From positions 2,720,001 through 2,784,000 of the forward strand of contig CBDBCF010000001.1 in assembly GCA_965202985.1 (NCBI GenBank): 64,000 nucleotides of DNA, read 5' to 3'. Source of the stretch: Longimicrobiales bacterium (GTDB taxonomy: Bacteria > Gemmatimonadota > Gemmatimonadetes > Longimicrobiales > Gaopeijiaceae). This document shows, piece after piece, positions 1 through 64,000 of this stretch (the first letter of the stretch is position 1; every line of letters begins with the position of its first letter). The translations under genes and the position numbers were made by a program. The notes beneath the pieces were generated by a model. The model was not told where the DNA came from. It saw only the letters and a list, made by a program, of their open reading frames with translations, and searched no databases.

Positions 1-1692
1 GGCACGCAAGCCGGCACGGCAAAGGCGCTGGTGCTGGCCGAGCGAGACGCCATTCCCCGCGAACTGTGGGACGACTTCGCCCGATCCGGGTGCGCTCACC
101 TCCTGTCCATATCGGGGTTCCACGTCGGGGTCGTCGCGGCGCTGCTCAACGGCCTCTTGTCCCTGACGGGCCGATCTCCGCGAACCCGGGCGACCGTCAC
201 GGCGGCGGGCGTCTGGGCCTACGTGCTGCTGATCGGCGCTCCCACTTCCGCCATGCGCGCCGCCTGGATGACCACGGCCTTCGTGGCCGGACGCCTCCGC
301 TACGTGCCGGCCCGCACCCTGGGCGCACTGGGCCTTTCCATGTTCGTGAACTCCGTGCTCCGCCCACAGGTGGTGTCCGAGGCCGGCTTCCAGCTGACCG
401 TGGCCGGAACCGCCGGCATCGTGATCCTGGCCAAGTGGCTCCTGGCCCACTGGCCTCGCCACCGGGGCCACAGATGGATCGCACCGCCGCTGGCGGCCGG
501 CATCGGCGCGTCCGTCTTCACCGCGCCCGTGCTGGCGTGGCACTTCGGGCAGGTCCCGCTCCTGTCGCTGCCGTCGTCGATCCTCCTCACGCCGCTGGTG
601 GCGGCGGCCGTGCCCGGCGTGCTCGCCTCCGTTGCCATGGATGTGCTGGGCGTTCCCGGCGCCCGCGTGCCGGGATCCGGGGCCGAGGCCCTCTTGTGCG
701 CCGTCACCACCGCCGCGTCGGCGCTGGGAAACGTCGCGGGTGCCACGTGGAACGCATCTCCCCGCGAAGCCGGCCTGCTGGTTGCCGGCGCCCTGGCCGC
801 CCTGGCCTTCGGGGGCGTGCAATGGCGAAATCGGCCCGCCGTGCGCGCAGCGGCGCCGGTGGCGGGTGCCTGCGCCGCCCTTTGGCTGGGACAGTCCGCC
901 TTCGCGCTGGCCGGCAGGGGCCGGATCGAGATCGTGGCGATCGACGTGGGGCAGGGCGACGCCATCGGAGTACGCACGCCGAGCGGTCGCTGGCTGCTGG
1001 TGGACGCCGGCCCTCGCTCCGGCGGCGCCGACGCCGGCCTGACCCGCGTGATCCCCTACCTTCGCACCCGAGGCGTCCGCCGCCTGGAGGCCGTCGTCCT
1101 GACGCATCCCGACGAGGACCACGCCGGCGGCCTGTCTTCGGTCCTGGCCCACGTGCCCACCCGCGTCGTGCTGGGGCCGGGCTTCGCCGGCGGACAGCGC
1201 GGCCACATGGACGGCCTGGACGAAGCTCGCCGCGCCCAAGTCCCCTGGCGTCGCGTCCGGAAGGGCGACTCCTGGACTACCGACGGCGCAGTCTTCCAAG
1301 TGCTGAGTCCCGCGCCGCCGACCGCCGACGAACGGTCTCCCAACGACTGGTCGGTCGTCCTGCGGATCACCTACGGCGAGTTCGACGCCCTCCTCATGGG
1401 AGATGCCGACGACCGGATCGAGGCCGGGCTGCTGGACCAGGGCAAGGTCGAAGTCCTGAAGGTGGGGCACCACGGCAGCCGCACCTCCACGTCCGCGGAG
1501 TTCGTCGAGGCCGTTTCCCCCGACTACGCCCTGATCTCGGCCGGCGCTCGCAACCGCTACGGACACCCCCACCCCCAAGTGCTCGCCCGACTGGAGGACG
1601 CCGGCGCCCGAGTTCTTCGCACCGACCGCCAAGGCACCGTCTGGGTGACGGGCAAGAAGGACGGCACGGTCTCGGCGTCAGATACTCGCTGA
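1..1692 (+). CDS. comEC: DNA internalization competence protein ComEC/Rec2 (5' end lies outside the window)
   Basis: Competence-domain motif HLLSISGFHV, GFQLT, several TM segments, then a metallo-beta-lactamase domain (IDVGQGDA, LTHPDEDHAGG, KVGHHGS, NRYGHP, RTDRQG). The frame is open from the window start. Confidence 0.95.
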   Translation, partial: GTQAGTAKALVLAERDAIPRELWDDFARSGCAHLLSISGFHVGVVAALLNGLLSLTGRSPRTRATVTAAGVWAYVLLIGAPTSAMRAAWMTTAFVAGRLRYVPARTLGALGLSMFVNSVLRPQVVSEAGFQLTVAGTAGIVILAKWLLAHWPRHRGHRWIAPPLAAGIGASVFTAPVLAWHFGQVPLLSLPSSILLTPLVAAAVPGVLASVAMDVLGVPGARVPGSGAEALLCAVTTAASALGNVAGATWNASPREAGLLVAGALAALAFGGVQWRNRPAVRAAAPVAGACAALWLGQSAFALAGRGRIEIVAIDVGQGDAIGVRTPSGRWLLVDAGPRSGGADAGLTRVIPYLRTRGVRRLEAVVLTHPDEDHAGGLSSVLAHVPTRVVLGPGFAGGQRGHMDGLDEARRAQVPWRRVRKGDSWTTDGAVFQVLSPAPPTADERSPNDWSVVLRITYGEFDALLMGDADDRIEAGLLDQGKVEVLKVGHHGSRTSTSAEFVEAVSPDYALISAGARNRYGHPHPQVLARLEDAGARVLRTDRQGTVWVTGKKDGTVSASDTR

Positions 1693-1857
1693 CGGTGCTG
1701 GAGGGTCGCTTGAATTCGTTGCGCAACAAGGGCTTGGCGCGGCTCGGAAAAGTCGGTCCCAACCAGCTATCCAAACGCCCCGTTTTCGGCCCCATCGTTC
1801 GGGTATCCGCCCCGAGAGGCGGCACGAGCCCACGCGCCACGAAAGGCCGCTCGCCCA

Positions 1858-3027
1858 ATGGACCGATCCCCCAACGAACGCCGACCGCCCGACGCCCCCG
1901 ACTCGTCCCAGCCGCCCGACCACGCGGCCGATGTCCCGCACCCCCAGGACGACGCGCCCGACGAGCGCGAGCGCCGTCGCCACGACCAGACGTACAAGGC
2001 CCTCTTCGCCCACGGCGCGGCGATCGAATCCTTGATCCGCGACTTCCTTGCCGTCGAGTGGCACGAGCACCTCGACCTCGAGACTGCCACGCTCGTCGCC
2101 ACCGAGACGATCTCGAAAGGCCTCAAGCGCAGGCTGGCCGACTTCGCCCTCCGCGTCTGGTTCAAGGACAGCAAGGCCTCGGTCGTCTTCCTAGTCGAAT
2201 TCCAGGCGTCCCACGATCCCGACATGGCGCTTCGCACCTTGGACTACGCCGTCGGCATGGTCGAAGCGCTGCGGGCCAACCCGACGATGCTGGACCCCGG
2301 CGACGCCGTGCCCCTGCTCCTCTCCTGCGTCCTTCACACCGGCCCGAAGCGCTGGCCGGCGGAGACGAGCTTGGCCGCCTTGACGCGCACTCCGGCGCCG
2401 CCGCCGGCCGTGGCGCGCGCCGTAGGCGGCTTCGGCACCGCGCACCGCTGCGTCGTGCTGGACTTGCAACTGGCGTCGGCGGAGGGCTTGTTGCCGGCGG
2501 ACTCGTTGCTGGGGTGGCTGGGCGCTTTGGAGCGGACGCCGCTGGGGGCGGCCTTTCCGCGCGTGCACCCTTCGTTGGCGGCGCAGCGGGGCGGGGAGGA
2601 GCATCGTACGTTCCGGGAGGCGTTCGCGAGGTGGACGGACGAGCGGATGCGGTCGGCGGGCGTGCCGGCGGAGCGGAGGGAGGTTATCGTGGAAGGGATC
2701 ATTCAACCGGGGGAGGCGTTGGAGATGGGACAGACGTACTACGAGGAGTGGGTGGAAGGCCACGAGCGCAGGGGCATGGCGAAGGGCGTGAAGAAGGGCG
2801 TGAAGCGGGGCAAGGTCCGGGGTCGCCAGGAAGGCCGGGAGGAGATGGTGCTTCGTCTGGCGTCGCGGAAGTTCGGGGCGGAGACGGCGGAGCGTCTGGA
2901 GGGTCTGGTGGGGGCGATGGGTCCCGAGCAGCTGGTGCAGGTGTTCGACGCCGTGGTGGACTGCGAGACAGGAGACGAACTGCTGGCCGAGGCGGCCAAC
3001 GGCGCCTCCGCCGCCTGCCGCCACTAG
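1858..3027 (+). CDS. Rpn family recombination-promoting nuclease / YhgA-like putative transposase (PD-(D/E)XK)
   Basis: HDQTYKALF, RRLADFALRV, LVEFQASHDPDMALR, VLHTGPKRW; typical C-terminal G-x-x-x repeat (GMAKGVKKGVKRGKVRGRQEGREE) followed by LASRKFG. Confidence 0.88.
   Translation: MDRSPNERRPPDAPDSSQPPDHAADVPHPQDDAPDERERRRHDQTYKALFAHGAAIESLIRDFLAVEWHEHLDLETATLVATETISKGLKRRLADFALRVWFKDSKASVVFLVEFQASHDPDMALRTLDYAVGMVEALRANPTMLDPGDAVPLLLSCVLHTGPKRWPAETSLAALTRTPAPPPAVARAVGGFGTAHRCVVLDLQLASAEGLLPADSLLGWLGALERTPLGAAFPRVHPSLAAQRGGEEHRTFREAFARWTDERMRSAGVPAERREVIVEGIIQPGEALEMGQTYYEEWVEGHERRGMAKGVKKGVKRGKVRGRQEGREEMVLRLASRKFGAETAERLEGLVGAMGPEQLVQVFDAVVDCETGDELLAEAANGASAACRH
2725..3027 (+). CDS. Putative internally translated small Rpn C-terminal protein (RpnS-type antitoxin), 100 aa
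   Basis: In-frame ATG at 2725 with GGAGG at 2712-2716, 8 nt upstream, just before the C-terminal repeat region, as described for Rpn gene-within-gene systems. Confidence 0.6.
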   Translation: MGQTYYEEWVEGHERRGMAKGVKKGVKRGKVRGRQEGREEMVLRLASRKFGAETAERLEGLVGAMGPEQLVQVFDAVVDCETGDELLAEAANGASAACRH

Positions 3028-3053
3028 CTGGCCCCCTTCCCGCCGTGGCCCCA

Positions 3054-4121
3054 ATGCGCAGCAAGGTCGTCACCATCGACCGCCACATCATCGACCAGGA
3101 GCGGCGGCACCCCGGCGCGTCGGGCCGCTTCTCGGCGCTCCTGTACGACATTGCGCTGGCCGCCAAGATCATCTCGCGAGAGGTCAACCAGGCCGGCCTG
3201 GTCGACGTCCTGGGCAAGGCGGGCGGCACCAACGTCCAGGGCGAGGAGATCCGCAAGCTGGACGCCTTCGCCCAAGAGGTGATCGTCAAGGCCATGGACC
3301 ACGCCGGCCACCTGTGCTGCATGGTCTCCGAAGAGTGCGAAGAGATCATCCCCATCCCGAGCAAGTTCGAGCAGGGCAACTACGTGCTCCTCTTCGACCC
3401 GCTGGACGGCTCGTCCAACATCGACGTGAACGTCTCCATCGGCACCATCTTCTCCGTCCACCACAAGGTCTCGCCGGGGCGCGGCGGAGGCGTCCTGGAG
3501 GACTGCCTGCAGCCGGGCGCCCGACAGCTGGCCGCCGGCTATGTCGTCTACGGCTCGTCCACGATGCTGGTCTACACCACGGGCCGGGAAGGCGGTGTCC
3601 ACGGCTTCACCCTCGATCCGTCGATCGGCGAGTTCCTGCTGAGCCACCCGGACGTGCGCATCCCCGACCCCCCGACCCGCATCTACTCGGTCAACGAGGC
3701 CTACTACCCCCGCTGGTCCCGCCCGCAGCAGCGCCTCGTGGACCACTTCCGCGACGCGGAAGGGGGCGGCCGGCGCGGGTACCGCTCCCGCTATATTGGT
3801 TCCCTGGTCTCGGACTTCCACCGCACCCTCCTGCAAGGCGGCCTCTTCATGTACCCCAGAGACACCCAGTCTCCCGGCGGCAAGCTCCGAATCCTCTACG
3901 AGGCGGCTCCCCTGGCGCTCGTGTGCGAGTCGGCCGGCGGCCGGGCCACCGACGGCCTCCGCGACATCCTGGAGATCGTTCCCACCGGACTTCACGACCG
4001 CACGCCCCTCTACCTGGGCTCCAAGAGCCTGGTGGACTTGGCCGAAACCTACCTGGACGACGCCGGCGCTCCGCCCAGCAGCCCGCCCGCGTCCACCAGC
4101 CCGCCGGGGTCCAAAAGCTGA
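3054..4121 (+). CDS. fbp: Class 1 fructose-1,6-bisphosphatase
   Basis: FDPLDGSSNIDVNVSIGTIFS, YSVNE, RYIGSLVSDFHRTLLQGG, GKLRILYE; true start ATG 3054 within the long 66..4121 frame. Confidence 0.97.
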   Translation: MRSKVVTIDRHIIDQERRHPGASGRFSALLYDIALAAKIISREVNQAGLVDVLGKAGGTNVQGEEIRKLDAFAQEVIVKAMDHAGHLCCMVSEECEEIIPIPSKFEQGNYVLLFDPLDGSSNIDVNVSIGTIFSVHHKVSPGRGGGVLEDCLQPGARQLAAGYVVYGSSTMLVYTTGREGGVHGFTLDPSIGEFLLSHPDVRIPDPPTRIYSVNEAYYPRWSRPQQRLVDHFRDAEGGGRRGYRSRYIGSLVSDFHRTLLQGGLFMYPRDTQSPGGKLRILYEAAPLALVCESAGGRATDGLRDILEIVPTGLHDRTPLYLGSKSLVDLAETYLDDAGAPPSSPPASTSPPGSKS

Positions 4122-4167
4122 ACGCCGTGTGGTTTCCTAAACCTCCGACGCTCCCGGCCAGAGCCCT

Positions 4168-4192
4168 CAACTCCTTGCTGACAAAGAACTTG
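4168..4192. promoter_or_regulatory. IHF-like binding site upstream of the sigma-54 promoter
   Basis: The minus strand reads CAGCAAggagTTG, resembling WATCAANNNNTTR, within an imperfect palindrome. A similar element lies at ~1712-1737 (CAACAAgggcTTG). Confidence 0.4.
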
Positions 4193-4208
4193 CGGCATCC
4201 GAAAATCG

Positions 4209-4224
4209 TGGCACCACTCTTGCT
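4209..4224 (+). promoter_or_regulatory. Sigma-54 (-24/-12) promoter
   Basis: TGGCAC-CACTC-TTGCT is an exact match to TGGCAC-N5-TTGCW, intergenic and ~170 nt upstream of the lipoprotein start. Confidence 0.8.
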
Positions 4225-4394
4225 GTAAAGGAAACCGCTCGGGCAGCCGAGTCCACAACCAACCCTCGACAATCGTCCCGCAACGGAACAGCCGGCGCTG
4301 TCGCCGACCGCTCCCGGGGACGACCACATAGATTTTTCGGCCCGGCCCACTTCGGGGCAGGCGAAAAGCAACCCCATCAATCCCACACAAAGGA

Positions 4395-7300
4395 ATGATG
4401 AGAATGAGCAGACTCAAGCTGACAGCGATGGCGGCCTTGCTCGCCATCCCCCTCGCAGCGTGTAACGAGGGGACTCCTCCTCCGCCGGAGGGCACGATCG
4501 ACGGGCAGGTGTCGATCGAAGGCCAGGGCCTGGCGGGGGTCTCGGTGTCGTTGAGCGACGGCACCACGCAGACCACCGGAACGGACGGTCGGTTCGCGTT
4601 CACCGGGGTCGAAGGCGGCACGTACACCGTCTCGATCAGCGGATTCGCGGCCGACGCCACCTTCGCATCCACGAGCCAGACGGCGACGATCGCCAGTCAA
4701 GGCCAAACGGTGACCGTGAACTTCACGGGCACGTACGTCCGCACGGCGAGCATCCTCGGCTCCGTGACGGTTGAAGGCGACGGCCAGAGCGGCATCGCCG
4801 TGCGTCTGTCGGGCGTCTCGGACGCGTCGACGACCACCGACGCCAGCGGCCGATATGCGTTCACCGGACTTCGGGCCGGCGCGTACGAAGTTGCGATCTC
4901 CGGGTTCGACGCAGACGCCGTCGGATTCTCCAGCACGTCCAAGGGCGCGACCGTCGGCGTCGGCGAGTCGCAAGTCCTCAGCTTCGACGGCACCTACCTC
5001 CGCACGGCAGGGATCGTGGGTCGCGTGTCGGTCGAGGGCGACGGCCTTGCGGGCGTGACGGTCAGCCTGAGCGGCAGCGAGAGCCGGACGGCGACCACCG
5101 ACCAGGCCGGTCAGTACGCGTTCAACGAGCTGCGCGCCGGGACCTACCAGGTGGGCATCTCCGGGTTCGACGCGGACGACTACGAGTTCTCCAGCACGTC
5201 GCAGAGCGTGACGGTGACCCTGGGCCAGACGGCGAACGTCCCGTTCGACGGGACGCTGCTCCGGACCGCCGGAATCAGCGGTCGCGTGAGCGTAGAAGGA
5301 ATGGCGCTCGCCGACGTTACGGTGATGCTCACCGGCGCGGCCACCGACACGGCGACGACGAACGCGGACGGACAGTACGCGTTCACCGGCTTGGCTGCCG
5401 GCGCCTACATGGTCGCGATCTCCGGCTACGACATGGACGCCTACGCCTTCGCGGCGGCGTCGATGTCCGTAACGCTGGCCGACGACGAGTCCAACATCAC
5501 GAACTTCATGGGCACGCACACCCGTTCGGCGAACGTGTGGGGGTACCTGTACCTCGACGCCAACGAAGACGACGAATACGCCGGCTCGGACCTTGAAGAC
5601 CTACTGGCCTTGGCGGGCGTAAAGGTGACGCTGAACGGCCCCGGGGTCGGCGACGTTGACTCGACGACGACGGACGCGCGGGGCATGTACAAGTTCGACT
5701 CGCTGGCGACGGGGAGCTATCGAGTCGCCCTCTCGGCGCCCACCGATACGATGTTCACCAACATGGGCATCGCCTTCGGCGGCCTGCAGTCGGGGGTGGT
5801 GGTGAACGTGACGCCCGGTTCGGCGAACGCGGTGCACCTGCCGTTCGACATCACGCGTCAGACGATCAAGGTCCATGCGATGATGGGAGACGGCAAGGGC
5901 AAGACCGGCAAAGCCGTAAAGGATGTCGAAATCACTCTTTACCCCACGTACCAGACCGCGACCGCCCGTACAAACGCGCTGGGAACGGCGAAGACGGACT
6001 CGACTGGCGTAGCGACGTTCACTTTCCTTCGCGCCGCAGACGTGGGTCCGGCCGGCACGAAGGACTACTTGGTGTTCGCCAGCGCCGGCAAACTGCCGCA
6101 CAACAACCTTTCGGTGTCGGGCAACAGCATCCAGGAAGTGTCGTATGCGCGTAGGGATCGCGAGAAGACGGCGGCTAACCCCGTGACGCTGCTCAACCGA
6201 GAAGTAAGGTTCCAGTTTGCGGTGAGGAGTATCGGGACGGCAGTCGGGGGCAACGCACCAATCGAGGGATGGCAGCCGGAGGTCATGGTGCGCGGTGCGA
6301 GCATCACCGTGCCGAAAACGCTGAAGACGGGCGTCACGACCTTCCGTGACCTGGACAATCCGGCTAACCTTCCGGCCACGTACTACATCGGCGCGGGAGA
6401 CGCAACGCCGGCTGCGATTACGTCGGGCGAGCGTTACACGGCGGTGCCAGAGCCAACGGATGGGGTGATGCTGGACAGCACGAAGACGAAGTTCATGTAC
6501 GTCCACGACGGGCTGCAGCTTCCGGGCACCACACTCAACCTCGGCACGCTTCGGATCAAGTACACGACCCAGACCCTGCGGGTCGCGTTCCATATGGAAA
6601 GAGACCAGCAACGGGGCTACACGCAGAGCGCCATCGGCGGCGGCGACGTCAGGCCTAACGCGTCGGTAGCAGACCTGAGCGTCACACTGGAATACACCAA
6701 CAGTGAAGGCAACACCGTCCCGTATGAGTACCCCACAACTACGCCGCGCGGCATTAGCAGGGCCAATCCGCGAAGTCCTACTGTTGCGAGTAGGGGCTTC
6801 GTGACCTTCCAAAGGCTGCCTGCGAACGTGGAGTTCGAGTTGGACTTCAGTGTTAGCGGCGCCCTCGAGGGCTACGGTGACGACCAGATCGAGACGTACA
6901 TCTTGACGGAAGGCAGAAGCGCCGAGGCCCGGAATCGCAACAACAGGGGCTCGTATTCCTTTGGTGCCTTCGGTGACGAGAGCGGTAGTTCTTCCCAGGT
7001 CTGGCTTTGCCCCTTGGCTACTGAGGGCCTGAACAACAATATCGATGCTTGCTCGACCTATGCGTTCGGTCGCACCGACGGTTCGATCACGGGCCTCGTG
7101 CATACCCTGGCTGGCGATGAGCAGGATAGCATCACAGTCACGCTGACTCCTTCTAGTCGAAACATGGGGAGCAAGACCGTGAGGACGCGTGTCACGTCGC
7201 GGGGCACTGCTGCCGATGGCGCGTACACGTTCAGCGGTCTCGGAGGTGGTACGTACGATGTTACTGTGGCTAGCACCTCCAACTGGGCGTCCCGAACGCC

Positions 7301-8243
7301 GAAGCAGACGTTCGTCCTGTGGACGGACGACTCTGCTACACCCTCGCCCACCTTTACCCGAACCGCCAACGCCTTCCAGATGCGCTTCCTGAAGACGATG
7401 ATCTCGGGTACGGTGGTCAACGACACTGAGAGAGTGCCGGGCGGCGCCAAAGACAACCAAGTGCAGTTCGTGGAAACCGTGCAGGGCGCGAAACTGACCC
7501 TCTTGGAGGTGACGCGGTTGGTGCGGGCAGTGGGTTCCAGGACTCACGACACGACGGCTACCGCTCGTACGGCGACGACAAATGCCGATGGCGAATTTAC
7601 CTTTGAGAACGTGCCAGAGGGTGTGTACGTCATCGAAGGCACGAACACGGATGCTTACGAGCTTCGTGCAAAGGACACGTCTCCGTACAACCAGTCCCGA
7701 CAGGTCACCACGACGGCTGAAAATCGTATGGCCACGGGCGGGACTGATTTGCCGGCTTGGGCCTACGGCGATCACGCCACGAACAGGTCCAACGTCTGGA
7801 ACAACGAGGTCGCCAACGATAGTGCAGGTGCAGACTTTGTCGTGCTGCACAAAGACGGCACGGTGACGGGTACAGTCAAGACCGACATCTTGGGTGCGTC
7901 CGATCCGGACGTCTTGTATGACGACCCGGTTTCTGGCATCAGGATTGTCGCTCTACTCTGCAGTCACTTTGGGACTGCCGACATTACCACGGTCCGGCAA
8001 TGCTTGGCGCCTGACAACGACAGAGGCGTTGTTGGTCGTTACGAGACGACGACCGATGCGAAGGGCGAGTATACTTTCAGAAACCTGAGAGAAGGCTTCT
8101 GGATCATCGACGTGGACTCCGAGAGCCACGGGGACTATGACGAGAGCGACGTGAGCAACGGGAAGGCTTATAACCAAGCGGCCTTTTTGGCAGGACGGCG
8201 AGCAGGGGCGATCGTCGACTTCATACTCGTAGCAAACCCGTAG
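4395..8243 (+). CDS. Large surface lipoprotein with carboxypeptidase-regulatory-like/SdrD-B-like beta-sandwich repeats (S-layer/adhesin candidate)
   Basis: Lipobox LAA-C23; four ~87-aa tandem repeats (GxVSVEG..LAGVTV.L.G....TTT...G.YAF.GL.AG.Y.V.ISG); further TTxxxGxYxFxxL domains toward the C-terminus; Thr/Ser/Gly-rich. Confidence 0.85.
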   Translation: MMRMSRLKLTAMAALLAIPLAACNEGTPPPPEGTIDGQVSIEGQGLAGVSVSLSDGTTQTTGTDGRFAFTGVEGGTYTVSISGFAADATFASTSQTATIASQGQTVTVNFTGTYVRTASILGSVTVEGDGQSGIAVRLSGVSDASTTTDASGRYAFTGLRAGAYEVAISGFDADAVGFSSTSKGATVGVGESQVLSFDGTYLRTAGIVGRVSVEGDGLAGVTVSLSGSESRTATTDQAGQYAFNELRAGTYQVGISGFDADDYEFSSTSQSVTVTLGQTANVPFDGTLLRTAGISGRVSVEGMALADVTVMLTGAATDTATTNADGQYAFTGLAAGAYMVAISGYDMDAYAFAAASMSVTLADDESNITNFMGTHTRSANVWGYLYLDANEDDEYAGSDLEDLLALAGVKVTLNGPGVGDVDSTTTDARGMYKFDSLATGSYRVALSAPTDTMFTNMGIAFGGLQSGVVVNVTPGSANAVHLPFDITRQTIKVHAMMGDGKGKTGKAVKDVEITLYPTYQTATARTNALGTAKTDSTGVATFTFLRAADVGPAGTKDYLVFASAGKLPHNNLSVSGNSIQEVSYARRDREKTAANPVTLLNREVRFQFAVRSIGTAVGGNAPIEGWQPEVMVRGASITVPKTLKTGVTTFRDLDNPANLPATYYIGAGDATPAAITSGERYTAVPEPTDGVMLDSTKTKFMYVHDGLQLPGTTLNLGTLRIKYTTQTLRVAFHMERDQQRGYTQSAIGGGDVRPNASVADLSVTLEYTNSEGNTVPYEYPTTTPRGISRANPRSPTVASRGFVTFQRLPANVEFELDFSVSGALEGYGDDQIETYILTEGRSAEARNRNNRGSYSFGAFGDESGSSSQVWLCPLATEGLNNNIDACSTYAFGRTDGSITGLVHTLAGDEQDSITVTLTPSSRNMGSKTVRTRVTSRGTAADGAYTFSGLGGGTYDVTVASTSNWASRTPKQTFVLWTDDSATPSPTFTRTANAFQMRFLKTMISGTVVNDTERVPGGAKDNQVQFVETVQGAKLTLLEVTRLVRAVGSRTHDTTATARTATTNADGEFTFENVPEGVYVIEGTNTDAYELRAKDTSPYNQSRQVTTTAENRMATGGTDLPAWAYGDHATNRSNVWNNEVANDSAGADFVVLHKDGTVTGTVKTDILGASDPDVLYDDPVSGIRIVALLCSHFGTADITTVRQCLAPDNDRGVVGRYETTTDAKGEYTFRNLREGFWIIDVDSESHGDYDESDVSNGKAYNQAAFLAGRRAGAIVDFILVANP
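4491..5525 (+). repeat. Four 261-bp tandem coding repeats
   Basis: Repeat heads at ~4491, 4743, 5004, 5265, with the next domain starting at 5526. Confidence 0.85.
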
Positions 8244-8289
8244 TATACGGAGGCCAATCTGTCGCAGTCTCTGGTAGACTGTGACGATG

Positions 8290-8331
8290 CTCGCCCCCGT
8301 CCGGCTTGCCGGGCGGGGGCGAGTTGCGTTT
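8290..8331 (+). terminator. Intrinsic terminator hairpin between convergent genes
   Basis: CTCGCCCCCGTCCGG-CTTG-CCGGGCGGGGGCGAG stem-loop followed by TTGCGTTT. Confidence 0.75.
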
Positions 8332-8372
8332 GCGAACACTTTTCGTCCAGCCCAGCCTGGCCGTGCTTTGAC

Positions 8373-9809
8373 TCACTCGTCCGGCAGCGCCTCCAGGACT
8401 GCGGCCGCGACGCGTCTTCCCGCGTTCCCGTCGATTCGGAGCGTCTGTTCCTCCACCAACCGGCGGCGCGCGTCCGAGTCCAGCGACGGGTCCCCGACAT
8501 AGCGCTCGACGGCGTCCATCAACGCGCTCATCTCCGAGGCAAGCCGAAGGCCGCCGGAGCGGACCAAGTTGGCTTGGTGGGAGAAGTCGAAGAAACGGCG
8601 CACCGAGCGCTCATAGGGCAGCACGGAGTCGGCCGCGTCGAAGCAGACGCCGACGACGGGCGTGCCCAAGGCGGCGGCGTCGATGGAGATCGACGAAGCC
8701 GTGCTCGCGACCACTGCCGCATGATGCAACGTGTCGGCCAATCGCTCGCTTGCGGCTCGATCGAAGGCGCGGTCGCGATATTCTCCCAGGTGTGCGGCGC
8801 CCGCGACGTCCACGGCAACATCGGGCAGGTCCCGAAGCCGGTCGTATCGCTCCGGCCGGTCAAGCTGATGCACGCGAACCAAAAGAGACAGGGAATCGCC
8901 GAAGTTGGCCCGCACCGCTTTGGCGATGTCCAGCGCCAGCCGGGGCTCTTCGGGCACCGTGCCCTCGGTCTGCGTGGCGTAGACCAAGTACGGCTTGGCG
9001 GGATCGAGTCGCAACGCGGCGCAAAGGTCGCGTCGCGTCTGGTAGGGCGCATCGGCGTAGACATCGTGCTGGGGCGCGCCGGTGACGCACACCGTCTCCC
9101 GCGCCAGCTCGTGAACTTGGACCGCCTCGCGGCGCATCGTCTCGTTCCATACCGTGATCCGATTCGGGAGCACTGGGAAGAAGCCTTTGCAAGTAAGGTT
9201 GTCCCAGCTGGGCACCAGAATCATGTTCGGCACTCCGTGCTTTGCGGCGGAAATCACCAAGTACCGGTCCGCATAAGGCTTGGAAGCGGCTCCATGGTTC
9301 GGCGTCAGCGTCAGAACGCGCGTGCCGACGACCAGGTCGGGGCAAAGGCGGCGAATCTGCTCCCCGTACAGGTCGGGTCCCCAGCGTCGCGCTCCCCATC
9401 GCGCCAGAGCCAGCACCGGACCGTTGGCCCAGGACGCCGCGCGGGCCGCCGTCCCGACCAACGCCAAGGCCATCGGCCGGTTCGAGAACCTGATGCGGGC
9501 GAAGATCCGGCCTGTCGCCGTTCGCCGAGCCAGCACGAGGAGAAAGAATCGATGGACGAGTCGGTCGAACAAGCGGAAGCCGGCGGCACGCAGCCCCCCG
9601 GTGGGAGCGGCGGCCAGCGCGTGGAGGCGGACGTTGTCGTTGCCGTCTTCGAACTCGCGACGAAAGCTTTCGACGTGGCCGGCTCGCGTGAACAGATGCA
9701 GCTGAACGCCGGCGTCGCGCAGCACCTTGAAGACATCGGAGCGCAGGACGTCGCGCACGCCGGCCGCCATGGGGACGCCGATGAAGACGACCGGCGGGCG
9801 CGCGGTCAC
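8373..9809 (-). CDS. GT-B-fold surface polysaccharide protein (CDP-glycerol glycerophosphotransferase-like)
   Basis: VPSWDNLTCKG, ITVWNETMRREA, VTGAPQHD, LLVRVHQ, SSISIDAAALGTPVV. GTG 9809 overlaps the asnB stop (GTGA). Confidence 0.65.
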   Translation of the reverse strand: MTARPPVVFIGVPMAAGVRDVLRSDVFKVLRDAGVQLHLFTRAGHVESFRREFEDGNDNVRLHALAAAPTGGLRAAGFRLFDRLVHRFFLLVLARRTATGRIFARIRFSNRPMALALVGTAARAASWANGPVLALARWGARRWGPDLYGEQIRRLCPDLVVGTRVLTLTPNHGAASKPYADRYLVISAAKHGVPNMILVPSWDNLTCKGFFPVLPNRITVWNETMRREAVQVHELARETVCVTGAPQHDVYADAPYQTRRDLCAALRLDPAKPYLVYATQTEGTVPEEPRLALDIAKAVRANFGDSLSLLVRVHQLDRPERYDRLRDLPDVAVDVAGAAHLGEYRDRAFDRAASERLADTLHHAAVVASTASSISIDAAALGTPVVGVCFDAADSVLPYERSVRRFFDFSHQANLVRSGGLRLASEMSALMDAVERYVGDPSLDSDARRRLVEEQTLRIDGNAGRRVAAAVLEALPDE

Positions 9810-11644
9810 GTCGCAAAGCGCCGGAACCACAATTCGGCGACTACCCATTGCCACACGTGAAAGGAGTTGGCGCTTCCCTCCATTCGGAACCGCGCGAACT
9901 CCTTGACGACTTCGGCTTGGCGGAAGAGGCCGCGCCGTCCGAACGCCTCGGAGTTGACGATCTCCTCCACGAAGGGTGCAAGGGGACCTGCCAGCCATTC
10001 CCGTTGCGGCGTGACGACCGCGCGCTTCGGCGTCTTGCGGACGGCGTCGGGCAGCCGGTCGGCCATGGCTTCGCGAAGAAGGTACTTCGTTGCGCCGTCG
10101 CGAACCTTGAATGAGCCGGGAAGCGAAAAGGCGAACTCGACCACGCGGTGGTCCAGGAACGGTACCCGAAGCTCGCGCGCGGAGGCCATCGACAGGCGAT
10201 CGTTCATGCGCAGCACGCGCGGCAGCTTGGTGTGCGCCAAGTCCCTGTGGAGCACGTTGCGCAGGCGGTCCGGGAACGGTTGGTCGAATACCGGGGGAGC
10301 GCCGGCAAGCTCCAGCGCGGCCCGACTTGCGCAACGGGGCCGCAGATGCGTGGTCCCGTCCTGGGAAACGGTTGCCGCCGGACCTCCGTTGGCCAGTCTG
10401 CGAAGTTCGCGTGCAAGTCGTAGCCGCTCGTCGGCCGCGCAGGCGATCTCTCGGCGCAGGCGCCGAAGCCGGCCCGTCTCCAGCAGGTCCCAGAGCCGGT
10501 AGGGCAGGAAGTAGCGGTAGCCCGCCAACAGTTCGTCCACGCCTTGGCCTTCGAGCAGCACGACGACGCCCGCTTCGTTGGCCGCCTCGTGCAGGCGGTG
10601 GTAGGCCAGCGTCGCCACGCCGCCGAACGGGGCTTCCTGGTGCCAGATGGCCGTGTCGGCCAACGCGACGACGTCTTCCGGTTCCAGACGCGCGAAGTGC
10701 CTCTGCCAGTTCGCCTGGACCGGCACTTCTGCGGCAAACTCCGACTCGTCGTACTCCGGATCGCCGAACGTCGTCGTGAACGTGCTTACGCTGCCTCCCG
10801 TCCACTGTCGGTCCGCCGACGCCAGCAGCGATGCCGAGTCCAGCCCGCCGCTCAGATTCAGGCCAACGGGAACGTCGGCGTGGAGGCGGAGCCGCACGGC
10901 GTCGTCGATCAGCTCCACAAGCGTTCTCTGTGCCTCTTGCAGCGAAATGCAGGCCATGTCGCGGGCCAGCGACGGCAGGTTCCAGTACCGCTCGATCTGT
11001 GGATCGGCGGGCCGCGACAGGTCGAGGACCAGAGTATGGCCGGGGGGCAAGCTCCGCACGCCCTCGAAGAACGTTCTCGAACCATGGTCCGAGCATCCGT
11101 GCACCACGTACTCCGACCATGTCTTCATGTCGGGACCCAGCGGCAAGCCCAACGCCGCCATGCCCTTGATCTCCGAGGAGAAATAGAAGGCGCCCCGATG
11201 GACTGCGTAGTGAAAGGGCTTGATGCCCAAGCGATCCCGGCCGCAAACGAGAACACGCCGCCGACGATCCCAAATGGCAAAGGAGAACATGCCGTTGAAG
11301 TGGGCAACCGACTGCGCCCCGTACTCCATGTAGGCCGCTAGCAGAACCTCCGAGTCCGTTGCACTTTGCCAGTTGCGTGCCGGAATCTGCTTCTTGATCT
11401 CGTTGTAGTTGTACAGTTCGCCGTTGAAGACCAGCACGGCGTCCGCGCCGGGAAGCGTCATGGGCTGGCGGCCCGCCTGCGACGTGTCGACGACGCTCAG
11501 CCGATTGTGGCACAGCGTCACGGGATGGAGCGGATCCTTGTAGCTGCTTCGGTCGTCGGGTCCACCGTGAGCCTGCGCGTGCAGGGCGGCTTCGACCTGG
11601 CCGGGGGCGGCGTGTGCGCCGACCAGCCCAGCGAACCTACACAC
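9806..11644 (-). CDS. asnB: Asparagine synthase (glutamine-hydrolyzing) family amidotransferase, glycan-locus type
   Basis: N-terminal MC, HNRLSVVD, FNGELYN, RDRLGIKP, LSGGLDS, GQGVDELLAGY, ELRVPFLDH. Confidence 0.93.
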   Translation of the reverse strand: MCRFAGLVGAHAAPGQVEAALHAQAHGGPDDRSSYKDPLHPVTLCHNRLSVVDTSQAGRQPMTLPGADAVLVFNGELYNYNEIKKQIPARNWQSATDSEVLLAAYMEYGAQSVAHFNGMFSFAIWDRRRRVLVCGRDRLGIKPFHYAVHRGAFYFSSEIKGMAALGLPLGPDMKTWSEYVVHGCSDHGSRTFFEGVRSLPPGHTLVLDLSRPADPQIERYWNLPSLARDMACISLQEAQRTLVELIDDAVRLRLHADVPVGLNLSGGLDSASLLASADRQWTGGSVSTFTTTFGDPEYDESEFAAEVPVQANWQRHFARLEPEDVVALADTAIWHQEAPFGGVATLAYHRLHEAANEAGVVVLLEGQGVDELLAGYRYFLPYRLWDLLETGRLRRLRREIACAADERLRLARELRRLANGGPAATVSQDGTTHLRPRCASRAALELAGAPPVFDQPFPDRLRNVLHRDLAHTKLPRVLRMNDRLSMASARELRVPFLDHRVVEFAFSLPGSFKVRDGATKYLLREAMADRLPDAVRKTPKRAVVTPQREWLAGPLAPFVEEIVNSEAFGRRGLFRQAEVVKEFARFRMEGSANSFHVWQWVVAELWFRRFAT

Positions 11645-11753
11645 CCGATAGAGAGAGCGGGAGAACGGGCATGGGCGGTGGAGCTTGTTGGGTTTGCCGA
11701 GAGGAAGGAATCAAGCTACCATTTGGTCCGGCCCGAAGCAAGGGAGGTGGAAA

Positions 11754-13034
11754 ATGACGACGGCAGGCACCCTCGCTGGTCCAGCGTATGGGCCGGGCTC
11801 ACCTGTCCGTTCGCGCAAGCTGGTTTGTTTCTTGCCTTCGCTGGGCGGCGGCGGAGCCGAGAGGGTCGTGCTGAACGTCGCGACTGCGCTGGCACGCCGG
11901 GGCTATTCCGTCGACTTGGTGCTCGGGAGCCCCAAGGGAGCTTATATGGACCAACTTTCCTGCGAACTGGATGTGGTCTCGTTGAAGTGCCGAAAGATGG
12001 TCTTCGGCGTCTTGCCCCTGGTCCGGTATCTGATGCGCCGGCGTCCCGATGTCCTGATGTCCACTTCGGAAGTTGCGAACATCGTGGCCGTCGTTGCGAC
12101 GCGGTGGGCACCGGGCCGACCTGTCCGCACGGTGCTGCGCCAGGCAAACACGTTCTCGGCGACGCGTTCCGCAGCCACTGGAGCGCGCCGACTGGTGTTC
12201 CCGTTGCTCAAACGGGCGCTGCGACGAGCAGACGCGGTGGTGACGGTGTCGTCGGGCGTGGCAGCGGACCTGACGCGCCACGTGCTGCGAGCGGATCAAG
12301 ACGCGTGGTCCATTCCGAATCCGGCGTTCAGAGAGCAGATCGTCAAGGATGCCGCGTTGCCCGCGACGCACGCTTGGCTCCAAGACGACGTTTCGCCCGT
12401 AGTGCTGGCGGTTGGCCGACTCGTGCCCGAGAAAGACTATCCGACCCTGCTTGCCGCATTCGCTCGGGTCGTGCAGGCTCGGCGGGCCCGGTTGCTGATT
12501 CTCGGGGACGGTCGGGAGCGGGACGGGCTGACGGCCTTGGCCCGACGGTTGCGCATCGCGGAGGTCGTGGACATGCCCGGCTTCCAGCGCAACCCGTACG
12601 CGTACATGGCTCGTGCACACGTGTTCGTTCTCTCGTCGCGCTCCGAGGGCATGCCCAACGTTCTTGTCGAAGCGATGGCGTGCGGGACGCCGGTGGTGAG
12701 CACGGATTGTCCACACGGTCCGCGCGAAGTTCTGGCCGACGGAAAATGGGGCAAACTGGTGCCGGTCGGCGATTCCGAGGCCATGGCCGCTGCCATTTTG
12801 CAGACCTTGGACGAAGTCCCGGATCGCGAGTCGCTTGGTGCTCGCGCTCGTTGCTTTTCCTTGGAGCGAGCCGTGGACGCCTACGAACGCGTACTGTTTC
12901 CCGACGCGGCGGAGTTGGCAAAGGTGAACTCGTTGCAACCTCCGCCCGACGACTCCACCAGCCGCTCCACGCGGAAGCCCCGCTCGCGGAAGAAAGACGC
13001 GACTTCGTCGGCGCCGGCGACCTCGAACGGATAG
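11754..13034 (+). CDS. Glycosyltransferase family 4
   Basis: LGGGGAERV, VGRLVPEKDY, SSRSEGMPNVLVEAMACGTPVVSTDC; GGAGG upstream of ATG 11754. Confidence 0.93.
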   Translation: MTTAGTLAGPAYGPGSPVRSRKLVCFLPSLGGGGAERVVLNVATALARRGYSVDLVLGSPKGAYMDQLSCELDVVSLKCRKMVFGVLPLVRYLMRRRPDVLMSTSEVANIVAVVATRWAPGRPVRTVLRQANTFSATRSAATGARRLVFPLLKRALRRADAVVTVSSGVAADLTRHVLRADQDAWSIPNPAFREQIVKDAALPATHAWLQDDVSPVVLAVGRLVPEKDYPTLLAAFARVVQARRARLLILGDGRERDGLTALARRLRIAEVVDMPGFQRNPYAYMARAHVFVLSSRSEGMPNVLVEAMACGTPVVSTDCPHGPREVLADGKWGKLVPVGDSEAMAAAILQTLDEVPDRESLGARARCFSLERAVDAYERVLFPDAAELAKVNSLQPPPDDSTSRSTRKPRSRKKDATSSAPATSNG

Positions 13035-13735
13035 CCGCCGAGCCAGTCGCGCCAGTCCGTGATCACCGACATGCCGCGGCCCTTGTGCCTGTTGCTCTTG
13101 TACTTGGCAACGACGTTCTCGCCCTTCGCGGCCGCCTTCAGCAGGCTAATGCAGAACCTGGCGGCCAAGTACGGGTAGAAGAGGCCGCCCACGGCCGCGC
13201 CGCCGAGGCGCCCGGTGTTGTAGAGCCTCTTGACCTGGGTCCAGAACGCCGACTTGAGCCCCTGATCGTTGTAGATGGAGACGTAGAGGAGCCCGTTGGG
13301 CTTGACCAGGCGTCCGGCGTGGCCCAGCGCCGTCCAGAGATCGCCCGTATGGTGCAGGACGCCAAACGAGTACACCACGTCGAACGTTCCCAGCGAATCC
13401 AGGAAGGCAGGATCGAGAACCGAGCCCTGGGCGACGGTCCAGATGGGGGAATCCGGCCAGTGGCGTTGTCGGAGCGTGTCGGTGCAGAGAACCGCGTCGG
13501 CGTCGTAGTCGAAGGAATGGACGGCAGCGCCCAGGTTTCGGGCGGCCAACGAGAACAGGCCGCTGCCCGATCCCAAGTCCAGGAAGCTCTTGTCCTTCAG
13601 CTCGACGGCGGGGAATGCTTCCAGGAGGTGGCGTTCGGCCATGGCGATCTGTTCGACCGTCAGGCCCTTCAGAAACCGCGCCCAGTTCTTGCCGAACGGA
13701 AAGCGCGTCTCGGCGTCGGCGTCGCGCGACGGCAC
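12881..13735 (-). CDS. Class I SAM-dependent methyltransferase (UbiG-like, glycan-associated type)
   Basis: RFPFGKNW, FLDLGSGSGLFSLAA, FDVVYSFGVLHHTG, DWLGGYPFE; GTG 13735 just downstream of the purF stop. Confidence 0.9.
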   Translation of the reverse strand: MPSRDADAETRFPFGKNWARFLKGLTVEQIAMAERHLLEAFPAVELKDKSFLDLGSGSGLFSLAARNLGAAVHSFDYDADAVLCTDTLRQRHWPDSPIWTVAQGSVLDPAFLDSLGTFDVVYSFGVLHHTGDLWTALGHAGRLVKPNGLLYVSIYNDQGLKSAFWTQVKRLYNTGRLGGAAVGGLFYPYLAARFCISLLKAAAKGENVVAKYKSNRHKGRGMSVITDWRDWLGGYPFEVAGADEVASFFRERGFRVERLVESSGGGCNEFTFANSAASGNSTRS

Positions 13736-13740
13736 TCGGA

Positions 13741-15119
13741 TCAGCCCCTCTTGGCTGCTTCCAGGTCCACCAGCGGGGCGGAGTACTTTCCCGAGAAGCA
13801 CGCGTTGCAGAAGGGGCCGCCCTGAGACACGGCCTGGACCATGCCCTCCAGGGAGAGGTAGCCCATGGAGTCCACCCCCAGTTCGACGGCGATCTCGTCG
13901 ACCGACAGGCGGGCGCCGACGAGCTCGTCGCGAGAAGGCATGTCGATTCCGTAGAAGCACGGAAAGCGGACCGGCGGACTGCCGATGCGCAAGTGCACTT
14001 CACGGGCGCCGGCGGCTCGGACGAACTTGACCAAGCTGCGGGATGTTGTGCCGCGCACGAGCGAGTCGTCCACCACGACGATCCGCTGGCCGGCCAGGAC
14101 CTCGCGCACCGGGTTGTACTTGATGCGCGCGCCGAAGTCGCGGTCCGCCTGGGACGGGCGGATGAAGGTGCGTCCGACGTAGTGGTTTCGGAGCAGGCCC
14201 AGCTCGTAGGGGATGCCGCTCTGCTCGCTGTAGCCCAGGGCGGCGGAGTTGGCGCTGTCGGGCACAGCGACCACGCAGTCCGCGTCCGCCGGGTGCTCCA
14301 GGGCAAGGGCGCGCCCGAACGCCCGCCGGGCTCGGTCCACGCTGATGCCCCACAGGTTGGAGTCGGGGCGCGCGAAGTACACGAGCTCGAAGATGCACGG
14401 CGCCGGTTCTTCTCGGTGCAGGCCCGGCAGGCTGTCCACCTTGCCGTCGCGCACGCGCACCAGCTCGCCGGCCTCCAGGTCGCGCACGAACTCCGCGTCC
14501 ATGATGTCCAGCGCGCAGGTCTCGCTTGCCACCACGTGCCCGCCCTCCGGCAGGGCGCCCAGCACCAAGGGCCGAAAGCCCCGGGGGTCGCGCACGGCGT
14601 ACAGGGTGTCGCCCACGGTGACCACCAGGGAGTATGCGCCTTCCAGGAAGCTCAGGGCGTCGCGGAGCTGGGATTCCACCGACGAGTGACGGGAGCGCGC
14701 GATCAGGTGGACCACCACCTCCGAGTCCGACGAACTCTGGAAGATGGCGCCCTCGTCGACCAGCCGGCGCTTGAGGAAGTGCGCGTTGGTCAAGTTGCCG
14801 TTGTGCACGATCGCCAGGTCGCCCTCCGCGTACCGGACGACGATCGGCTGGGCGTTGACGCGCTGTCCGCCGCCGGCCGTGGAGTAGCGCACGTGGCCCA
14901 AGGCGGTGCGGCCCGCCAGCGATTCGATTCGCGCGGCGTCGAATGCGTCCGACACCAGCCCCAGCTCCTTGTGCAGGCGAGCCCTTCCGCCGTCCACCGC
15001 GCAGATGCCGGCCGCCTCCTGGCCTCGGTGCTGCAGGGCGTACAACCCCAGGAAGGCGAGTTCGGAGGCGTTGTCGGCGCCGCTCACGCCCACGATTCCG
15101 CACTCCTCGCGGGGGCCGC

Positions 15120-15123
<4 letters not shown>
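13741..15123 (-). CDS. purF: Amidophosphoribosyltransferase
   Basis: [51 protein letters not shown]. Confidence 0.98.
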
Positions 15124-17599
<2,476 letters not shown>

Positions 17600-17603
<4 letters not shown>

Positions 17604-18319
17604 GACGCGGCCGGGGCGGCAGGCTGGCCGGTGCTTCGCGCGGCGTCGAGCAGCGCTTGGAACAGGGGCAGGCCGTCGCTCGATCCCAGCAGGGGTTCGG
17701 TGGCGCGGTCCGGGTGGGGCATCATGCCCAGGACGTTGCCGCGGGCGTTGCATATGCCGGCGACATGACTTTGCGAGCCGTTGGGGTTGGCCGCCTCGGT
17801 GGCTTGCCCGTGGGCGTCGCAATAGCGGAACAGGACGCGCCCCGCCGCTTCCAGGGCGGCCAGCGTGTCGGGGTCGGCGTAGTAGTTGCCGTCGGCGTGC
17901 GAGAGCGGCATGCGGAGCACCTGTCCCGCTTGGTAGCGGCCCGTGAAGGGGGTGTCGGAGCGCTCCACGCGCACGCGGCACTCGTGGGACTGGAAGCGAA
18001 GGGACTCGTTCCGCAGCAGGGCGCCGGGGAGCAGGCCGGCTTCGCACAGGACCTGAAAGCCGTTGCAGATGCCCACCACGAGGCCTCCCGCTTCGGCGAA
18101 CGCCGTCACCGCCTCCATGACGGGGCTGAAGCGGGCGATCGCTCCGGGGCGCAGGTAGTCGCCGTGCGCGAACCCGCCCGGCAGCACCACGGCGTCCGCG
18201 CCTTCCAGCGAGCTGTCTCGGTGCCAGACGGCGCCGGCCTTGCCGCCCGCCGTCTCCACCGCTTGCACGCAATCCTGATCGCAGTTGGACCCCGGAAAGG
18301 TCACGACCGCAACCGTCAC
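17600..18319 (-). CDS. purQ: Phosphoribosylformylglycinamidine synthase subunit PurQ
   Basis: [33 protein letters not shown]. Confidence 0.97.
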
Positions 18320-18648
18320 GGGTCTGGTTTCCCAATGTCGCGGTCCAGTTCCGTGGCGTCGCTGTCGGGTTTCCCGACTCCGCGGTCGCGCTCCTTGACC
18401 GGCGTGGCCCGGACCCTAAAGTGCTCGGTCACCGGGTTGGCCAGCAGCTTGCGGCACATGCCGTCCGCCTGGGACTCCGCCTCTTCGGCCGACTCGGCTT
18501 CCACCTCCAGATGGATCGCCTTGCCCACCCGCACATGAGCCACGGAACCGTAGCCCAGCGAGGACAGGGCGTGGTGAACGGCCTTGCCTTGGGGGTCCAG
18601 CAGGCCGGGCCGGGGCACGACCAGCACCTGCACGTCGAATCGGCTCAA
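18316..18648 (-). CDS. purS: Phosphoribosylformylglycinamidine synthase subunit PurS
   Basis: [29 protein letters not shown] 18648 overlaps the pssA stop. Confidence 0.93.
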
Positions 18649-19661
18649 GGAACGGGCTCCTCTCGGTCTTCGCGGGAGGCCGACCAGTCGCTGCCGGCGC
18701 CGCCGCCGGGGGTCAACTCCGGCGTCAAGTCGTCGTAGTCCACTTCGCGGGGCTCCAAGGCGTCGGGGTCCTCGTCCTCGTCCAAGAGCGGGTCGCGCTC
18801 CGGCAGTCGGTCCAGCAGGCCCATGAACGCGGACCGCATCAGTCCCCAAGCCGTGTACGCCGTCAAAGTGGGGAAGAACCAGTAGCGCGGGAACGCCACG
18901 GCCGTCACGGCGCCGACGGCCATGAGGCCCGTGACCACCCGGCCCCCGGGAGTGCGGAGCGCGATGCGCGGAACCTTGGCGTAGGGCACGTGGCTCAGCA
19001 TCAGAACCGACACGAGCACCGTCGCGATAACCATGATCCGGGGCCAGGGCAGGGTTGCTAGGTGCTGCTGGAAGAAGGCCGTCTGGGAGAACGGGTACTG
19101 TGTGGCCAGAATCATGCCTGCGGTGGGCGAAGGCAAGCCGTGGAAGTGCCGCTTGGCCTCGCCGCCCTGTTCCATGTTGAAGCGCGCCAGCCGGACGACG
19201 ACGGCGGTCACGTAGACGAAGCCGATCAGCCAGCCCCAGTCCGAGTCGCGGAAGTGCAGGGTGATCATGATCACCGCGGGCGCCACGCCGAAGGAGATCG
19301 CGTCGGTCAGCGAGTCCAGTTCGGCGCCGAACGCCGAGCCCGTGCGCGTGAAGCGGGCGACCCGGCCGTCCAGCAGGTCCAGCACCGCCGCGAAGACCAC
19401 GAACCATCCGGCCCAGGCGAAGTCGCCCCGGACCGCGGCCACGACGGCGTACAGGCCGAAGAAGAGCGCGCCCAGCGTGAACGCCGACGGCAGAATGATG
19501 ACGCCCCGTTGCAGGGTGCGTCGGGACTCCCGGTGCGTGCGTCGGGACTCGCGATGGGGGCGGCGCAATGGCTGGAGGGGGCGCGACCGGGACGCCCGGG
19601 GTCCGTTCTCCCGAAGTCGTTGCCCGCGGAGCCGCTGTACGCGGAGTCGGTGCGGCGTCAC
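18645..19661 (-). CDS. pssA: CDP-diacylglycerol--serine O-phosphatidyltransferase (start uncertain)
   Basis: DLLDGRVAR....SAFGAELDSLTDAISFGVAP CDP-alcohol phosphotransferase motif, RLARFN, FHGLPSP. Confidence 0.92.
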   Translation of the reverse strand: MTPHRLRVQRLRGQRLRENGPRASRSRPLQPLRRPHRESRRTHRESRRTLQRGVIILPSAFTLGALFFGLYAVVAAVRGDFAWAGWFVVFAAVLDLLDGRVARFTRTGSAFGAELDSLTDAISFGVAPAVIMITLHFRDSDWGWLIGFVYVTAVVVRLARFNMEQGGEAKRHFHGLPSPTAGMILATQYPFSQTAFFQQHLATLPWPRIMVIATVLVSVLMLSHVPYAKVPRIALRTPGGRVVTGLMAVGAVTAVAFPRYWFFPTLTAYTAWGLMRSAFMGLLDRLPERDPLLDEDEDPDALEPREVDYDDLTPELTPGGGAGSDWSASREDREEPVP

Positions 19662-20407
19662 GGGGCGCTTCCTGGAGCGGATTCGCGCGACGGGGGGACC
19701 TGGGCCACCTCGGTGACGCCGCCTCGCACGCGGTCGCCGGGCCGCACGGTCGTGGGCCAGTCGGGCGGCAGGAACAGCTCCACGCGCGATCCGAAGCGGA
19801 TCAGGCCGATGCGGTCTCCCTTGGCCAGCTGGTCGCCTTCGCGGGGGTAGGTCGCGATTCGGCGGGCCACGAGCCCGGCGATCTGGCGCACCAGGACGGG
19901 GCCCGCCGGCGTCGAGACGCCCAGCGACGCGCGCTCGTTCTCTTGGCCCGCGCTCTCCTTCCAGGCTGCCGCGTAGCCGCCGGGGTGGTAGGCGTAGAGG
20001 GCGACCTTGCCGTCCAGGGGGGCGCGCTGCACGTGCACGTCGAAGATGCTGAGGAAGATCGCGATGCGGGTGGCCGGGCCACCCATGAAGTCTTCGTCGT
20101 TCGCGGGCCCCACGCTCACGACCTTGCCGTCCGCCGGCGACACGACCATGTGGGCGGCTTCGGGGACCGCTCGCTCCGGGTCGCGGAAGAACCAGGCCAC
20201 GAAGACCGCAAGGGCGGCCGCGCAAGCCGTCAAGGCCCAGCGCGCGATCGCGGCGCCGTCCGCGGCCGTGCTGCCCGCGTTCCCCGCGCCTGCGCCGCCT
20301 TTGCCGCCCCCGCCGGTTCCCGCTGCCGCCCATGCGATTGCAGCGACGAGCACGACCAACCCGGCGACCGCGAACGGGACGCCCTCCTTGGCCAGGGGGA
20401 AGCTCAC
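19658..20407 (-). CDS. psd: Phosphatidylserine decarboxylase proenzyme
   Basis: FFRDPER, SPADGKV, IFLSIFDVHVQRAP, RQIAGLVARRI, IRFGSRV (self-cleavage GS). Confidence 0.95.
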   Translation of the reverse strand: MSFPLAKEGVPFAVAGLVVLVAAIAWAAAGTGGGGKGGAGAGNAGSTAADGAAIARWALTACAAALAVFVAWFFRDPERAVPEAAHMVVSPADGKVVSVGPANDEDFMGGPATRIAIFLSIFDVHVQRAPLDGKVALYAYHPGGYAAAWKESAGQENERASLGVSTPAGPVLVRQIAGLVARRIATYPREGDQLAKGDRIGLIRFGSRVELFLPPDWPTTVRPGDRVRGGVTEVAQVPPSRESAPGSAP

Positions 20408-21336
20408 GCCGACGCCGGGACCTTGGGTTGCCCGGTGGCGGCGCCCGCCAGCCGCCGGAACACGTCCCGGTAGCGCTCGGCGGCGGCGTCGGTGGCGGCG
20501 GTGGGCAAGGGCGGGGGCGGGGCTTGGCGGTCCCAGTTGGGCAGGGCGGCCAAGTAGTCGCGGATCGGCTGCTTGTCCATGGACGGTTGGGACCGCCCGG
20601 GCGCGTAGCGGTCCGCCGGCCAGAAGCGGGACGAGTCGGGCGTCAGCACCTCGTCGATGAGGAGCAGCTCGCCCTCCGCCGTGGCGCCGAACTCGAACTT
20701 GGTGTCGGCCACGATGATGCCGGCGGCGGCGGCGGCATCCCGCCCGCGCTCGAACAGGGACAAGGAGCGCTCCCGGAGCTGGTTCGCCAGGGTCGTCCCC
20801 AGCAGCTGGGCCACGCGGCCGAAGGCGATGTTCTCGTCGTGACCCTCGCGTGCCTTGGTTGCCGGCGAGAAGAGGGGGCGGGGCAGGGGGCCGCTCTCCT
20901 CGAGCCCCGGCGGCAGCGGTTCGCCGGCCAAGGTCCCCGATTCGCTGTATTCGCGCCAAGCCGAGCCCGACAGGTGGCCCCGCACCACGCATTCCACCGG
21001 GACGGGGCGCGTGCGGCGGGCAAGGGTGGCTCGGCCTTCCCATTGGTTGCGGCAGTCGGCCAGGGCGGGGGCGGCCCGCAAGATGTCGTCTGCCTCCACC
21101 GACAGCAGGTGGTGGGGTTCGTCCCGAAAGTGGGTCGCCAGCCACCAAGCCGTCATCCCGGTCAGCACGCGGCCCTTGCCCGGCACCGGTTCGTCCATGA
21201 CCACGTCGAAGGCGCTGACGCGGTCGGTGGCCACCAGCAGCAGCCGGTCTCCCGGCGCCTCGTACACGTCCCGCACCTTGCCCCGGTGGAGCAGGGGCAG
21301 GGGCAGGCGGGTCTTGACCACCGCGTCCGTCGTCAC
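20404..21336 (-). CDS. purC: SAICAR synthase
   Basis: GKVRDVY, TDRVSAFD, ECVVRG, ADTKFEFG, DEVLTPDSSRFW. Confidence 0.98.
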   Translation of the reverse strand: MTTDAVVKTRLPLPLLHRGKVRDVYEAPGDRLLLVATDRVSAFDVVMDEPVPGKGRVLTGMTAWWLATHFRDEPHHLLSVEADDILRAAPALADCRNQWEGRATLARRTRPVPVECVVRGHLSGSAWREYSESGTLAGEPLPPGLEESGPLPRPLFSPATKAREGHDENIAFGRVAQLLGTTLANQLRERSLSLFERGRDAAAAAGIIVADTKFEFGATAEGELLLIDEVLTPDSSRFWPADRYAPGRSQPSMDKQPIRDYLAALPNWDRQAPPPPLPTAATDAAAERYRDVFRRLAGAATGQPKVPASA

Positions 21337-22793
21337 ACCCTTGGCCCGTCGTCGTCGCCGCCGGCCTCGTGCTTGGCCAGGATCGGCGCCACGTGCTCCT
21401 CCAGGAAGGCGTCCACCTGCTCCGGCGCGCGGCCCACGAGCTTCTCGGGACGGGCGTGCTCCCGGAGCGCCTCCGCGGTCGCGTCAATAGCCGGATCGGC
21501 CGCCACCTGGGCGAAGAGCCCGTCGTCCTCTCCCTCGGCGGCGCGGCGCGCGGCGTCCAGGGCGTGTCGCCGAATCCGCTCGTGAAGGTCCTGACGGTCG
21601 CCCCCGGCGGCGGACGCCTCCATCAGCACTGACTCCATCGCCATGAACGGCAGGTGGGCGGCCAAGTTGGCGGCCACGACCCGGCGATTGACCCGAAGCC
21701 CCCCGGCCACGTTGGCCGCCAGCACGAGGATCGCGTCCACGGCCATGTACGCGTCGGGAACGGCCAAGCGCTTGGCCGCCGAGTCGTCCAGCGTCCGTTC
21801 CAGCCATTGCGTGGCCGCCGTGTGTAGCGGGCTGGCGGCCAGGGCGGACACGTGACGCGCCAGCGCGCAGATCCGCTCCGAGCGCATGGGGTTCCGCTTG
21901 TACGGCATCGCCGACGAACCGATCTGCTCCTCCTCGAAGGGCTCCTCCACCTCCCGAAGGTGGGACAGCAGGCGCACGTCGTGGGCCATCTTCGACGCCG
22001 AAGCCGCCACCCCCGCCAAGCACGACAGGAAGGCGTGGTCGATCTTGCGGGGGTAGGTCTGGCCGGTGACCGGGTAGGCGGCGTCGAAGCCCATGCGCCG
22101 GCAGACGTGCCGCTCCAGCCGGTCCACCTTGGCGGGATCGCCTCCCAGCAGCTGAAGGAACGACGCCTGCGTGCCCGTCGTTCCCCGCACGCCACGCAGC
22201 TTGAGCGCGCGCAACCGGTGGTCGATCTCCTCCAGGTCCAGCAGGAAGTCCTGCGCCCACAGGCAGGCGCGCTTGCCGACGGTCGTGGGCTGGGCGGGCT
22301 GGAAGTGCGTGTAAGCCAAAGCGGGCACGTCCCGGTGCTCCCGGGCCAAGCGGGCCAGGGCGGCCAAGGCGGCCACCACGCGCTCCCGGACCAAGGTCAT
22401 CGCCTCGCGGTGCTGGATCAGGTCCGTGTTGTCGCCCACGAACGCGCTTGTGGCGCCCAAGTGCAGCACGCCTCGGGCCGCCGGCGCCGCGTCGCCGAAC
22501 AGGTGGACGTGGGCCATGACATCGTGGCGGAATCGGCGCTCGTACCGCGCTGCCGCATCCAGGTCGATGTCGTGCAGCCGCTCGCGCATCTGGTCGAGGG
22601 CGGCTTGCGGAACCGGAAGCCCCGCCTCGCGCTGGGCCTCGGCCAGAGCCAGCCACAGCCGCCGCCACGTCCCGAACCGAAACGCCGGCGCGAAGACGCG
22701 CTCCATCTCCGGCGACGCGTACCGAAGCGACAGCGGGTGCTGGTACTCGACCCCCGCCTGGGCGGCCGCCCCCGAACCGCTCCCTGCGCTCAC
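21333..22793 (-). CDS. purB: Adenylosuccinate lyase
   Basis: RHDVMAH, HLGATS, THFQPAQPTTVGKR, GSSAMPYKRNPMRSE, WLERTLDDSA. Confidence 0.97.
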   Translation of the reverse strand: MSAGSGSGAAAQAGVEYQHPLSLRYASPEMERVFAPAFRFGTWRRLWLALAEAQREAGLPVPQAALDQMRERLHDIDLDAAARYERRFRHDVMAHVHLFGDAAPAARGVLHLGATSAFVGDNTDLIQHREAMTLVRERVVAALAALARLAREHRDVPALAYTHFQPAQPTTVGKRACLWAQDFLLDLEEIDHRLRALKLRGVRGTTGTQASFLQLLGGDPAKVDRLERHVCRRMGFDAAYPVTGQTYPRKIDHAFLSCLAGVAASASKMAHDVRLLSHLREVEEPFEEEQIGSSAMPYKRNPMRSERICALARHVSALAASPLHTAATQWLERTLDDSAAKRLAVPDAYMAVDAILVLAANVAGGLRVNRRVVAANLAAHLPFMAMESVLMEASAAGGDRQDLHERIRRHALDAARRAAEGEDDGLFAQVAADPAIDATAEALREHARPEKLVGRAPEQVDAFLEEHVAPILAKHEAGGDDDGPRV

Positions 22794-22797
22794 GGCA

Positions 22798-23655
22798 TCA
22801 AGGCTCCTCTGTCTCCGTGTCGTAGCGGACGTCCGTCAGGAACAGCCCCTGGGGCGGCGCCGGCCGGGAAGTCCGAAGCGACGAAGGTTTGTCGCCAAGA
22901 AGGATGCCCAGCTCCTCCGCGTCCCGCCGCCCCCTGGCCACGTCCACCATCGTGCCCACCAAGTATCGCACCATTCGGTGGAGGAAGCGGTTCGCCGAGA
23001 TGCGGAAGACGACGCCCAGCGCACCCTCGTCGGTTGCGTCCGGCTGTTCCGGCCCCTCGCGCGGTTCCCAACGCGCCCACCCGGCCGCAAGCACGCGGCA
23101 CGCCGTGCCCCGCTGGGGCTGGCCCGACTTGGCGAAGGCCCGAAAATCGCGGGTTCCGGTCAGGTGTCGGGCAGCGCTGGCGGCGGCCTCCAAGTCGAAG
23201 GGACGACAAAGGGGCCAGCACCAGCGCCGCCGAAACGGCGACGCCGCCCGGGGCGCGAGGCCGACGCGGTACTCGTAGCTGCGCGCCGTGGCTTGGCGGC
23301 GCGGGTCGAAGCCGGGCGCGACGGCCTCGGCTGCGCGCACCCAGATCGTCGGCGGCAAGGTGGCGTTCAGCGAGCGGGCGAGTTCGGCGGCCGTCCAGCG
23401 CTCGGGCATCGTCACCGCGGCCACCTGTCCCGTGGCGTGCACGCCCGAGTCCGTGCGCCCGGCGCCCGCCACCACCCGCCGCTCGCCCGTCAGCCGGCGC
23501 ACGATCCGCTCCAGCTCGCCCTGTACAGTGGGACCGCCGGGCTGCACCTGCCAGCCGCGAAACGCCGAGCCGTCGTACTCCAAGGTCAGCTTGAAGCGCG
23601 TCTCGCCCGCTGTCGTCCGCCGGCTCTCTTCCGGCCCGCCGTCTCCGCCGCCCAT
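22798..23655 (-). CDS. truA: tRNA pseudouridine(38-40) synthase
   Basis: YDGSAFRGWQ, AGRTDSGVHA, ANRFLHRMVR, APPQGLFL. Confidence 0.97.
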   Translation of the reverse strand: MGGGDGGPEESRRTTAGETRFKLTLEYDGSAFRGWQVQPGGPTVQGELERIVRRLTGERRVVAGAGRTDSGVHATGQVAAVTMPERWTAAELARSLNATLPPTIWVRAAEAVAPGFDPRRQATARSYEYRVGLAPRAASPFRRRWCWPLCRPFDLEAAASAARHLTGTRDFRAFAKSGQPQRGTACRVLAAGWARWEPREGPEQPDATDEGALGVVFRISANRFLHRMVRYLVGTMVDVARGRRDAEELGILLGDKPSSLRTSRPAPPQGLFLTDVRYDTETEEP

Positions 23656-23663
23656 GCAAGCGT

Positions 23664-25046
23664 CTACGCCAGCCGCGCCAGCACACCCAAGAGCCGGTCC
23701 ACGTCGGCGCGGTTGTTGAACATGGCGACGGCTGCCCGCAACAGCCGGCCGTCTTCCTGAAAGGTGACCGCCACGCCGTCGTCCGCCAGCGCCTGGGCCA
23801 GCGTCTCGGGGTCCAGACCGTGGTAGAAGCTGACGATCGGCGACGGGTTGTCGGGCGGCGTGAACGGCTGCATTCCCAGCTCCGCGACGCCCTGCCGGAG
23901 CCGACCCGACAGCGTCTGCGTATGCGCGGCCACGCGCTCAATCCCGACCTGGTCCAGGAACCTCAAGGCGGCGTCCATCGCCGTGGCCGGCCCGAACGCC
24001 GCGTTGGCGTACTCGAACTTCTCGGCGTTCGACTTCAAGCGGTACCGATGCCCGGGCAGCGTCGCCTCAACCTGCCGGTGGCCATGTCGGTCGGGCGTCA
24101 TCCACTCCAAGTGCTCGCGTCGAACGTAGAACGGCGCGCAGCCGAAGTCCGCGAAGAGCCACTTGTAGCCGTTTCCGCAGGCGAAGTCGACCGCCTCGTT
24201 GTGCAAGTCCACGGGAAACGTGCCCCACGCCTGGATCGCGTCCGCGTACAGGTAGCCGCCGTGGCCGTGCACAAGCTCCGCCAAGGCGGGCAGATCGTGG
24301 CGAAACCCGTTGCGGTTCGACACCCACGCCACGCTCAGCAAGCGCGTCCGGCGGTCGGTGCGCGCGGCGAAGTCGTCCACCGTCACTACGCCGTCCGTAG
24401 CCGGCACGATGCGCAGCTCCACGCCCCGCCGCCGTTCCAGCTCGCGGTAGAGCACGAAGGTGGTCACGAAGTGCAGCTCGTCCACGACCACGTTGTCGCC
24501 CGGCTTCCAGTCCAGCGCGCCCGCGATCACGTTCTCCGCTTCGCTAGTGGCGTACAGGAACGCCGTTTCGTCCTCTTCCGCGCCGAAGATGCGCGCAAAC
24601 GACGCGCGGGCGTTCTCTTGCGCCGCCCGCCAGCTGCCCGTGTCGCGGCAGAGCGACTTCTGCTCGGCGTAGTCGCGCAGGGCGTCGCGCACGGCAACGG
24701 GGAGCGGTCCGACGGAGGCCGTGTTGAGGTACGCCAGCTCGTCGGTGACCGGAAACTGGGCCCGGACGCGCAAGGGATCGTCGTCGAGGTCCGGCGGGGC
24801 AGCGCCTGTCGCCGAAGCGCCGATCGCCGAAGCGCCGGCCGCGCCCGGAAGCCCAACCGCAGCGGGAAGCCTGACCGCAGCCGGCAGCCCCACCGCGCCC
24901 GGCAAGCTTGCCAACCCCGCTGCCGCAGTCGTCTTGAGAAAGGTGCGCCGATCGCGACGCCCGTCGTTGCGCGGGTTCGCGCGCTCGCGACGGTGCGGGT
25001 CGCGGCGCGGGGGCTTGCGTGCGTCGCTCTTGTCGTGACGGCTCAT
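23664..25046 (-). CDS. Aminotransferase class V (PLP-dependent) with Tat signal
   Basis: DRRTFLK twin-arginine motif, YLNTASVGP, ADAIQAWG, GYKWL (PLP lysine). Confidence 0.88.
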   Translation of the reverse strand: MSRHDKSDARKPPRRDPHRRERANPRNDGRRDRRTFLKTTAAAGLASLPGAVGLPAAVRLPAAVGLPGAAGASAIGASATGAAPPDLDDDPLRVRAQFPVTDELAYLNTASVGPLPVAVRDALRDYAEQKSLCRDTGSWRAAQENARASFARIFGAEEDETAFLYATSEAENVIAGALDWKPGDNVVVDELHFVTTFVLYRELERRRGVELRIVPATDGVVTVDDFAARTDRRTRLLSVAWVSNRNGFRHDLPALAELVHGHGGYLYADAIQAWGTFPVDLHNEAVDFACGNGYKWLFADFGCAPFYVRREHLEWMTPDRHGHRQVEATLPGHRYRLKSNAEKFEYANAAFGPATAMDAALRFLDQVGIERVAAHTQTLSGRLRQGVAELGMQPFTPPDNPSPIVSFYHGLDPETLAQALADDGVAVTFQEDGRLLRAAVAMFNNRADVDRLLGVLARLA

Positions 25047-26029
25047 TCGCTCCTCGTTTCTCGTTGGTTCCTCTGCAGGTCGCTCACCAGCTTCCGAAGC
25101 CGGCGACGAAGCTCGGTGGCGTCGTAGGCGGAGATCGCGCCGACCGCTCCAGCCGACGCCGGGCCTTCGACTTGCGCTTCCAGCTTACCGCCTGCCGCGT
25201 TCACCGCAACGTGCGCCGTGTGCCCTCGGTAGCGCATGGTGCCGGCGCCCTTCGCTCGGACCTTGGATTCCCAGCGGGCGAGCTTGGGGTCCGGCTTCGT
25301 CCAGGACTCGAATTCGGGTGGCAGAATGCGCATCAGCGCCTCCGGCGACATGTGGTGCACGTCATAGGTACGCTCCAGCTGATCCAAGACCCGCAACAGG
25401 TGTCTCATGCCGCCGGGGCGACCCATGAATCCCCTCTTCTGCCGCGTGCCGACCGTGTACATGCGCAAGATCAAAGGCACAAGTCCCTCCGAGTTGAAGA
25501 TCCGCTGCGATCCCATCACGCGGTCGGCGATCGCGCCCTCCCTCTCCGGCGCTTGGTCAAGCAGGAACGCCGCGTCTTCGCCGTGCGTCTCGTACAGCTG
25601 CCAGGCGGATCGCAGATAGTGGCGATGCCGGTTTCGGCGGGACTGCGGATCGCGAGGGTCGATCACGAACGTCTCGTCTCGGCGCGCCAGCCTTGGCGAC
25701 CCGTTCGCCGCGCGCACCATGTCTTCGAAATAGAAGATGCCCAGCCACGACCAGAACGACGCCCGGTCGGCGACTTGTCGCTTGATCGGCGCCAGTCTGG
25801 GCGAAAAGTACTCGCCCACTTCCCGCCGGGTCGCAAAGGACCTGCGCGCAACCTTCGGGGCGTCCCTGAACGGCCGACTGAACTCGTTGCTTGCCAGCAG
25901 CTCCTGCGGCGGCGTCAAGTTCTGCGAAGGCTTGGTCCGGACTGCGTCTAGGAATCTGCGGGCGCGGGCGATTCCCCGGGCCGTGAGTTCGCGCGCGTCG
26001 ACCGCCGTCGGCTCTCCCGACGCCGTCAC
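25043..26029 (-). CDS. Hypothetical protein with C-terminal HicB-like segment (module gene 4)
   Basis: GTGA overlap with the upstream gene and ATGA overlap with the downstream gene; globular, aromatic-rich core (FWSWLGIFYF, QLERTYD, ILPPEF); tail MRYRGHTAHV...DATELRRRL resembles HicB N-termini. Confidence 0.7.
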   Translation of the reverse strand: MTASGEPTAVDARELTARGIARARRFLDAVRTKPSQNLTPPQELLASNEFSRPFRDAPKVARRSFATRREVGEYFSPRLAPIKRQVADRASFWSWLGIFYFEDMVRAANGSPRLARRDETFVIDPRDPQSRRNRHRHYLRSAWQLYETHGEDAAFLLDQAPEREGAIADRVMGSQRIFNSEGLVPLILRMYTVGTRQKRGFMGRPGGMRHLLRVLDQLERTYDVHHMSPEALMRILPPEFESWTKPDPKLARWESKVRAKGAGTMRYRGHTAHVAVNAAGGKLEAQVEGPASAGAVGAISAYDATELRRRLRKLVSDLQRNQRETRSE

Positions 26030-26805
26030 CGCTTGGTCCTGCGGTACGATTCCAGCGCCCGCGCCTTCTTGCGCGCGAACGCCGCCACCACGTCCTCGAT
26101 CCATCGGTCGGCCCGCGCGATCTGATCCTCCTGCGCGTTATAGTCGACGACCGGCGGCTCCTGCTCGGGCATCAGGTCGCGCGCCAAGTCGAACCACGCC
26201 TTCCACCTGCCCTCGGCGTCGTCGGGGCGCTCGCGCTCCACCAGCAACGCCCGCTCGAGCACGGAGCGCAGCACCTGCGGCGCGACCAGCGCCCGAAAGG
26301 CGGGGTCGTTGCGCGCGGTCTCGCTCAGGCCCGGCATCCGGCTGTTGACGCGCAGCACCGCCATGTCGTCGCCCATGCCGAAGTCCAGGCGCCAGACCTC
26401 GCTCCCCAAGTCCGAGGCCACCAACGGCAAGATCGACTCCGCCGGCAGCCGGGGCGACAGCCTGTCCGCCAAGCCCAGCAGCCGGCCCGAGGCGCCCGCT
26501 TCCACGACCGCGACCCGGAACCTGCACGTCTCGGGCACGTCTCGAAGCACGCGGGCGGATTCGGGCAGGCCTCCGGGGCGGCCCACCGTGCCCCAGCTCC
26601 ACCTTTGGAAGGCGCTGCCGCGCCAAGCCTCGACCCGAAGGCGCGCGTCCGGCGGAAACCCGTAGCCGCCCAGGTCGAGCCGCAGGTCGAAGCAGTGGTC
26701 GCCGTCCGGCTCCGCGACCCTGTCGCGCTTCAGGCGCCGCAGCGTGACCACGGCGTGCGAACGCTGAATCCGCTTGCGCCCGGTGCTGTTGAAGTGACGG
26801 ATCAT
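26026..26805 (-). CDS. Hypothetical protein (module gene 3)
   Basis: MIRHFNSTGRKRI...; ATG 26805 overlaps the upstream stop; protein-like composition (LGSEVWRLDF, LVAPQVLRSVL). Confidence 0.75.
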   Translation of the reverse strand: MIRHFNSTGRKRIQRSHAVVTLRRLKRDRVAEPDGDHCFDLRLDLGGYGFPPDARLRVEAWRGSAFQRWSWGTVGRPGGLPESARVLRDVPETCRFRVAVVEAGASGRLLGLADRLSPRLPAESILPLVASDLGSEVWRLDFGMGDDMAVLRVNSRMPGLSETARNDPAFRALVAPQVLRSVLERALLVERERPDDAEGRWKAWFDLARDLMPEQEPPVVDYNAQEDQIARADRWIEDVVAAFARKKARALESYRRTKR

Positions 26806-28790
26806 CGTTCGTCCTGCCCGGTCTCCGACGACCCGACCTCCGCGATCTCCACCAGCAGGTCGCGTTCGTCGAAGCCTGTGACCTTGAAGGCGAAGGCGGG
26901 GCCGTTCACGCGCACGCGAAGCTCGTTGTCCGACAGCACTTCGTAGGTGCAGTTCGCGTGCTCCACCGCCAGCCGGCCGTCGTGCAGCGAAAAGTCGGGG
27001 CAGCCCGCCCGCAGTCCGCTGGCGAAGCGAGAAAAGGCGCTGCGGGCCGTGCCCCGGGCAACGTCGTACGCCATCCGAACCGTCCACGTGCCGCCAGCTG
27101 CGTTCCCATTCGGCCCAGGGTCGAGCGTGAAGCCGCCCGACACCGGCCTTGCTCGCAGGCTCGACCGGCCGCCGGGCCCCTCTCCGTTCGATTCGCCCGA
27201 GCTGGCGTCGGGAGCTGGCGCGGGGCGCGTGGTCGTGGCCGAACTGCCCTTCTTCTTGGAGGGGAACAGGTCCGCGAAGACGTCCCGCTGCTTCTCTTCG
27301 GGCCGCACCGCCAGCTCCTGCAAGATCCGCTGCGCCGCCCGCTGCGCCTCGCGCACCCGCACGGCGGCGGCCGGCCAGCCCTTCTTCCTGAGCCGAGGCG
27401 CGGTGGGACTCCACCGCTCGTGAGCGGGACCCTCGGCGTCGCGCAGCAAGTGCCCCAGCGGGTTGCGGCTGGGCACGAACGTCAGCGCCCGCGCCCGAAA
27501 GCCCTCGATGTAGTCCATGCCCGGGATGTGCAGGTGGCCGCGCACGAAGAAGTCCTGGCCTCTGGACAGGTTGTCGTCCTTCTCCAAGTACACGCGAAAG
27601 CGCGCAAGCACGCCGCCGACCTTGGTCGTCACGCGGAACGCCAAGCGGTGGCCCCTTTCGTAGCGCGCCCGAAGCTGCTGCGCCTCCAAGGGAGAGAGCG
27701 CCGACTTGTTGCGGTTGCCGTCGGCGTCCACATGCTCCCGCTCCGTCGCAAGCCCCCACCTGGCCAGCTCGATCGCGCGCGCCAGCGCAGCAGGCTCCTC
27801 TTCGCCCTTGCTCGGCGCGCTGCCGCACTGGTGCACCTCGGCCGATATCGTCCGGGCATCCACGACCCGCGTCCGTGCGCCCGCCACCGCAATCTCCACC
27901 ACGAGGTTGCCGGCCACGATCGGCCAGAAGTACTGCGTGACCACCGCCCATGCCAGCTTGCCCGGGTCGGTCAGCTCATTCTCGGGGTGGAGCACCACTA
28001 CCGACGTGCCGCTCTCGCTGTCGCGAAGCCCGAAGTCGTCCACCGCCTGCCCCACGAACGCCCCTGCGCCGTGCCGGGAGTCCAAGGGCATCGGCAGCCA
28101 CCTCTCGTCGGGTTCTTCCGAAGCCGCCGCGAAGTAGCCGTAGTGCGAGTACTTGTTGTCCCCCATCTTGTGCAACTTGAGCATCGCCTGGCCCATGAGA
28201 AGGAGCCGCTCCTCGCCCTGGCGGCGGGTCACGCCAACGAAGGCGTTCAGCCGGGACGCGTCGGGGAAGACCCACTTGCCCAGTCCCCACGAGCCGCCGG
28301 CGTCTTGTCCCTTGGGCGAAATGCCGACGCTTCGGAACAGGCCCCAGAAGTCGTTGCCCTTGGCTTCGGGCTCGTTCGCTTCGACGTCTCCGCGCAGACC
28401 CGTCGTGCCGAAGTCCTGCACGACCAGAAACGGCATGGGCCTGTCGAAGAGCTCCTTGCGGGCCTCGAGTTCCTTCTTGCGTGGGCCGCGGGCGTTCTCT
28501 GCGTCCACGACCGCTTGAAAGTGCGGGCGAAGGCCGTCCAGGTACGCCGCCGCGCGCGGGGCGTCCAGTGCGCATTCCTTGCCGCTGACAGAGAAGCGCA
28601 CGCGCACCGGTCCGGCGTCGCGCCGTCCGTCCTTGATCCGCGCGTCCAGCGAGTTCTGCACCGACTCGCGCACGAAGCGCTTGGGCAGGTCCGTGCTGAA
28701 GAACTCGCCTTGGACCGGGTTCTCGTTGATCTCCGATGGCGACATGGCCCGGAAGCGCCAGCGGGGTGTGCGCCAGTCCCGAGCGTTCAA
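26802..28790 (-). CDS. GHKL (Bergerat-fold) ATPase-domain protein with uncharacterised C-terminus (module gene 2)
   Basis: All four GHKL motifs in order: RESVQNSLDA, QDFGTTG, GGSWGLGK, GTSV; TTG 28790 overlaps the upstream stop. Confidence 0.8.
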   Translation of the reverse strand: MNARDWRTPRWRFRAMSPSEINENPVQGEFFSTDLPKRFVRESVQNSLDARIKDGRRDAGPVRVRFSVSGKECALDAPRAAAYLDGLRPHFQAVVDAENARGPRKKELEARKELFDRPMPFLVVQDFGTTGLRGDVEANEPEAKGNDFWGLFRSVGISPKGQDAGGSWGLGKWVFPDASRLNAFVGVTRRQGEERLLLMGQAMLKLHKMGDNKYSHYGYFAAASEEPDERWLPMPLDSRHGAGAFVGQAVDDFGLRDSESGTSVVVLHPENELTDPGKLAWAVVTQYFWPIVAGNLVVEIAVAGARTRVVDARTISAEVHQCGSAPSKGEEEPAALARAIELARWGLATEREHVDADGNRNKSALSPLEAQQLRARYERGHRLAFRVTTKVGGVLARFRVYLEKDDNLSRGQDFFVRGHLHIPGMDYIEGFRARALTFVPSRNPLGHLLRDAEGPAHERWSPTAPRLRKKGWPAAAVRVREAQRAAQRILQELAVRPEEKQRDVFADLFPSKKKGSSATTTRPAPAPDASSGESNGEGPGGRSSLRARPVSGGFTLDPGPNGNAAGGTWTVRMAYDVARGTARSAFSRFASGLRAGCPDFSLHDGRLAVEHANCTYEVLSDNELRVRVNGPAFAFKVTGFDERDLLVEIAEVGSSETGQDER

Positions 28791-30162
28791 GCGTCTTCGT
28801 CCTGGGCGGGAGTGCCGCCGGCGCCGTCGCCGCTCAACTCCAGGTGCGCGGTGTGGGCCGGCAGCACCGTCGTGAAGTAGGTGCGCGTCTGGTCGAACTC
28901 GAAGCGGGGCGGGGGCGACCCGTTCTCGGCCATGGCGCCGCGGATCTTGCCGAGACCCATGAACCGGCCTTCCGCCAGTCCCAGCTCCTTCAGGAACTCG
29001 CCGATGCGCCGGTTCCGCGCCGGCACGTCCGGCATCGACGCGCCCTCTTCCATATGCGCCGCCTCAACGCCGGGCACCGGTCCCGGATAGCTGCTGATCG
29101 TCATCCGGTCGTGGTAGACGTGGACCTTGATCGGGTCGGGCGCGTCCGGTTCGTAGCTCCGATGATACGCGGCGTTGGCCAGAGCCTCGCGCACGGCGAC
29201 GGCGGGCCAGCGCCTCGTGCGCCGGGCTCGGGGCGTCCCGGACCGCTTCTCGACGCGAACCTCCGACAATGCGTCCAGCAAGTCCAGGCACCGGCGAAGC
29301 TGGTCGGCCAAGCCTCCGCGAAACGTATGTTCCACCAGCAGGTCGCCCCCAGGGCCGTTCGGGAACTGGGCCACTTCGACGAGCGCGCCCCGAAACCACT
29401 CGGACGGATCGCGCGAGAAGAAGAGCAGCCCCACGTTGCGCGGCGTCTCGTGGTCGTTGGCCCGAGCCGTGATGCGCATCCGGCGATAGACCTCCCTGGC
29501 GTCCGGCTCCGTCCGCAGCTCGCTGTCCACGTCGCGCAGGAACTCCCGGACCAAGCCCTCGCGCAGGTCGTCCAGCTTTGCGCCCAGGGCGCGCCGGTCG
29601 TCCCACGGAACCCGAGCCGTCTGGCGGACCAGCGCCGGGAGCAGCCCGGCGGCCTCGGCGTCCACGGTTTCGGCCCCAGTCGGATCCAGTACCGGCGCCG
29701 GTCGCCGCGACCGCTCGGGCCGCCTGCCGCCTGCCGCCCGCCGGCGGCTTGCGACTCGCCTGTCGCCTGCCGCCCGCCCGGCGCGCGATGGGGCCTGGCC
29801 TCGCTGGCCGGCGCCCAGATCACGAGCACGTTTCGCCCGTCCACGACCTCGGGCGACACCACAGGCTGGTACACGGGATCGATGCGGTTGCACTGGCCCC
29901 GGATCCACTTCGCCGCCGCTTGCATCTCGCCGTCGGACAGCCCCACGGGCGGGAAGACGGCGCGCCCGTCCTCTTCGGCCACGCCCACCACCACGTAGCC
30001 GCCGTTCAGGTGCAGGTGGTCGTTGGCGAAGGCGCAGATCGTCCGAAGCACCTGGAACCCGGTCGTCTCGGGGCACCAGCGCGCCTTGAACTCCAGTCGC
30101 GCGGATTCGGCTCGGCGGCCGCGCAGCAGGGCTTCCACGTTGACGGGGAGGAGCGGGCTCAT
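28787..30162 (-). pseudogene. Schlafen/AlbA_2 + HATPase_c_4 (RecG C-terminal-like) protein, split by a 1-nt frameshift (module gene 1)
   Basis: The N-half (ESARLEFK, ICAFAND, GGYVVVGV, RYWIRLG) is in one frame and the C-half (AETVDA, VPWDDR, RNVGLLFF, VREALANAAYHRSY, RNRRIGEFLKELGLAEG) in another; one extra G in the run at 29674-29677 restores a single ORF. Confidence 0.8.
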
Positions 30163-30417
30163 GAGGCCGAATTCTGCCCCTTCGGGCGGGCGGCGGCAAC
30201 AGCCTGGCATCGGTGCCCGGCAACGGCCGGCAGCCGCGTTCCAGCAACCGGCGATGCAAGCGCCCAGCCACGGTCGATGCCCGAGCACAGCAAAAACCGT
30301 TTGGCGGCCCCAGCGGTGCTTCCGTATCTTCTTGGCCCTCGGCGCCGAAGCGCAGCCCTCTCCGCATCAAGCGGCCAGCTCTCTCGCGCCGAGCACACGC
30401 CCTAGGAGGCGCAGCCC

Positions 30418-31734
30418 TTGCAAGCTCCCGAAACAGTGCAATCTGCCGAGCCCCTGCAGTCTGCCGAAACCTTGCAGTCTCCCGAAGCCGGCATCGGCCT
30501 GGTGGCGGACCTTCAGGGCTGGTGGAACGCCGTCGTCGATTACAGCGTGCCCAAGCTGCTGCCGACGGCGGCGATCCTGGTCGTCGCCTTTGTGGTTCGG
30601 TTCGTGGTGCTGAGGGCGCTGAACCGGATCGAGAAGCGCTGGGTGGCCCGCACCGAGACCGAGGTGGACGACAAGGTCCTCCAGTCGGTGCGCAAGGTGC
30701 TGCGTCTGTCGGTCGCGGCGTGGGTTCTGTGGTCGCTGGCCTACCAATGGTTCCCATCGGCGGTGGCCGGCGTGGCGCCTCGGCCTGCGCAGTGGATCGC
30801 CGCCGTCTGGATCGCCCTGGTCTTCGTGCCCGTCGGCAAGCTGGTGGGCGACGTGCTGGCCGTGATCAGCTCCCGCGTGGTCGAGCGCACCGACACGAGC
30901 CTGGACGAGACGGCGCTGCCCCTGCTGACCCGCTTCGTGCGGTTCATCTTGGTGGCCTTGGGCGTGGTGCTGGCGCTGGACCGGCTGGGCGTGAACATCG
31001 CGCCGTTGCTGGCCGGCGCCGGGGTCGGGGGACTGGCCGTGGGCTTGGCGGCCAAGGACTCCCTGTCGAACCTGATCGCCGGCGTGCTGCTCATCTTGGA
31101 CCGCCCGTTCAAGGTCGGCGACCGGATCGAGCTGTGGAGCGCCCCCCGGGAAACCGGCACATGGGGCGACGTGATCGAGATCGGCTTGCGCGCCACCCAC
31201 ATCCGCAACCCCGACAACCTGGTCGTGATCGTCCCCAACAACGAGATCATGCAGCGCGACATCGTGAACTACACGGCCCTGGGGACCGACATCCGGCTTC
31301 GCATTCCCTTCTCGGTGGCCTACGAGTCCGAGCTGGTGAAGGCCAAGAACATCCTTGTTGGGGTCACGGGCGAAGTGGAGGGCGTGAAGCCCGTGCCGGC
31401 GCCCGTCGTCATCGTGCGCGGCGGCGGTCCGTCCGAGGTGAACCTCGAGCTTCGCGTCTGGATTCTGGACGCCCGCCAGCGCCGCCGCATCGCCGACGAG
31501 ATCACCGAGAAGGCGTTTCTGGCGTTCGGCGACGCGGGCGTGCACATTCCCTATCCCAGGCGCGAGTTGTTCATCCGTCGCGAGGAGGAAGCGGCGCGCG
31601 ACGAAGAAGCCGCGGTGCGCGACAAGGCTGGAGCCCGCGGGAGGGCCGCTCCACGCGAAGAGGCCGCTGCACGCGAGAAAACGGCGGCGCGCGAGGAAGC
31701 AGCGGCACGCTCGGAACCGGCGGCTTCGGGCTGA
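30418..31734 (+). CDS. mscS: Small-conductance mechanosensitive channel family protein
   Basis: LLAGAGVGGLAVGLAAKD, DRPFKVGD, GDVIEIGLRAT, VPNN, IPYPRREL; AGGAGG before TTG 30418. Confidence 0.92.
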   Translation: MQAPETVQSAEPLQSAETLQSPEAGIGLVADLQGWWNAVVDYSVPKLLPTAAILVVAFVVRFVVLRALNRIEKRWVARTETEVDDKVLQSVRKVLRLSVAAWVLWSLAYQWFPSAVAGVAPRPAQWIAAVWIALVFVPVGKLVGDVLAVISSRVVERTDTSLDETALPLLTRFVRFILVALGVVLALDRLGVNIAPLLAGAGVGGLAVGLAAKDSLSNLIAGVLLILDRPFKVGDRIELWSAPRETGTWGDVIEIGLRATHIRNPDNLVVIVPNNEIMQRDIVNYTALGTDIRLRIPFSVAYESELVKAKNILVGVTGEVEGVKPVPAPVVIVRGGGPSEVNLELRVWILDARQRRRIADEITEKAFLAFGDAGVHIPYPRRELFIRREEEAARDEEAAVRDKAGARGRAAPREEAAAREKTAAREEAAARSEPAASG

Positions 31735-31813
31735 CGCCGGGCGGACCGGGGCATTTCGTGCTAATCTTGAATCTGATGTCGAACCGCCCACGGACCCCGC
31801 AACCAGGCTTCAC

Positions 31814-32998
31814 ATGAACGAGAAGAACGATCCCGAGCCGTTGACCTCCCGCAGCGTTGCCCCTGCTCCCGAGCCGGTGGCCCGTCGGAACTTCCTGGGC
31901 AAGGCCGCCGTCGGCTTGGCCGGGGCGGGGTTGGCCGGAGCCTGCGGCGGCGGCGACGGCGGCGACGGCGAAGGCGCTCCGGCAGTTCAGACCCGCCCGA
32001 GCGTGCAGTGGCGGCTGGCGTCCAGCTTTCCCAGGGGCCTGGACACGATCTGGGGCTCGGCCGAGATGCTGGCGGAGGTGACCTCGTCGCTGACCGGCGG
32101 TCGCTTCCAGATACGCCCGTACCCCGCCGGCGAGCTGGTGGGCGGCCTTCAGGTCATGGACGCCGTCCAGCAGGGGTCCGCGCAGGTGGGGCAGAGCACC
32201 AGCTACTACTTCACCGGCAAGAACCAGGCCCTGGCCTTCGACGCCGGCGTGCCCTTCGGCATGACCGCCCGGCAGCAGGACGCTTGGCTCAACGAGGGGG
32301 GCGGCGGCGAGGTCGTGCGGGGCATCTTCGCCGACTTCGGGATCATCTCGTTCCCGGCCGGCAACACGGGCGGCCAGATGGGCGGCTGGTTCCGTCGCGA
32401 GGTGAACACGCCCGAGGACCTGCGGGGCCTCAAGATGCGCATTCCGGGTCTGGGCGGCGACGTCATGAACCGCTTGGGCGTGACGGTGCAGGTCCTGGCC
32501 GGGGGCGACATCTACCCGGCGCTGGAGCGCGGCGCCATCGACGCCACCGAGTGGGTCGGACCCTACGACGACGAGAAGCTGGGCCTGCACCAGGCGGCCA
32601 GCTACTACTACTACCCCGGCTGGTGGGAGCCGTGCGCCTCCATGTCGTACCAAGTCAACCGAGCGGCTTGGGACGCGCTGCCCTCCGAGTACCAGGAGGT
32701 CTTCCAAGTGGCCGCCCAGGCGTCGGCCCGGCGGATGCTCTACACCTACGACGCCAAGAACCCGCCCGCCCTCCAGCGCCTGTTGGAAAGCGGCATCCGG
32801 CTCCGGTCCTTCTCCGACGAGATCATGGACCAGGCGCGCGTCGCCACCGACGAGATCCTGGAAGAGTACGCCGCCGCCGACCCCGCCTATCGCGCCGTGT
32901 ACGACCACTGGCGGAACTTCCGCGACGCCTCGTACCGCTGGTTCGGAACGACCGAGCTGCGCTACGCGGCCTACGCGTTCGGCGACCGAGGGGCCTGA
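31814..32998 (+). CDS. dctP: TRAP transporter substrate-binding protein (DctP/TakP-like) with Tat signal
   Basis: ARRNFLG, WRLASSFP, GNTGGQMGGWF, GLKMRIPG, ALERGAIDATEWVGPYDD, YYPGWWEP. Confidence 0.93.
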   Translation: MNEKNDPEPLTSRSVAPAPEPVARRNFLGKAAVGLAGAGLAGACGGGDGGDGEGAPAVQTRPSVQWRLASSFPRGLDTIWGSAEMLAEVTSSLTGGRFQIRPYPAGELVGGLQVMDAVQQGSAQVGQSTSYYFTGKNQALAFDAGVPFGMTARQQDAWLNEGGGGEVVRGIFADFGIISFPAGNTGGQMGGWFRREVNTPEDLRGLKMRIPGLGGDVMNRLGVTVQVLAGGDIYPALERGAIDATEWVGPYDDEKLGLHQAASYYYYPGWWEPCASMSYQVNRAAWDALPSEYQEVFQVAAQASARRMLYTYDAKNPPALQRLLESGIRLRSFSDEIMDQARVATDEILEEYAAADPAYRAVYDHWRNFRDASYRWFGTTELRYAAYAFGDRGA

Positions 32999-33078
32999 TC
33001 CGCGGGCGGGGCCCGTCAGCCTTCCGGTCGCTCGTCCGGCGCCTCTGCCGGTCCGGGCTTGGCGAAGACGCCCCCCTC

Positions 33079-34404
33079 TTACCGCCCCAGCAACCCGGTC
33101 ACCAGCTCCGGCCACAGGATGATCGCCAGCAGGCCCAGGAGCTGGATCACGATGAAGGGGATCACGGCGCGGTACAGGTCGGTGGTCTTGACCGAGGACG
33201 GGGCCACGCCGCGCAGGTAGAAGAGCGCGAACCCGAACGGCGGCGTCAGGAACGACGTTTGCAGGTTCATGCCGATCATGACGCCGAACCACACCAGGTC
33301 CACGCCCAGCAGCGAGGCCGCCGGCGCCAGCAGCGGAATGATGATGAAGGCGATCTCGAAGAAGTCCAGGAAGAAGCCCAGCACGAAGATCGCCAGGTTG
33401 GCCACCAGCAGCAGGCCGACCTTCCCGCCGGGCAGGTTCGTCAGCAGGTTCTCGATCCAGATGTCGCCGTAGAGGCCGCGAAAGACGAGCGCGAACGCCG
33501 TCGAGCCGATCAGCAGGAACATGACCATGGTGGTGAGCTTGGTCGTGTCCCGGCAGGTGTCGCGCAGCACCGCCATGCTCATGCGCCCCCGAGCCGCCGC
33601 CAGCAGGATGGCGCCCACCGACCCGATGGCCCCGGCCTCCGTGGGCGTGGCCACGCCGGCGAAGATGGAGCCCAGCACGATCAGGATCAGCAGCAGGGGC
33701 GGCATCAGCACCAGGGCGACCTGCCGCATCAGCGTGCGAAACGCGATCTCCGTCATCTCCGGGGGCAGGGCGGGCGCGGCGGACGGCTTCGCGATCGCAA
33801 CGCCCCCCACGTACAGCGCGTACATGCCGGCCAGCATCAGCCCCGGCACCAGGCCGCCGATGAACAGGTCGCCCACCGAGATGCCCATCTGGTCCGCCAG
33901 CACCACCAGCACGATGCTGGGCGGGATGATCTGCCCCAGCGTGCCCGACGCCAGGATCACCCCGGCCGACAGGTGCTTCGAGTACTTGTAGCGCAGCATG
34001 ACCGGAAGCGAGATGCTGCCCATGGCCACGACCGACGCGCCCACCACGCCCGTGGCCGCCGCCAGCATGGCGCCCACCAGCACGACCGCCAGAGCCAAGC
34101 CGCCGGCGTGCCGCCCGAACAAGGTGCCGATCGTGGTCAGCAGGTCCTCGGCCAGCTTCGCCTTCTCCAGGATCAGCCCCATGAAGATGAAGAAGGGGAC
34201 CGCCAGCAGGACATAGTTCGACATGACGCCGAAGACGCGCTCCGGCATGGCGTAGAGCAGGTTCCAGTCGAAGTAGCCCAGTTCGACGCCGATGAAGGCG
34301 AAGAGCAGCGATGCGCCCCCCAACGCGAACGCCACCGGGTAGCCGCTGAAGATGATCACGAACACCGCGACGAACATGAGCGGCGCCAGCACGTTGCCGT
34401 TCAT
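33079..34404 (-). CDS. dctM: TRAP transporter large permease
   Basis: GYPVAFALG, LLAVPFFIFMG, GTLGQIIPPS, ATPTEAG, QTSFLTPPFG. Confidence 0.95.
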   Translation of the reverse strand: MNGNVLAPLMFVAVFVIIFSGYPVAFALGGASLLFAFIGVELGYFDWNLLYAMPERVFGVMSNYVLLAVPFFIFMGLILEKAKLAEDLLTTIGTLFGRHAGGLALAVVLVGAMLAAATGVVGASVVAMGSISLPVMLRYKYSKHLSAGVILASGTLGQIIPPSIVLVVLADQMGISVGDLFIGGLVPGLMLAGMYALYVGGVAIAKPSAAPALPPEMTEIAFRTLMRQVALVLMPPLLLILIVLGSIFAGVATPTEAGAIGSVGAILLAAARGRMSMAVLRDTCRDTTKLTTMVMFLLIGSTAFALVFRGLYGDIWIENLLTNLPGGKVGLLLVANLAIFVLGFFLDFFEIAFIIIPLLAPAASLLGVDLVWFGVMIGMNLQTSFLTPPFGFALFYLRGVAPSSVKTTDLYRAVIPFIVIQLLGLLAIILWPELVTGLLGR

Positions 34405-35174
34405 CGGGCGCCGCCTCCACCGCCTTCTCGGCCGTCGTCGGACGTTCGGCGCGCGCGCCGTCTGCGCAGCACGCCCACGTCCTTGGCCAGCTGCGCCAGC
34501 GCCTGGGCCAGCAGCAGCACGAAGCACACGAGGATGACGGCCTTCAGGGGATAGCGCGGCAGTCCGCCGGGGTCGGGCGACACTTCCTTGATCGACCACG
34601 AGTTGTGCACCGACGGCCACGACACCCACAGCATGAACACGCAGAACGGCAAGAGCATGAGCACCGCGCCGACGGTGTCGATCCACGATCGGGCGCGCCT
34701 GCGCAACCGGCCGTAGACCACGTCGACGCGCACGTGGGCGTTCTCCTTCAGCGCGTATCCGGCGGCCAGCAGGAAGATCAGCGAGAACAGGTACCACTGC
34801 AGCTCCAAGTACAGGTTGGAGCTGAGGTTGGCGCCGGTGAAGCGGCCCAGGTAGCGGACCAGGGCGTTGTAGGCGCCGATGAGCACCATGGCCAGGACGA
34901 ACCACGACACGAAGCGGCCCAGAACGCGGGTGAAGGCGTCCACGCCGCGCACGAACGCCCTCACGAAGGGGCTCTTGGGCAGGCGGGCCGAGCGGGGGGA
35001 TCGGGCCGAGCCGCCGGTCGAGGCGTCGTCCGGGGGCGGGATCGCGGGGCGGGCGACGCCGTGCAGGGGCGAGTCGCCGCCGGGCGGAGGCGCGTTGCGG
35101 GGCTCTCTCAAGAAGCGTGTGATGGCGGGGGCGTCCCCGGTGGCGTGTCCCCGCTCCCTTCGCGGGCGAAGCAA
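34401..35174 (-). CDS. dctQ: TRAP transporter small permease (start uncertain, may be shorter)
   Basis: ELQWYLF, HVRVDVVY, SPDPGGLPRYPLK; four TM segments. Confidence 0.88.
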   Translation of the reverse strand: MLRPRRERGHATGDAPAITRFLREPRNAPPPGGDSPLHGVARPAIPPPDDASTGGSARSPRSARLPKSPFVRAFVRGVDAFTRVLGRFVSWFVLAMVLIGAYNALVRYLGRFTGANLSSNLYLELQWYLFSLIFLLAAGYALKENAHVRVDVVYGRLRRRARSWIDTVGAVLMLLPFCVFMLWVSWPSVHNSWSIKEVSPDPGGLPRYPLKAVILVCFVLLLAQALAQLAKDVGVLRRRRARRTSDDGREGGGGGAR

Positions 35175-35184
35175 GGCCAGACTA

Positions 35185-36876
35185 TCACCCCATCCCCTGG
35201 GTCAGCAAGCTGGTTCCCGTCATCTCGGGCGGCTGCGGAACGCCCATGAGCTCCAGGATCGTCGGCGCCACGTCGGCCAGAATGCCGTCGCGGAGGCCTG
35301 GGGGCCGCGCCGGGGAGCGGGGTCCTTCGCCGTGGCCGCCCCCGCCGCCGTGGCCGCCCCCGCCGCTGCCGTTCGGGCCGCTGCCGCGGTCCGCGCCACC
35401 CCAGTCCGGCGTTGCCAGGAAGACCCGCACCGGCATGGTGGTGTGAGCCGTGAACGGGCCGCCGTCTTCGTCCAGCATCTGTTCGGCGTTGCCGTGGTCG
35501 GCGGTCACCAGCGCCGTGCCGCCAAGCGCCGCCACGCGTTCCAGGACACGGCCCACGCAGCGATCAACCGCCTCCACCGCCTTCACCGCCGCCGACATCT
35601 TCCCCGTGTGGCCCACCATGTCGGCGTTGGCGTAGTTGATCAGCACGAAGTCGTGGCGACGCTCGTTCAGCCGAGCCAGAAGCGCGTCCGTCAGCTCGCG
35701 GGCGCTCATCTCCGGCTTCGCGTCGTAGGTGTCCACCTTGGGCGACGGGACCATCTCGCGGTCCTCTCCCGGGAAGGGGCCCTCGACGCCGCCGTTGAAG
35801 AAGTAGGTCACGTGAGCGTACTTCTCGGTCTCGGCCATGCGCAGCTGGGTCCGTCCCGCATCGGCGAGCACTTCGCCCAGCACCCTCTGCGGAACGCGGC
35901 GCGGGAAGAGGACCGGATGGCGGAAGTCGTCCCGGTACGGCGTCATGGCCACGAAGCGGGAGCACGGAGGGCGCGCGCGCCGAAAGTGGGGGAAGTCGGG
36001 GTCCGCCAGCGCCGACGCGATCTGCCGCGCCCGATCCGCCCGGAAGTTGAAGAACAGCACGCCGTCCTGGGGCGCGATCCCCGGGGGGTCCCCATCCGGC
36101 CCGGAGATGGTAGCGGGCGGCAGGTGCTCGTCCGACTTGCCGCGCTCGTAGTGCGCCGCCACGTGGCGGGACGCGCTCGAGGTGCGGGGCGCCGCCCCCT
36201 CGGCCATGGCGCGGTACGCCCGCTCGGTACGGGGCCAGCGTCGATCCCTGTCCATGGCGAAGTGCCGTCCGCCCACGCTGGCGATCCGCGCGTCGCCGGC
36301 TTCGTTCGTCCATCGCTCCAGCTCCTTGATCCACGCCAACCCGGAGTTCGGCGGCGCGTCCCGCCCGTCGGTGAAGCAGTGGATGCGCACCGAGAGGCGC
36401 TCGCCCCGTGCCCACCTCAAGAAAGCGCGAAGATGGGCGACGTCGCTGTGGACGCCGCCGTTGGAGCACAGCCCCGCCAAGTGAAGACGGCCCCCGCTAC
36501 GCCGCAGCGAACGCAGAAGTTCGACCAATTCCGGGCGCTCGAAGAGGCTGCCGTCCGCGACGGCCTTGTCGATCCGGCTCGCTTCCTGGTGGACGATCCT
36601 TCCCGCTCCCAAGTTCAGGTGGCCCACCTCCGAGTTGCCCATCCGGCCATGGGAAAGCCCGACCGCGCGCCCCGACGTCTCGAGCAGGCTCCACGGGCAC
36701 CTCCGCAACAGCCGGTCCCGCACCGGCGTCCGGGCTTTGGCCACGGCGTCGCCCCGGCGTTCGGCCTCCGCCGGGTCCGCGGCGCCCACGCCCCATCCGT
36801 CGCGGACGACCAGCACCATTGGCTTTCGTTCGCGCCGGCTCGGGATGGCGCTCCCGGCGTCCGGGGGCATCTTCAT
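35185..36876 (-). CDS. gpmI: 2,3-bisphosphoglycerate-independent phosphoglycerate mutase
   Basis: DGWG, MGNSEVGH, GGVHS, FTDGRD, FNFRADR, AETEKYAHVT, NADMVGHTG, TADHGNAE. Confidence 0.97.
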   Translation of the reverse strand: MKMPPDAGSAIPSRRERKPMVLVVRDGWGVGAADPAEAERRGDAVAKARTPVRDRLLRRCPWSLLETSGRAVGLSHGRMGNSEVGHLNLGAGRIVHQEASRIDKAVADGSLFERPELVELLRSLRRSGGRLHLAGLCSNGGVHSDVAHLRAFLRWARGERLSVRIHCFTDGRDAPPNSGLAWIKELERWTNEAGDARIASVGGRHFAMDRDRRWPRTERAYRAMAEGAAPRTSSASRHVAAHYERGKSDEHLPPATISGPDGDPPGIAPQDGVLFFNFRADRARQIASALADPDFPHFRRARPPCSRFVAMTPYRDDFRHPVLFPRRVPQRVLGEVLADAGRTQLRMAETEKYAHVTYFFNGGVEGPFPGEDREMVPSPKVDTYDAKPEMSARELTDALLARLNERRHDFVLINYANADMVGHTGKMSAAVKAVEAVDRCVGRVLERVAALGGTALVTADHGNAEQMLDEDGGPFTAHTTMPVRVFLATPDWGGADRGSGPNGSGGGGHGGGGGHGEGPRSPARPPGLRDGILADVAPTILELMGVPQPPEMTGTSLLTQGMG

Positions 36877-36905
36877 TCAACAATCTACATCTGCACGGCG
36901 GGCCG

Positions 36906-36990
36906 TACGTTCGCCCGTCACGACCTTACGTCCGCTCGTCACGACCGAACCCCGTCGTCACCGAACTCCGCCCGTCGTCACCGAACTTCC
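36906..36990. repeat. Degenerate 20-21 bp tandem repeats in the divergent gpmI/EEP intergenic region
   Basis: TACGTTCGCCCGTCACGACCT / TACGTCCGCTCGTCACGACCG, then CCCGTCGTCACCGAACT twice. Confidence 0.7.
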
Positions 36991-36993
36991 TTC

Positions 36994-38052
36994 ATGACCG
37001 ATCCCAGTTGGAGCCGCACCGTGGACCTGGAGGGCCGTCCGGCGCCGCAGGCGGTGTCGTGGAAGGGAGCGACCTCCGACGCCGAGCGCTCGCGACTGGG
37101 CCGATGGCGAAGGGCCGTAGGGCCGGCTTGGTTCGGGCAGGCCCAGGCGGCCTCGGGCGCGTCCGCGGATGCGGGGCGGGGCAGGCCGCTCGTGGTGGCG
37201 TCGTGGAACGCCCGGACCGGGGGCGGCGCGTTGCTTGCGTTCTGGGACCGCTTGCTGAACGAGGCGGGCGGCGGCCCCGTAGTGGCTCTTCTTCAAGAGG
37301 TCTTCTCGGCGGGCGCGCACGTCCCGGCAGCCGGCAGCCGGCGCGAAAGGCAAGAATGCGACTGGGCCGAGCGCATCGCCGAGCATCCCCCGCGGGGCGA
37401 ACCCCGTACCGACATCGTCTCCTTTGCGCGGCGGATGGGCCTGTCTCTGCTGTACGTCCCCTCCATGAGAAACGGCGCTCCGGCCGGAAACGGGCGACGC
37501 CGGGCGGGCGCGGAGGTCGCCGAGGACCGTGGGAATGCGGTCTTGGCCAACGTGCCCCTCTGCGCGCCCGCTGCCGTCGAGCTGCCCTTCGAGCGCCAGC
37601 GCCGCGTGGCGGTCGCGGCTCGAGTTCGGCTCGGAGGCGAGCGGATCGGCGCGTGTTCCGTCCACCTGGACAACCGGGCCCCTTGGCGCCGGGCTTGGCG
37701 AAGCCTGGGCGCCGCCCGACATCGTCAGATGGCCGCGCTGCTGCCGCTCTTGTCGCGCTCCGACCGCGCCCAACCGTTCGCGCTGGGCGGCGACTTCAAC
37801 ACCTGGGTGCGGGGCGCCCGCGAAGCCGCCTATCGGCTGGCCAGGGAACGGTTCCCGCACCCCGCGACCCCGGACCCCCGGCCCACCCACCACTTCGAGA
37901 TCGGCGGCTGGCTGCGCCGTTCCGATCACCTGCTGTTCGCCCTTCCCGAAGGCTGGCTGGCCGAATGTCGCCGCCTGGACGACGCCTTCGGCTCCGACCA
38001 CTACCCGCTGGTCGGGACGCTCGATCCACCCCGATCTCTGCGCCGCGCTTGA
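36994..38052 (+). CDS. Endonuclease/exonuclease/phosphatase family protein
   Basis: VASWN, LLQEV, RGNAVL, SVHLD, GGDFNT, SDHYP. Confidence 0.88.
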   Translation: MTDPSWSRTVDLEGRPAPQAVSWKGATSDAERSRLGRWRRAVGPAWFGQAQAASGASADAGRGRPLVVASWNARTGGGALLAFWDRLLNEAGGGPVVALLQEVFSAGAHVPAAGSRRERQECDWAERIAEHPPRGEPRTDIVSFARRMGLSLLYVPSMRNGAPAGNGRRRAGAEVAEDRGNAVLANVPLCAPAAVELPFERQRRVAVAARVRLGGERIGACSVHLDNRAPWRRAWRSLGAARHRQMAALLPLLSRSDRAQPFALGGDFNTWVRGAREAAYRLARERFPHPATPDPRPTHHFEIGGWLRRSDHLLFALPEGWLAECRRLDDAFGSDHYPLVGTLDPPRSLRRA

Positions 38053-38097
38053 CCTTTGCCTTCTCCTGGATGCAACTAGGCGGACAGCAACGCTTCG

Positions 38098-39153
38098 TCA
38101 TGGCACAGCCGCCGCTCGGCGGGCCAACGCTACGATGCGAGGGAACACGTCCCACGCTTCGGTGGTAAACACCCTGTCCGCGCCCACGACCGCTTCGTTC
38201 GCATAGTGAGGGAGCACGTCGGTTTCCAAGTACGCCCCGGACCGCACGTCGAACTTGTCCAGTAGCCGGCCACGTCCCGGACTCTTGCCGCCGAACAGAA
38301 CGAACAGCGTGTCGCCGACCACGGACAACGAACGCCCGGTTTCGATCGGCCGTCTTGTCGTTTTCGTGCTCACGGTGTTTCCCCGACGCACCTGACGCAA
38401 CCTCGGAAAGTCCAAGTGCTCGACGTAAGGGAAGACGCCCTGCAGTTCGGCCTCCCGGAATGTCGTCCATCCGTTTCCGACCCGAAACCCAAACACCCAA
38501 CTCTTGTCGCCCCACCTGACCAGTCTTCCCTGGTGCTGCATAGGGTGAGGCTCACCGAGACCGGCCGGCAACTCCACCGCGGCGACGTTGCTCCCGTCCC
38601 ACAGCCCCAGCACGGAACCAGTGCCCGAACGTCCAGCAACTGCCATCTCTCCGGCGACTGCCATCCGTCCGCCCTGCAACACGGCCACCGACTGCACAGA
38701 ACTGCCCTGACGCGGCATCGGTGCCTCTTCAAGCAGCCGTCCGTCCGCACTCAATCGCACCACTCGCCTGTTGCCGGAGTCGACCAGTACCACCGACCCG
38801 TCTGTTCCTACGTCCATTGCCCGGACGTTCAGCAGTTCGCCCGGCCCTTCGCCCTTGGTGCCCCAGGACCACAGCAGATCGCCGTCCGCCCCAAGCCGGT
38901 AGGCGGCTTGGTTCCGAATGTCGAAGAAGACCAGCCCCTGTGCACCGTCTAAACGAGGCCGCCCAGGAGATGCCAGCAACGTGTCCGACGGTCCGCCGAA
39001 CACCCACAGCGTGTCGAACTCCACCGACGACCGGACCCGCCCGACATCGTTGGAGGGCGAAAACAACGCTGGTGCCTCGATCAGCCTCTCCTGGTCAACG
39101 TTTTCGCCGGCGTAGCCCACGCCCAGGACAGCCGCAAGCGCCCACGTCTTCAC
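38098..39153 (-). CDS. 6-bladed beta-propeller (NHL-like) exported protein
   Basis: WGTKGEGPGEL motif, LVDSGNRRV, LDKFD..SGAY; GTG 39153 overlaps the stop of the upstream remnant. Confidence 0.75.
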   Translation of the reverse strand: MKTWALAAVLGVGYAGENVDQERLIEAPALFSPSNDVGRVRSSVEFDTLWVFGGPSDTLLASPGRPRLDGAQGLVFFDIRNQAAYRLGADGDLLWSWGTKGEGPGELLNVRAMDVGTDGSVVLVDSGNRRVVRLSADGRLLEEAPMPRQGSSVQSVAVLQGGRMAVAGEMAVAGRSGTGSVLGLWDGSNVAAVELPAGLGEPHPMQHQGRLVRWGDKSWVFGFRVGNGWTTFREAELQGVFPYVEHLDFPRLRQVRRGNTVSTKTTRRPIETGRSLSVVGDTLFVLFGGKSPGRGRLLDKFDVRSGAYLETDVLPHYANEAVVGADRVFTTEAWDVFPRIVALARRAAAVP

Positions 39154-39560
39154 ATCGGCCCCAGCGACCCGAGGATTGCTTGCCACGAACGACCGGCGAG
39201 CGCCTCCACCTTCACAACCGCTCCCGAAGGATCGACGATCATGGCAAGGGGCGTCCGACTGTGGCCCAGAGCCGCCAGCGTCGACGCTGCCCTACGGAAG
39301 TGTCCTGTGCGGGAAACGCCTCGCTTGCCAGCTGAACCGCAACATCTACTGGCCCGCGCTCCAGAATCACGCCCTGCACGACTACGCCCCGTGCCTGAAG
39401 CGCCGCCGCGGTGAACTCCACCGGTCCCGCCGTGGTAGCGCCGAGCGAGTTCCCAAACGAGCCGCGCTTCCCTTGGACGGCGGCAAGGTATGCTGCACCA
39501 AATGCAAGCGCGAGAAAAGCCCCCGATGATGGATCGATGGGTCTTGCGCGCCTCCGTCAA
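39150..39560 (-). pseudogene. Degraded thioredoxin-fold (CxxC) gene remnant
   Basis: FSRACIWC and LGHSRTPLAMIVDPSGAVV in one frame, with the intervening helix/strand (AAALQARGVVVQGV) in another frame. Confidence 0.45.
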
Positions 39561-39613
39561 ACACGGCGGTCCCCATGAGTCCTCCGGGCCAGTGGGCCTG
39601 CCGCCGCGCTTTC

Positions 39614-42600
39614 CTACCTCCGAATCCCCGCTGCCGTCCCCGACGGGTCGGCCTCGGCCGGGCGCTGGCGCTCGAGGACGCGCGGCTCCGGATAGAGCTC
39701 GTCCAAGGTCGTGCCGTTGTAGAGGCGGCCGTCCTTCATGACGTACAGGATGTCCACGGTGGCGCGCAGGTCGTCCAGGGGGTCGGCGTTGAGGACCACG
39801 ATGTCGGCGAACTTGCCCTCCTCGATGCTGCCCAGGTGTTCGCCGAAGCCGATCGCCTCCGCGCCCAGGATCGTGGCGGCGCGCAGCATGTCGTGGTTGG
39901 ACGCGCCCCCTGCCGCCATCGCCCACAGCTCCCAGTGGTAGCCCACTCCCTGAATCTGGCCGTGGCTGCCGACGCCCATCCTGCCGCCGGCCTCCAGCAT
40001 CTTCTTCACGAACTCGCCGTGACGGGGGAACACGTGTTCCTCTTCCAGGAACCAGCCGGCTTGGCCAGGGCTTCCCCCCCCGCCGGGCCCCCGCCGCCGG
40101 GCGCGCGCGTCGATGTTGGCCTTCGGCGCGAAGACGTTCAGCTTGGGGTCGTCGTGCACGTCCTCCGTGGCGTAGAACCAGTTCTCGCCGAACGGCCCGC
40201 CGTACGACACCAGCAGCGTGGGCGTGTTCGTGGTCTGCGACTCCTTGAACAGCTCGACCATGTCCGAGTAGACCGGTGCGATCGGCAGGTTGTGCTCGAT
40301 GCCCGGGTAGCCGTCGATCGCGTGAGTCATGTCGATCTTGAAGTCCAGGCCGCCCTCGGTGGTGGGCATGAGCTCCAGCTCCTTGGCCGCCTGGATCACC
40401 CACTGGCGCTGCTGGCGGTTGCCGGTCATGTACATCTTCAGCGTCTTCGTGTCGAAGTACTCGGAGTAGCGCCGAAGGATCGTCTTGGCGTGGTCGGCGT
40501 CTCGGATGTTCTCGCTCAGGAAGACGCCCGGGCCGGTGGAGTAGATGCGAGGCCCCGTCATGCCGCCGGTGCGCACCCGGTCCGTGTAGCTCAATATGTC
40601 GGTCGTGGCGGTCTGCGGGTCGCGCGTGGTTGTGACGCCGTACGACAGCGTGCTCAGATACTGCCAGACTTCCTCCGGGTGAATCTCCGGGACCAGCCAC
40701 TGCGCATGGTAGTGGATGTCCACGAAGCCGGGAACCAGCGTCTTGCCGCTCACGTCCACCACCTCGGCGTCTTCGGGCACCTCCACCGAATCCGCCGGCC
40801 CCACGGCCGCGATCCGGTTGTCCTCGACCACGACCACGCCGTTCTCGATCACGTTAGGCGCCTCCGTGGAGTCGTCCGCGGGCTCGGCCATGGTGATGAT
40901 CCGCCCGCCCCGAAGCGCCACCGTGCCGCGGGGCACGTCGCGGGGCAGCTTCGCCTCGATCTTGCGTTCCCCGGCCTCGTAGGCTTCGGTCGAGTCGGCC
41001 AGGACCTCGTCGTCGCCGGCGCGCACGGCGGCCGCCTTGGCCGCCACCTCGGCGGCGGCGTCCCGAATCGAGTCGGCCCGCGCCACGAGCGAATCGGCCA
41101 CGACCTGCACCGAATCCGCCGCCAGCCGCGAGATCTCGTCCTCCAGCGCCTCGGGCACCTCTTCGTCGGCCTTCTCCAGGCTGTCGGCCTCGGCGCGCTT
41201 CTCCTTGAGCGTGTCGGAAACAGCCATGGCGCGGACCCGGAGCAGCGCCCGTTCGCGAGCGGTCTCTTCCTCTTCGGCCTCTTCGGCCTCCACGTGGTCC
41301 AGGTCGTAGGTGAAGAGGACGTTGCCCATGGCCCAGTGGAGCGCGGAGCCGTCGGGGGCCCAGGACGGGAACTCGCCCCCCACGTCCGTCACCTTGCGCA
41401 CCGGCACGGGCGACGCCGCCAAGTTGGCCAGCACGATGTTGGGCGGCGTCGCCCCCACCTCCGCCAGCTCGACCACGAACACGTCGCGTCCGAACTGGGC
41501 GAAGGCGCGGTCGCCCTCGGGAGACAGGAGCACCAAGCCGGCGGGGCTGGGCGGCCCGGACTCGGTGGGCGGTTCGGGGTCGGTCGGGTCCGGGGCCTGC
41601 CGCCACGGGAACACGCGCCTGGGCAGGTATTCCCATTCGCCGGGGTGCGGGCTGCCGATGCCCTGCACGCCCTGGCGCCCGCGCACGACCAGGTGCTTCT
41701 TGACGTCGGTGCCGTCCCAGCGGAACGAGACCAAGCCCTCCAGGGGACTGTAGGCGTAGATGCGGTCGGGCTCGTCCGCGGCGAAGTGGGCGACGTCGCG
41801 CGTGCCCGTCGGAGAAACGAGCGTGGCCTCCGAAGGCGCGGCGCCGTCCGCCGGAACCCAGACGAACGACCCGCCCAGCGGGCCGAAGAATATCCCCGAC
41901 GCCTCCTTGAGCTCGCGGGCCGCGCCGCGCGACGCCACGATGCGGTCGCCGCCGGGCGACCACGCCACGTTGTAGTACAGCGCCGGCGTGGCCGTCAGCC
42001 GCACGGGTTCTCCGCCGTCGGCGGGCGCCTTCATGACGTGTCCGCCCTCGGCATCGTCCCATGTGGCGTAGGCGATCCAACTGCCGTCCGGCGACCACTG
42101 CGGGTGGAACTCGCCCACGTCGGCCGTGGTCAGGCGCCGCGCTTCGCCGTCCGGCAGCTCCTTCGTCCACAGCCGGTCGAAGGCCGTGAAGACGACCTTG
42201 CCGCCCCCCGGGGCGACCGCCGGACTGCGGATCTGGCTCGCCACGACCATCTCCGCCGTGTCGATCCGGAAGTCGAACTTGACCTCGGGGCCGATCCCCA
42301 GCTCGATAGGCACTTCGAACGGAACCTCGGCCGCCTCGCCGCCGTCCATTGGGACGCGCCAGATCTTGCCGCCGTACGAAGCGACGATCGCCGACCCGTC
42401 CGGCAGGAACGCGTAGCCGGGCAGCAGGTCCAGCGGCGCCCGCGACTCCTGTTCGTCGCGCTGCACGGGGTAGGCCAGCCACGCCTCTTCGCCGGTCTCC
42501 AGGTTGCGCTTGCGAAGGCCCGTGTCCGCGTTGTGCCGGGTGGCGTATACCAGCCACCGGCCGTCGGGCGAGATCGCGGGGCGCATCCCCGAGCCGTAGC

Positions 42601-43390
42601 GGTTGGTCATGATCGTGTGGGTGCCCGTCTCGCGGTCGTAGCGGTACAGCTGGTAGCGGGGCAGGCGCGCGTTGTACTGCCAGTCGCCTGTCCCGCCGGC
42701 GTACCAGACGTGCCGGCCGTCAGGCCCGAACGCCGCGCCCACCATCTTGCGCGTCCCGGTGGCGCCGCCCAGGGCAAGCGGCGACCCCCGCTCGACGTGG
42801 TACAGGAAGAGCTTGGCGGGCCCGCCCAGTCCGCCGGACCGGCTGACCACGACGAACTCGCCGTCCGGGTCCCACTCGGGCGACAGGAACAGGTTGCCGT
42901 TGCCCCGGGACACCTGGGTCGTGTCGGTCTTGTCCAGGCGCATCGTCCACAGGTTGTCGCCGCCGCTGCGGTCCGACACGAAGGCCACGGACTCGCCGTC
43001 CGGGCTGAAGCGGGGCTGCACGTCGTAGGCCATCCCGGTCAGCAGGGGCGCCGCCTCGCCGCCGCCGATCGGCATAGTGTACAGGTCGCCCAGCAGGTCG
43101 AAGACGATCGTCTGCCCGTCCGGGCTCACGTCCAGCGATATCCACGTGCCCTCCGTGGCCGTGAACTCGGCCGTCCGGGCGCTGGCCAGCGGAAGCGGCT
43201 TCTCCCGCGAGCCGCCCCCGCCGCCGGCGCGCTGGGCCTCCGCCTCCGCCGGAAGCAGCGCCAGCGCCAACAGACCCAGCGCCGCCACCGCCCCCGCGAT
43301 GTTGCTCGGGCGCCTCGCCGTCCCCTCGGCCCGCCTCGTCTCCCCGCCTTGTCTCGTCGTCCCGGTCCTCGCTCTCCACGCGGCCCTCAT
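39614..43390 (-). CDS. Exported amidohydrolase with PD40/TolB-like beta-propellers (paralog 2)
   Basis: Signal peptide; EGTWISLDVSPDG; repeated PxFSPDG; PGFVDIHYH, YGVTTTRDP, VGSHGQ, GSIEEGKFAD. Confidence 0.9.
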   Translation of the reverse strand: MRAAWRARTGTTRQGGETRRAEGTARRPSNIAGAVAALGLLALALLPAEAEAQRAGGGGGSREKPLPLASARTAEFTATEGTWISLDVSPDGQTIVFDLLGDLYTMPIGGGEAAPLLTGMAYDVQPRFSPDGESVAFVSDRSGGDNLWTMRLDKTDTTQVSRGNGNLFLSPEWDPDGEFVVVSRSGGLGGPAKLFLYHVERGSPLALGGATGTRKMVGAAFGPDGRHVWYAGGTGDWQYNARLPRYQLYRYDRETGTHTIMTNRYGSGMRPAISPDGRWLVYATRHNADTGLRKRNLETGEEAWLAYPVQRDEQESRAPLDLLPGYAFLPDGSAIVASYGGKIWRVPMDGGEAAEVPFEVPIELGIGPEVKFDFRIDTAEMVVASQIRSPAVAPGGGKVVFTAFDRLWTKELPDGEARRLTTADVGEFHPQWSPDGSWIAYATWDDAEGGHVMKAPADGGEPVRLTATPALYYNVAWSPGGDRIVASRGAARELKEASGIFFGPLGGSFVWVPADGAAPSEATLVSPTGTRDVAHFAADEPDRIYAYSPLEGLVSFRWDGTDVKKHLVVRGRQGVQGIGSPHPGEWEYLPRRVFPWRQAPDPTDPEPPTESGPPSPAGLVLLSPEGDRAFAQFGRDVFVVELAEVGATPPNIVLANLAASPVPVRKVTDVGGEFPSWAPDGSALHWAMGNVLFTYDLDHVEAEEAEEEETARERALLRVRAMAVSDTLKEKRAEADSLEKADEEVPEALEDEISRLAADSVQVVADSLVARADSIRDAAAEVAAKAAAVRAGDDEVLADSTEAYEAGERKIEAKLPRDVPRGTVALRGGRIITMAEPADDSTEAPNVIENGVVVVEDNRIAAVGPADSVEVPEDAEVVDVSGKTLVPGFVDIHYHAQWLVPEIHPEEVWQYLSTLSYGVTTTRDPQTATTDILSYTDRVRTGGMTGPRIYSTGPGVFLSENIRDADHAKTILRRYSEYFDTKTLKMYMTGNRQQRQWVIQAAKELELMPTTEGGLDFKIDMTHAIDGYPGIEHNLPIAPVYSDMVELFKESQTTNTPTLLVSYGGPFGENWFYATEDVHDDPKLNVFAPKANIDARARRRGPGGGGSPGQAGWFLEEEHVFPRHGEFVKKMLEAGGRMGVGSHGQIQGVGYHWELWAMAAGGASNHDMLRAATILGAEAIGFGEHLGSIEEGKFADIVVLNADPLDDLRATVDILYVMKDGRLYNGTTLDELYPEPRVLERQRPAEADPSGTAAGIRR

Positions 43391-46300
43391 CGCCCGCCTC
43401 CCCGAATCCCCGCCGCCACGTCGGGCGCCGTGTGCCGCCAGGGTTCGTCGGGCGCCGGCCGCTGCCTGGGCCACAGTTCGTCCAGCGTGTCCCCGTCGTA
43501 GAGCCTTCCGTTCATCATCACCTTGTCCACGGTGTTCGTGTTGCGGATGTCGTCCAGGGGGTCGGCGTCCAAGATCACCAAGTCGGCCAGCTTGCCCGCC
43601 TCGACCGATCCCAGGTCGCGCCCCAGCCCGATCGCCTCCGCCCCCATGATCGTCGCGGCGCGAAGCGCCTCGTGCTCGTCCATGCCGCCGCTCTGCAACG
43701 CCCACAGCTCCCAGTGGTAGCCCAGCCCCTGCAGCTGGCCATGGCTGCCCACCCCGGTCTTGCCGCCGCCCTCCACCAGCCGGGCCAGCCAGCCCGAGTG
43801 CTTTTCGAAGGCGTACTCCTCGTCCATGAACCAGCCGCCCGGCCCCGGCCCCGACGTTTGGAGGCGCCTCGCCTTGAAGTCGAGCTCCCGCTTCGGCGTG
43901 AAGTGCGTCAGCTTGTCGTCGCCGAAGACGTCTTCGTGCGTGAAGAAGTAGTTCTCGGCCCACGGCCCTCCATACGACACCAGAAGCGTGGGCGAGTTCA
44001 CGGTGCCCGACGCCGCGAAAAGCTCGACCACGTCCCCGTAGGCCGGCACGATCGGCATCGAGTGCTCGACCCCCGGATAGCCGTCGATGGCGTGCGTCAT
44101 GTTCAGCCGGTAGTCCAGTCCGCCTTCCGTGGTGGGCATCAGCCCGAGCTCCTTGGCGGCCATGATCAGCCACTGCCGCTGCCGGCGGTTGCCGGACATG
44201 TACATCTTGAAGGTCTTGGTGTCGTAGTACCGGCTGTACTTGCTCAGCACGTCCAAGGCGTGCTCGTAGCTGCGCACGAAGTCCGACGAGAAGACGCCGG
44301 GGCCAGTGTGGTAAACCCGCGGACCCGCCATCTTTCCGGCCCGCACCATGTCCTCGTAGGACAGCACGTCGGTCGTGGCCGTCTGCGGGTCGCGCGTCGT
44401 GGTGACGCCGTAGGCAAGGTTGGCTTGGTATATCCAGGGCCGCGCCCAGTGGAAGCCCCACAGGTTCCACATGTGGGCGTGGGTGTCCACGAACCCGGGC
44501 ACGATCGTCTGGCCCATCGCGTCGATCACCGTTGCGCCCTCGGGCACGTCGCCGGCGCCCGCCGACACCGACGCGATCCGGTTGTTCTCGACCACCACGT
44601 CGGCGTTCTCCACGATCTCGTCGCCCCGCATCGTGATCACGCGGGCGCCGCGCAGCACCACCGTGCCTTCCGGGATGTCCCGCTCCGCCGTCACCTCCAC
44701 GCGTTGCTCGGCGGGCTCGTAGTCGTCCCCGGCGGCCTCCGCGGCGTCCAAGTCGTAGGTGAAGAGCGCGTTCCCCAGCGACCAGTGAACGGTGCGGCCG
44801 TCCGCGCTCCACGCGGGGAACTCGGCGCCGATCCGACTCAGCCGGCGCACCGGCACCGCGGCCGAGTCCGGCTTGAAGACGTCCACCTCCGGCAGCGTGG
44901 CGCCCAGGTCGGGCACCGTCACCGCGTACACGTCGCGCCCGAGCTGCGCCAGCGCCCAGTCGCCCTGGGGCGCCATCAGGACCTGCCCGGCCGAGAAACG
45001 GGGGATGTTCTCGCGGGGCTCTTCCTCGTGGTCGTCGTCGAACACCTGGGGCATCACCAAGTCCGAGGTCTCCGAGGCCACGTAGCCGTCGGGCGCCACG
45101 CCCGCGTCCACGTCGATGCGTCGGGTGACGCGAAGGTGGAGCTTCCGGTCGGTGTCGTCCCAGGCCGCCGAGCTCAGCGCCAGCGCCCGAGGTCCGGCGG
45201 CCGGCGAGCCGGGAACCGCGTCGGCCCGCGCGAATCCGTAGTAGTAGATGCGGTCGGGGTCGGCGGTGAAGTGGGGCGATCTGCGTCCGTCCGTGGGACC
45301 GATTACCGTGGCCGGCCCCCCGTCCGTCGGAATCCAGACGAACTCCGAGTCCAGCCCGAAGCCGATGAACGGGTCCACGGCCTCCTGCACGTTGCGGCGC
45401 GACGAGCGAATCGCCACGATCCGCTCCCCGTCCGGGGACCACGCGATCTGCTGGTAGTAGGCGGGCCGGGCCGTGAGCGTCGTGGCGCGTCCGCCCTCCG
45501 CCGACACCCGCCGGACGTGGCCCTCGCCGGCGTCGTCGTCCCACGTTGCGTACGCCACGTGGCGGCCGTCGGGCGACCAGACCGGCTGGAACTCGCCCAC
45601 CTCGTCTTCCGTGAGGCGACGGGGCTCGCCTGCCGCGTCGGCGCCTTCGCCGGCCAGCTCGGCCACGTAAAGGCGGTCCAGCGCGGTGAAGGCGATCCGC
45701 GCGCCGTCGGGCGAGGGCTTGGCGTCGCGGATCTGCTTGACGGTGAAGGTGGGCGTGTCTTGAATCGGGTACTCGAACTCGACTTCGGGGCCGATCGCGA
45801 TCTCGGCCTCGACCGAGAAGGGGACCTCCGTCGGTTCGGCGCCGTCCACGGGCACGCGCCAGATGCCGCCGCCGTACGAGATGACCAGGGCGTCGGAGCC
45901 GGGCGTGAAGCTGTAGCCGGGCAGCACGTCCATGGTGGCGGTGGACTCCTGGTCGTCGCGCTGGATGGGGTAGGCCAGCCAGTGCTCCTCGCCCGAGGCC
46001 AGGTCGCGCAGGCGGATGCCGGTGTCGGCGTCGTCCCGGCTGCCGTACGCCAGCCACTTCCCGTCGGGCGAGACCGCCGGACGAAACGCCGATCCGTACC
46101 GGTTGGACATCGGCGTCCGCGTGCCCGTCTCCCGGTCGTAGACCCAAAGCTGGTACTGCGGCAGGATCGCGTTGTAGCTCCAGGTGCCGATGCGCTGAGC
46201 GTACCAGACGTAGCGGCCCTCCGGGTCCACGGCGGGGCCCATCATGCGCTGCCCGAAGGAGCCGCCCACCATCTCCAGCCCCGTGCCCCCGTCCACGTGG

Positions 46301-46803
46301 TACAGCCACAGCTTCTCCAGGCCCTGCCGGGGCGCCGCCCGCGACACCACCACGTACTTGCCGTCGGGGGTCCACTCGGGCGAAGCGAAGCGGCTGCCTA
46401 TCCCCTTGCTCAGCTGGACGGGCTCGCCGCCCGTCGCGGGCATGAGCCACACGTTGTTGTCGCCGCTCCGGTCCGACACGAAGACGATCCGCTCGCCGTC
46501 CGGGCTGAAGCGCGGTTGCATGTCGTGCGGCATCCCGTCGGTGAGCCGCGCGGCCTGCCCGCCGGAGGCCGGCATGGCGTAGAGGTCGCCCAGCAGGTCG
46601 AAGACGATCGTCTGCCCGTCGGGGCTCACGTCCAGGGAGATCCACGTGCCCTCGGTGGTGGTGAAGCGCGCCCAGCGGGCGGGCTCCAGCGGGAGGCCGC
46701 GATCGAGGTCCGGCTTCTCGTCGACGGCGTCTTGGGCGCCGAGGGCCGAAGGGAGGATGACCAGCAGGGCGAGCGTCGAAAGGCCGCGATGGGCAAAGCG
46801 CAT
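43387..46803 (-). CDS. Exported amidohydrolase with PD40/TolB-like beta-propellers (paralog 1)
   Basis: Signal peptide; EGTWISLDVSPDG; PGFVDTHAH, YGVTTTRDP, VGSHGQ, GSVEAGKLAD. Confidence 0.9.
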   Translation of the reverse strand: MRFAHRGLSTLALLVILPSALGAQDAVDEKPDLDRGLPLEPARWARFTTTEGTWISLDVSPDGQTIVFDLLGDLYAMPASGGQAARLTDGMPHDMQPRFSPDGERIVFVSDRSGDNNVWLMPATGGEPVQLSKGIGSRFASPEWTPDGKYVVVSRAAPRQGLEKLWLYHVDGGTGLEMVGGSFGQRMMGPAVDPEGRYVWYAQRIGTWSYNAILPQYQLWVYDRETGTRTPMSNRYGSAFRPAVSPDGKWLAYGSRDDADTGIRLRDLASGEEHWLAYPIQRDDQESTATMDVLPGYSFTPGSDALVISYGGGIWRVPVDGAEPTEVPFSVEAEIAIGPEVEFEYPIQDTPTFTVKQIRDAKPSPDGARIAFTALDRLYVAELAGEGADAAGEPRRLTEDEVGEFQPVWSPDGRHVAYATWDDDAGEGHVRRVSAEGGRATTLTARPAYYQQIAWSPDGERIVAIRSSRRNVQEAVDPFIGFGLDSEFVWIPTDGGPATVIGPTDGRRSPHFTADPDRIYYYGFARADAVPGSPAAGPRALALSSAAWDDTDRKLHLRVTRRIDVDAGVAPDGYVASETSDLVMPQVFDDDHEEEPRENIPRFSAGQVLMAPQGDWALAQLGRDVYAVTVPDLGATLPEVDVFKPDSAAVPVRRLSRIGAEFPAWSADGRTVHWSLGNALFTYDLDAAEAAGDDYEPAEQRVEVTAERDIPEGTVVLRGARVITMRGDEIVENADVVVENNRIASVSAGAGDVPEGATVIDAMGQTIVPGFVDTHAHMWNLWGFHWARPWIYQANLAYGVTTTRDPQTATTDVLSYEDMVRAGKMAGPRVYHTGPGVFSSDFVRSYEHALDVLSKYSRYYDTKTFKMYMSGNRRQRQWLIMAAKELGLMPTTEGGLDYRLNMTHAIDGYPGVEHSMPIVPAYGDVVELFAASGTVNSPTLLVSYGGPWAENYFFTHEDVFGDDKLTHFTPKRELDFKARRLQTSGPGPGGWFMDEEYAFEKHSGWLARLVEGGGKTGVGSHGQLQGLGYHWELWALQSGGMDEHEALRAATIMGAEAIGLGRDLGSVEAGKLADLVILDADPLDDIRNTNTVDKVMMNGRLYDGDTLDELWPRQRPAPDEPWRHTAPDVAAGIRGGGR

Positions 46804-46958
46804 TTGCCGACTCCGTTCGTCGTGGTTGCAGATGGCGGCACAGGTCCACAGTAGCACCGGCAACGGCCCCGCGGCTACCCCGTTCGCTTCTGCGCTCGGT
46901 GCGCCCGCCGTCGGTGCGCCGCGCTGGACTTGCCGGGGGCCAGCGGCGACCTTTCGAC

Positions 46959-47873
46959 ATGAACGGAGCCGACCTCCGCGAGATCGCCCTGATCTCGGTG
47001 TCCATCGACCTGGGCGCCGGACGTCGGGGCGTGGACATGGGGCCGTCGGCCCTTCGGATCGCGGGGATCGTAGAACAGCTCGAGGCTCTGGGCTACAAGG
47101 TTCACGAGGCCGGCTCGGTCACCGCCGGCGGGCTCGAGGTCACCGACTCCGGCGAAGCCCACCTTCGCTTCCTGGACGAAGTCGCTCGCGTGGCCGCCCG
47201 CACTCGGTTCATGGTGGCGCGGGCCTTGGAGCGTGGCCGCCTGCCCGTGGTCCTGGGCGGCGACCACTCCCTGTCGATCGGTTCGATCGCCGCGGTGGCG
47301 GATTACTTTCGCGAGCGGCGCAAGCCCCTGGGCGCCATCTGGGTGGACGCCCACACGGACATGAACCTCCCCGGCACCACCCCCAGCGGCAACATCCACG
47401 GCATGTCCCTGGCCGTCCTGCTGGGACGGGGCGCGCCCCGCCTGACCGGCCCGGTGCCCAGCCTGCGTGCCGACAACGTGTGCGTGCTGGGAGCCAGGGA
47501 GCTGGACGCGGGCGAAAAGGAGCTGGTGGCGGAGATGGGCGTGCGCGTGTTCGCCATGTCGGAGATCGACGCCCGCGGAGTAGGGCCGTGCATGGACGAA
47601 GCGCTGGAGCGCGCCAACGACGGCACCGCCGGCTTTCACCTGTCCGTGGACCTGGATGTGCTGGACCCGCGTTTCGCGCCGGGGGTCGGCACCCCCGTGC
47701 AAGGCGGCCTCACCAACCGCGAAGGGCACCTGGTGTGCGAGAAGGCTGCCCGCTCCGGACGGCTGGCCGGCATGGACGTGGTCGAACTGAACCCGGTCCT
47801 GGACCACCGCAACGACACGGCGGTGCTGGCCGTGGGCTTGGTGGCTTCGGCCCTGGGCAAGACGATCCTCTAG
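46959..47873 (+). CDS. rocF: Arginase
   Basis: GVDMGPSALR, LGGDHS, WVDAHTD, SGNIHGM, SVDLDVLDP, VELNP. Confidence 0.95.
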   Translation: MNGADLREIALISVSIDLGAGRRGVDMGPSALRIAGIVEQLEALGYKVHEAGSVTAGGLEVTDSGEAHLRFLDEVARVAARTRFMVARALERGRLPVVLGGDHSLSIGSIAAVADYFRERRKPLGAIWVDAHTDMNLPGTTPSGNIHGMSLAVLLGRGAPRLTGPVPSLRADNVCVLGARELDAGEKELVAEMGVRVFAMSEIDARGVGPCMDEALERANDGTAGFHLSVDLDVLDPRFAPGVGTPVQGGLTNREGHLVCEKAARSGRLAGMDVVELNPVLDHRNDTAVLAVGLVASALGKTIL

Positions 47874-47889
47874 CTCACCCGACCCGGTC

Positions 47890-49470
47890 TCACATTCCCC
47901 AGACCCGGACGCGGGTTCCGTCCTGCGCCTCGTGGGACCTTCGGAACACCTTCTCGTCCCAACTGCGCCCCTGCCGTCTGTCGAACACGACCAGATGTCC
48001 CGCCTCGGCGTCGCAACGGTCCATGTAGCCCGCCGTCTGCTCCACCCCTTCGGCGACCGTTCGCTCCAGCCCCTTGCGCAGCACCTTGCACTCGACCACG
48101 TGCCGTTGCGTGCCGCCGCCCTTGGGCCACAGCACCAGCAGGTCGGTGCGTCCTCGCCCCAGCCCGTACTCCCGCTCGATCCGGCCTCCGCTGTTCACGA
48201 TGCGCTGCAGGAACGCCTGCAACAGCAGCTGCGGTCCGGCTTCCTTGTATTGGAAACGTTCCACCCGATGCTCCGAGTGCTCCCGGAAGAACTCCTGGAA
48301 GGCCGCCAGCAGCTTCTCCATCTCCAGGCCGCCCGCCGCGTTCACGTACCAAGCCGCGTCCTGCGCCAAGTTCGCCTGCGGCTCCCACGCCAGCTCCCGC
48401 GGCACCACCTCCGCGTAGATCGGATTCGCGACGCGCACCGGCAAATCCCTGGCCACCAGCCCCAAGTCCTGGACGTACTCGAGGTCGCGCGGCGCGAACT
48501 CGGTCTCGCCGCCGCCCGCCAGCAACGGCTCCACCACGCGCCGCACCCGCTCCTCCCGCAGCTTGTCAGCCAGCTGGTCCAGGTGCGTGTCGCGCCGCAG
48601 GATCAACGCTTCCGCCGCCTCCAGCACGTCGGCCTGCGAAATCGTTCGTGCCCGGCCCGCCGCTGCGCGCTCGCCCTCGAAGCACATCTCGTAGGCCAGC
48701 GCATTGACCAGCCAGGGCTGGCCCCGCGTCCGGGTCCAGACGGCATCGATCGCGCCCTCCGCGAACGTTTGGCCCGCATCCTCGGTGTGCTGGCCCAACA
48801 GGGCGACAACTTGGTCGCGCGAGAAGTCGCCCAGCCGCAGCGACTTGGCCTTGACGTTGAACGCGCTGCCCCCCGCCACCATCGTGCCGGCCGGGGCCGA
48901 GCGGATGCGGTAGTCCCGCACGTCGCGCACTCCGCACAGGACCACGCTCTGCGGAAAGCCGTCCGGCCGCATGTCGGAGCCCGCCCGCAGCTGCCGCAAC
49001 ACCGACAGCAGCGAGTTTCCCACCAGCGCGTCGATCTCGTCGATCAACAGCACCAGCGGCTTCGGGGCGACGGATGCCCACCGCGTCAGGCTTTGGCGAA
49101 GCGCGCCGTGGGGGCCCCGCGTGGCCAGCATCTCCGGCCATATCGCCTCCAGGGCGTCGTCGCCCACTGCGCGCACCGCTCGGTCGGCCAGCTCGCCCAG
49201 CACCGTTCGCATCGCCTGCTCGACGTCCTCCAGGGCCGCCTGGGCGCCTTCCACGTTCACGTAGACGCAACTGTGACGCCCTTCGTCGTTCAGCAGGTCC
49301 CGAAGCGCCAGCAGGGCCGAGGTCTTGCCGGTCTGGCGGGGCGCGTGAAGCACGAAGTAGCGGTGCTCGGCGACAAGCCGTCGGATCTCGGCCAGGTCGA
49401 CGCGCTCGGGGGGCGGGACGCAGTAGTGGCGACTCGCATCCACCGGGCCGGTCGTGTTGAAGAAGCGCAT
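47890..49470 (-). CDS. AAA-like ATPase with C-terminal PD-(D/E)XK nuclease-like domain
   Basis: MRFFNTTGP, Walker A APRQTGKTS, Walker B LLIDEID, C-terminal REYGLGRGRTDL...VVECK...QTAGYMD. Confidence 0.85.
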   Translation of the reverse strand: MRFFNTTGPVDASRHYCVPPPERVDLAEIRRLVAEHRYFVLHAPRQTGKTSALLALRDLLNDEGRHSCVYVNVEGAQAALEDVEQAMRTVLGELADRAVRAVGDDALEAIWPEMLATRGPHGALRQSLTRWASVAPKPLVLLIDEIDALVGNSLLSVLRQLRAGSDMRPDGFPQSVVLCGVRDVRDYRIRSAPAGTMVAGGSAFNVKAKSLRLGDFSRDQVVALLGQHTEDAGQTFAEGAIDAVWTRTRGQPWLVNALAYEMCFEGERAAAGRARTISQADVLEAAEALILRRDTHLDQLADKLREERVRRVVEPLLAGGGETEFAPRDLEYVQDLGLVARDLPVRVANPIYAEVVPRELAWEPQANLAQDAAWYVNAAGGLEMEKLLAAFQEFFREHSEHRVERFQYKEAGPQLLLQAFLQRIVNSGGRIEREYGLGRGRTDLLVLWPKGGGTQRHVVECKVLRKGLERTVAEGVEQTAGYMDRCDAEAGHLVVFDRRQGRSWDEKVFRRSHEAQDGTRVRVWGM

Positions 49471-49705
49471 GGGCGTGGACTCGGACGCCTCCCCCCGAGG
49501 ACTCGAGCGCGCCCGCCCGATCCGTGAACTCCGGGGCGGCGCCGACAATCGAAGATAGCGACGTGGCCGAGGCGGCCGAGGGCGCGGGCGTACGGGGCAG
49601 CGCGACTTGCCGGCCGGTCCCGCGGCTCCGTACCATTCGCCGTGCAGCTCCAACCCGCGAGGCGCGCCGGATCGCGGCCAACCCCATGACTTCTGCCGAC
49701 CCCCC

Positions 49706-51694
49706 GTGATCTCCGTCAACGAGCTGGGCCAATCGTTCGGGGGGCGAACGCTCTTCGCGGGCGCTTCGTTTCGCTTGGACCGGGGCAAGCGGTACGGCTT
49801 GGTGGGCGCCAACGGCTCGGGCAAGACCACGCTCCTGGGCATCCTTGCGGGCGACGCGACACCCAGCGTCGGCGAGGTGTCCGTCCCCAAGCGGGCCCGG
49901 CTGGGCGTGTTGCGTCAAGACCAGTTCCTCCACCGCGACGAGGCGATCCTGCAGGTCGCTCTCATGGGCAACCGAGAACTGTGGGAAGCGATGGCGGAGA
50001 AGGAGAGGCTCCTGGCGGCCGCCGACGGGGCCGCGAGCGCCGACGGGGCCGAGGGAGCCGAGGCCGAGTTCGACGCCGAACGGTTCTCCGAGCTCGAGGA
50101 GATCGTTCAGGACCACGACGGCTACGCCGCCGAATCCCGGGCCGGCGCGATCCTGGAAGGACTGGGGATCCCGTCCGTCGTCCACGGCGACCCGCTGTCG
50201 ACCCTGTCCGGCGGCTTCCGGCTGCGGGTCCTGCTGGCGCAGGTGCTGGCCAGCGCCCCCGACGCTCTCCTTCTGGACGAGCCGACGAACCACTTGGACA
50301 TCCTGTCGATCCGCTGGTTGGAGAAGTTCCTGCGGGAGTTTCCGGGTCCCGTGGTCGTCGTCAGTCACGACCACAGGTTCTTGGAGAACGTGGTCACGCA
50401 CGTCCTGGACATGGACTACGAGACCGTGCTGCAATACCCGGGGGGCTTCGAGGCGTTCCGCCGGGGCAAGGCGGAGGAACGGGGGCGGCGCGAGAAGGAG
50501 ATCGCCACGCGCAAGCGGGAGATCGCGCACCACCAGCAGTTCGTGGACCGCTTCCGGGCCAAGGCCACCAAGGCCCGACAGGCCCAGAGCAAGGTCCGCC
50601 TGATCGAGAAGAAGGCCGACGCCTTGGTCGAGCTTCCCCGGAGTTCCCGGCGCTGGCCCACCTTCCGCTTCGAGCAGTCGCGTCCCAGCGGCAGGGAAGT
50701 GCTGCGCGCGAAGGGCGTCTCCAAGTCCTACGGCGACAACCGGGTGTTGGATGGAGTGGACCTGGAGGTTGCGCGCGGCGACCGGCTGGCGGTGATGGGA
50801 CCCAACGGGATCGGGAAGTCCACTCTCCTGCAGATTCTGACGGGGCGACTGGAGGCCGACGCGGGGTCGGTCGAATGGGGATACGAAGCTCGGCCGGGCT
50901 ACTTCGCCCAGGACCAGGGCGACCACTTTCGCTCCTTGCGCCGCAGCGCCGAGGCGTGGATCGGCGACTTCTGCGACGGACGGGACAGAGGATACGCGCG
51001 CGGCATGTTGGGAAGGGTCCTCTTCTCGGGAGACGACGCCGAGAAGCCCCTGGACGCTCTGTCCGGCGGCGAGGCGGCCCGACTGGTCTTCTGCAGTCTC
51101 ATGATCCGCGCACCCAACGTGCTCGTGCTCGACGAGCCCACCAATCACCTGGACATGGAGTCGATAGAGGCGCTCGTGGACGGGTTGCGGGAGTACGAGG
51201 GGACGCTGGTCTTCGTGTCCCACGACCGCTGGTTCGCGAGCCGCCTGGCGAACCGGGTCGTGGAGATCGCGCCGGAGGGCATCCGGGACTACCGCGGCAC
51301 CTACGAGGAGTACGTCCACTTCTGCGGCGACGACCACCTGGACGTGGACCGAGTCGTGCTGAAAGCGAAGGCGACGCGCAAGAAGCGGGCGAGCGGGCAG
51401 TCCGGCGCAGGCGGGCAGCAGAACCGGCGGGCGGGGACGCGTCGGCGGGGCGGGAAAAGCAGCGGCGCCCGGCGACGAGGGTCGCTGGACGACAGGCGGA
51501 GCAGCCTGATCGGGCGCATCGAGCGACTGGAGGCGCGGTTGGCCGAGATCGACCGCGAGTTGGCCGATCCGGAGTTGTATGCGCGCCCCGCGCAGGGAGA
51601 GGCGGCGACGCTGGCGCAAGAGCGCGCCAAGGCGGTTGCCGAGATGGAGCGGCTCATGGCCGAGTGGGAAAAGCTCGAGGCGGAACCCGGCTAG
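49706..51694 (+). CDS. ABC-F family ATP-binding protein
   Basis: Two ABC domains (GANGSGKT/LSGG/LDEPTNHLD and GPNGIGKS/LSGGE/LDEPTNHLD), no TM segments, C-terminal coiled coil. Confidence 0.95.
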   Translation: MISVNELGQSFGGRTLFAGASFRLDRGKRYGLVGANGSGKTTLLGILAGDATPSVGEVSVPKRARLGVLRQDQFLHRDEAILQVALMGNRELWEAMAEKERLLAAADGAASADGAEGAEAEFDAERFSELEEIVQDHDGYAAESRAGAILEGLGIPSVVHGDPLSTLSGGFRLRVLLAQVLASAPDALLLDEPTNHLDILSIRWLEKFLREFPGPVVVVSHDHRFLENVVTHVLDMDYETVLQYPGGFEAFRRGKAEERGRREKEIATRKREIAHHQQFVDRFRAKATKARQAQSKVRLIEKKADALVELPRSSRRWPTFRFEQSRPSGREVLRAKGVSKSYGDNRVLDGVDLEVARGDRLAVMGPNGIGKSTLLQILTGRLEADAGSVEWGYEARPGYFAQDQGDHFRSLRRSAEAWIGDFCDGRDRGYARGMLGRVLFSGDDAEKPLDALSGGEAARLVFCSLMIRAPNVLVLDEPTNHLDMESIEALVDGLREYEGTLVFVSHDRWFASRLANRVVEIAPEGIRDYRGTYEEYVHFCGDDHLDVDRVVLKAKATRKKRASGQSGAGGQQNRRAGTRRRGGKSSGARRRGSLDDRRSSLIGRIERLEARLAEIDRELADPELYARPAQGEAATLAQERAKAVAEMERLMAEWEKLEAEPG

Positions 51695-51888
51695 CGGCCC
51701 GTAGCAGGTTCTCGCGGACGTGCGGACCGCGCTCGCCGATGCATGGGCGATGTCAAACCACAGTAGAAATGTCCGGGAGCAGTAGGTGTCGCGGCGTCGC
51801 GCCACTTCAATGAACGAGCGAACGAGTGCCCGCGGTGTCCGGACGATTGCCTCGGGCTCGTCTCGAGATCGTGATTCGCCGGCTCCCG

Positions 51889-54800
51889 CTATTCGAAGAC
51901 GATCCTGCCCGAGAGGCCGATGCGGCGTTCCGGGGGCTGGACGCCGCTGGCGACGTGTTCGCCGAACAGGTCCATCATCAGTTGCAGGCCGGGTGACCGG
52001 GTCCCCGGGGACTCGGTAAGTTGCCCCGTGGTCTCGCCGCCCAGCAGCGACCACCGCGTCCCCACGTTCACCCGATGGCCCGTCGGTCCCTCGCGGCTCC
52101 AGCGGCCGAACGGCTTGACTTGATTGCCGCCGGGCAGCAGCACGCCGTAGCCGACTTCCATCGCCACGCGGTCGGGCGCCCAGCCCGGCGCACCCGTGGC
52201 CGCCAAGAGGCCGGAGCTTGCCGGGAGGCCCAGGCTCGCCTGCGAGCCGGCGGTCGGGCCGCCGTCAGCAGCCGACGCGCCCTGCGCCGACGGGTCGCCC
52301 GGGTTGTGAGCAAGCCCCGTGCCTGCCGGAACGTTCGCGCCGACCGGCCGCGCCGCACCGCCCGGCGCGCCGAAGCCGCCCGCGCCAGCGGTCCGCCACA
52401 CCTCGGCGCCCCCCTGCCACAGCGCCCGCGCGCCGCGCCCAGCGTCGCCCCATGTCGGCTCGACCGAGAACGACAGCCCGCCGCCCTCGCCGCCCCCGCC
52501 CGGCTGCAACCTCAGCGAGAACCCGGCGCCCCAGTCCTTGAAGTCGCGCTCCTGGTGCACCAGCAGCGCACGGCCCCGCGCCGTCATGCTGAACCCGCTG
52601 GCCTGGTGCGCCAACCCCACCTCGGCGCCCGCCTCCGCGCCCATCCCCGTCTCCGCGTCGCCCCCGTCGAAGCGACCGCCCACCTCGAGCCGCGTCCGCA
52701 TCGCCAGCCCGCCGCCCAGCTGCCACTGGCCGCCGATCTCCGGCGCCAGTCGCACGCGCTGCGCGTCCGCCGTCACGCCCGCCAGCCCCGCCACGTCGTC
52801 CGACAAGATGCGCACCGCGAAAGCGTCCGCCTTCAGCGCCAACCCGCCGGTCAGCTCCTGGCGCACGCCCAGCGCGCCCATGCGCATCTCCAAGTCGGTG
52901 TCGAAACGGCCGCCCGCCGATTCCTCGAGCGTCGCGTCGCCACGGCCTGCGCCCGCCAAGCCCCACACGCCGAAGCCGCCGCCGGACGACCAGTGCAGGT
53001 AGGGGTACAGGCTGGTCAGGCGAGCGTCGACCGAGCCCGCGCCGTTGACGTCGCTGTCGAAGCCCGCCTCCATGTCGCTGCGCGAGCCCGCAAGGCCCAT
53101 CAGCACGCCGGATGCGAACCGGTAGTCCAGCCCCAGGTAGGCGGAGCGCGTGCGGCCGTCCATGGCGAAGCCGTCTTGGGGACGACCCTCGAACTCGCCC
53201 AGGTTCGCCTGGCCCCACACCGTCCAGCCCAACCGGACAGCAGCCTGCGAAGAGACGGAGGCGCCGGCCGAGGATGCGTCCGCCGGGGCGTCCGAGCCGC
53301 CGAACGCCAGTTGGAACGAGCTTTGCGAGCGCAGGCCGCGGGCGTCGACGGGGTTGAACGTCAGGCCGCCCCGGTCGGCGCGCCCGGCTTCGGGTTGCTG
53401 ACGGCCCTGGTAGGCGCCGCCCATGCCGCCCATGCCGGTCATGCCGCCTGCGCCACCCGCTGTCGGTTGACCGAATGCACCGCCCCGGCCGTCGCCGAAG
53501 AACAGCGCGGCCAGGTCGACGGTCCCGCCGGCCGCGTCGGGCGAGCCGGGGTGCACGATCTGCAGCCCCAGCAGGCCCGTCGCGCCCCGCACCAGCGACT
53601 CGAGGCCGCAATGGCCCGAGCCGCCTGCATCGCCGTTGCCGCCGCCTGCGGCCTGGCCCGAACCGCCCGCGGCGGCATTGCCCTGGCCGTCGTCGGCTTG
53701 GCCGTGCACTGCGTTCGCAACGTCGCCTTCAATGTCGGTCCGGCCGTCCGCCGCGGCCGCAACGTCGGCGAAGCCGCCGGCGCCGAACACATCCGAGCCG
53801 CCCGTGCCGCACGCCAGCGAGCGCCCGCCGAGCTGCACGTGCGACCGGCCCAGCGCGCCCGACGACCCCAGCCCCAACCGCCCGCCGACCGCCTCCACCG
53901 TCTCCGTGCCCAGCGACCTGCCGAACGCCGCCAGCGTCAGCTCCAACGCACGCGCGCGCTCCGACCGCGACGCCTCCACCGTCACACGCACCTGCTGCCG
54001 AACCGACAGCCCGCCCGGATCGCTCGCTAGTACGGTCACCACGGCCTCGCCGATCGCATGCGGCACAATCGACAACCGCCCCGCGCCCGTCACCGTCGCA
54101 GCAGCCACGGCCGGCGACGACGACTCGACTGCGTATGCCAGCGCGTCGCCGTCCGGGTCCCGGAAGTACTGCGCCAACTCCTCTTCCACCGCGTCGCCGT
54201 ATGCCTCGAGCGTCTTCGGCGACATCGCGCCCACCGCCTCCGGGCCCTCGTTCACGTCCAGCAGCGTCACCACGACGCCCGCCTCGGCCGTCAGTCCGCC
54301 CGCGTCCGTCGCCCGCACCGTCAGCGCGAACGACGGCGGACCTTGCTCGTAGTCCTCGCCGCTCCCCACGTACTGCAACGCGCCCGTCCGAGCGTCCACC
54401 TCGAACCGCTCGGCGTCACCTTCGGCCAAGCTGTACGCCGGTGCGTCGCCACGGTCCGGGTCCGTCGCTTCGACCGCGCCCAGCATCAGCGGCCCGGCAG
54501 CGTTCTCCGCCAGCTCGAACGCGTACGCGCTGTCCGCGAACGCCGGCGCCTCGTTCACGTCCAGCAGCGCGACCGTCGCAACCGCGCGCGCCGCCAACCC
54601 CTCGCCGTCGGTCGCCACGACCTCGAACTCCCAGCGCTCGGGGCCCGCCTCGTAGTCCTCGCCTTCGCCCGCGTACCGCACCTCGCCCGTCTCAGCGTCC
54701 ACCTCGAAGAGCGCCGCGCCTTCGCCCGACAGGCTGTACACGAGCGTGTCCGCTCGGTCCGGGTCCGCCGCCTCGACCGACCCCAGAACCAACGGGCCCG

Positions 54801-57800
54801 CGACGTTCTCCTCAAACTCCCACTCGTAGACCTCCGCAGCGAACACCGGCGCCTCGTTGCGGTCCAGCAGCGCCACCACCACCCGCGCAGACGCCGCGAC
54901 GCCGCCCCGGTCCGTCGCCCGGACCTCGAGCGCCCAGCTCTCCGGCCCCGTCTCCGCGTCCTCGCCTTCGCCCACATACCGCAGCTCGCCCGTAACGGCG
55001 TCCACCTCGAACCGCTCGGCGTCGCCTTCGGCCAAGCTGTACGCCGGCGGATCGTCCCGGTCCGGGTCCGTCGCCCGAACCGCGCCCAGCACCAACGGAC
55101 CCGCGGCGTTCTCCGCCAGCTCGAATGCATATGCGGAGTCCGCGAACGCGGGTGCCTCGTTCACGTCCGCAACCACCACCGTCGCCGTCGTCCGCGCCGT
55201 ACGGCCCAGCAAGTCCGTCGCCGTCGCCTCCAACACCCACGGCCCCGCGCCGCCCTCGTAGTCCTCGCCGCCGCCAACGTACCTCAACTCGCCCGTGCCA
55301 GCGTCCAGCTCGAACCGCTGGGCGTCGCCCGCTACGAGCGCGTAAGTCAGCGTGTCGCCCTCGTCCAAGTCCGCAGCCTCCAACACGCCCAGCACCAGCG
55401 GTCCCGCAACGTCCTCCGCCAGCTCGAACACCCAACGCTCCTCGACGAACGACGGCGCCTCGTCGTTCTCGTTCATCACCTTCACCGTCACCTTCGCCAC
55501 CGTCTCGAGCTGCTCGTCCTCGCCCACGCCGTCCGTCACCGCCACCACCAGCATCACGTACTCCGAACGCTGCTCCGCGTCCTCGCCTCCGCCAACGTAA
55601 GTCACCACGCCGCTCGACACGTCCACCTCGAACAGCCCCTCGCCTCCGCTCTCCAACCCGTAGCGCATCTCGGCGCCCAGAGGACTCGTCGCGACCACCT
55701 CGCCCACCGGCAGCGGGCCCGCAACGTTCTCCGCCAACTCGAACTCATACTCCAACCGACCGAACACCGGGTCCAGGCTGCCCGCGCCGTTCACCGCGTG
55801 GTCCGTCAAGTCCGTCACCGCGTGCGCGCCCAGGTCCAGAACCGCCGCAGCCTGGCCGCCCGCGATCCGCAGCGCGCCCGCAGCCTCCGCCAGCGCGTCC
55901 GCCGGGATGCTGATCCCGTCCGGGTCCCGGTCCGCCGGAAGGACCACGTACTCGAATACCAACACCGTCGTGCCCGAACCCGACACGTAGCGCGCGTGCC
56001 GCGTCGTGCCGCCCACGTCGATCGCCAGCCGCGCCCCAGCCGTGTTCGCAGCCGTCATCAACGCCGCCAGCGCCGGCGACGACGACGCGCCCGCCACTTC
56101 GACCGGTCGGCTGAACGTCACCTCGACACGGATCACGCCGCCCGCGCCGTACAGTCCCGTCGCCACCGGCTCGCTCGTCACCGCCACACCGACCACCACC
56201 GGCGCGACCTCGACCGTCCCGTCCACCTTGTCGTTCGCAGCAGCCGCGATCGCATGAGCGCCCAGCCCCAGCGTCGCCGGACGAACGCCGTCCGCCGTGT
56301 TCACGATCGTACCGCCGTTCAGCGTCAGCGCAGCAGCCGCCACGCCCACGCCGTCCGCGTCCGCGTCCACGCCGCCCGTACCGCTGCCGCCGCTGCCCGC
56401 GCCACGAACCCGGTACGCGAACGACAGCGTCGCCGTGCCGCTGCCGTCCGCGTAGCTCGCCTGACGCGCAACCGTCCCCACCGTCAACGCCAGACGCGGC
56501 GCCCCCGTCACCGTCACCGCGCGGTCGAACGTCACCTCGACCTCGATCCGCTCGCCCAGGCCGTAGGTGTCCGCGCTGTCCGGCGTGCTCGACACCGCAA
56601 CGCCCGTCACCGACGCGCCCGCCAGCGTCCCGTCCACCTTGTGGCCCGCTGCGGCGCTCAACGCATGGCTGCCCAATCCCAACGCCGCCGCAGTCGATCC
56701 GTCGCGGGCGTCCGCGATCGTCCCGCTGTTCAGCGCCAGCGCGCTCGCGCCGACCTCGATCCCGTCGGTGTCCGCGTCCGCAGCCACCACCACGTAACGG
56801 AACGTCAGCGCTCGCGTGCCCGTCCCGCTCGCGTAGTCCGCCTGCCGCGTCTGCGCGCCCACCGTCAGCGCCACCCGAGGCGTACCCGTCACCGCCACCC
56901 GACGGTTGAACGTCACCTGCACCTCGATCCGCTCGTCCCGGCCGTACGTCGTCGCCACCGCAGGCGAACTCGTCAGCGACACGCCAGACACCGACGCCGC
57001 CGTGAACGTGCCGCCCGCAACCTTGTGGCCCGCGCTGTTCGATATCGCGTGGGCGCCCAGTCCCAGAACCGCGTCCACCGTGCCGCCCGCCACGTCGATC
57101 GTCCCGCCGTTCAGCGCCAATGCGCCCGCTGCGATGCTGATGCCGTCCACGTCCGCGTCCGCAGTCACCACCACGTAACGGAACACCAACGACGCCGTGC
57201 CCGTGCCGCTCGCGTAGCTCGCCTGCTTCGTCGTGCTGCCGATCCCCAACGCCAGCTGCGGCGTGCCCGTCACGTCCACCGCCTTGTTGAACACAACCGT
57301 CGCAACCACCGTGTCGCCACGCTCGAACACGTCGCCCACCACCGGCGACGCGATCGACACCGCGCTCACGCCCGGCGGGCCCTGGTTCCCGTCCACCCGG
57401 TGGGCGCCGCTGTTCGATATCGCATGGCCGCCCAACCCCAGGCTCGCAGCCTCGTTCGCGTCGCGAGCGTCCGCGATCGTCCCGCCGTTCAGCGACAACG
57501 CGCTCGCACCGATGCTCAACCCGTTCCCGTCCGCGTCCGCTGCAACCACCGTGTACGCGAACGACAGCACGCGGCCGCCCGTCGTCGTCACGTACGACGC
57601 CTGCCGCGTCTGCGAGCCGATCGTCAATGCCAACTCGGGCGACCCCGTCACCGCCACATTCCGGTTGAACGTCACATTGACGCCGATCTCCTCGCTCAAC
57701 CCGTACGTGCCGCCGCCCGCCGGACTGCTCGTGATCGACACCGCGCTCACCGACGCCGCCGTGAACGTGCCGCCAGCGACCCGGCGCCCGCTCGCGTTGC

Positions 57801-60800
57801 TGATCGCATGATGCGCCAAGCTCAACAACGCGTCCGTCGTGCCGCCCGCCACGTCGATCGTCCCACCGTTCAGCGTCAGCGCATTCGCGCGGATGCTCAA
57901 CCCGTCCGTGTCCGCGTCGCCCGAAATCACCACGTACCGGAACTCCAACGACGTCGTGCCCGTCGCCGCGCTCGCGTAGGCTCCCACCTGCTGTGCGCCG
58001 ATCAACAACGCAAGCTGCGGCGCGCCCGTCGCGTCCACCGCCTTGTTGAACGTCACCGTCGCCACAATCGTGTCGCCACGCTCGAACGTGTCGTCCACCG
58101 GCGGCGCCGCCACCGTCAACCCCACCACGCCCGGCGGCCCCAAGCTGCCGTTCACCTTGTGCGACGCAGCGTTCGACACCGCGTTCGCGCCCAAGCCCAG
58201 CTCAGCAGCAGCAGCGCCCGGTCGCACGTCGGCGATCGCGCCGCCGTTCAGCGTCAACGCGCTCGCGCCGATGCTGAGCCCGTCCGTGTCCGCGTCCGCA
58301 GGACGGATCGCGTACCCGAACACCAGCGTGTCCGCCTTGCTCGTCGCCGACTCCCAGCTCGCCTGACGCGTCTGCGTGCCGATCGTCAGCGCCAAGCGCG
58401 GCGAACCCGTCACCGCCACCGGTCGCCCGAACGCCACCTTCACCTCGATCGACTCGCCCAGCTGGTACGTCTGACCGCTCGCCGGAACGCTCGATATCGT
58501 CACCGCGCTCACAGCCGGCGTCGTGAACGTACTGCCGGACACCTGGTGGCCGCCGCTGTTCGTCACCACCACGCCCACGCCCAGCCCCAACGTCGCGTCC
58601 AGCGTCCCGCCAGCCAGACGGATCGTCCCGCCGCTCAACGTCAGCGCGCCCGACCCGATGCTCAATCCGTCCGCGTCCGCGTCGCCCGACGCCACCACGT
58701 ACCGGAACACCAGCGACGTCGTGCCCGTTCCGCTCGCGTAGCTCGCCTGCCGCGTCGCCGAACCGATCGTCAGTGCGAGCCGCGGCGTGCCCGTCACGTC
58801 CACCGCGCGGTTGAACTCCAGTTCGACCTCGATCGTCTCGCCGCGCTCGAACACGTCGCCCACCACAGGCGAACCGATCGTCAGCGACGTCACGCCCGGC
58901 GGTCCCAGGCTGCCGTCCACCTTGTGCGCAGCAGCGTTCGCAATCGCATGGCTGCCCAGCCCCAGGCTCGCCGCAGTCGAACCGTCGCGAGCGTCGGCAA
59001 TCGTACCGCCGTTCAGCGCCAAAGCGCTCGCTGCGATGCCGATCCCCGTCGAGTCCGCGTCCGCAGCAACCACCGTGTAGCGGAACGCCAGCGTCTTCGT
59101 GCCGCTCCCGCTCGCGTACGACGCCTGCCGCGTCAGCGTGTCGATCGTCAGCGCCAGCTGCGGCGTGCCCGTCACGTCCACCGGACGCGTGAACGTCACC
59201 TCGACCTCGATCATCTCCGTCCGTCCGTACGTGCTGTCGCTCGACGGTGCGCTCGCGATCGCCACGCCGCTCGGCGCCGACGCCGTGAACGTGCCGCCCG
59301 CCACCTTGTGGCCCGTGCTGTTCGTGATCGCGTGCACGCCCAAACCCAGCACCGCGTCCGTCGTGCCGCCCGACACACGGATCGTCCCGCCGTTCAGCGC
59401 CAGCGCGCCCGACCCGATGCTCAATCCGTCCGCGTCCACATCCGCCGTCACCACCTCGTACCGGAACATCAGCGTGTCCGTGCCCGTGCCCACAGCGTAG
59501 TCCGCCTGCTTCGTCGCGCTCCCGATCCCCAGCGCCAGCTGCGGCGTGCCCGTCACGTCCACCGACTTGTTGAACGCCACCGACACCTCGATCGTCTCGC
59601 CCCGCTCGAACGTGTCGCCCACAAGAGGGGAACCGACGACCAAGCCCGCCACGCCCGGCGGCCCCTGCGCGCCGTCCACCTTGTGCGCCGTCGCGTCCGC
59701 GATCGCGTTCGAACCCAGCGCCAGGCTCGCCGCCACCGTAGTGTCCCGGCCGTCGCCGATCGTCCCGCCGTTCAGAGCCAAAGCGCTCGCACCGATGCTG
59801 ATCCCCGTCGGGTCCGCGTCCGCAGCCGTCACCGTGTACCGGAACGCCAGCGTCTTCGTGCCGCTCCCACTTGCGTACGACGCCTGCACCGTGTCGCTCC
59901 CGATCTCAAGCGCCAACCACGGCGTCCCCGTCACCACCACGCCGCGGTTGAACGACACCCCGATCTCGATCCGTTCGCCCAGCTCGTACGTGTCCCCGCT
60001 CGACGGAGTGCTCGTGACCGCCACCCCGCTCACCGCCGTCGCCGTGAACGTCCCGCCCTGCACCTTGTGACCCCCGCTGTTCGTGATCGCGTTCGTCGTC
60101 GTCCCCCAGGGCGTTCCGCCAAGCACGGCCACGTTGGTGCCCGCATCCGTGATCGTCGAGGCCGGCGTTCCCGTCAGCTGCAACGCGTTGCCGCCGATGC
60201 TGATGCCGTCGCCGTCCACATCCGTCGCCTCCACCACGCGGTGGAACTCCAAAGTGTCCGTGCCCGTGCCCGAAGCGTACGTCGCCCCCGCGTAGTTGTT
60301 CGTCCCGATGTTCATCCACACCGTCGGCACGCCCGTCACGTCCACCGAACCGCTGTAGACGACGATCACCTTGATCGTGTCGCCACGCTCGAACGTGTCG
60401 CCCACCGGCGGCGGCCCCAGCGATACGCTCGTGATGCGCTCCGCGCCCGCCACTATGTGGTCCGGGCTGTTCGTGAGCGCGTTCTGGCCCAGATGAGGCC
60501 AGGGCGTGTCGTGGAACGCGCTCGTGGTGGTGCCCGCCTCTCTGATCGTCGAGCCCCCCGTCAACTGAATCGCGTTGCCGTAGAGGCTCAGGCCGTTGGG
60601 GTCGGAGTCCGCCGCCTGCACCACGTAGCGGAACTTCAGAGTGTCCGTGCCCGTGCCCGATGCGTACAGCGCCGGATTGTGCGTAGCCGACGCGAAGTTC
60701 AGCCACGCCGTCGGCACGCCCGTCACGTCCACCGAGTCCGAGTAGACCATCGTCACCACGATCGTGTCGCCCCGCTCGAACACGTTGCCCGTCGGCGGCC

Positions 60801-63186
60801 GCCCCACCGAAGCGCTCGTTATGCGCGTATTGCCCGCCACCTTCCATGCCGGGCCGTCCACTATCGTCAACGATGACGCTATCCATACACTCACGTTGAC
60901 CTGGTTGGCGGCCCTGACCGCACCGCCGTTCAGGTCGACGGCGTCGGCGAGTATCCCAACACCGTTTCCGTCGTTGATCCCCGCCTCCACGACATAGCGG
61001 AACTCCAACGCGCTCGTGCCCGACCCCGAGTGGTAGGTCGCCCACCTGGACGTGGCACCCAGCCACATTCTTATCCGCGGCGCGCCCGTCACGTTGGTCG
61101 TTTCCCTGAAAGTCAGCGTCACCTTCATCGTGTCGCCTCTGACGAACGTCGAGTCCGGGCCCGCCGAGTTGACCGACAACCCCGTCAGCTTGTTGCTCGT
61201 GGGAAGCACCTTGTGCGCCGCGGCGTCCACGACCACATGGCTCAGCAAGCTGACGATCACGTCCAGCGTCGAGGCCACCCGCCTGATCGTGCCGCCGTTC
61301 AGCGCCAGCGCGTCCGCCGAATAGCTGATCCCCGTGCTGTCGGTGTCCGCCACCACCGTGACGTAGCGGAACGACAGCGAATCCCCGCCCGTACCCGACA
61401 CGTAGCTCGCCTGCCGCGTCGCCGCGCCGATCTCCAACGCCAGCTGCGGCGTGCCCGTCACGTTCACGTTCTCGTTGAACACCACGGCTACCTCGATCGT
61501 GTCGCCGGCCGCGTAGATGCTGTCCGTCCCCGGATCGCTCGCGATCGCCGTGCCCGTCACGTGCGGCAACCCCTGCACGGCCAACACCTTGTGCGCCGCC
61601 GCGTTCGTCACCGCGTAGACACTCAACCCCAAGACCGCGTCCACCGTCGTGCTACCCGCCCGCCTGATCGTCCCGCCGTTCAGCGTCAGCGCGCTCTCGC
61701 CGATGCTCAGCCCGTCCGTGTCGACGTTTCCCGCCACCACCGGGTAGCGGAACGTCAGCGAATCGCCGCCCGTCCCCGACACGTAGCTCGCCTGTCCCGT
61801 CTGCGAACCGATCGTCAGCGCCAGCTGCGGCGTGCCCGTCACGTCCACGTTCTCGACGAACACCACGCCGACCTCGATCGTGTCGCCCACGACGTAGGCG
61901 CTGTCCGTTCCCGCGTCGCTCGCAACCGCCAAGCCCACCACCACCGGCGGCCCCTGCGAACCGTCCACCTTGTGCGCCGCCCCGTTTGCGACGACATGGG
62001 TCTTCAAGTCCAGGTGCGCGTTCCGCGTGGTGTCCCCATACACGACCGTGCCCTTGATCGTCCCCCCGTTCAGAGTCAGCGCGCTCGCCGAATAGCTGAT
62101 CCCGTCGGCGTCCGCGTCCGTCGTACGGGTGGCGTAGCGGAACGTCAGCGAATCGCCGCCGCTGCCGGAGACGTAGTCCGCCTGCCGCGTGTTCGCGCCG
62201 ATCGTCAACGCCAGCTGCGGCGTCCCCGTCACCGCCACGTTCTCGTCAAAGACCACCCCGATCTCGATCATGTCGCCCCGCACGTACGTGCTGTCCGTGC
62301 CCGCGTCGCTCGTGATCGACGCCCGCTGAACATCCGGCAGGCCCAGCAGGCCGTTGACCTTCCTGGTGGGGTCGTTCGTGATGGCATTCCCACGAAGCCC
62401 GGTGAACGCAGCCCTGCCCCCACCACTTACGCTGCCGCTCAACGCGTTCTCGGGAAGGCTGAGGCCATCCGCGTCGATGTCGTCGGTCGTAACGTAGTGC
62501 GTGAACGACAACAAATTCGGGCCGACGCCAGTATAAGCGAAGGGTACCGTCCTCGCGCCGATCTGGACGTTAAGCGTTACAGAGCCTCCCCCAGGCGCGT
62601 TGATCAAGTTGTTGAAGTAGATCGCTATCCTGATTCGGTCGCCGAAGCCGAACGTCGAGTCAGCACCCGGGCTGTCCTCAAAGACTACTGGGCCAGCGAA
62701 GCGCGTGATGCCGTCCACCTTGTGGGTCGCGGCGTTGCTGACGGCGTGCGAGCCAAGCGACAAGTTGGCGTTCGTCGTCCCGCCCGAGACTTTGATCGTC
62801 CCGTTGTTCAGCGTCAGCGCGCTGGCCCCAATGCTCACGCCGGTCGTGTCCTCGTCCGTGTCCTCGATCCTGTAGGAAAACACGAGGGAATCCGATCCGC
62901 TGCCCGACTGGTAGCCCGCCTGCCGGGTGTTCGCGCCGATCGTCAAGGCCAGCCGCGGCATGCCCGTCACCGCCACAGCCGAGTCGAACTTGACCGCGAC
63001 TCGCATATGCTCGAGCCTGCGCCAAAGCGAATCTCCCTCTGCCGCGGCGTTCGGGAACACGACGTCCGTCACGGTCGGCGCAGCCTGAGCGCTCGCTTCC
63101 GCCGGGAGGGTGGCCCCGAACGCTCCCAGCAGGCCGAGCGCCGCCAACGCAGTTCGCGCTACAACGCCCAGCATGCGCGGCCGCAC
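51889..63186 (-). CDS. Giant autotransporter adhesin (19 Ig-like repeats, 5 cadherin repeats, C-terminal beta-barrel); native start probably ATG 63242 across a poly-C tract
   Basis: Signal peptide ending AEASAQA; repeats V.F...V.VTG.P.LAL.IG...A.Y.SG.GT..L.F.Y.V...D.D.DG; cadherin motifs ELAEN, ATDPD, DVNEAP; barrel segments WTVWGQ, LGLDYR, LYPYL, RFDGGDAETGMG, FSVEPTWG. Confidence 0.9.
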   Translation of the reverse strand: MRPRMLGVVARTALAALGLLGAFGATLPAEASAQAAPTVTDVVFPNAAAEGDSLWRRLEHMRVAVKFDSAVAVTGMPRLALTIGANTRQAGYQSGSGSDSLVFSYRIEDTDEDTTGVSIGASALTLNNGTIKVSGGTTNANLSLGSHAVSNAATHKVDGITRFAGPVVFEDSPGADSTFGFGDRIRIAIYFNNLINAPGGGSVTLNVQIGARTVPFAYTGVGPNLLSFTHYVTTDDIDADGLSLPENALSGSVSGGGRAAFTGLRGNAITNDPTRKVNGLLGLPDVQRASITSDAGTDSTYVRGDMIEIGVVFDENVAVTGTPQLALTIGANTRQADYVSGSGGDSLTFRYATRTTDADADGISYSASALTLNGGTIKGTVVYGDTTRNAHLDLKTHVVANGAAHKVDGSQGPPVVVGLAVASDAGTDSAYVVGDTIEVGVVFVENVDVTGTPQLALTIGSQTGQASYVSGTGGDSLTFRYPVVAGNVDTDGLSIGESALTLNGGTIRRAGSTTVDAVLGLSVYAVTNAAAHKVLAVQGLPHVTGTAIASDPGTDSIYAAGDTIEVAVVFNENVNVTGTPQLALEIGAATRQASYVSGTGGDSLSFRYVTVVADTDSTGISYSADALALNGGTIRRVASTLDVIVSLLSHVVVDAAAHKVLPTSNKLTGLSVNSAGPDSTFVRGDTMKVTLTFRETTNVTGAPRIRMWLGATSRWATYHSGSGTSALEFRYVVEAGINDGNGVGILADAVDLNGGAVRAANQVNVSVWIASSLTIVDGPAWKVAGNTRITSASVGRPPTGNVFERGDTIVVTMVYSDSVDVTGVPTAWLNFASATHNPALYASGTGTDTLKFRYVVQAADSDPNGLSLYGNAIQLTGGSTIREAGTTTSAFHDTPWPHLGQNALTNSPDHIVAGAERITSVSLGPPPVGDTFERGDTIKVIVVYSGSVDVTGVPTVWMNIGTNNYAGATYASGTGTDTLEFHRVVEATDVDGDGISIGGNALQLTGTPASTITDAGTNVAVLGGTPWGTTTNAITNSGGHKVQGGTFTATAVSGVAVTSTPSSGDTYELGERIEIGVSFNRGVVVTGTPWLALEIGSDTVQASYASGSGTKTLAFRYTVTAADADPTGISIGASALALNGGTIGDGRDTTVAASLALGSNAIADATAHKVDGAQGPPGVAGLVVGSPLVGDTFERGETIEVSVAFNKSVDVTGTPQLALGIGSATKQADYAVGTGTDTLMFRYEVVTADVDADGLSIGSGALALNGGTIRVSGGTTDAVLGLGVHAITNSTGHKVAGGTFTASAPSGVAIASAPSSDSTYGRTEMIEVEVTFTRPVDVTGTPQLALTIDTLTRQASYASGSGTKTLAFRYTVVAADADSTGIGIAASALALNGGTIADARDGSTAASLGLGSHAIANAAAHKVDGSLGPPGVTSLTIGSPVVGDVFERGETIEVELEFNRAVDVTGTPRLALTIGSATRQASYASGTGTTSLVFRYVVASGDADADGLSIGSGALTLSGGTIRLAGGTLDATLGLGVGVVVTNSGGHQVSGSTFTTPAVSAVTISSVPASGQTYQLGESIEVKVAFGRPVAVTGSPRLALTIGTQTRQASWESATSKADTLVFGYAIRPADADTDGLSIGASALTLNGGAIADVRPGAAAAELGLGANAVSNAASHKVNGSLGPPGVVGLTVAAPPVDDTFERGDTIVATVTFNKAVDATGAPQLALLIGAQQVGAYASAATGTTSLEFRYVVISGDADTDGLSIRANALTLNGGTIDVAGGTTDALLSLAHHAISNASGRRVAGGTFTAASVSAVSITSSPAGGGTYGLSEEIGVNVTFNRNVAVTGSPELALTIGSQTRQASYVTTTGGRVLSFAYTVVAADADGNGLSIGASALSLNGGTIADARDANEAASLGLGGHAISNSGAHRVDGNQGPPGVSAVSIASPVVGDVFERGDTVVATVVFNKAVDVTGTPQLALGIGSTTKQASYASGTGTASLVFRYVVVTADADVDGISIAAGALALNGGTIDVAGGTVDAVLGLGAHAISNSAGHKVAGGTFTAASVSGVSLTSSPAVATTYGRDERIEVQVTFNRRVAVTGTPRVALTVGAQTRQADYASGTGTRALTFRYVVVAADADTDGIEVGASALALNSGTIADARDGSTAAALGLGSHALSAAAGHKVDGTLAGASVTGVAVSSTPDSADTYGLGERIEVEVTFDRAVTVTGAPRLALTVGTVARQASYADGSGTATLSFAYRVRGAGSGGSGTGGVDADADGVGVAAAALTLNGGTIVNTADGVRPATLGLGAHAIAAAANDKVDGTVEVAPVVVGVAVTSEPVATGLYGAGGVIRVEVTFSRPVEVAGASSSPALAALMTAANTAGARLAIDVGGTTRHARYVSGSGTTVLVFEYVVLPADRDPDGISIPADALAEAAGALRIAGGQAAAVLDLGAHAVTDLTDHAVNGAGSLDPVFGRLEYEFELAENVAGPLPVGEVVATSPLGAEMRYGLESGGEGLFEVDVSSGVVTYVGGGEDAEQRSEYVMLVVAVTDGVGEDEQLETVAKVTVKVMNENDEAPSFVEERWVFELAEDVAGPLVLGVLEAADLDEGDTLTYALVAGDAQRFELDAGTGELRYVGGGEDYEGGAGPWVLEATATDLLGRTARTTATVVVADVNEAPAFADSAYAFELAENAAGPLVLGAVRATDPDRDDPPAYSLAEGDAERFEVDAVTGELRYVGEGEDAETGPESWALEVRATDRGGVAASARVVVALLDRNEAPVFAAEVYEWEFEENVAGPLVLGSVEAADPDRADTLVYSLSGEGAALFEVDAETGEVRYAGEGEDYEAGPERWEFEVVATDGEGLAARAVATVALLDVNEAPAFADSAYAFELAENAAGPLMLGAVEATDPDRGDAPAYSLAEGDAERFEVDARTGALQYVGSGEDYEQGPPSFALTVRATDAGGLTAEAGVVVTLLDVNEGPEAVGAMSPKTLEAYGDAVEEELAQYFRDPDGDALAYAVESSSPAVAAATVTGAGRLSIVPHAIGEAVVTVLASDPGGLSVRQQVRVTVEASRSERARALELTLAAFGRSLGTETVEAVGGRLGLGSSGALGRSHVQLGGRSLACGTGGSDVFGAGGFADVAAAADGRTDIEGDVANAVHGQADDGQGNAAAGGSGQAAGGGNGDAGGSGHCGLESLVRGATGLLGLQIVHPGSPDAAGGTVDLAALFFGDGRGGAFGQPTAGGAGGMTGMGGMGGAYQGRQQPEAGRADRGGLTFNPVDARGLRSQSSFQLAFGGSDAPADASSAGASVSSQAAVRLGWTVWGQANLGEFEGRPQDGFAMDGRTRSAYLGLDYRFASGVLMGLAGSRSDMEAGFDSDVNGAGSVDARLTSLYPYLHWSSGGGFGVWGLAGAGRGDATLEESAGGRFDTDLEMRMGALGVRQELTGGLALKADAFAVRILSDDVAGLAGVTADAQRVRLAPEIGGQWQLGGGLAMRTRLEVGGRFDGGDAETGMGAEAGAEVGLAHQASGFSMTARGRALLVHQERDFKDWGAGFSLRLQPGGGGEGGGLSFSVEPTWGDAGRGARALWQGGAEVWRTAGAGGFGAPGGAARPVGANVPAGTGLAHNPGDPSAQGASAADGGPTAGSQASLGLPASSGLLAATGAPGWAPDRVAMEVGYGVLLPGGNQVKPFGRWSREGPTGHRVNVGTRWSLLGGETTGQLTESPGTRSPGLQLMMDLFGEHVASGVQPPERRIGLSGRIVFE
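54246..55770 (-). repeat. Five ~300-bp cadherin-domain repeats
   Basis: AP.F....Y.FELAE..AGP heads; units 3 and 5 are near-identical (APAFADSAYAFELAENAAGPL). Confidence 0.85.
55785..63083 (-). repeat. Nineteen ~120-130 aa Ig-like repeats
   Basis: Each unit ends in an HKVxG-like motif; counted by eye from the translation. Confidence 0.85.
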
Positions 63187-63196
63187 GGCACTGTAA

Positions 63197-63216
63197 GGGG
63201 GGGGGGGGGGGGGGGG
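63197..63216 (-). repeat. C20 homopolymer (G20 on +) in the adhesin leader
   Basis: 20 consecutive G counted at 63197-63216. Confidence 0.95.
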
Positions 63217-63238
63217 CTCAAGCTAACTGTCGGTTGTT

Positions 63239-63556
63239 TCATGGCGCGGCGCTGATGATGTGGTGGAGGACATGGAAACGGAAACCGGGCCGCTCCCAGT
63301 GTGTCCGGCCCGAGTTCAAGCAACATCGGTGCGCGATGGGGGGCTTGTGCCGCGAGGCCGCGGCCTGGCGTCGCAACCGATGCTGGCGCGCGGGGCCGAA
63401 ACATGGTCGGCCACACCGCAGGCCGCTCGCCGCCGGTCCTCGCCCTACCTTGCCGAAGCCCGACGGCGCGGCCGTCTGCACGGCGGGTTCGAGGGCGGAG
63501 GCACCTTGCCGACACAAAACGGGGGGGGGGGGGGGGGGGGAGGAGGATTTCGTCAT
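63239..63556 (-). CDS. Putative leader ORF (105 aa) containing a poly-C tract; stop overlaps ATG 63242
   Basis: AGGCGG-N-ATG 63556, MTKSSSPPPPPP; TGA 63239-63241 forms ATGA with the next start. Coding status is uncertain. Confidence 0.35.
   Translation of the reverse strand: MTKSSSPPPPPPVLCRQGASALEPAVQTAAPSGFGKVGRGPAASGLRCGRPCFGPARQHRLRRQAAASRHKPPIAHRCCLNSGRTHWERPGFRFHVLHHIISAAP
63521..63540 (-). repeat. Second C20 homopolymer (G20 on +)
   Basis: 20 consecutive G counted at 63521-63540. Confidence 0.95.
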
Positions 63557-63626
63557 CGTTTTCGCCGCCTAGATTGCTTGCTGGAACCGACTTCCGGACG
63601 TTGCGCGGCAAAATATACAACCTTGC

Positions 63627-64000
63627 TCAGAGCGGCACCACGGCCGTGGCCTCCACTTCGACCAGGGCCGCCGGGTGGACCAGAGCGGATACGGCCACGA
63701 GGGACATGGCGGGGAAGTGCTTGCCGAAGACCGCCCGGTATTGGACCCCGATCTCGGACAGGGAGCTGCGGTAGGCCGTCATGTCGGTGACGTAGACGAC
63801 CATGCGCCCCACGTCGGCCGGGCGACCTCCGGCAGCCTCCACGACCCGCGCCACGTTGGCCAGCGCCGCGCCGAACTGCTCGGGCAGCGTCGAGGCCGCG
63901 ATTCGCCCGGAGGAGTCCGCGGCGATCTGACCCGCCACGAAGAGCGCGCGGCCGCCGGGGCGCGCCAGCATTCCGTTGTTCCAGCCCCGGGGACGGCCGA
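63627..64000 (-). CDS. RidA/YjgF family protein (5' end outside the window)
   Basis: LFVAGQIA, YRAVFGKHFPAMSLVAVSALV, VEVEATA. Confidence 0.9.
   Translation of the reverse strand, partial: GRPRGWNNGMLARPGGRALFVAGQIAADSSGRIAASTLPEQFGAALANVARVVEAAGGRPADVGRMVVYVTDMTAYRSSLSEIGVQYRAVFGKHFPAMSLVAVSALVHPAALVEVEATAVVPL

Follow-up and report, generated by a model that had tools for sequence, protein, structure and literature searches.

Four minus-strand genes, joined by 4-nt start/stop overlaps, lie between positions 25043 and 30162 of the window, i.e. of the whole 64,000-nt stretch of DNA analysed here. Do these genes form a single defence system? An earlier note had taken them for a four-gene module, with the Schlafen-type gene 1 as a possible effector or regulator. 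The features of the locus are as follows:

30418..31734, plus strand: flank, MscS channel (PF00924); outside the cassette
29674..30162, minus strand: gene 1, 5' part; AlbA_2 (Schlafen) nuclease domain (PF04326, E 1.5e-11); accessory, outside the conserved trio
29674..29677, plus strand: frameshift site of gene 1; run of four C, five C in two closely related strains
28787..29674, minus strand: gene 1, 3' part in the other frame; HATPase_c_4, GHKL-type (PF13749, E 3.9e-12)
26802..28790, minus strand: gene 2 (A subunit); GHKL ATPase, S5 transducer, disordered linker and C-terminal β-sandwich
26026..26805, minus strand: gene 3 (B subunit); Ig/FN3-like β-sandwich, short β segment and helical C-terminal domain
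25301..26029, minus strand: gene 4 core (C subunit, ~243 aa); putative remote DUF6339/PDC-M33C-like protein
25043..25300, minus strand: optional C-terminal tail of gene 4; weak resemblance to the HicB N-terminal domain
23664..25046, minus strand: flank, TAT-signal aminotransferase class V (PF00266, E 5.7e-40); outside the cassette

Genes 2, 3 and 4 are open reading frames of 662, 259 and 328 aa, respectively. The four overlaps reported earlier, TTGA (28787–28790), ATGA (26802–26805), GTGA (26026–26029) and ATGA (25043–25046), are all present in the sequence. The last of these had been read as coupling into a downstream housekeeping run. It is probably incidental, since in three congeners the aminotransferase gene is located 3' of a TRAP operon with no cassette gene there. 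In these congeners (G001–G003) it adjoins mscS without the cassette; none of them offers a clean empty site, as the flanking genes are adjacent there but in a different order. We rejected the aminotransferase as a sulfur-modification gene, because it carries a TAT signal and is a conserved gene of the congeners. Probes for desulfurase, PP-loop and GmrSD genes gave no match in 160 family loci. The cassette in the window shows no GC anomaly, no integrase or repeats beside it and no flanking direct repeats, and its trio has no defence neighbours besides gene 1.

The conserved unit comprises three genes (genes 2–4), not four. They occur together and in fixed order at 77 of 80 GTDB loci from many phyla, archaea included, and at 47 of 50 metagenome loci with sufficient room. 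With gene 3 as the anchor, gene 2 is found upstream at 73 of 74 loci with room and gene 4 downstream at 75 of 75; with gene 2 as the anchor, gene 3 is present at 58 of 62 loci and both partners at 47 of 50. The distribution of the trio is patchy, and all four genomes of this genus keep it, each at a different place. The neighbourhood survey proposed in the earlier note thus came out in its favour as far as genes 2–4 are concerned.

Gene 1 behaves differently. It is located upstream of the trio at none of the 160 distant loci (two loci have one nearby, both downstream) and at one of three congener loci, being missing at the other two. An uninterrupted orthologue is found directly upstream of the trio in congener G003, and a 55% identical paralogue (C2:172693-171425) lies beside other restriction-modification (R-M)-type genes in the window's own genome. 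In the window, gene 1 is not the single open gene it had been taken for. The AlbA_2 domain is read from 30162 and HATPase_c_4 in the frame ending at 28787, with the switch at the C-run 29674–29677. The Ex4(E/D)xK catalytic motif, as defined in the accessible part of PMC13056530, is intact in the translation (E19-x4-E24-x-K26). Sequencing run X1 shows no differences and no gaps relative to the window over 25733–30048 at a depth of 22, and in runs X3 and X5, which belong to a different study, the C-run is one C longer, which restores a single frame. The frameshift is therefore a real, strain-level break. A random sequencing error is disfavoured by the agreement with X1, although X1 may be the sample from which the window itself was derived.

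Because gene 1 is absent upstream at all distant loci, mostly missing in the congeners and frameshifted here, we rejected a four-gene system with a Schlafen effector; its paralogue elsewhere further weakens the idea of an effector or regulator of the trio. As part of our main reading, and with the probability given below for that reading as a whole, gene 1 would be a Schlafen-type passenger in its own right, which came to the location of the trio within this genus and was recently disrupted in the strain of the window. Two of seven constructs defended in the accessible part of PMC13056530; these were DUF262 and Ig-like fusions and not HisKinase fusions, so that defence by the architecture of gene 1 alone is unsupported there.

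The A subunit, gene 2, is a complete GHKL+S5 ATPase module (residues ~17–499) with conserved catalytic motifs. The four GHKL motifs noted earlier (E42xxxN46xxD49A, D126xGxxG131, G166SWGLG171K and G261T) are near-invariant in 65 distant homologues. Arg417 and the motif E453xxxH457xxW460 are invariant, with Glu453 and His457 present in 65 of 65 sequences. The TTG start codon is backed by the conserved residues Trp11 (96%) and Phe13 (98%), which lie upstream of the first ATG. In the AlphaFold2 model (mean pLDDT 83.5) a disordered linker (residues ~510–542) is predicted to lead to a C-terminal β-sandwich (residues ~540–654). The best Foldseek match of this model is topoisomerase VI-B (E 2.4e-8). 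A structure comparison (VIA) resulted in Z 14.2 for GRP94 (r.m.s.d. 4.6, 289 aligned), Z 13.7 for SMCHD1 (r.m.s.d. 4.0, 301 aligned) and Z 12.8 for MutL; the top score thus belongs to a chaperone, level with SMCHD1.

The model of the B subunit, gene 3 (pLDDT 92.7), starts with an invariant RxNxTGR motif. Its Ig/FN3-like sandwich and helical C-terminal domain gave nothing in Foldseek at E 0.001, so the Foldseek search suggested in the earlier note was informative for gene 2 and not for gene 3. The structure comparison (VIA) reached a best Z of 7.8 with generic sandwiches only and barely covered the helical half. Gene 3 is likely an adaptor. Its family comprises 1,991 clusters at 50% identity, with no relatives in the viral contigs searched and none in plasmids by tblastn. 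One diverged trio was observed on a 1.3-Mb Rhizobium plasmid.

The C subunit, gene 4, contains the conserved residues W93-x-W95, R136-H137, G206, Q217, D223 and P237-x-E239 in its core. Sequence-level searches of Pfam, PDB sequences and the Atlas revealed no known nuclease motif or fold, and the Pfam DUF6339 model matched neither the window protein nor any of 62 family members. For one close homologue a PF19866 label had been precomputed, but a Pfam search did not reproduce it. Matches in the ESM Atlas were inconsistent (DUF6138 at 0.95 with low recognition, methyltransferases at 0.77) and were set aside. From its sequence we regard the core as a candidate DNA-reading or DNA-cleaving subunit. 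Judged by its homologues, the tail is optional and swappable: 55 of 120 close homologues carry it, 19 have another tail and 28 are at most 285 aa long. A profile of the tail places HicB proteins near the top, yet only at E 0.8–1.1, and neither Pfam nor BLASTP gave a match. For genes 2–4 altogether, searches of NCBIfam, PHROGs, Pfam and PDB sequences returned nothing.

A complex prediction for genes 3 and 4 scored 0.55, against 0.00 for the best control. Of 157 solved pairs, 116 attained the mark, as did 2 of 215 mismatched pairs; among those that attained it, only 18 of the solved pairs, but both mismatches, had scores of at most 0.60. Separate runs share at least 70% of the contacts, with a partner pLDDT of at least 85. 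The prediction lends weak support to binding between the two proteins. Of the ATP-driven complex of genes 2–4 suggested in the earlier note, the co-occurrence supports the conserved unit, and this prediction, weakly, the contact between genes 3 and 4; ATP would be what drives it.

Does the trio belong to a named system? The PADLOC model PDC-M33A (PDLC04582) matches gene 2 with E 1e-18, but only over residues 19–301, the N-terminal half. Distant trio members reach E 4e-19 to 8e-33 and a true member 1e-99 (raw E-values, irrespective of the PADLOC cut-offs). PDC-M33B (PDLC04583) gave no match in the window (E up to 0.1) or at eight of eight distant loci (E up to 0.01), and PDC-M33C (PDLC04584-87)/DUF6339 gave none in the window or at eight distant loci. 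The PADLOC check named in the earlier note thus gave a weak hit for gene 2 and none for genes 3 and 4; since the B and C subunits miss its models, PADLOC does not detect the family as a system. A gene 3 profile finds PDC-M33B-like proteins remotely (E 3.4e-4) and a gene 4 profile finds DUF6339 proteins (E 1.1e-4 over 159 columns). These links are weak, with probabilities of 38% and 57%; the controls, in which profiles were reversed or crossed, lie at E 0.22–0.62. They weaken in mixed-alignment comparisons (E 0.0014 and 0.045) and vanish against sponge-clade sisters (E 0.095 and 0.35) and against single sequences. The trio ATPases form a clade apart from those of PDC-M33 (bipartition support 0.999). 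Together, the weak match of gene 2 and the distant profile similarity of genes 3 and 4 place the trio, as far as sequence comparison reaches, as a deep, remote sister clade of the candidate anti-phage system PDC-M33. The statement that no named system matches was thus overstated, although the B and C models are indeed missed.

Genes for DNA modification recur beside the trio. A C5-methylase is located within 3.5 kb at 18 of 80 and 29 of 80 loci of two 80-locus sets, far above background, and Vsr at 12 of 80 and 20 of 80 loci of the same sets. Among the first 40 GTDB loci, nine have a C5-methylase against ~0.06 expected, a ~150-fold excess of this neighbour class; the expectation is based on 32 match rows in ~181 Mb of the same genomes and counts related loci as independent. 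Other neighbours seen are type I, III and IIG R-M genes, EcoRII, MvaI/BcnI, HNH, DUF4268, WYL, toxin-antitoxin pairs and Cas5. Enrichment beside R-M genes, a further point raised earlier, is therefore observed. The methylase is absent at 28 of 39 GTDB and 10 of 19 metagenome loci with at least 3 kb on both sides, as well as at the window copy, and many copies have housekeeping neighbours only.

Based on these results we propose, with a probability of roughly 60%, that the three products of genes 2–4 make up a machine of the paraMORC2/PDC-M33 type, which is mobile and would act on DNA in restriction-like defence. The A subunit would dimerise on ATP and close as a clamp on DNA, as MutL, topoisomerase VI-B and MORC do. 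Its C-terminal β-sandwich may dock the β-sandwich of B, the helical part of which would hold C. The DUF6339-like C subunit, with its conserved Arg-His, Gln, Asp and Glu residues, would read and then cut or block invading DNA that lacks the modification mark or differs in it. The ancestral partner may have been Dcm (with or without Vsr) providing the self-mark. Many copies, including that of the window, would have lost the linked methylase, so that marks would be written elsewhere or phage DNA recognised directly. A possible, quite tentative extension is that A-B-C is a mark-agnostic, ATP-driven DNA-scanning and restriction engine that uses either 5mC (Dcm) or, in sister clades, a sulfur mark (PP-loop with or without desulfurase), the largest branch of the trio's own clade having no linked writer and C being an unrecognised nuclease or modification reader. 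Sister trios, also in the same genome, are located 3' of sulfur-type (PP-loop/desulfurase) genes, with a PP-loop gene at 14 of 14 loci; if the extension is true, one sponge-associated genome carries three versions side by side.

The same neighbours would also suit a trio that assists a DNA-modification system instead of restricting DNA for it. As a clamp resembling MutL, it would load or direct the methylase, Vsr or sulfur writer, or would repair T:G mismatches arising from 5mC, with methylase-free copies orphaned or serving unlinked modifiers. No neighbours other than Dcm and Vsr are recurrent, MutL and Vsr cooperate in very short patch repair (accessible text of Iyer et al., PMC2292703), the PP-loop gene precedes every sister trio examined, and the window's genome has six C5-methylase matches elsewhere. 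We nevertheless consider this rather unlikely. A Dcm-free clade (16 sampled tips, some on short contigs; support 0.94) retains all three genes with intact motifs, and a search of the 40 host genomes at E 1e-20 left 22 without any C5-methylase match; this count includes incomplete MAGs, and its cut-off missed a divergent methylase in L027. Some Dcm-linked loci own an endonuclease (MvaI/BcnI, EcoRII), which is compatible with both readings.

Closest to the idea of the earlier note is abortive infection by protein sensing, in which the β-sandwiches would sense a phage protein, the Hsp90-like ATPase would relay the signal and an effector (the gene 1 Schlafen tRNase or gene 4) would kill the cell. 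In pSlfn5 the phage is sensed by an Ig-like domain (accessible part of PMC13056530), the translation of genes 1 and 2 is coupled in the window, G003 has gene 1 directly upstream, and the tail of gene 4 is swappable and weakly HicB-like. This reading is decidedly unlikely, given that gene 1 is upstream at none of the distant loci, missing at two of three congener loci and broken here beside an intact trio, that passengers of the Schlatpase type are very frequent (60,692 of 103,533 SLFN proteins in the accessible text of bioRxiv 10.64898/2026.05.29.728809, from which the name is taken), and that the methylase association points to DNA. Least probable, and in our view very improbable, is a mobile cassette without a role in defence, either selfish or carried for DNA maintenance, that lies near R-M genes only because both insert at the same hot spots. 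The copies among housekeeping genes and the retention in all four genomes of the genus would agree with such cargo. Against it stand the ~150-fold excess of one specific neighbour class, the lack of an integrase or repeats flanking the window's copy and the kinship with PDC-M33, which belongs to a set of predictions that started from genes lying within BREX, DISARM and type I R-M systems (accessible text of Payne et al., bioRxiv 10.1101/2024.01.29.577857).

The trio family is a large, widespread, ATPase-centred candidate cassette, whereas the gene 1 portion of the locus is ordinary. Should the trio prove to be defensive, no member of the paraMORC2/PDC-M33 group would have been tested before it, DUF6339 would gain a function, and the 2008 proposal that prokaryotic MORC-like ATPases serve as DNA clamps in restriction would be put to a direct test. 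Its methylase-linked, sulfur-linked and unlinked versions form a natural comparison set. A literature search by name, in which subscription papers were thinly covered, returned nothing on PDC-M33 or DUF6339 and only Iyer 2008 on paraMORC2. PDC-M33 is named neither in the abstract nor in the main-text section on PDCs of Payne et al., and a term search of the accessible text of Rakesh 2024 (PMC10853773) gave no mention of GHKL.

Among known systems, gene 1 resembles the Schlatpases (pSlfn-HisKinase), in their accessible description, as a PF04326 + PF13749 fusion with the Ex4ExK motif; its two domains are in two frames here and in one frame in G003, X3 and X5. Gene 2, as modelled, shares the GHKL+S5 ATP-gated dimer module of MutL, topoisomerase VI-B, MORC/SMCHD1 and Hsp90. 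The earlier remark that it lacks known C-terminal domains holds for the nuclease/dimerisation domain of MutL and the C-domain of Hsp90; an S5 transducer and a C-terminal β-sandwich are nonetheless present. In contrast to topoisomerase VI-B, the trio has no topoisomerase VI-A partner, and in contrast to Tiamat, as described in the accessible text, gene 2 has the β-sandwich tail instead of a DUF3684 or PD-(D/E)xK domain. PDC-M33 shares the order of a GHKL ATPase (~630 aa), a ~260–290 aa protein and a ~250 aa DUF6339-type protein; the trio has its A, B and C genes in the same order, co-oriented and coupled, each of a size similar to its counterpart in PDC-M33. Dcm and Vsr are frequent neighbours in both families, but most trio copies have no methylase. 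Iyer, Abhiman and Aravind (2008, PMC2292703) defined the paraMORC2 group by two features, an ExxxH motif within S5 and a genomic context of the R-M type; in the accessible text the group is mainly found in cyanobacteria and Gram-positives in operons with SFII helicases and endonucleases. Instead of a recurrent helicase, the trio has two fixed partner genes, which that text does not describe. The sporadic bacterial and archaeal spread, the GHKL and S5 domains with all four GHKL motifs and the ExxxH near the end of S5 are shared. DNA methylase and Vsr neighbours, known from paraMORC2, accompany the trio at a minority of loci and not here. Matched to this description rather than to the alignment of Iyer 2008, gene 2 fits paraMORC2.

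Genes 2–4 of the module (A, B and C, referred to here as the trio) form a conserved unit. In a gene 3-anchored set with one motif pattern (the best 80 of 111 GTDB loci, L063 and L065 being seemingly identical), the complete trio was found in 77 of 80 loci; gene 2 lies upstream of gene 3 in 73/74 and gene 4 downstream in 75/75 loci with room. Of 388 metagenome loci anchored on gene 2, the 80 best were kept; there gene 3 follows in 58/62 and genes 3 and 4 together in 47/50. The suggested co-occurrence of genes 2–4 is thus borne out. The earlier note had, however, described a four-gene unit, and gene 1 lies upstream of the trio in 0 of 160 distant loci. All four claimed 4-nt start/stop overlaps (28787–28790, 26802–26805, 26026–26029 and 25043–25046) were confirmed.

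Among the hosts are Planctomycetota, Proteobacteria, Bacteroidota, Nitrospirota and Chloroflexota, as well as several archaea, and gene 3 forms 1,991 clusters when grouped at 50% identity. The labels on close homologues read Candidatus Palauibacter or Gemmatimonadales, and several of the runs containing matching sequence are sponge metagenomes. The trio is present in all four genomes of the host genus, with different neighbours in each, and in none of 57 other sampled relatives. In the three congeners the flanking mscS and aminotransferase-V genes are adjacent in the other order, with no cassette gene there. Relative to the TRAP operon their order in the window (23664–31734) is swapped, and the cassette sits at this rearrangement point. 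The aminotransferase signal region (24809–24823) carries a 15-nt in-frame deletion in sequencing runs X3 and X5. An unannotated gene of about 220 residues lies upstream of gene 2 in L011, L027, L034, L077 and L082 (mostly Planctomycetota). In two database proteins (P0384, P0462) an N-terminal piece of gene 2 is apparently joined to gene 3, probably via internal deletions.

Genes 2–4 each read through uninterrupted (662, 259 and 328 residues), whereas gene 1 is split over two frames: the one starting at 30162 matches AlbA_2 (E 1.5e-11), the one ending at 28787 HATPase_c_4 (E 3.9e-12). Contigs of run X1, possibly the source of the window and not independent of it, match 25733–30048 without gaps at depth 22. 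X3 and X5, both from another study, contain one extra C in the run at 29674–29677; X3 contigs span all 7 kb and differ by 10 substitutions. Because of this difference between the runs, the frame break is a strain-level feature. By its two domains, which lie in separate frames here, gene 1 is a probable Schlatpase as named in bioRxiv 10.64898/2026.05.29.728809, and its Ex4ExK motif is that given in PMC13056530. Its relatives in the congeners are located upstream of the trio in one and missing in two; a Schlatpase lies near the trio, but downstream, in 2 of 160 distant loci. Gene 1 is a common defence passenger. An uninterrupted paralogue (55%; L008) is found on contig C2 of the same genome (171425–172693), directly behind two genes, one for an SNF2 helicase and one for a type IIG REase-MTase, inside a larger defence island. 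A 22-nt direct repeat within gene 1 (29721–29778; 95%, spacing 36) coincides with an insert of ~22 residues missing from the G003 congener's orthologue and the C2 paralogue.

The model of gene 2 (pLDDT 83.5) comprises a GHKL domain and an S5 transducer. Residues 17–499 superimpose on GRP94 (Z 14.2, r.m.s.d. 4.6, 289 aligned) and SMCHD1 (Z 13.7, r.m.s.d. 4.0, 301 aligned), with further matches to topo VI-B, MutL and MORC3. A disordered linker after S5 leads to a β-sandwich (540–654; generic matches, Z ≤5.9). N46, D49, D126, G131, G166-x-W-G-x-G-K172, G261, R417, E453, H457 and W460 are invariant in 65 distant sequences and E42 is 98% conserved; because of this motif conservation, gene 2 very likely encodes an active ATPase.

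In the model of gene 3 (pLDDT 92.7) a sandwich of Ig/FN3-like type makes up the N-terminal part (Z no higher than 7.8, non-specific) and is followed by a helical C-domain. Gene 4 has a core of 243 residues with conserved W93, W95, R136, H137, G206, Q217, D223, P237 and E239; its optional C-terminal tail may weakly resemble HicB. A second, unnamed tail of ~70 residues is fused in 19 of 120 close homologues (P0326–P0363), and one homologue has an added DUF4268. For the ATP-driven complex of genes 2–4 put forward in the earlier note, modelling lends weak support to the gene 3–gene 4 pair, with a score of 0.55 (best control 0.00) in a band that only 18/157 solved pairs reach and that holds both mismatched pairs that passed (of 215). 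At least 70% of the contacts agree between runs, with partner pLDDT of at least 85.

Only two neighbours of the trio recur, a C5 cytosine methylase and Vsr, which lie within 3.5 kb in 18/80 and 12/80 of the gene 3-anchored GTDB loci kept and in 29/80 and 20/80 of the gene 2-anchored metagenome loci kept. A methylase occurs in 9 of the first 40 GTDB loci, with ~0.06 expected (32 match rows in ~181 Mb of the same genomes, a sum of rounded sizes), an excess inflated by related genomes. Other R-M, HNH, WYL, TA and CRISPR genes occur singly; the scan of nearest neighbours covered slightly fewer than 191, with each cluster represented once. Among well-flanked loci 28/39 (GTDB) and 10/19 (metagenome) are methylase-free, 22 of 40 host genomes (incomplete MAGs, one divergent copy missed) gave no C5-methylase at E 1e-20, and a Dcm-free clade (16 sampled tips, support 0.94) is nested among Dcm-bearing lineages. 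These observations count against a strict trio–methylase link. The window has no methylase near the trio; its genome has six C5-methylase matches elsewhere.

The same genome contains two sister trios, each preceded by a PP-loop gene.

Sister GHKL–B–C trios on contig C1
1751638–1756435: second sister trio (L115/L218); PP-loop gene, no adjacent desulfurase; Fic gene downstream
1953686–1959719: sister trio (L116/L217); PP-loop gene and DndA/SspA-like cysteine desulfurase upstream; GmrSD-family gene ~3.5 kb downstream

Sister loci in the phylum sample have the PP-loop gene in 14/14 cases, the desulfurase in 6 and GmrSD in 4; the same probes matched 0/160 loci of the trio's own family. The PP-loop gene resembles SspD (SspD/DndC-like) in a weak, short match (E 1e-8 to 3e-6). 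L116/L217 is possibly a sulfur-mark version of the system.

Co-occurrence, folds and neighbour counts are observations; beyond them we propose a mechanism of defence, with a probability of about 0.6 for the mechanism as a whole. A would act as a dimeric DNA clamp gated by ATP, B as an adaptor joined through the two β-sandwiches, and C would read and then cut or block foreign DNA, a modification mark being the ancestral self/non-self cue. That the trio is instead a clamp assisting DNA modification or repair by Vsr would suit the recurrent neighbours but not the methylase-free loci and hosts, and seems rather unlikely. Protein-sensing abortive infection together with gene 1 would draw on the overlap of genes 1 and 2; given next to the 0/160 count, we regard it as quite improbable. 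Hardly any weight goes to non-defence cargo, a reading that suits the retention of the trio in all four genomes of the genus and against which the methylase excess counts.

As to named systems, the PADLOC phage-defence candidate PDC-M33 consists of three models, A, B and C, the true C proteins being DUF6339. PDC-M33A matches the N-terminal half of gene 2 (E 1e-18); in the window, as in 8 distant loci, the B and C models match neither gene 3 nor gene 4. Profile–profile comparison used six proteins of type B and six of type C, picked by HMM match or synteny, and gave E 3.4e-4 for gene 3 against B (probability 38%, 100 columns) and 1.1e-4 for gene 4 against C (probability 57%, 159 columns). In the controls E was 0.61 and 0.22 with reversed profiles and 0.62 and 0.54 with the pairs crossed. 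Sponge-clade sisters alone yielded no significant link (E 0.095, 0.35). A FastTree phylogeny (first 500 residues; all Dcm-linked and every second other member) splits the trio's family from PDC-M33 and its sisters with support 0.999. A PDC-M33-like trio also follows an AIPR gene on the mobilisable Enterococcus plasmid NZ_CP102071.1 (L090). The literature searched, with the Payne supplements outside it, held no paper on PDC-M33 or DUF6339, and Iyer et al. 2008 alone on paraMORC2. That paper (PMC2292703) takes an ExxxH motif towards the end of S5, together with R-M neighbourhoods, as the marks of paraMORC2. Gene 2 has the motif, and Dcm or Vsr neighbours occur in a minority of the family's loci, with none at this copy. 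We read the trio, from its sequences, as a probable deep sister clade of PDC-M33 that is a non-member by the models. PDC-M33 itself is catalogued as a predicted system.
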